IMG/VR virus record: IMGVR_UViG_3300020042_001580 | Location: 1 to 25,108 of that record | From: a virus | Taxonomy: Duplodnaviria > Caudoviricetes | Strand: one strand, 5' to 3' | DNA: 25,108 nucleotides | Shown: positions 1 through 25,108 of the stretch, in pieces | How positions within the stretch are numbered: the stretch's first letter is position 1 | Layout: every line of letters starts with the position of its first letter | Notes under the pieces: model-generated | Database searches by the model: none | The model's input: only the letters and a program-made list of their open reading frames with translations | What the model was told of the DNA's origin: nothing | Program-made: the position numbers and the translations under genes

Positions 1-3000
1 TTAGCGTCTGATATTTCTTGTTCAGTACCTGTACCTTCAGACACAACATTCAACCAATTCTGTATAGCATCAGCCGCAATAGCTAATCGAGCATTACGAG
101 TAATAGCAGTTACAGAAGTCAGACCAGTTATTTTAAAGAATCCATCAGTCCATTTAGAATAATATGATGTTAAGATGTCATTACGATGACCAACACCGCC
201 TTCTCTTAAATACCCTGCCCCAGATAAGTCTGTTCTAATCCTAGCATTCTTAATAAGAACCCTATCAGTAAGCTTGTTACCAATTTCTCTGTAGATAGCA
301 CCTATCTCACTTCCTGTACCTTTAAGTAAAGCTAAGGTAGCTTTAACGGCTTGTGGTCTATTAAGGTTACGATATATCTGAGCAAACTCTACTGTAGAAC
401 TAACAGCGGCTAAGGGTAATGCAGTAATAGTAGATAAGAAGTTAAGAGTATTCAATGCACCTTTTAAATAAGGATTAGTAATAGCCTTGAATTCACCATT
501 ACGCATTGCCAATACATCTTGAATTTCTTTAGCTATAAAGCTAGCTTGTCTATCATCAATGTCACCATTGTCTTTCATCTTCTGAACTAATGCGGCAAGC
601 TTAGAACCGTTTTCACCAATTAACTCTTTATTAGTATTATATGCGGCACCAGATGCGGCTAATGAATAAGCGTTATCTATAATGTTATGAGACATATACT
701 GATTAAAGAAAGCTTTAACATCTGGTTTAGATAACTTAGCTTCTAACTCTTGTTTACCTTTAATCTTTTCTGCATTACCATTTAACAATGCATCAAGTGA
801 ATCTTCAAAACTATTAACTTGTTTGTTATCTAATATTGCATTAGTTAATTCAGTTGCATCAGCATAGTTCATACCTAAACGTTGTTGTAAGTCTCTAACA
901 AACTGACCAGAGTTCTTTGACACAATTGTTTTATCTAACGGTTTATACTCTAAGAACTGTCTAACAGATAAGTCTTTACCTGTAGCTTGGTTGTATGCCC
1001 TAGTTAAATTACTTATTCTATCAGCATAATCAATAATAGAATCTTTAAAGTCACCAAAGTTACCGTAATCAATATCTATCTTATCAGCAATATCTTTTGT
1101 AGATTTAGCAAGTAAGTCCATCTTAATACGAGCTAACTCTGATATTGCATTAGTAACAGTAGGGTTAGATATAATACGAGAAGCTTCTGTAGCAGACACA
1201 CCACCAAAAGATGAAATAAAGTTTTCAATGTTACCAAAGTTCTTAAAGATGTTTGACTCTAGCATAGCCTGATGGTTCTCAATAGATGTACCATTAACAG
1301 CATTAGAACTACCTAACAATGTAGCTAGTGTAGCTGAGTAAATACTCTTATGTGTAGTATCACCAGTTATAATCTTAGAAAACTTACTAAATAAACCACC
1401 AATACCTTTGTCTTTTATAGCAGACATTGTCTTAGCATAGACACCTTCAGTCTGCCTTTTAGCAGTCTCAGCAGAAGCTAAAGCATCTAATGATGTTTCA
1501 ACAGCATTTTTCTCTTGTGATGTTAATGTCTCACCAATAACGTCTATAGTAGAAGGCATTGTAACAATAGGTTTATATCCTGCGGCTACACGTTGCTCAT
1601 TAATATCACTAATATATTTTTCTCTAAATTCAACATCAGTTGATGATCTAGGAACAATATCGCTTGGAGCAGTTAATACTGAGTAAGTCTTAAGACCACC
1701 AGATAAACCACCGCCTAGTACAAAACCACCAGTAGCGGCATTAGCTAATCTAGACTTTAACTTTGTCATTTCTTCTGGTGTAGAGGGTAAATTAAAACCA
1801 CCTTGCTCACCGAAATAACCAGTTAATTCTTGTAATGTCTCTACACCACTCTCAACAAAGGCACCTGTAGCCGTAGCTCCACCAATACCTTTTAATTTAT
1901 TAAGAGTACCACCAGAAATTGTTTTAAATGCAGTACTAACTTCTTTAACAGATTCAGTCATAGACTTACGTAGCAACTCTTCAGCCGCTTCCTTAGTCAT
2001 TGTCTTTTCTAATTCTCTTAGCACCATAGTTTGGGTAGCTGGCTTAGTAATATCTTTACCTTTGCCAAGAATAAAAGGTAATGATAGCTTATCAAGCACT
2101 GTCATAGTAAAACCAGCGGCAATAGCGGCAGTAGCATTTTTATTTTTTTGATCGTTGTATACTTGACCTGTGTACATACTAAATGGAACTGATAATGAAG
2201 CACCATAAGTTATTGGTGAAGCCATAACAGCAACAATACTAGTTAACATTTGAGGAGCAGAAGCAGCCGCAGTACCTACAGTCCAATCAAAAAACTTACC
2301 TAGTGTATCTAGCTTCCACTCACCTTTATCATTAAGAGCTTCTGCACTTCTTAACTCAGGTATGTCTGATAGCATTGAAGTATTTTCGTTAATACCTAAT
2401 TGTGCAAAGCTTTTTACTGCTTCACTACCTGTTTTATCAGCAATAAGATCAAACATACCATACAAGCTTTTAGAAGCGTTAAGTGCACCTTGATCCCAAC
2501 CACTACTTAGATTAGAGGTGGCTTTACCAAAACGATCTTCGCCTGTTCTAATAATAGCTGGACCAGAAAAGAAATCATTGCTTCCTGTATCATCTGTTAC
2601 ATAACCAAATTGTCCAGCAGTGTCTGTATAACGTTTAGCCATAAAACCAGCGGCATTACGTTCTTTGTTTAATGAATTAAGAATGTTGTCTGCTAGCGTA
2701 GGTTTACGTTCAATCCTACGTTGTGCACGTTCTAAATTACCCATATACATAGATGTATATTGACCCGCATCTGTAGATGTTGTTGGGTCAACATAGCCTA
2801 GCTTAAGGGATTCGTTAGTTAAACGATTACCTGCAGGATTTACTAAATCTCCAACCTCACGTTTAAAAGATTGATCACCTGTAAACTTAGGTGTACTGTA
2901 GTTACCTTCACTAATAAGATTTTCCATAATATTAGTTTGAAAGTCAGCACCAAGTTGCGCACCTTTAATTTGATTAGGTTGAAATTTAGCAGTCTCCCTA

Positions 3001-3134
3001 GCGTTAATACCTTGAAGACGGATGGATTCCCCTGTTGGGGCTACCACTGTGTCAGCATCTTTAACTTTAATACCTGTTGGTAGATCTGGTTGCCTTGATA
3101 CTATATTCCGTAGATCTTCTAAAAATCCATCCAT
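1..3134 (-). CDS. Large internal virion / DNA ejection protein (>1040 aa, 3' end outside the window) with an N-terminal SNase (thermonuclease)-like domain
   Basis: Absent from the ORF track because there is no in-frame stop in the window. Manual translation from ATG 3134 (RBS AAAGGA) reads MDGFLEDLRNIVSRQPDLPTGIKVKDADTVVAPTGESIRLQGINARET... and stays open to position 1 (...QEISDA). It has Gly/Ala-rich hydrophobic segments at about 2060-2290 and 1690-1900 (GAFVESGVETLQE), and it is the last and largest gene after the GNAT and small Gly-rich proteins, as in podovirus ejection modules. Confidence 0.8.
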   Translation of the reverse strand, partial: MDGFLEDLRNIVSRQPDLPTGIKVKDADTVVAPTGESIRLQGINARETAKFQPNQIKGAQLGADFQTNIMENLISEGNYSTPKFTGDQSFKREVGDLVNPAGNRLTNESLKLGYVDPTTSTDAGQYTSMYMGNLERAQRRIERKPTLADNILNSLNKERNAAGFMAKRYTDTAGQFGYVTDDTGSNDFFSGPAIIRTGEDRFGKATSNLSSGWDQGALNASKSLYGMFDLIADKTGSEAVKSFAQLGINENTSMLSDIPELRSAEALNDKGEWKLDTLGKFFDWTVGTAAASAPQMLTSIVAVMASPITYGASLSVPFSMYTGQVYNDQKNKNATAAIAAGFTMTVLDKLSLPFILGKGKDITKPATQTMVLRELEKTMTKEAAEELLRKSMTESVKEVSTAFKTISGGTLNKLKGIGGATATGAFVESGVETLQELTGYFGEQGGFNLPSTPEEMTKLKSRLANAATGGFVLGGGLSGGLKTYSVLTAPSDIVPRSSTDVEFREKYISDINEQRVAAGYKPIVTMPSTIDVIGETLTSQEKNAVETSLDALASAETAKRQTEGVYAKTMSAIKDKGIGGLFSKFSKIITGDTTHKSIYSATLATLLGSSNAVNGTSIENHQAMLESNIFKNFGNIENFISSFGGVSATEASRIISNPTVTNAISELARIKMDLLAKSTKDIADKIDIDYGNFGDFKDSIIDYADRISNLTRAYNQATGKDLSVRQFLEYKPLDKTIVSKNSGQFVRDLQQRLGMNYADATELTNAILDNKQVNSFEDSLDALLNGNAEKIKGKQELEAKLSKPDVKAFFNQYMSHNIIDNAYSLAASGAAYNTNKELIGENGSKLAALVQKMKDNGDIDDRQASFIAKEIQDVLAMRNGEFKAITNPYLKGALNTLNFLSTITALPLAAVSSTVEFAQIYRNLNRPQAVKATLALLKGTGSEIGAIYREIGNKLTDRVLIKNARIRTDLSGAGYLREGGVGHRNDILTSYYSKWTDGFFKITGLTSVTAITRNARLAIAADAIQNWLNVVSEGTGTEQEISDA

Positions 3135-3144
3135 GTGTTTTCCT

Positions 3145-5556
3145 TTATTTATCTGATAGCTTTTTTAATTGTGCCTTCATAAATTGTGCATAAGCAGATT
3201 CAGTATCTGTACCGCCAAATTCTTTACGATAATTTTTACCGTTAGGTCCATTCCATTCAGTAGCTATTCTGTTAGCAATTTCAGATTGTTTCTTTATATC
3301 AGACTTACCATCTGAATCTAAGGTTAATACTCTAACCATTCCAAAAAGTTCAGTCATCTTTTCAGGTGGCATTGGTTTACCTTCTTTGCCAACATTAAAC
3401 ATATTTTCTTCAAGCCCTAAACGACTAGAAATAACATTACGAGCTAAATAAGGAGTTATATCTTTAATTTCTTTAACTCTACCTGATTTTTTGTCAGCAA
3501 TCATTTGCTCAGTTGCTTGATTAATAAGTGCTGTTGCTTCCTGAGCTGCATCTGGGTTTGTAATATCAAAACCTGAACGCTTTAAATAAGATAAACTCTG
3601 TTGTGTAGTTTGTTTAGGTGTTGGCAAACCTGATCTTGCAGGATTTGGTTGGTCTTTAACATCGTCACTACCAAGTTCACGTTTAAAAATTTCAGTAACA
3701 GCACTAGCGGCTTTGTCTGTATGAGCTTCCATACGTTTAAGCATTTCTATTGGGTTATTAGCTTTCATATCCTCTCGAGCATACATAAGAACTAATTGAT
3801 TACCCAATGCGGCATTAAATCGTCTATCTGCAGATGCTTGATTTGACGCCATCATTCTTAACTGTTGTTCAAAACGCTTTTCGTCTCTTGTGCGATTATA
3901 TTCATCTTTAATCTCAGCCATTTTAACTTGTTGAGCCGCAACAAAACGATCATGTTCTCTACGAGCTTCTTCACGCCTTACTGTTCTAATTTCAAGTGCT
4001 TCAGCACTTTCTTCTGCACGGGCATCACGAACCTCTTGGCCTCTAATTTGAACAGCAGCAGCACGAATAGCTTTCTTATCTGCTTGTTGTTGTGCATTAC
4101 GCTTAAATGATTCTTCAAATGCTTGTCTACCCGCAAAGGCAAGAGCACGATTAACACCAAACTTTTTAGCACCAACAGCAGTTGAAATAGCCATACGAAT
4201 AATGTCTTGATTATTTAAACCAAGTTCTTCTTTAAAACCACTGGCAGTAAACAAGTTGGCTAAAGAATCTGTAAAAGATTTTTCTGTTTTTTGTGTTCCA
4301 GATAACTCTTGAACAATCTCTGATACGCTACGAATTTTTCTAGATGCTTTAACAGGATCTGTTTCATAATCTTTTCTTTTTCCAGAAACAAAGTTAGGCT
4401 CTAAACTTTCTTTAGAAGGCACTGCGGGTACAGTACTTGCTACAGGTGTATTTTGAGCATTAACCTTATCACGCTCAATTAATTGTTCTGTAGTCATCTG
4501 CGATGAAACATTTGCTAACTCTGTAGGAGTAGGTCCAAGAGGTCCAACAGCTATTGTAGGTTGAGCAACAGGTACTGCTTGTGGTGATACTTCTGGAACC
4601 ATATCTCTTTTAGTCATAGCTGGTACAACTGTAACATTAGGAGCTGGTACCGATTTAACTGGAACTGATGTATCTAAACTTACTGGTACAAATGTTGGTG
4701 ACGTTGTAACCGCATTAGAAGGCTCTGAATCAACAACAATAGAAGGTACTGCCGCAGTAGGTGGTCGTTCAATAGCCCTTGCATTAGCAAACGCTTCAGC
4801 TTTATCTTTAGGATAACGTTCATCCCACACAGGAATGTTTTCAACTGTTGGTTGAATAATTATTGGTACTACGCCTTGACGTTTTCTTTCTTCGTCAATG
4901 TCTGCATCAAGAGTGCCATTATAATATCCTGCGGCAGACTGTACTTGTTGTGGTACTACACCATAAGAACCATTAGCGTAATTAGCTTGGGCAGAAGAGC
5001 CACGGCTAAAGTCAGGTACACTCATTGTACCATGCATGAATGAAGATCCGGGGACGTCTGGATGACGATATGCTAATGAAGGTACACCACTAGTACCGTC
5101 TCTCATTGCATTAGCTTTACGACCCTCTTGTACCATACGCTTAATAGCTTTTTTATTTTTAGGATTCTGTGCGGCAGGTTGTGGTATAACTGCTTCTCCA
5201 GGAGTAAGCATAGCAGGAACTGTATCAGTACCTCTTGCTTGGAAGATAGGAGCTTGAGCAAGGCTACGTTGACCTTGTTTGAACATACCAGTGCCAGCTA
5301 AAGGATTTTGAGATGGAATACCTAACTTTTGTTTGTTCATCCTAGCAGGAGGAATACCCATGTCTTTAAGTTTAACATTGTTAACTTGTTCTTTATGACT
5401 TAAACCTTGATTAGCTTTTGCGGCTGCTTCTTTAAGTTTAAGTTCATGTAATTGTTGTTTACGCATCTCATCCAGTCCCATCTTAGAAACTTCACGAGCT
5501 TCTTTATTTTGGAACTTGAGATATTCTCTCTGTTGTTTACCTGATAAGGGTGCCAT
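3145..5556 (-). CDS. Putative internal virion / ejection protein (803 aa)
   Basis: RBS AAGGA. Contains an N-terminal GTDTVPAMLTPGEAVIP motif, a Pro/Val/Thr-rich linker and a charged coiled-coil region. Lies in the ejection-protein cluster. Confidence 0.6.
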   Translation of the reverse strand: MAPLSGKQQREYLKFQNKEAREVSKMGLDEMRKQQLHELKLKEAAAKANQGLSHKEQVNNVKLKDMGIPPARMNKQKLGIPSQNPLAGTGMFKQGQRSLAQAPIFQARGTDTVPAMLTPGEAVIPQPAAQNPKNKKAIKRMVQEGRKANAMRDGTSGVPSLAYRHPDVPGSSFMHGTMSVPDFSRGSSAQANYANGSYGVVPQQVQSAAGYYNGTLDADIDEERKRQGVVPIIIQPTVENIPVWDERYPKDKAEAFANARAIERPPTAAVPSIVVDSEPSNAVTTSPTFVPVSLDTSVPVKSVPAPNVTVVPAMTKRDMVPEVSPQAVPVAQPTIAVGPLGPTPTELANVSSQMTTEQLIERDKVNAQNTPVASTVPAVPSKESLEPNFVSGKRKDYETDPVKASRKIRSVSEIVQELSGTQKTEKSFTDSLANLFTASGFKEELGLNNQDIIRMAISTAVGAKKFGVNRALAFAGRQAFEESFKRNAQQQADKKAIRAAAVQIRGQEVRDARAEESAEALEIRTVRREEARREHDRFVAAQQVKMAEIKDEYNRTRDEKRFEQQLRMMASNQASADRRFNAALGNQLVLMYAREDMKANNPIEMLKRMEAHTDKAASAVTEIFKRELGSDDVKDQPNPARSGLPTPKQTTQQSLSYLKRSGFDITNPDAAQEATALINQATEQMIADKKSGRVKEIKDITPYLARNVISSRLGLEENMFNVGKEGKPMPPEKMTELFGMVRVLTLDSDGKSDIKKQSEIANRIATEWNGPNGKNYRKEFGGTDTESAYAQFMKAQLKKLSDK

Positions 5557-5565
5557 AGTATTTCC

Positions 5566-6594
5566 TTAAAATATTCCTAGCTTCTTAGCTAACAATGCTC
5601 CACCAATAACCATACCTACTGGACCCATAGCGGCTAAAGCGGCTTCACCGCCCATAGCACCAGCAGCACCTAGCCCCATAGGGGTTGCGGCAGCACCTGC
5701 AGTAGTAGCAACTGGAGCAGCAGCAACACCTGTGCTAAGTCCTGCTAAAGTGCTACCTAATGGAGCCGCAGTACCTGCTACTGTTGGTAACAACATGTTT
5801 GCTTGAGCAGCAGTAGCCGCACCTCCCATTGTAGCGGGAGCACTCAAAGCATAAGAAGTTGGAGCGGCTAATGCAGTAGGAGCAACGGCAGTTGTTGCAG
5901 CTGGGACAGTACCATAAGCTTTGTATGCAGTGTCAATCCCTTTTGCAGCGGCATTAGTTCCTATTGCAGTTAATTGTTGACCTAAAAATTGTTCTGTTTG
6001 ATCAGGAACAAATTGTGGTACAGAAGCTTCTGAAGGCTTAATACTTGCAGACAATGGTGCAACTTGTTCTTTTTTAGTCCAGTTCCAAGGATCATCATCA
6101 GCACCCATTGTGCCTTGTGCATACCCTGCTACTGAGCTAGTACCATAAGCATAACCGGGAACTGACATTGTACCATTAGCCCAACCAGCACCTGCTTCTC
6201 CAGCAGTAGCCCCGTTACCTTCGCCACCTCCTGAATTACCACCCGGACCTTCTCCAGCTGGGCCTCCAATTCCACTACTACCACCACTATTATCATTATA
6301 ATTAACAGAATTAGTAGTTGTGTCAACTGCAGTTGCTGGTGTATTAGCTACCGTTTGATTTTGTGGTAAATAAGTATTACCATAAATAATAGGTGTTCCC
6401 ATAGCAGTTTTTTGTGGTTGCATAGCGCCTCCACTTTTGCCACCAGAATTCATATTAGAATTCATTCCAGAATTGTTACTCATTGTGCCTAAGCTTGAGG
6501 TATTTGTTGTTAGACCACCTGAAGAAGTACTTTGTAAAGGAGCACCCCCATTAAATGTTGTAGCTGTTGGGCTACTTCCTACATCACCAGCCAT
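5566..6594 (-). CDS. Putative ejection/pilot protein, Gly/Ala/Thr-rich low complexity with hydrophobic C-terminus (342 aa)
   Basis: Start overlaps the upstream stop (TAATG at 6592-6596). Ends in ALAAMGPVGMVIGGALLAKKLGIF, a membrane-active helix typical of pilot proteins. Confidence 0.55.
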   Translation of the reverse strand: MAGDVGSSPTATTFNGGAPLQSTSSGGLTTNTSSLGTMSNNSGMNSNMNSGGKSGGAMQPQKTAMGTPIIYGNTYLPQNQTVANTPATAVDTTTNSVNYNDNSGGSSGIGGPAGEGPGGNSGGGEGNGATAGEAGAGWANGTMSVPGYAYGTSSVAGYAQGTMGADDDPWNWTKKEQVAPLSASIKPSEASVPQFVPDQTEQFLGQQLTAIGTNAAAKGIDTAYKAYGTVPAATTAVAPTALAAPTSYALSAPATMGGAATAAQANMLLPTVAGTAAPLGSTLAGLSTGVAAAPVATTAGAAATPMGLGAAGAMGGEAALAAMGPVGMVIGGALLAKKLGIF

Positions 6595-7283
6595 TATTTA
6601 CCTCCAGAAGCTTGTTGTCGTGCAGGATTACCATAAATAGTAGAAGCATAACGTTGAAGACCTTGCCAACCTGCATCAAGACCTTGTTGATCAATACCAC
6701 GTTGTTGATTACCAAGATTAGCAGTAGCGCTAACCCCTTGATTAACAATACCTGATGCAGTTGTAGCACCTGATTGAAGAGCTTGTTCAGCTGCAAGACG
6801 ATTCTTAAACATATTAGATTCAGCTTCTGCATCTACTTTAGCAAGCGCACCTGTAGTTTCGGCGTTTTGAGCACCTTGCATAACAGCTTGTCGTGCAGAA
6901 CCCAGTGTTCCTGCTTGACCAAAACCTGTATTAAGTTTAGCAACGCCCTTTTGAGCTTCATTAAGAATACTAGCTTTTTGAGCCGCTAATGTTGCGGCAC
7001 TAGGAGCCGTTGCCATAGTAGATAATCTTTTATTTTGATCACCAAGTGAAGCAAGAGCTGTGTCTGTAGTAGCACCAATCTTTTTAGCACCAGTACCAAA
7101 AGCGTCTTGTTGTAGTACTGATGCCCCCGCTACCTTATTAAGATCACCAGAGGTATAACCCGTTTCAGCGGCTTTACCAACATTTTCCATGTATGGTCTT
7201 GCCCATTCTGGAATACTACTTACAGTATTTCCACCTCCACCCCCGTAGTTCTTTTTAATAGAACCATTAATTTTATATTTCAT
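6594..7283 (-). CDS. Putative small ejection protein (positional analogue of P22 gp7 / T7 gp14; 229 aa)
   Basis: Basic N-terminal leader followed by a GGGGG run (MKYKINGSIKKNYGGGGGNT-VSSIPEWARPY), an Ala/Gln-rich helical body and a GSARQ motif. Directly follows the GNAT-like gene with an ATGA overlap. Confidence 0.6.
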   Translation of the reverse strand: MKYKINGSIKKNYGGGGGNTVSSIPEWARPYMENVGKAAETGYTSGDLNKVAGASVLQQDAFGTGAKKIGATTDTALASLGDQNKRLSTMATAPSAATLAAQKASILNEAQKGVAKLNTGFGQAGTLGSARQAVMQGAQNAETTGALAKVDAEAESNMFKNRLAAEQALQSGATTASGIVNQGVSATANLGNQQRGIDQQGLDAGWQGLQRYASTIYGNPARQQASGGK

Positions 7284-7699
7284 TCTAAATCCTTTCGCAT
7301 TACTACGTAAGCTTCTTTAAATCCAGATACATACTTTGGTAGTACCTTTGCCCATCCTGGACGACCCCATTGTTCAATAGCTTTACAGCCAGAATCACGG
7401 GCAAATTGTTCCACTGTAGGGAACACCTTAGATTGTTCTTCAAAGTCACTTCCAGAGAAAGCAATTATATGAAGTGTTTTATGTTGAGAGTATTGTAAGT
7501 ATTGAGTTAAACCAGCACCAATAATATTTAATTCATCATCTACCACCGCCCAACATTGAATATACTCATTGAGAATCTTTTTAAGATAGTCTGTTAACGT
7601 AGATTCTCCTTGTCCATGCTCAATTACTTTCTGTAATAATACAGAGAGTGTTGACCAGTGTTGTACTGTTTGTTCGGGTGATAGTAAGATAATTTTCAT
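7280..7699 (-). CDS. GNAT-fold acetyltransferase-like virion assembly protein (positional analogue of P22 gp14 / T7 gp13; 139 aa)
   Basis: Start reassigned to ATG 7699 (MKIILLSPEQ...), 2 nt after the upstream stop. The C-terminal FARDSGCKAIEQWGRPGWAKVL motif is typical of this phage GNAT-like family. Located between tail genes and ejection genes. Confidence 0.65.
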   Translation of the reverse strand: MKIILLSPEQTVQHWSTLSVLLQKVIEHGQGESTLTDYLKKILNEYIQCWAVVDDELNIIGAGLTQYLQYSQHKTLHIIAFSGSDFEEQSKVFPTVEQFARDSGCKAIEQWGRPGWAKVLPKYVSGFKEAYVVMRKDLE

Positions 7700-7701
7700 A
7701 T

Positions 7702-8163
7702 TTAGTTTGGTGGGGTTGGCCAGATTATGTTTAAGGGATATCCCGCTTGTTGTGAGATATCTCTTAATTGTTGACGATATGTTTGCCAATCTGTTGGTAT
7801 TGGATTACCTTGATCTAATGCTCTGATAACAATCCAGTCTGAATCCGAAAGCATAATATCTCTTTTTATATTAATTAAATTTTCTGCATCAATATTTTGT
7901 TGCTCAAGTGTTCTAGCATCTACCCATGTAAATGTTTCGTTACTCCAAGTACATTTATAATTTGGCTTATTTAATTTTGTATTCTTTTGTTCTTGAGTAT
8001 AATCAACAATTGTGTTATTAAGGACATAGTGAGAACTATTATTTCCATAACCTTCTAAATAATCATTACCTTCAAACAAAACAAAAGGTAAAACATCTGT
8101 ATTAGAAGTACCTGAAGCAAAAATTTCACCAGTATTAATTTGGTATTGAGTATAAATTGCCAT
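7702..8163 (-). CDS. Phage tail fibre assembly chaperone (copy 3)
   Basis: C-terminal RDIMLSDSDW...WQTYRQQLRDISQQAGYPLNIIWPTPP matches the tail-assembly-chaperone signature. Follows a fibre/spike gene. Confidence 0.8.
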   Translation of the reverse strand: MAIYTQYQINTGEIFASGTSNTDVLPFVLFEGNDYLEGYGNNSSHYVLNNTIVDYTQEQKNTKLNKPNYKCTWSNETFTWVDARTLEQQNIDAENLINIKRDIMLSDSDWIVIRALDQGNPIPTDWQTYRQQLRDISQQAGYPLNIIWPTPPN

Positions 8164-8164
8164 A

Positions 8165-10474
8165 TTAACTTCCTAACAATGGTTGATAAAATGCGTTGTT
8201 TGAACTCATTGTAAAAAGTTGCCATGATGCTGGACTAGATGACAAAAGAGTACCACTACTATCGTATAAACTTGCGTTGTAAGTAAGACCTGCTGAAATA
8301 CTTGTAGCATTTACAGCACCACTTCCCCAATCATTTGTATTAAATTGATATGTAAAAGACATAGGCGCACCACCTTGTTTAATTGAATATAATGTAGGTC
8401 CTAAGACACCTTGAATCCTTTGGACTCCTACAGTACCTGTCCATCCATTGTTTCCAGTTAATACTAAATATACATTTAAAAGAAATGAGTCTGAACCTGC
8501 TAAAGTTGTAGTTAATTGAAAAGAAGTATTTATTGATATTAAACCAGTATTACCATTCTTTTTTGTAAATGTTAAAAGATTATAAGGACTTGCTGTGTTA
8601 GCAGTAATATCTATAACAGATGTAAAATTACTTGCTGAAGCATTTGCTAAACCATTAATATTAATAGCAGAACCATTGTATGTGATGTTTGAGGTACTAT
8701 CACCAAATGCAAACAATCCTGTTTGGTAAAGTACACCACCAGAACCAGTCATTGTTGAGCCACTAATATTAGCGGTACTTGCTCTAAAATCACCAGTAAC
8801 ATTTAAAGCACCAGTATTAATAGATATAGCTGCAAGATTACCAACTTTTAAAGAACTAATATAAGGTGTTGACCATACTGTTTGATTTGTAGAAGGATTA
8901 TAAATACCGTCTGCTTGATACAATGAGTTTGTGCTAGAAGGATCAGGGTCACTTCCTGACCATGCAGCAGTTATGCTCCAAGAGCCTGAAGGTGGGAATG
9001 ATGCGTTACCACTAGTAGTTACTGTTGCAGATACAGGAGTAGGATTACCTGAGATACGTGCAAAAGTTAATCTTGATGAAGACCCGCTAGTTCCAGCATC
9101 TCCTGAATAACTAATAGGGCTTATACTTGCAGTTGTCCAATTTATAGTACTTGTTGTATTATTAATTGAATCAGAAAGATTTACTGAGGCTTCATACAAT
9201 GTATACCCAACAGAAGGTGCAGAAGGTATTGTTGCAGACCACCCACTAGTTGCTGTTGTTGGTGAGTATGTTCTAGATGACCATGTGTAAGTTGAAGTAC
9301 CTGATATGGCAGGTATTGTTATATCCCATTTGTATATATATGCAACTGCTTGTTGTAAACCATCCGTTGCGCTTGCAATTCTTTTTGTAAAACCAGATGT
9401 CCAAGATACAGTAGTAGTTGAGTCTGCAAGACTTGCCACTAGATCTTTGGTAGCTACCCATAATCTAATACCAGCAGTTCCAGGATTAGCAGTAAGAGTT
9501 GTGGACCAACCGTTTGTTCCAGTATAAGTTCCATTACTACGTGATGCCCATGTATACAGAGATGTTCCATTAGGATCTCCGGGCGTAACTGTAGTCCATT
9601 GATATAAGTAAGCAATAGCAGACTGTGTTCCCGGAGTACCAGAATCTGAAAAAACAAGTTGTTGAATAGCAACACCAGATTGCGTTACAACACCATAAAT
9701 ATTTTTGTATCTGATTGGGACAATAACGTTAGCAGATGCAGTCATTGCTGAGGGTATTGGCCACTCAGCGTGATCAGTTACTAATGTTGGAGATCCTACT
9801 GTAATATTATTATAAGCAATACCAGCATTACCCGTAGTTGAACTACTACCAATTCTCCAAGAATCATTTACAAAAGAAACATCAGAGTCTGTTTGAGCTG
9901 TGCTATAAGTAGTAATTACATTGTTATTTGCCCCATAAAGTTTCATTAAAATAGAAGAAAAATTTGGAACACCTGTAGTTGTGTCTCTAGGTACTTGCAA
10001 AGATGAGGGCATAAAATATGCGCTAAACGCTGCAGATACAGAATCACTTGAAGTAACTCTATCTAGATCAATAGCTACATTGTTTTCTTGAAACCAGCCA
10101 GCTCCCGGTGTAACTGTAGAAATATTAAATTTAATTTGCCTACCACCAATGGTTTGATAATACAAATAATATGTTGTACTGAAATTTTGGGTAGCTCTAT
10201 ACCAAGTATAATCTGTGGCATTAGATGATTGAGTAGTTGAATCGTTGTTTAAAATACCATAATAATTTGCATTAGTAGGTACATCAGAAAACCCGTTACC
10301 TACCGTGTCAGTAGCATATTTAATATGAATATATCTGTATAAATATACAAGAGGATTACTATCGCTTGGGTTTAACAATCCTACTCTTGAGGCACCAGTT
10401 TCTAATACATTCTGGTGCAAATCAAACAGATATGTATCTAGATCTTTTTGTCCGGTAATAGGAGGGCTTAACAT
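8165..10474 (-). CDS. Tail spike/needle-like or fibre protein (769 aa)
   Basis: Ser/Thr/Gly-rich, beta-type composition with two 90-aa internal repeats and an LKVGNLAAISINTGAL motif. Lies directly after the hub/nozzle gene and before a chaperone. Confidence 0.6.
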   Translation of the reverse strand: MLSPPITGQKDLDTYLFDLHQNVLETGASRVGLLNPSDSNPLVYLYRYIHIKYATDTVGNGFSDVPTNANYYGILNNDSTTQSSNATDYTWYRATQNFSTTYYLYYQTIGGRQIKFNISTVTPGAGWFQENNVAIDLDRVTSSDSVSAAFSAYFMPSSLQVPRDTTTGVPNFSSILMKLYGANNNVITTYSTAQTDSDVSFVNDSWRIGSSSTTGNAGIAYNNITVGSPTLVTDHAEWPIPSAMTASANVIVPIRYKNIYGVVTQSGVAIQQLVFSDSGTPGTQSAIAYLYQWTTVTPGDPNGTSLYTWASRSNGTYTGTNGWSTTLTANPGTAGIRLWVATKDLVASLADSTTTVSWTSGFTKRIASATDGLQQAVAYIYKWDITIPAISGTSTYTWSSRTYSPTTATSGWSATIPSAPSVGYTLYEASVNLSDSINNTTSTINWTTASISPISYSGDAGTSGSSSRLTFARISGNPTPVSATVTTSGNASFPPSGSWSITAAWSGSDPDPSSTNSLYQADGIYNPSTNQTVWSTPYISSLKVGNLAAISINTGALNVTGDFRASTANISGSTMTGSGGVLYQTGLFAFGDSTSNITYNGSAININGLANASASNFTSVIDITANTASPYNLLTFTKKNGNTGLISINTSFQLTTTLAGSDSFLLNVYLVLTGNNGWTGTVGVQRIQGVLGPTLYSIKQGGAPMSFTYQFNTNDWGSGAVNATSISAGLTYNASLYDSSGTLLSSSPASWQLFTMSSNNAFYQPLLGS

Positions 10475-10477
10475 TAA

Positions 10478-12019
10478 TTATCTCCGATCCGCAGGTTTGG
10501 TATCAAAAAGCATTGTGCTTAATCTCCAATAATTTGTTGATGTAATTCTAAAACTTAGCAATCTACCATTAACTCTAGGATCTACTTTATATCCTTGAGA
10601 TTTTTCATTGCTAGGTAAAAATGTAAATGTATCCTTTAAATTTGGATTATCAATAGATAAATCAGGAACGTCAGTATAATTGTTTTGTCCAACAACTCTA
10701 ATTGTTATATTAGCATCAACAGGTACTTTGTCAAATACAGGGAATAAAGATACAACTAAAGAGCTACCAGTTACATCCCCAGAATTAAGATATATTTTTT
10801 CAATATAAGAACTGTATGATGCTAATGCAGATCCATTCCACATTAAATAATTACTATCTGTAACTAAAGTTTGGGTACCTGTTGTTGTAAAATAAACCAC
10901 TTCTTTAGCATATTGAAAGGTATTAGACACATTTTCAGGACCAGTAAACGAATATGTAATGTTTCCTAAAGATCTTTTTGTCCATGTATTATTTTTATAA
11001 TTAAATATTAATGCTTCAGTACAAGATGTAGCACTTCCTTTAGGAAAATTAATCCAAATTTCTTTATAATATGAGTGTTTAGTTATATGAACTTTATCAA
11101 CATAACTTTTATTAAGATTATTAAAGAAATATTTTTTAATACGCCAATCAGCTATAGACTCAATAGAGCCAGAACCGTTATGAATATAGATATCGTTTCT
11201 ATCTACAACAAAATGGCTACCGTCAAATTCTGTTACACAATCTGTATTTAAAATACCATAAGACCTTGAATAAAATGATACTCTTGTTTGCGCCCCAATA
11301 GTAAGCAAGCTAATACTATCTGAAGAATAAACAAACATATTGCCTCTAAGTTCAGCCATATCTAATACAGGCGAAGTAGAACTTAACTCAAATTCATCTG
11401 CAGTATCTGTTGTTACTCCGGGTTGCCACACTCCGGGTACGTCACCAGTTTGTGCTTGCACTGAAACTCGAATAGTACCAGGAGCATACGTTGTTGTTCC
11501 ACCAGAGCTAACAGTTAAATTAGCTGCAACTAAAGAATAATTTAATGACCTAATAACTTTAGCAGTAATAGTCATTCCTGCAACATAATTCCAATTAGGT
11601 AAAGGTTGAAAAGTACTTCCAGCAGAAGCACTCCCATACAAACAATACAAAGGAGTTGTATTACCATTATTCATAATAATAGCATAGCCACCGTTAAATT
11701 TAGTAGCTTGCCAATCACTATTGTTGTATGCTGCGTCTCCACTACTAAACATAGAAGAAGAACCACCTGACGCATCTACCCTAACAATATTTCCATTTTT
11801 AGCAAAGATATTGTATCCTTGATCAGGTCTCCTCCAATGAATTCCAAAATCAGGTGAATTAGATACTGTTCTTGATGTTGTTTCACCTGTAATTGTTTGT
11901 ACGGCTTCATCATCGAAGCGAACGTTTAATACATCTGTAAATGTATTTGGTGGTAGAATCATAGGTGGTACATCAGTGTTTAAACCACCCTTACCTAGCT
12001 TATCAACTGGAGTTGCCAT
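10478..12019 (-). CDS. Tail hub/nozzle (P22 gp10-like stabilization protein; 513 aa)
   Basis: Size of about 510 aa, N-terminal GGLNTD..P......DVLNVRF, beta-propeller-like sequence, KEIWINFP...ALIFNYKNNTW motif and C-terminal RVNGRLLSFRI. RBS AAGGA. Confidence 0.65.
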   Translation of the reverse strand: MATPVDKLGKGGLNTDVPPMILPPNTFTDVLNVRFDDEAVQTITGETTSRTVSNSPDFGIHWRRPDQGYNIFAKNGNIVRVDASGGSSSMFSSGDAAYNNSDWQATKFNGGYAIIMNNGNTTPLYCLYGSASAGSTFQPLPNWNYVAGMTITAKVIRSLNYSLVAANLTVSSGGTTTYAPGTIRVSVQAQTGDVPGVWQPGVTTDTADEFELSSTSPVLDMAELRGNMFVYSSDSISLLTIGAQTRVSFYSRSYGILNTDCVTEFDGSHFVVDRNDIYIHNGSGSIESIADWRIKKYFFNNLNKSYVDKVHITKHSYYKEIWINFPKGSATSCTEALIFNYKNNTWTKRSLGNITYSFTGPENVSNTFQYAKEVVYFTTTGTQTLVTDSNYLMWNGSALASYSSYIEKIYLNSGDVTGSSLVVSLFPVFDKVPVDANITIRVVGQNNYTDVPDLSIDNPNLKDTFTFLPSNEKSQGYKVDPRVNGRLLSFRITSTNYWRLSTMLFDTKPADRR

Positions 12020-12040
12020 GAGATATCCTTTTTATTACTA

Positions 12041-12487
12041 TTAGGTACCAAGTAAAGCGCATTCAGCTTTGCGTCTTTTGTTAAGACCAGCTAAAACTTT
12101 ACCTCCACCTTTATTCCATTTCATTAACTCTACCTTAGCGGCTTCCCAGTCTTGCTCATTAATCTTCCGTCTTAATGTACTTGTTTGAAGTCTACCTACA
12201 CCTAAGTTATAACAAAAGCTAACAATGGCATTTAATTTCTTTTCATCTGTAGCTAGTACAGGACAATGCTTAAGTGTTCCGGGCAAATAAGTATGATGTA
12301 ATTCCCTGAGAAGTAATTCATAAGCTTCAGGCTCACTCATAAGAGGATCCTGAAGCGTTACTTTTTTACCATCAGCATAGTATGTACTGCCGTAGCCAAT
12401 AGTAGCTACATTGGCAGGACACATGTAAGGCTTAGAACTAAAGCCTTCAAAATATTTACACAATTCTGCGGCTAATGTTAAGTTCAT
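12041..12487 (-). CDS. Endolysin, GH24 phage lysozyme (148 aa)
   Basis: FEGFSSKPYMCPANVATIGYG gives an E-x8-C-x5-T catalytic triad. Also AIVSFCYNLGVG, STLRRKIN and WNKGGGKVLAGLNKRRKAE. Confidence 0.93.
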   Translation of the reverse strand: MNLTLAAELCKYFEGFSSKPYMCPANVATIGYGSTYYADGKKVTLQDPLMSEPEAYELLLRELHHTYLPGTLKHCPVLATDEKKLNAIVSFCYNLGVGRLQTSTLRRKINEQDWEAAKVELMKWNKGGGKVLAGLNKRRKAECALLGT

Positions 12488-12981
12488 AGTCCACGCTTGC
12501 TGAGTGTTCTGTCAAGGAACCAGTAGTTAAGAGTACCAGATACAAGAGCCGCAAAGTCTGCTGACATCATTACCTTGAATACTTCTACTGGAGGCATACC
12601 GCTGTGCCATGAATTATAGGCTAACCAGATATGCACAAATGACCACAGGATTAAAATCCAGTATGTTACTACAGGTCTTACTGAGGCTGACAATGCGGCT
12701 ACCCATCCACCACCAGCGGCTTTAACCATTGCTGTTTGTTGTTCAATAGCAGATTGAAAAGCATCCATAACACCAACATCAATAGCGGCTTCACGTTGAG
12801 CACCAATCTCAGCTAGCTTCTGTACACCACGTTGAGCCTCAAGATCACACTGAAACTTAAACATATTAAGCTCATGACTACGCTCATTCTTCTTATCTAA
12901 CCACTTGAGGACTTCAGGAGCTAGCCTAAAAATACCTCCAAAGAGTGATCCTAAAATACCACCACTTAAAATATCTAACAT
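12484..12981 (-). CDS. Holin, 3TM / GTA-holin-like (165 aa)
   Basis: N-terminal Gly-rich amphipathic helix, charged coiled segment, SASVRPVVTY followed by hydrophobic helices, and a C-terminal YWFLDRTLSKR. ATGA-coupled to the lysozyme. Confidence 0.7.
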   Translation of the reverse strand: MLDILSGGILGSLFGGIFRLAPEVLKWLDKKNERSHELNMFKFQCDLEAQRGVQKLAEIGAQREAAIDVGVMDAFQSAIEQQTAMVKAAGGGWVAALSASVRPVVTYWILILWSFVHIWLAYNSWHSGMPPVEVFKVMMSADFAALVSGTLNYWFLDRTLSKRGL

Positions 12982-12984
12982 ATA

Positions 12985-13134
12985 TTATAATCCTATTTTA
13001 CTTAACAATAAAGCAACAATCTTATTAGAAAGATCGTCAGGGAGAAACTTAAGGAAGCCTAAGAAGTACAAAGCTACACAGCCATAAACAAATATCTTTA
13101 AGGCTAAATCAAATGTCTTCTGATACTCGTTCAT
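12985..13134 (-). CDS. Small membrane protein, 49 aa (not in ORF track)
   Basis: MNEYQKTFDLALKIFVYGCVALYFLGFLKFLPDDLSNKIVALLLSKIGL*. The ATG overlaps the upstream TGA (ATGA at 13131-13134), and the stop lies 3 nt before the holin start, so it fills the gap exactly. Confidence 0.75.
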   Translation of the reverse strand: MNEYQKTFDLALKIFVYGCVALYFLGFLKFLPDDLSNKIVALLLSKIGL

Positions 13135-13628
13135 CTACCACACCTGTGTGTAGTTGCACAGAACTCAACTAATTCATAAACACCAAGAAATAATAAAAAC
13201 AAAGAGAAAGATAAAGCACCTATTATCATACCTATTTCATTTATCTCTTGTTCTTTTTCTCTAGCTTTTTTATCAGCTGCTTTTAACGCACTTATTTCTT
13301 TAGCATCTGCTAAGTCCATCTCTGCTTGTCTAGCTTTAATTTTATTCCAAACATCAATCTTACCTGTCTGCATAAAGAGCATTTTAAGCTCTTCTTCAAA
13401 AGCTCTGGCTTGGTCAAGTGCCATTTCAATCTGTAATGCAGTTCCCATATTGGAACCTTTATTAGATTGTTTAGCTTGAAGCATAGCTTTTGTAGCTACA
13501 CTCTTAGCATCAAACATCTTTGCAATCATAGGTGCTAAAGAACCTAAGTCATTAGCTACTTTACTAGCTTTTTTGACCATGTTAATTGCTGACTGTATAC
13601 CCGCTAGGGCTGTTAGAGGATCAATCAT
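13131..13628 (-). CDS. Hypothetical coiled-coil protein with C-terminal TM helix (165 aa)
   Basis: MIDPLTALAGIQSAI N-terminus, long helical region, TM segment IGMIIGALSFSLFLLFLGVY and a short C-x5-C tail. ATGA overlaps at both ends. Confidence 0.75.
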   Translation of the reverse strand: MIDPLTALAGIQSAINMVKKASKVANDLGSLAPMIAKMFDAKSVATKAMLQAKQSNKGSNMGTALQIEMALDQARAFEEELKMLFMQTGKIDVWNKIKARQAEMDLADAKEISALKAADKKAREKEQEINEIGMIIGALSFSLFLLFLGVYELVEFCATTHRCGR

Positions 13629-13768
13629 TTTTTATCTTTCCTTTTCCATTCTAAACAAACAACTTTTCGATTGTATACGTCACCTAACCAAGACCATCTA
13701 ATACATCTGTATTCTTCTTTAATAGGAAGATTAAGTGCTATAACTAGACTAATAGCAGAGATAAACAT
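13625..13768 (-). CDS. Small putatively exported cationic Cys/Trp peptide, 47 aa (not in ORF track)
   Basis: MFISAISLVIALNLPIKEEYRCIRWSWLGDVYNRKVVCLEWKRKDKK*. TAATG overlap with the upstream gene and ATGA overlap with the downstream gene. Confidence 0.75.
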   Translation of the reverse strand: MFISAISLVIALNLPIKEEYRCIRWSWLGDVYNRKVVCLEWKRKDKK

Positions 13769-14022
13769 TACTTATGTAACTTGTTATCTATAGCTAACCA
13801 TATAGCACCAAAGAAAGCACCAACAATAATTATTGGTTTAACTGCCCTTGCAATCCACTCAAGGACCATAAAGGCACCTTGAGCAGCATTAAAAGCTTTA
13901 ACTACTTCGTTAGTGCTTTTATCTAGTTTATCTACTTTAGCTTCTACTGCTAGAAGTCTTTCGTAGATGTGGGCGTGAGTTACTTCTAATTCAATCTCTT
14001 GATTTAATTCTAAGTTATTCAT
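13768..14022 (-). CDS. Small coiled-coil + C-terminal TM protein (84 aa; XhlA/holin-accessory-like architecture)
   Basis: Start reassigned to ATG 14022 (ATGA overlap with the chaperone stop). IYERLLAVEAKVDKLDK coiled coil, then PIIIVGAFFGAIWLAI TM segment. Confidence 0.65.
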   Translation of the reverse strand: MNNLELNQEIELEVTHAHIYERLLAVEAKVDKLDKSTNEVVKAFNAAQGAFMVLEWIARAVKPIIIVGAFFGAIWLAIDNKLHK

Positions 14023-14477
14023 GCCGTTCTTTCTACCCAATCAGGATTATGTGGCCACTCTGTAAATGTACGTGGATCAGTAATTGTTGATGGTAAGTCA
14101 CGAAGAGTTTGTCTATAGGTTGCCCACAAAGCTTTCTTAGTAAAGTCTACATCAGGCATTTGAGTCCAGTCACATGATGCTAACAGCTGATTCCTTGTTG
14201 CTTTAATGTTAGACATTGCAGAGTTTTTAGCTGTTTGAATTTCTTCAGCACTTAAATCTTCTGCTTTAACTAAACAAACAAATTCACCATCGTCATAAGC
14301 CGCACATTGAACTAACTTTTGTGTCAGTCGGTCATGGGTTTTGAAAAGGTTAACTTTTTTAGCATTGTTATCAGCTAAAAATTCAACACTTGGTCCGCTT
14401 GTTAAAAACGATGTGTTAGCAAACAGTTCACGATAATCGCCTACTGTAATTGGGCTTGTTAAAATTGCAATTTGCAT
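14019..14477 (-). CDS. Phage tail fibre assembly chaperone (copy 2)
   Basis: RNQLLASCDWTQMPD...WATYRQTLRDLP...WP signature. N-terminal YRELFANTSF resembles FRTLFPNTSL in copy 1. Confidence 0.8.
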   Translation of the reverse strand: MQIAILTSPITVGDYRELFANTSFLTSGPSVEFLADNNAKKVNLFKTHDRLTQKLVQCAAYDDGEFVCLVKAEDLSAEEIQTAKNSAMSNIKATRNQLLASCDWTQMPDVDFTKKALWATYRQTLRDLPSTITDPRTFTEWPHNPDWVERTA

Positions 14478-14486
14478 AATGTTTCC

Positions 14487-16511
14487 TTATGTTGGACCTG
14501 TATTTGAAAATGCCGCAGTTGGCGGGGTAAAGTTTGATGTGTATCGGGCATAGCCTTTGGTGATGCGTACATCGTCTATATAGCCTTGAGCCATGTGACC
14601 TGAATCGCCTTGTCCACCAATGTTAATTGGTAGTGTGCCATTGCCTAATGCAGTTGTTCCAAGAGAAAGTGTTGAACCAACTTGCGTTCCATCAACAAAC
14701 AATTTTCCTGAACTGCCACTTCTTGAAAAAGCAACATGATGCCAAGTGCTGTCATTTATAACGCCGCCGCCTGTGTTTGCAAAATAACTTGAGACATTGC
14801 TTACATAAAAATCAATTGAAGTTGCACTTGCATAACCCACAAAGAATCCCCAAGATGTAGCCGCAGGGCCGCCACTAGTTGCTTGAGTTAAAATTCCCGC
14901 ACCATTTGCTGTATTTGTGTTCAACCAAAGTTCAACCGTAAAGTCACCTGCGCCAAAATTTCCAATAGTTGCGCCAGCATACGAAACTATTTGACAATTA
15001 GAAGCATTAAATCCGTTAATTGACCCCGTACCAAACTTCGCCACGCTTGTAGAAATCTTTCCGTTACCTACAGTTTCTAAGTCGTTCATCATGGCGTTGT
15101 CAAAGATGCCAGCATTGGTCGTGTTTAGCAATAATGATGTATTTGTAATTGCAGTTAATGGGGCGGTTGAGGGCGTAAAATTTGACGTATAAACTGCAGT
15201 TCCATTAACTACTCTATAGTTAGATATTAAACCATTAAAATAAAAAGTACCACTTAAATATGCAGATCTACCAATATTGTATTGTGGGTTTGCAGTATTA
15301 GAAATTGACCCACTAACTACAAATGTTCTGTCTAATACTCCGTTAACATAACTTTTAAATGTATTACCGCCAGTACGAACTGCCGCTACATGTGTCCATG
15401 CTTTTACAGGAATTAAAATATTTCCTCGATTAGACGGAGTATCACACTCTAATAAATTCCAAGAGTTAGCTACTGAACTTGCCCACATACATAATCTATT
15501 ATCAAAAATCTCTAAACCAAACCCATCATAATGTGAAGAAGTATCTGTTCCAGGACCAGATATATATTTTCTAGTATTACTGTCGTTTATATAAACCCAA
15601 GCTTCTATAGTAAAATCATTACTAGCAAAATTAAATTGTGATCCACCGGGAACTGCTAAATAATCGCCACTACCATCAAAGTACCCTGACCCACCAATTA
15701 CGCTTGTAGAGTAGGCGGTAGCAGTACCAAATGGGTTAAAGCGTTGAACGCTTGGTGCTCCTGTTACTGTAATGGTAAGAGGGCTTGCGCTGTTATCAAT
15801 AAAGCGGTTTGATTGGCAAGTCAACAATGCCGTATTAGTGATTGCCGTTAAAGGTGTTGTAGATGGCGTAAATGCAGATGTGTAAACAGCTGTTCCAATT
15901 ACACATCTTAAATTAGATACATATCCAATAGCACCACTGTTGTAATAACCAATAACCACATTTCCGTTTGGACTACTACTGCTAGGTGCTGAACTTGTCC
16001 CTACTTGAACGCCATTTCTATAAAGATAAACAACACCAGAATTTCTTACAATTGCGTAATGATTCCAAGTGTTATCTGTAATTATAAAATTATTTAAGTT
16101 GTAAATCCAGGCGTTATTTGAAGAATTAGCAAAATAAATAGCACCACTACTATTTATGCTAAAAGGGGAATATGCACCCGAAGTCCCCCAAGACAATTCA
16201 AATATAGAACCACTAAACCAAAATTCAATCGTGTAGTTGCTAGTTGAAAGGTCTAATGTGCTAGATACAGTTAAATAATTGCCAGTCCCATTAAAATAAT
16301 TACTCCAATTAGACCCAAAAGGCGAAAAAGAACCTTGGGTTGTATTGCCGTTGCGGGTAATGGTAAGTGGGCTTGCGCTACTGTCTAGAAACGTATTGTT
16401 CTGTGCGCCATTAGTCCCATCACCATGTAAAAGCATAGTGACGTAGTTAAATTGCGGGTCTTTTGGTTCAGGCGCCCCCGCCCCTTTGTTTAATTTTTTA
16501 GCTAGAAACAT
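14487..16511 (-). CDS. Receptor-binding / tail protein with three LamG (concanavalin A-like lectin) domains (674 aa)
   Basis: Three repeats of [YF]T[IV]E.W ... W.H.A..R ... [YF].[ND]G ... IG ... G.I.[ND].R. Start reassigned to ATG 16511 (TAATG overlap). Confidence 0.8.
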   Translation of the reverse strand: MFLAKKLNKGAGAPEPKDPQFNYVTMLLHGDGTNGAQNNTFLDSSASPLTITRNGNTTQGSFSPFGSNWSNYFNGTGNYLTVSSTLDLSTSNYTIEFWFSGSIFELSWGTSGAYSPFSINSSGAIYFANSSNNAWIYNLNNFIITDNTWNHYAIVRNSGVVYLYRNGVQVGTSSAPSSSSPNGNVVIGYYNSGAIGYVSNLRCVIGTAVYTSAFTPSTTPLTAITNTALLTCQSNRFIDNSASPLTITVTGAPSVQRFNPFGTATAYSTSVIGGSGYFDGSGDYLAVPGGSQFNFASNDFTIEAWVYINDSNTRKYISGPGTDTSSHYDGFGLEIFDNRLCMWASSVANSWNLLECDTPSNRGNILIPVKAWTHVAAVRTGGNTFKSYVNGVLDRTFVVSGSISNTANPQYNIGRSAYLSGTFYFNGLISNYRVVNGTAVYTSNFTPSTAPLTAITNTSLLLNTTNAGIFDNAMMNDLETVGNGKISTSVAKFGTGSINGFNASNCQIVSYAGATIGNFGAGDFTVELWLNTNTANGAGILTQATSGGPAATSWGFFVGYASATSIDFYVSNVSSYFANTGGGVINDSTWHHVAFSRSGSSGKLFVDGTQVGSTLSLGTTALGNGTLPINIGGQGDSGHMAQGYIDDVRITKGYARYTSNFTPPTAAFSNTGPT

Positions 16512-17227
16512 TAAGCACTCCCTGCCCAATTGCCATAGACTGTCCCGCCAACTTGCCAGATCACCACCACGTTTGTTGATGATGCTTCAAGTGTTGGAGA
16601 AGAGCCGGAGCCAGCCGTGTTAATCCAAGTCATCGTAGGCCAAGTTACTGTATATGTAACTGGATTAAGCATCAACACAACTGATTGACCATCAGCCAGC
16701 GACTCAGTAAAAGTAGTGTTAGCACCGAGTGTCTTAGTTTGGATTGTGCCGTTTGCAGGATCAATCGCAGTCCCAGATAACGCATAGACAGTTTCGGTGT
16801 AACCCGTGAATGTTTTGTTAGTCAGTGTCTGTGTTGCTGTAACGCCTACTACATCAGTTAGCGTGTTACTACCGTAAGCAATAGTTTTGTTAGTCAGGGT
16901 TTCTGTTCCTGTAGGAGTAACATAATCCGTTCCCGCAGTAGCCGCAGAGATTGCAGTACCATTTCCTTTAAGAACACCTGTAACGCTTGTACTTACAGTA
17001 ATTGCTGGAGTTGTAGAAGCATCAGCAACCGTACCTGCAAAACCATTTGCAGAAACAACAGACGCAGTTGTAACAGTACCACCGTTAACCCATGTTGGAA
17101 CACTTGCTCCGTTGCTTTTTAAGAATTGTCCTGAGGTACCAGCCGCAGTAAATGCTAAGGTTGTGCCATCACCAACAGCTACTGTACCTGCCGTAGGTGT
17201 ATTACTTCCATTAATAATAATTGCCAT
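16511..17227 (-). CDS. Tail fibre anchor/adaptor-like protein (238 aa), paralogous to 20043-20747
   Basis: Two TLTNKT motifs. The C-terminal domain GYTETV...IDPANGTIQTKTL..NTTFT...TVTWP...PTL...GTVYG aligns by eye with the 234-aa protein. Confidence 0.6.
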   Translation of the reverse strand: MAIIINGSNTPTAGTVAVGDGTTLAFTAAGTSGQFLKSNGASVPTWVNGGTVTTASVVSANGFAGTVADASTTPAITVSTSVTGVLKGNGTAISAATAGTDYVTPTGTETLTNKTIAYGSNTLTDVVGVTATQTLTNKTFTGYTETVYALSGTAIDPANGTIQTKTLGANTTFTESLADGQSVVLMLNPVTYTVTWPTMTWINTAGSGSSPTLEASSTNVVVIWQVGGTVYGNWAGSA

Positions 17228-17238
17228 TTTATTTTCCT

Positions 17239-17550
17239 TTAATAATTAAAGATGATCCATTTTTGACCAGTTGCAACCGTAACTGTAGCACCTGTATTTA
17301 CGGTGATTGGGCCAAATGATTGACCATTAGAACCTGATGCAATTACTTGACTAGTTGATACAGAAGTTTCATTTTGTATGATTGGTCCACCACCTACTGC
17401 TACAGTAGCCCATGATGAATTTGTACCATCTGTTGTTAAATACTTACCTGATTGACTAGTTTGAGAAGGTAACCCACCACCTGAAGCAGTGAGTACACCA
17501 TTAGAGTCTATGTTATCTGCTATCTTAGATAGGTTACGTGGGATGCTCAT
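17239..17550 (-). CDS. Small tail-associated protein (103 aa)
   Basis: Carries the [24 protein letters not shown] fibre motif also found in the 913-aa fibre. Ends in GPITVNTGATVTVATGQKWII. Confidence 0.65.
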   Translation of the reverse strand: MSIPRNLSKIADNIDSNGVLTASGGGLPSQTSQSGKYLTTDGTNSSWATVAVGGGPIIQNETSVSTSQVIASGSNGQSFGPITVNTGATVTVATGQKWIIFNY

Positions 17551-17553
17551 TTA

Positions 17554-18051
17554 TTACTCCGGTTGTGTTGGCCAAATAATAGTCCAAGGAAATCCCTCTT
17601 GTGAAGGGATGTCTCTTAATTCTTGGCAGTAGTCTTTCCACTCTTGTGAAGGAGTCATGTCACTACGAAATCTCCAATCAGTTTCTGCCAACTTAGCGTC
17701 ACGGTTAATACGAACAGACTTAGCATGTTCAGCATCTTTAAATGCCTTATAAGCCGCTTCATTTTCAGCCGCTGTTTTAGCAGGAGATTCACCCATTTCT
17801 TGTGTGTCTGTAAAGATAGGTCCGAGGACATACTTAGTATACCACTTACCTCCTATCTCTTCAACACCAGCTGACTGAGAGTACTGATATACAGTACCCC
17901 CAGTTGCTTGTGGACCCTCAAATACTACATCAGCACCCAGCTCGTTAATGAGATCTTCTGATAGCTGTTGTGGTAAGGATGTGTTAGGGAATAATGTACG
18001 GAATTCACTTTGGTACATTACTTGCCCTGTTGTTTTAATTCTAATTTTCAT
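17554..18051 (-). CDS. Phage tail fibre assembly chaperone (copy 1)
   Basis: RDAKLAETDWRFRSD...WKDYCQELRDIPSQEGFPWTIIWPTQPE signature. RBS AAGGA. Confidence 0.8.
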   Translation of the reverse strand: MKIRIKTTGQVMYQSEFRTLFPNTSLPQQLSEDLINELGADVVFEGPQATGGTVYQYSQSAGVEEIGGKWYTKYVLGPIFTDTQEMGESPAKTAAENEAAYKAFKDAEHAKSVRINRDAKLAETDWRFRSDMTPSQEWKDYCQELRDIPSQEGFPWTIIWPTQPE

Positions 18052-18060
18052 AATTGTTCC

Positions 18061-20034
18061 TTATGCAATTGCTAAGAAGATGTAATTTCCACCACCAAAG
18101 CCGTTCATGATAAAACCATCAGAGGTCACATCAACAAGGTCAGCCGCACCAAATGGAGTGTTTTCAGCACCTGTGCTATTAAGACGCAGATATGGATCGT
18201 TACCCGGCACAAGACCCCTTGCACTGTCAAACACAAACCAATCGTCTGTTCCAGTAGCTGTTGTGCTTTTAATCATAATAAATCGTGGGATAAATCCACA
18301 AACCACTGTTGTTGGTTCAACGTGTGTTACAGAGCCTACTTTGGAAACACCGGGACAAGATGCAAATAGGTAGGCGACATAGGTAGATGCGCTAAAACTT
18401 AAATCGCTACCAACACTTATGTTTGTGGATGTTGGGGTTGTAAGATTCCAAATACCAGAGTTTGCCGTAGTTGAGGCTTGCGTAGTATTGAGTAGTTGAT
18501 ATTTAGCGTTGCCTAAAACTGCTGTATATACAAACCATTCACCATAAGTAGTGCTATTTCTTCGTTTAACAATCATTAACTCAGGCACAACAGTTAAATT
18601 GTGCGCCACAGTCATTGCACTTCCCGTCCCCGTATAGCAAACCACATCACAGAAGCTAGGGGCTCGTTTGAAGTTCCAGTAAATATTATTGCCCGTGTAA
18701 TTATATGATGTAGCAAAAGGTGGATAGCCAAGTGTGTAACCAGTATTTGAGGCAAAAGATGTTAAGTCTCTAGTTGTTGGAGACGCATCGTCTGCATTAG
18801 TAGAACCCGTTGAAAGTGCAACGCCACGGCCACGCATTCGGTCAACAGTAGCTTGATAAGTAAATCCTGTTACTCGGCTTCCACCAATCACAAGGTCAGT
18901 CGTAAATCCTGTTGTTATTGTGTCGTTGGCACCATTGCCAGCTTGTGCAACAGGCGCAAACACACTAGTCCCCACAGTAGGCACTTTCATCGGGCCTCTG
19001 CGGATGGCTATGTAGATGTAGGTTGCCCCTCCAGTTAACTGTAAAGCCGAAAAACCAGTAGATGTAGGGAAACTACACCCACCAGCGTTGGCTTCAGCCC
19101 CAGAAGTATTAGCTCTAAGTCGTTGCTGACCAACATCGCTTCCACTTGTTTCCTGTGCCCTATAACCCCTAAAGGTATCTACCATTATCCAATTTGGGTC
19201 ACTATCAGTGCTGCTGGTTTCCTTAAGCAGAACAAATTGAGGCTCATACCCTAAATTTACTGTTGCCCCACCAGCGTATGCCCCACCCCCCGCATTATCT
19301 GCTGTAAACGACCCACACGAAATCACATTGTCTGTACCAGTTAGACCAAAGCCTCCTGCGTTGCTTGCAAACACATACGCCACATAGGAAAGACCTACTG
19401 TGCCGTTGGTAAAGTATTGTTCATCAATACCAAAGTCAGTTGACGTAGGGTCAGTTGTTCCCCAGCAATTTGGGTTTGATGCTGCGGCGTTAGTACTTCC
19501 AAGTTGAAGCCATGAACTTCTACCTAGTGACCCATGATATGCAAACCATGCTCCAGCACCATCAACTCTTTTGATTACATAAAAGCCCGGAACTGACCCA
19601 AGATTGTGCGGAATTCTTGCATTAGTACTGTTTGTAGTGGTAAAAGTCACAACATCAAAGAACTTTGGTTGCTTGCGGAATGTCCATGAGACGTAAGGAT
19701 ATGTGCTTGCATTTATAGCACTTCCACCTGTGGTTGCTAATGAAAAACCATTTGAATTAAAAGATGTAAGTCTGTCATCAGTTGCAGTTTCAGCATCAGT
19801 TAAATTAGATTGTAGTGCCTTACCAGCGCCTCTTACCGTATCGTATAAATAATGTCCATTACCAAAAGTTCCATCACGGTATTTAATCCACGTAAGCCCA
19901 CCATCACCAGCTAAATCAATGCCGTTAGTGATGGTCTGTGTAGAGCCGTTGCCTGTATAAAGGTATGTGCTAAACACATCTTCAATATAATTAGCACTAG
20001 AAGAAGCTATTTGTGATCCTTGTGAATTAAACAT
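18061..20034 (-). CDS. Multi-repeat tail/receptor-binding protein (657 aa; about six related beta-rich units)
   Basis: Repeated unit [YF]TG.G....I...[LF]..P....K.......W...D..RG....L..N.T.AE.......TS.GF......Y...[AF]. Lies between an anchor gene and a chaperone gene. Confidence 0.65.
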   Translation of the reverse strand: MFNSQGSQIASSSANYIEDVFSTYLYTGNGSTQTITNGIDLAGDGGLTWIKYRDGTFGNGHYLYDTVRGAGKALQSNLTDAETATDDRLTSFNSNGFSLATTGGSAINASTYPYVSWTFRKQPKFFDVVTFTTTNSTNARIPHNLGSVPGFYVIKRVDGAGAWFAYHGSLGRSSWLQLGSTNAAASNPNCWGTTDPTSTDFGIDEQYFTNGTVGLSYVAYVFASNAGGFGLTGTDNVISCGSFTADNAGGGAYAGGATVNLGYEPQFVLLKETSSTDSDPNWIMVDTFRGYRAQETSGSDVGQQRLRANTSGAEANAGGCSFPTSTGFSALQLTGGATYIYIAIRRGPMKVPTVGTSVFAPVAQAGNGANDTITTGFTTDLVIGGSRVTGFTYQATVDRMRGRGVALSTGSTNADDASPTTRDLTSFASNTGYTLGYPPFATSYNYTGNNIYWNFKRAPSFCDVVCYTGTGSAMTVAHNLTVVPELMIVKRRNSTTYGEWFVYTAVLGNAKYQLLNTTQASTTANSGIWNLTTPTSTNISVGSDLSFSASTYVAYLFASCPGVSKVGSVTHVEPTTVVCGFIPRFIMIKSTTATGTDDWFVFDSARGLVPGNDPYLRLNSTGAENTPFGAADLVDVTSDGFIMNGFGGGNYIFLAIA

Positions 20035-20042
20035 ATAAATCC

Positions 20043-20747
20043 TTACAAATAATTTTGACCAGCATTACTGCCCCACCAATATGTTCCATCACCAACAAAA
20101 ACAAATTTGTCACCCTTAGACGCAGTTGCGGTAATAGTAGGTGCTGTTCCTGCTGGCCACTTTACAGAGGCTGGCCAAGTAGCAGTACGTGATCCTGTTG
20201 CGTCTTGCAACAACAACAAAGTGAATCCTTTACCTGCGGTTGCAGTAGGAAATGTAAATGTACAGTTACCTGTTAAAGTTAAAATCTGTAATGAACCATT
20301 AGCTAAGTCAATAGTGTATGCCGTAGAAGTATTAGCCGTTGCTGTTTCTTCTGTATAACCATTACTAAATATACCAGCTTCTATTGTTTTATTTGTCAAT
20401 GTAGCTGAAGCAGAATTCTTAGTTGCATCTGATGTATTATCTACATTGCCTAAACCTACATCACCCTTAACAATACCTGTTGGGGTATTAATTACAGGGG
20501 AAGTAAGTGTTTTATTTGTAAGAGTTGCTGTTGCAGAATTTTTAGTTGCATCTGATGTATTATCTACATTGCCCAAACTAACATCGCCCTTAACAATACC
20601 AGTAGGTGTGTTAATAACAGGGCTTGTTAATGTTTTATTTGTTAATGTATCTGTGCTACTAGGTGTAACGTATCCGTTAAGAACGTCACCACTTTGTAGC
20701 TCTTGTATTGTTGTGCCGTTTAATACTAACGGATATCGTGCTGCCAT
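20043..20747 (-). CDS. Tail fibre anchor/adaptor-like protein (234 aa) with an internal 41-aa tandem duplication
   Basis: TLTNKTLTSPVINTPTGIVKGDV[SG]LGNVDNTSDATKNSA[TS]A occurs twice. The C-terminal domain (IDLANGSLQILTLTGN...QDATGSRTATWP...WPAGTAPT) is paralogous to the 238-aa protein. Confidence 0.65.
   Translation of the reverse strand: MAARYPLVLNGTTIQELQSGDVLNGYVTPSSTDTLTNKTLTSPVINTPTGIVKGDVSLGNVDNTSDATKNSATATLTNKTLTSPVINTPTGIVKGDVGLGNVDNTSDATKNSASATLTNKTIEAGIFSNGYTEETATANTSTAYTIDLANGSLQILTLTGNCTFTFPTATAGKGFTLLLLQDATGSRTATWPASVKWPAGTAPTITATASKGDKFVFVGDGTYWWGSNAGQNYL
20400..20650. repeat. 123-bp tandem direct repeat (2 copies) inside the 234-aa gene
   Basis: agttgcatctgatgtattatctacattgcc is found twice; ctacattgcc starts at 20441 and 20564, a spacing of 123 bp (41 codons). 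Confidence 0.9.
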
Positions 20748-20757
20748 AATATTTTCC

Positions 20758-23499
20758 TTATGATACTGTTACGTTTATGGTTGTGCCACTGAAGTTTAAT
20801 ACTGGTAAAAAACCATTTGCAACTGATATTGCTACAACTGAGCTTGCATTATTCAAAATGTTTAATACAGTTGGAAGTATATTCCATGAAGCAGTAGTTC
20901 CATCTGTCTTTAAAAATTTATTAGCATTACCTGTTTGAGAAGGTAGTGATACAGGAGCTGCTGCCCATGTTCCAGCTGTACCATCTGAAGTAAGTACATA
21001 ACCGTTTGTTCCACCAAGAACTCCATTAGCCGCTACTTGACCTACGTTGATAACGTTGTATACAACTGCTTCAACAATATCGTTTAATGCCGCAGCTGAA
21101 GCAAGAACAAAGGCTGTTCCACTAGATGCAGTATAATCTGTACTATCTAGCAACACACCATTTAAATATACTTGCAACAAGGCTGATGTATAATTTACTG
21201 TAAATGAAGTTTGTCCAGAAGTAGCCGTAAATGTTGTACGTGTATATGTCTGTGTAGGAAGGCTAATAGTAGCCCATGAAGCTACTGTACCGTTTGTTGT
21301 AAGATATTTACCTGATTGACTTGTCTGTGAAGGTAAAGCATCTACTGTAGCCCATGAAGTGTCTGTACCATCTGTCTTAAGATACTTGTTAGCATTACTT
21401 GTTTGACTAGGTGCAAGAGCATTGAATGCTGTGTTAGCAGTTGTTTGTCCTGTGCCACCAGAACCTATTGCAAGAGTACTAGATAATCCTGCAGCTGTTC
21501 CTGTAGTATTTTGGTTCCATGTTGGAACAGTACCTGTTAAACCTGAATAGGCTACGTTAGTTGCAGTAGCTGCATTACCTGTTGTATTCTGGTTTAATGT
21601 AGGAATATCAGAGGCAACAATTGCTCTAAACGTGGGTACACCAGCTGATCCATTAGGAGCCGCTAACACAAAGTTTGCAGTCTTAGATGCATACGGGTTT
21701 TGTGTGTCACCATAACTAGCCGCTAAACTAATTGCAGGAGTTGCTCCACCACTAGATGAAACAGGGGCTGTACCTGTTACTGCTGTAATTATTCCAGAAG
21801 CACCAGTAATAGATCCACCAGTAATATTAACATTATTAGCATTTTGAACAGACATTGTTCCAAGACCACTAATATCAGTATTATCTAATACAATAGCACC
21901 TGTACGACCAGCTACAGAAGTAACTAAGTTAGTCTGGTCAATCTTTTGCCATGCTGTACCGTTAAAAATAGCCCAGTCACCAATGACCCAGTCAGTTACG
22001 CCATCAAGGTTAGTACTACCTGAAACAGATACTACATAGTATGTTCCTTGAGTACCTACACCTGAAACAAGTGTTGGTGTGTTAGTAGATGCGTTCCATG
22101 TACCACCATATATGAGACCACCAGTAAGACTTACCCATTGTGTATCATAGTTAGTACTACTTAACTTAGCAAGAACTTGTCCTGTTGTACCGCCTGTAGC
22201 AAATCCAGGAGTGTTCATCCATGCTGAACCAGTATATACCTTCATGATACTACTAGTTGAATTAAAGTACATAGCTCCTGTTATAAGAGCATTACCATCA
22301 TTATCTACTGTTGGATCACTAGTCTTAGCACCAAGATAGCGGTCATCAAATGAATCATAAGAAGCAGCCGCATTATTTGCACTTGTTAAAGCATTAGCCG
22401 CTTGTGTAGTAGCTATACCAGCTTGTGTAGTAGCAGTAGTTGCGCTAGTAGAAGCATTAGTAGCTTGTGTTGTAGCTATTCCTGCTTGCGTTGTTGCAGT
22501 AGTTGCGCTAGTAGAAGCATTACCAGCTTGCGTAGTAGCTATCCCTGCTTGAGTAGTGGAAATACCTGCCTGTGTTGTTGCAGTGGTTGCACTAGTAGAA
22601 GCATCTCCTGCTTGTGTTGTGGCAATGCCTGCTTGTGTTGTAGCTATTCCTGCTTGAGTAGTTGCTATTCCAGCCTGTGTTGTAGCAGTAGTTGCACTAG
22701 TAGAAGCATTAGTAGCTTGTGTTGTAGCTATCCCTGCTTGAGTTGTAGCAGTAGTTGCACTAGTAGAAGCATTACCTGCTTGTGTAGTTGCAATACCTGC
22801 TTGAGTTGTAGCAATACCTGCTTGTGTTGTTGCAGTAGTTGCACTAGTAGAAGCATTAGTAGCCTGAGTAGTAGCAATACCAGCTTGAGTTGTAGCAATC
22901 CCTGCTTGAGTTGTTGCGGTAGATGCGCTGGTAGCGGCATTAGTAGCTTCTGTAGTAGCAAGCCCCGCTTGTGTAGTTGCAGTAGAGGCACTGTTAGCCG
23001 CATTAGACGCTTGTGTTGTTGCAGTTGTTGCCGCATTAGTTGCAGTAGTAGCAGACGCAGTTGCAGATGATGCACTAGTAGCCGCATTAGTTGCTTGTGC
23101 TGTTGCTATTCCTGCTTGTGTTGTTGCGGTAGCCGCACTTGTAGCAGAATTGGTTGCTTGTGTTGTAGCCGTAGCCGCACTTGTAGCGGCATTAGTTGCT
23201 TGAGTTGTAGCCGTAGACGCACTAGCAGAAGCACCAGATGCGCTTGTAGCCGCATTAGTCGCCTGTGTTGTAGCAACTCCTGCTTGAGTTGTTGCTGTTG
23301 TAGCCGCAGATGTTGCAGTAGAAGCAGAGCTAGCCGCAGCTGTTGCCGAGCTTGCAGCCGCAGTAGCGCTTGCCGCAGCTGCATCCGCTTGAGTAGCCGC
23401 TAGGTTTTCATAACTTGCTGAACTCGTCTCGTCAGTATTGTCATATTCTCCACCTTTTGAGGTATTAGCAGTAGCTCCTGCTGTTGTATTATATGCCAT
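20758..23499 (-). CDS. Long tail fibre / whisker protein with an Ala/Thr heptad stalk (913 aa)
   Basis: Strong RBS AAGGAGG. About 340 aa of [21 protein letters not shown] heptads, then [33 protein letters not shown] and PSQT..GKYLTT.G fibre motifs. Directly follows the adaptor gene. Confidence 0.8.
22380..23400. repeat. Coding tandem repeat with 21-bp periodicity
   Basis: ctagtagaagcat occurs at 22445, 22508, 22592, 22697, 22760 and 22844. The spacings (63, 84, 105, 63, 84) are all multiples of 21 bp. Confidence 0.9.
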
Positions 23500-23509
23500 T
23501 TATACCTCC

Positions 23510-24424
23510 TTAAATGAGTCCATTTGTATTGAAATTTACCTGTACGTTACCGCCAGAAGATCTACGCCACTTCTCTTCTTTGTTTAATGAGAATACATTC
23601 TCAGCAAATTTCTTTTCATATCGTTGTTCCATTTTATCATCAAATAAATAAGAACCTAAATTGTATAATGCTCCCCATATAAGGAGTCGTTCGTTCTCAT
23701 CTCTTAACCAATTAGATACTTCTTTGCCAATATAGTACTTTGTAGTAACAGGTGTAGCATAAGCAGTTGCAGCCGCAGATGTTGAAAAAACTTCTGTAAC
23801 AGAATTTAATGTAGAAAAGTATAATGGTGTATCTGTATTAACACCAGTAAGAGTTAAGTATGGTTGAGCATTATCAGCCAGACTAACAAGATAGTTAACT
23901 GGAATAACACTGTATGTAGCGTTAAGTGCTGGAAGTCTACGATAATAACTGATTTCTAATATAGCACCAACGGCTAACTGTGGATGAATAAATATTTTAC
24001 CATCTTTCCACATCCAGTTATACACAGAATATTTTTCACTGTATAAATCAAAGAAGGTGCGAGAGTCTGTTATTTCATTAAACACTTTACTTACATTTGA
24101 AGGATAAGTAGAGTATGATGTACCAATGTTGTCTTGTGCTAATGTACGTACATAAGTAAATTGTATTAAATCTTCTGGTATGTCAAAGCAAGTGTAAGCA
24201 TTACCATATGGAAGTCCAGCACTACCGTCTCCCACATTATCACCTGCTTCAACAGTATATGTAACAGTAGCCTCAAGTGGAGGAATACGTAGTGTGCGAT
24301 AGCACTCATCAGCAGAATAACCTAGGCAATCTTCTATGACGCTATCTGGAATAGTATTTACTTCGGGTTTGTTTGACCAATCTCGTACTTTGTCTACGAG
24401 TGCATCATATAAAGGTGTTGACAT
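23510..24424 (-). CDS. Head-to-tail adaptor protein (podovirus adaptor-like; 304 aa)
   Basis: Motif pattern YDALVDKVRDW...AD..Y.TLRIP.LE...P.D...YYRRLPAL...NWL......LL.WGAL. Located upstream of the fibre genes. RBS AGGAG. Confidence 0.65.
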   Translation of the reverse strand: MSTPLYDALVDKVRDWSNKPEVNTIPDSVIEDCLGYSADECYRTLRIPPLEATVTYTVEAGDNVGDGSAGLPYGNAYTCFDIPEDLIQFTYVRTLAQDNIGTSYSTYPSNVSKVFNEITDSRTFFDLYSEKYSVYNWMWKDGKIFIHPQLAVGAILEISYYRRLPALNATYSVIPVNYLVSLADNAQPYLTLTGVNTDTPLYFSTLNSVTEVFSTSAAATAYATPVTTKYYIGKEVSNWLRDENERLLIWGALYNLGSYLFDDKMEQRYEKKFAENVFSLNKEEKWRRSSGGNVQVNFNTNGLI

Positions 24425-24443
24425 AGATTATTCTCCTGTAAAA

Positions 24444-24767
24444 TCAGAGCGCCCTTACATTACTTGTTTTAAGTAAAGGATAGTCTGTTTCAATAATTTG
24501 TTTTAATCGTCTTAGGTTTGCAGGTTCATGCATAAATGTATCTGAGTGAATATCAAGACCATACTTAGTCAAGATATCAATAGCTACAATATCAGGGATA
24601 ATTGCAAATGAACGGTATGTCCGACCGTTGGCGGCAAATGAATCTAATTCTCTTTGTTGTGCGGCATAATCTTTATATGCACTTACATCTTGTACTAGTT
24701 GAAAATCTTTTTCATCAGTCTTAACTTGGAAACTATTTTTGTTTCCGTCTTGTGATAGAAAGCCCAT
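24444..24767 (-). CDS. Conserved phage hypothetical protein (107 aa)
   Basis: QDVSAYKDYA...RSFAIIPDIVAIDILTKYG resembles small proteins encoded between the capsid and adaptor genes. RBS GAGGA. Confidence 0.7.
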   Translation of the reverse strand: MGFLSQDGNKNSFQVKTDEKDFQLVQDVSAYKDYAAQQRELDSFAANGRTYRSFAIIPDIVAIDILTKYGLDIHSDTFMHEPANLRRLKQIIETDYPLLKTSNVRAL

Positions 24768-24779
24768 GTGTCCTCTTTT

Positions 24780-25067
24780 TTAATTAGTCATATAATTGCT
24801 GAAAGCACCGTCATTGGTGAAACAACCATATTCATATTTTGTATTAGCACCTGTAAAAGCGGGTGTAGCCGCAACCACAATAGCTCCAGCTGTCGCATTA
24901 GCACCATCATAATATTTTACCTGAGTAATCTTGCCACGAATAACGTTTGGTGCGGCATAGTCTGAACCAGCATCAAGTGTGTCTGCAGATGTAGCAACAT
25001 TTACTACATGATTATCAGGAATATATTGACGAGTACCATCTGTAGCGGTAATCCGTAGAAATTCCAT
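24780..25067 (-). CDS. Hypothetical protein (95 aa), possible capsid-associated/decoration protein
   Basis: RBS AAGGA and codon usage like neighbouring genes. Function inferred only from position. Confidence 0.6.
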   Translation of the reverse strand: MEFLRITATDGTRQYIPDNHVVNVATSADTLDAGSDYAAPNVIRGKITQVKYYDGANATAGAIVVAATPAFTGANTKYEYGCFTNDGAFSNYMTN

Positions 25068-25087
25068 TTGTGTTCCTTTTGATAAAT

Positions 25088-25108
25088 AAAAAAGGGAAGC
25101 AAGGTTTC
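25088..25108 (-). terminator. 3' half of a probable intrinsic terminator (truncated by the window edge)
   Basis: The minus strand reads GAAA-CCTTGCTTCCC-TTTTTT: a possible GNRA loop, a GC-rich 3' arm and a U-tract. The 5' arm would lie outside the window. Confidence 0.5.

Follow-up and report, generated by a model that had tools for sequence, protein, structure and literature searches.

Where gp16-class ejection proteins are known to begin with an enzyme, it is a cell-wall hydrolase, and in T7 gp16 this slot is filled by a transglycosylase. For T7, the accessible text of PMC8954989 places gp16 residues 1-228 in the periplasm, ahead of TMH I, and assigns DNA binding to gp16-C. In the Bruynoghevirus phages the largest ejection protein is represented by Pa223 gp53, LUZ24 gp50 and PaP3 orf19 (PHROG 6958), and Pa223 gp53 has been detected in virions by mass spectrometry and proposed as a gp16-like inner-membrane complex (bioRxiv 10.1101/2025.06.11.659172, accessible text). 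The stretch of DNA that we analyzed, 25,108 nucleotides from a virus of the Caudoviricetes (IMG/VR record IMGVR_UViG_3300020042_001580; hereafter the window), encodes a collinear and likewise cysteine-free relative of gp53, and what differs from known gp16-class proteins is the enzyme in the front slot, a staphylococcal-nuclease (SNase) domain instead of a cell-wall hydrolase.

This domain comprises residues ~20-142 of the minus-strand ORF 3134→3, as delimited by a family profile and an AlphaFold model. It had originally been matched to SNase by eye over residues 22-115 (2790-3071), which do lie within it, but the domain actually extends to about residue 142, with its third helix at residues 123-141. 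Single-sequence searches were empty, with 0 matches each in Pfam, PHROG and NCBIfam for the window's own domain and no significant match in the PDB, so that the by-eye match required a test at the level of the family. In the PDB, an initial full-length profile of little depth (A1) did not pick up SNase, and a profile from an alignment of 29 N-termini of relatives (A2) retrieved staphylococcal nuclease at E 5.8e-6, all 60 of the matches listed being SNase. PF00565, the Pfam family to which the original prediction pointed, is matched by 15 of these 29 members at E<=1 (best E 1.9e-5), but not by the window's own sequence. The predicted fold held up in an AF2 model of the window's domain (pLDDT 79.5), for which SNase was alone among the 50 Foldseek matches listed (best E 3e-5) and which VIA superposed on 1sta with Z 11.0 and an rmsd of 3.1 Å over 111 residues. 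Tudor-SN domains rank directly below SNase by VIA (Z 9.7-9.9). Tudor-SN-type SN domains are degenerate and have lost the catalytic set, and assignment to that type is contradicted by the catalytic set retained here. An ESM Atlas search with residues 15-150 gave 0.89-0.90 to nuclease and unnamed clusters, a lead and no more. A plus-strand ORF of 70 codons at 2871-3083 overlaps the SNase-coding region and is regarded as a shadow ORF of the fusion gene.

The OB-fold and three helices are common to this domain and staphylococcal nuclease (PF00565; 1sta, 1snc, 1ey0), but the window's domain is only 11-17% identical to it, lacks a signal peptide and is fused to a virion protein of ~1100 aa. It is also less basic: its net charge is +1 (family median -2, range -13 to +3), compared with about +9 for SNase as counted on the stretch aligned in the PDB match, and the window's domain is thus not basic.

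SNase is a calcium-dependent enzyme with D19, D21, R35, E43 and R87 as its active-site set. The original prediction had D21, R35, E43 and R87 retained as D28, R39, E47 and R92, and all four proved invariant across all 111 of the distinct relatives compared, whose median identity is 30%, as did the equivalents of D19 and T22, which it had not included. In a column test on 59 representatives (<80% identical to one another, median 30%, minimum 15%), conservation reaches 98% in just 6 of the 97 columns, namely the equivalents of D19, D21, T22, R35, E43 and R87. A dead fold that merely grips DNA, as had been suggested, is at odds with this pattern. With the main catalytic residues unchanged in all relatives examined, a working DNA- or RNA-cutting enzyme delivered at infection is the prediction that follows, with E47 the equivalent of the SNase general base. 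The predicted replacement of D40 by N is also present, at N44, the position of the D40 calcium ligand. A survey of this position, called for at the outset, gave N46/S31/D17/E16/T1 among the 111 relatives; it always bears a side-chain oxygen, but D itself is absent in 94, and the window's clade has N. This variation weakens the status of a canonical enzyme, not membership in the SNase fold. In the alignment the D83 equivalent is missing from the window and its close clade, and the aromatic positions of SNase are changed as well, while the D-x-Y-G-R motif of the nucleotide pocket is kept by many members, including CRP-7. A literature search for D40 mutant data found nothing usable; the accessible part of PMC3227005 supplies just residue numbers and pKa for SNase.

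Table 1. Features of the SNase-fusion gene and its cassette in the window.
Feature	Position	Strand	Basis or remark
Large ejection-class gene, first 1044 of ~1265 codons	3..3134	-	Body homologous to Pa223 gp53 / LUZ24 gp50 / JB8 protein
AGGA ribosome-binding motif, upstream of ATG	3141..3144	-	Sequence
SNase (thermonuclease) domain	2709..3077	-	Family profile, Pfam on relatives, AF2 model, Foldseek, VIA
D26-A27-D28-T29 = SNase D19-G20-D21-T22	3048..3059	-	D, D, T invariant in 111/111; codons D26 3057-3059, D28 3051-3053
R39...N44...E47 = SNase R35...D40...E43	2994..3020	-	R and E invariant in 111/111; codons R39 3018-3020, N44 3003-3005, E47 2994-2996
R92 = SNase R87	2859..2861	-	Invariant in 111/111
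Gly/Ala-rich, mildly hydrophobic helical module, residues ~205-480	1695..2522	-	Family HMM, hydropathy, model helices
Conserved C-terminal domain, residues ~810 onward	3..707	-	PHROG 6958, family HMM
803-aa gene, periplasmic-tunnel (gp15/gp54-like) position, cysteine-free	3145..5556	-	Position
342-aa and 229-aa cysteine-free, Gly/Ala-rich genes	5566..7283	-	Candidate small ejection proteins
139-aa gene, Pa223 gp57 homologue, opens cassette	7280..7699	-	E 3e-7 in 17-protein set
Tail hub/nozzle, Pa223 gp59 homologue	10478..12019	-	E 4e-58; PHROG 3287

The ORF that carries the domain starts at the ATG at 3134 on the minus strand and runs off the contig end; full lengths among relatives are 1260-1460 aa. 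Its product contains zero cysteine, in the SNase domain as in the body, and cysteine is absent in 101 of 109 full-length members, whereas 54 ORFs on the opposite strand contain 1.7% cysteine. Fusion to the N-terminus of a virion or ejection-class protein, as originally claimed, is borne out by homology of the body to Bruynoghevirus gp53: the family HMM matches Pa223 gp53 with 101 bits in two collinear blocks, the membrane module (216-433 aligned with gp53 64-288) and the C-terminal domain, and hhalign to the JB8 protein gives P 99.6% over 836 columns. By pairwise BLAST the window protein alone matches Pa223 gp53 weakly (E 0.001). Of 20 full-length members, 18 match PHROG 6958, "virion structural protein" (best 3.6e-38), and the C-terminal domain is common to gp53-like proteins and ejection giants of 2000-2400 aa. 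A linker of ~60 residues separates the SNase domain from the Gly/Ala-rich module, which in gp53-like proteins sits close to the N-terminus or right at it and is the predicted membrane-inserting part; its hydropathy peaks (296-314 and 338-356) are weak, and the number of membrane crossings is not readable from them. Given the homology of its body to gp53, the avoidance of cysteine and the swapping of cell-wall hydrolases in the upstream gene, the SNase-fusion protein is very probably packaged in the virion and ejected.

Upstream, the 803-aa gene would have a periplasmic-tunnel role to judge from its position. No cell-wall hydrolase was detected in it, while 10 of 14 relatives tested have one of five cell-wall hydrolase types in the gene upstream of the SNase fusion, a pattern in which these hydrolases are swapped and their slot is labile. 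The match of the 229-aa family to Pa223 gp56 is not significant. The tail hub/nozzle marks a short-tailed virion, and synteny, with the gp57 and gp59 homologues upstream, sets the SNase-fusion gene at the end of the tail/ejection block. Synteny with relatives makes it the middle of three large genes of the cassette, not the last. CRP-7 is a short-tailed phage (PMC6918029, accessible text), and close relatives of the window share its podovirus layout, in which a hydrolase-bearing gene and a ~1200-aa gene flank the homologous large gene and a T7-type polymerase lies on the opposite strand; the window itself ends inside the fusion gene. Phages of the CRP-822 type are unrelated, as far as the accessible text of PMC12629253 goes.

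Sixty-five loci of relatives extend far enough beyond the fusion gene to show what follows it, and in 64 of them the next gene matches a divergent family of single-subunit RNA polymerases; 20 of these loci were used to build the polymerase profile. The residues of motifs A, B and C are invariant in this family, and the single miss is CRP-7 gp33, which had given an earlier match at E 1.6e-4. The family had no match in the PDB, and hhalign comparisons with N4 gp50 and CRP-7 gp30 were non-significant, both alignments falling on motif A. The downstream gene encodes a divergent RNA polymerase that is probably borne in the virion; the relatives have genes for a T7-type polymerase and ribonucleotide reductase as well.

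The fusion is retained wherever the N-terminus can be seen. Forty loci were found by motifs outside the SNase domain; 39 hold the N-terminus, and SNase is present in 39 of 39. Among 32 further loci, SNase is present in 25, six lack the N-terminus, and one has SNase upstream of an in-frame stop. The domain is always fused in the loci examined, the domain-profile search covering proteins of 290 aa and longer. Two cultured phages carry the same SNase-first architecture with D40 intact, roseophage CRP-7 (gp34, MK613349) and Aeromonas phage phiA008 (gp66, OL774570), and both proteins are annotated "hypothetical protein". At 2050 aa, phiA008 gp66 has a large insert and is followed by a 127-codon gene rather than a large one. 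It belongs to a second lineage of ~2030-2050 aa (with P0025, P0026 and P0028) that passes the Pfam SNase cut-off with D40 intact and sits on a very long branch in a tree of 59 domains; SNase in the two lineages may have been either shared or independently acquired. A search from P0025 found no viral contig. Our literature search, with most subscription papers and supplements outside its scope, found no description of an SNase/ejection-protein fusion, nor of the fusion in writing on phiA008. Databases auto-label two large phage proteins.

Our preferred reading, to which we give a probability of about 0.38 as a whole, is an ejected, active nuclease on the periplasmic side. The SNase domain, joined to the N-terminus of a gp53/gp16-class protein that is probably stored in the head of the phage, would be ejected with the genome tunnel into the host envelope, refold, stay on the periplasmic side and cut nucleic acid outside the DNA tunnel in a calcium-dependent, sequence-nonspecific manner. 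The fold, the conserved active-site residues, the fusion architecture, a body homologous to a virion protein and the cassette position all stand behind it. Catalytic activity is likely, judging from the conserved residues. As a counterpoint to activity, the domain has N for D40, has lost the D83 equivalent and is not basic. A periplasmic location is somewhat favored because the domain lies ahead of the membrane module, like the transglycosylase of T7, while the other cargo of the giants follows the module and the N4 gp50 polymerase follows its predicted helices. The substrate may be DNA left unprotected where injection takes place, for instance that of a rival phage, and this is the weakest step. 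Phage DNA is normally shielded as it comes in, and hosts with periplasmic nucleases of their own are common, so the benefit of an anti-competitor nuclease is hard to see; retention of SNase in every relative while the hydrolase slot is labile is a better fit to an essential job than to an anti-competitor accessory. An active SNase in the capsid is also a hazard, since the DNA inside T4 heads was cut when SNase was packaged with it (PMC7697877, accessible text); speculatively, the variable D40 position lowers calcium affinity and keeps the enzyme quiet beside the packaged genome. The original prediction of a co-injected nuclease thus gains a fold, a set of residues and an ejection-class body, and its activity, presence in the virion and substrate are predictions. 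Its suggestion that extracellular DNA is cleared before adsorption is unlikely, as an ejection protein would be inside the capsid until adsorption.

Attack on host DNA or RNA, also raised originally, would need the N-terminus in the cytoplasm, reached either by release or by crossing the membrane an even number of times, whereas the T7 model puts gp16-N in the periplasm (PMC8954989, accessible text). If the nuclease did reach the cytoplasm, it could act before the phage genome is exposed, as an early host takeover in which the co-ejected RNA polymerase frees the phage from host transcription; the same catalytic conservation, the near-constant neighboring polymerase gene with its invariant motifs, and the T7-type polymerase and ribonucleotide reductase of these phages are all consistent with this. 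However, cytoplasmic free calcium is low, a nonspecific nuclease there would meet the phage's own DNA, and phiA008 has the fusion with only its 127-codon gene downstream, which leaves host takeover unlikely. It is also possible, though less likely than not, that nuclease and polymerase are injected ahead of the genome, the nuclease silent in the capsid and switched on in the envelope to perform an essential first step, either attacking the host genome or processing the end of the phage DNA. This would amount to a calcium-gated nuclease built into the DNA-ejection channel of widespread short-tailed phages.

A domain that binds or slowly nicks the leading phage DNA end through a metal-bridged phosphate site, drawing DNA into the tunnel or preparing the template for the virion polymerase, would explain its universal retention as a core job, and the loss of D40 in most relatives, the low positive charge and the danger of a fast nuclease in a capsid would be in keeping with it. 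Yet the general-base equivalent E47 is invariant, T7 DNA binding sits at the other end of gp16, and the Bruynoghevirus, VPp1, KPP25-type and Mae-Yong1326-1 homologues lack the domain and still eject DNA, making such genome handling rather doubtful. Its position ahead of the membrane module, in the place usual for cell-wall hydrolases, its near-neutral to acidic surface and the departures from SNase at D40, D83 and the aromatic residues would suit a repurposed phosphodiesterase that clears the tunnel path by cutting phosphoglycerol-substituted glucans, lipids or LPS substituents. We know of no SNase-family enzyme that acts on envelope phosphodiesters, and the nucleotide-pocket motif kept by many members, CRP-7 included, argues against this improbable reading. 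Least probable is a domain that does not travel with the virion, being cut off during assembly or acting late, for example in host DNA recycling; the ~60-residue linker would permit this, but the domain is cysteine-free like the body and always fused to it.

A nuclease in the front slot of a gp16-class protein, with its active site conserved, would imply a step at the start of infection so far unrecognised. The nuclease is kept across a diverse phage family and recurs in a distant lineage, and the puzzle of a particle that stores a nuclease beside its genome can be tested now, since the domain is only ~125 residues long and is carried by two cultured phages, CRP-7 and phiA008.

Among known systems, T7 gp16 and the PhiM1 ejectosome protein share a similar size, cassette position and order of N-terminal enzyme and hydrophobic region, and the analogy drawn originally, with SNase where T7 gp16 has its transglycosylase, holds for the slot, no SLT domain being found in the window's protein. 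The link to T7 gp16 is nevertheless weak: the hhalign comparison is not significant (P 0.2%), and a body model built from residues 150-1269 of one relative, L001 (pLDDT 70.7), gave no match at E<=0.001 or Z>=8, its matches to the PhiM1 and T7 core proteins 8vb2_A (Foldseek probability 0.72, E 0.07; VIA Z 5.7 over 254 residues) and 9jyy_I (probability 0.23) falling below significance. Coliphage N4 gp50 resembles the relatives' polymerase as a cysteine-free single-subunit enzyme in an ejection cassette accompanied by a second polymerase, but there gp50 itself carries predicted membrane helices (residues 224-278), and its polymerase lies behind these (PMC13434306), whereas the relatives' polymerase is a separate gene of ~1110-1320 aa after the gp53-like gene. 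Giant homologues of the same scaffold carry the LPD1, ART-like and HExxH motifs of large polyvalent proteins after the membrane module and SNase before it, while in the window's family one domain alone stands at the N-terminus; the paper on those proteins proposes co-delivered ParB-like DNases, and its accessible main text has 0 occurrences of "SNase" or "staphylococcal" (Iyer et al. 2017, PMC5512222). The firm homology link is to Bruynoghevirus gp53, whose gp57 and gp59 neighbors have homologues upstream of the window's fusion gene too, but which is without SNase, has ~60 residues ahead of the module where SNase precedes it here and, unlike the relatives of the window, is followed by no large polymerase gene.

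The domain at residues ~20-142 of the minus-strand ORF 3134→3 is recognizable as staphylococcal nuclease (SNase) mainly through its family. The window's domain sequence alone matched no family in family searches, and in Pfam 15 of 29 members matched SNase at E ≤ 1, the window's own sequence not being among them. A profile of 29 aligned N-termini did match staphylococcal nuclease (E = 5.8e-6), pairing D26, D28, T29, R39, N44, E47, and R92 with D19, D21, T22, R35, D40, E43, and R87. The residues cited in the original prediction are all present in the ORF, and its by-eye claim that D21, R35, E43, and R87 are retained while D40 is replaced by Asn is borne out by this pairing. In the AlphaFold model (pLDDT 79.5, falling below 50 at residues 1-13 and 50-59) the strands and three helices of SNase are all recognizable, the fold ending near residue 141; SNase accounts for all of the best 50 Foldseek matches listed, and VIA gave Z 11.0 to 1sta, with Tudor-SN domains behind at 9.7-9.9. 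In a viral library the best match was an unnamed 1368-aa protein, the same length as gp34 of the roseophage CRP-7. Since a 1342-aa phage protein there already bears an SNase-like label, and the relative P0010 is a thermonuclease in JGI naming, the domain already carries automatic database labels, though these do not convey its context.

That context is a complete contig of 25,108 bases holding phage structural genes, every one on the minus strand, running from an SU10-type adaptor through tail fibres and chaperones, an endolysin, and a 513-aa tail hub to genes of 139, 229, 342, 803, and 1044+ aa. The full protein is 1264-1276 aa in 15 relatives retrieved with residues 15-200 and up to 1460 aa in more distant ones. 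The fibre block varies strongly among relatives; other frames of the repeat-bearing fibre-like gene yield spurious Cys/Ser- and Leu/Gln-rich ORFs.

Features and their coordinates (L-numbers, relative loci on other contigs)
Feature	Location	Strand	Description
SNase-bearing gene	window, start 3134, exits contig end	minus	AGGA precedes start; last gene of window
Upstream large gene	window 3145-5556	minus	no cell-wall hydrolase detected in window copy
Upstream gene, relatives	L012, L015, L026, L027, L030, L035, L042, L003:13718-17389		cell-wall hydrolases swapped between relatives
Downstream polymerase-like gene	L001:13800-17297, L102, 62 more loci		directly follows the SNase-bearing gene; divergent single-subunit RNA polymerase type, cysteine-free, likely virion-borne
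phiA008 gp66, "hypothetical protein"	L097:13911-20063		2050 aa; N-terminal SNase above Pfam cut-off, gp53-like module, HExxH at 1079, shared C-terminal domain
TTG ORF	window 2871-3083	plus	70 codons, opposite SNase domain; taken as shadow frame
Fibre-like gene	window 20758-23499		913 aa, long Ala/Thr/Gln repeat tract
PF16778 tail-assembly-chaperone genes (three)	window 7702-8163, 14019-14477, 17554-18051		different fibre/lectin-domain gene before each
Roseobacter phage CRP-810 gp36-gp34	L099:6460-16100		same-scaffold giant as three overlapping ORFs; frameshifts or true splits
Single in-frame stops within gene	L011:10001-13791, L077:~1440-5822		probably assembly errors

The body of the protein probably belongs with ejection proteins. 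PHROG 6958, "virion structural protein", was matched by 18 of 20 full-length members, and the family profile matched a 1043-aa Pseudomonas phage JB8 protein (P 99.6%, 836 columns) that is 39% identical to LUZ24 gp50. Against gp53 of the Bruynoghevirus Pa223 it scored 101 bits, within a small 17-protein set, the alignment being collinear and falling into two blocks: profile positions 216-433 against gp53 64-288, and 822-1174 against 597-956. Mass spectrometry identified this gp53 as a virion component, and it has been put forward as the gp16-like inner-membrane complex (bioRxiv 10.1101/2025.06.11.659172). Homology to T7 gp16 was not detected by profile, and a body model gave only weak matches to PhiM1 and T7 core proteins. 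Because SNase is absent from gp53, gp50, and the JB8, VPp1, CRPAP1904, and Mae-Yong1326-1 proteins, as well as from the relative P0027, it is an add-on before the module that starts gp53-type proteins. Cysteine is missing from 101 of 109 full-length members, from the window's three upstream cassette genes, and from gp53 and T7 gp15/gp16, compared with 1.7% cysteine in 54 opposite-strand ORFs. The upstream gene bears one of five cell-wall hydrolases (GH108, phage lysozyme, tail lysozyme, SLT, or pesticin-like) in 10 of 14 relatives tested and none in four. We count this swapping and the cysteine avoidance as further signs of ejection.

Conservation within the domain is concentrated on the active site. 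From 143 sequences, nine were removed (seven lacking the N-terminus; L077, whose intact domain is followed by an in-frame stop; and P0027), leaving 134, of which 111 are distinct. Across 59 representatives less than 80% identical (median identity 30%, minimum 15%), median column conservation was 41%, and only six of 97 columns, the D19, D21, T22, R35, E43, and R87 equivalents, were at least 98% conserved; these six are invariant in all 111. The homologue survey suggested for position 40 returned N in 46, S in 31, D in 17, E in 16, and T in one of the distinct sequences. In the tree, D lies on several deep branches, CRP-7 among them, and N typifies the window's clade, one member of which has D. 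In SNase itself, losing D21, R35, E43, or R87 costs the most and losing D40 the least. Retrieval was biased in that 54 proteins (15 + 39) were fetched with the SNase domain, so loci retrieved by motifs outside it are a less biased sample: in a first such set the N-terminus was present in 39 of 40 loci, all 39 with SNase motifs, and of the 32 loci examined from a second set of 60, those on contigs new to the analysis, 25 matched the domain profile, six lacked the N-terminus, and one was L077. The SNase-first fusion is well supported as an architecture.

Gene order is maintained across loci. Among cultured phages, CRP-7 alone matched the window's protein, and its gp34 begins with a textbook SNase retaining D40. 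In the part searched, the CRP-7 description reports a short-tailed phage that encodes a T7-type polymerase and represents a novel group, and mentions no nuclease (PMC6918029). Proteins of ~2030-2050 aa from a second, distant lineage, among them Aeromonas phage phiA008 gp66, share the SNase-first layout and score above the Pfam cut-off, again with D40. In CRP-810 the N-module lies in gp36, the ART-like domain in gp35, and the C-domain in gp34. One member lies on a contig binned as Candidatus Pelagibacter (L096, NZIO01000029.1), a host link or mis-binning, and in L025 the gene is inverted relative to its neighbours, probably an assembly error. Of 65 loci whose contigs continue far enough past the point where the window stops, 64 (not de-replicated; 20 of them built the profile) carry a gene of one family, 1110-1320 aa. 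Its residues in polymerase motifs A, B, and C are invariant, its PHROG matches are weak (RNA polymerase 4/20, virion RNA polymerase 1/20), and Atlas values to PF00940 clusters are 0.92-0.94. By these sequence criteria it is likely a virion polymerase; the same loci encode a T7-type polymerase on the opposite strand.

If the protein is packed in a few copies and threaded out through the tail, the Gly/Ala-rich module (residues ~205-480) could insert into the inner membrane, placing the SNase domain ahead of it on the periplasmic side. The portion of the T7 protein ahead of its first membrane region remains periplasmic (PMC8954989), and the membrane helices predicted for N4 gp50 lie at 224-278, its polymerase coming after them (PMC13434306). 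Same-scaffold giants carry LPD1, ART-like, and HExxH motifs after the module and SNase ahead of it. Because of this topology, this motif placement, and the calcium plentiful in the periplasm, we favour over its rivals, though as less likely than not, an active nuclease that cuts unshielded nucleic acid there. This reading is weakest on the substrate: the DNA of competitors normally comes shielded, and a domain kept by every relative points to a core function. That the domain instead attacks the host in the cytoplasm, paired with the virion polymerase, is unlikely; the neighbouring polymerase-like gene suits it, and the position ahead of the module points to the periplasm.

That it grips or nicks the phage's own DNA end, a role that universal retention would suit, we consider slightly less likely still. 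The domain is not basic (net charge +1 in the window, family median -2), and the D83 equivalent is absent in the window's close clade, both of which argue against a canonical enzyme. An envelope phosphodiesterase is improbable. Highly improbable is that the domain never travels with the virion. Every active reading must account for storage beside the genome, because SNase packaged into T4 heads cut the DNA (PMC7697877); an unfolded or occluded state, or a weakened calcium site, may be the answer.

We found no description of an SNase-ejection-protein fusion in the literature searched, outside which most subscription papers fall. In the text searched, "nuclease" does not occur in the ejection-protein review (PMC8954989) or the N4 paper (PMC13434306), nor "SNase" in a polyvalent-protein paper whose supplements may list the domain and which proposes co-delivered ParB-like DNases (PMC5512222). 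The SNase mechanism should be testable in cultured phages. Compared with Bruynoghevirus gp53, the window family has the body module and C-terminal block in common, whereas the SNase domain belongs to the window family alone of the two.
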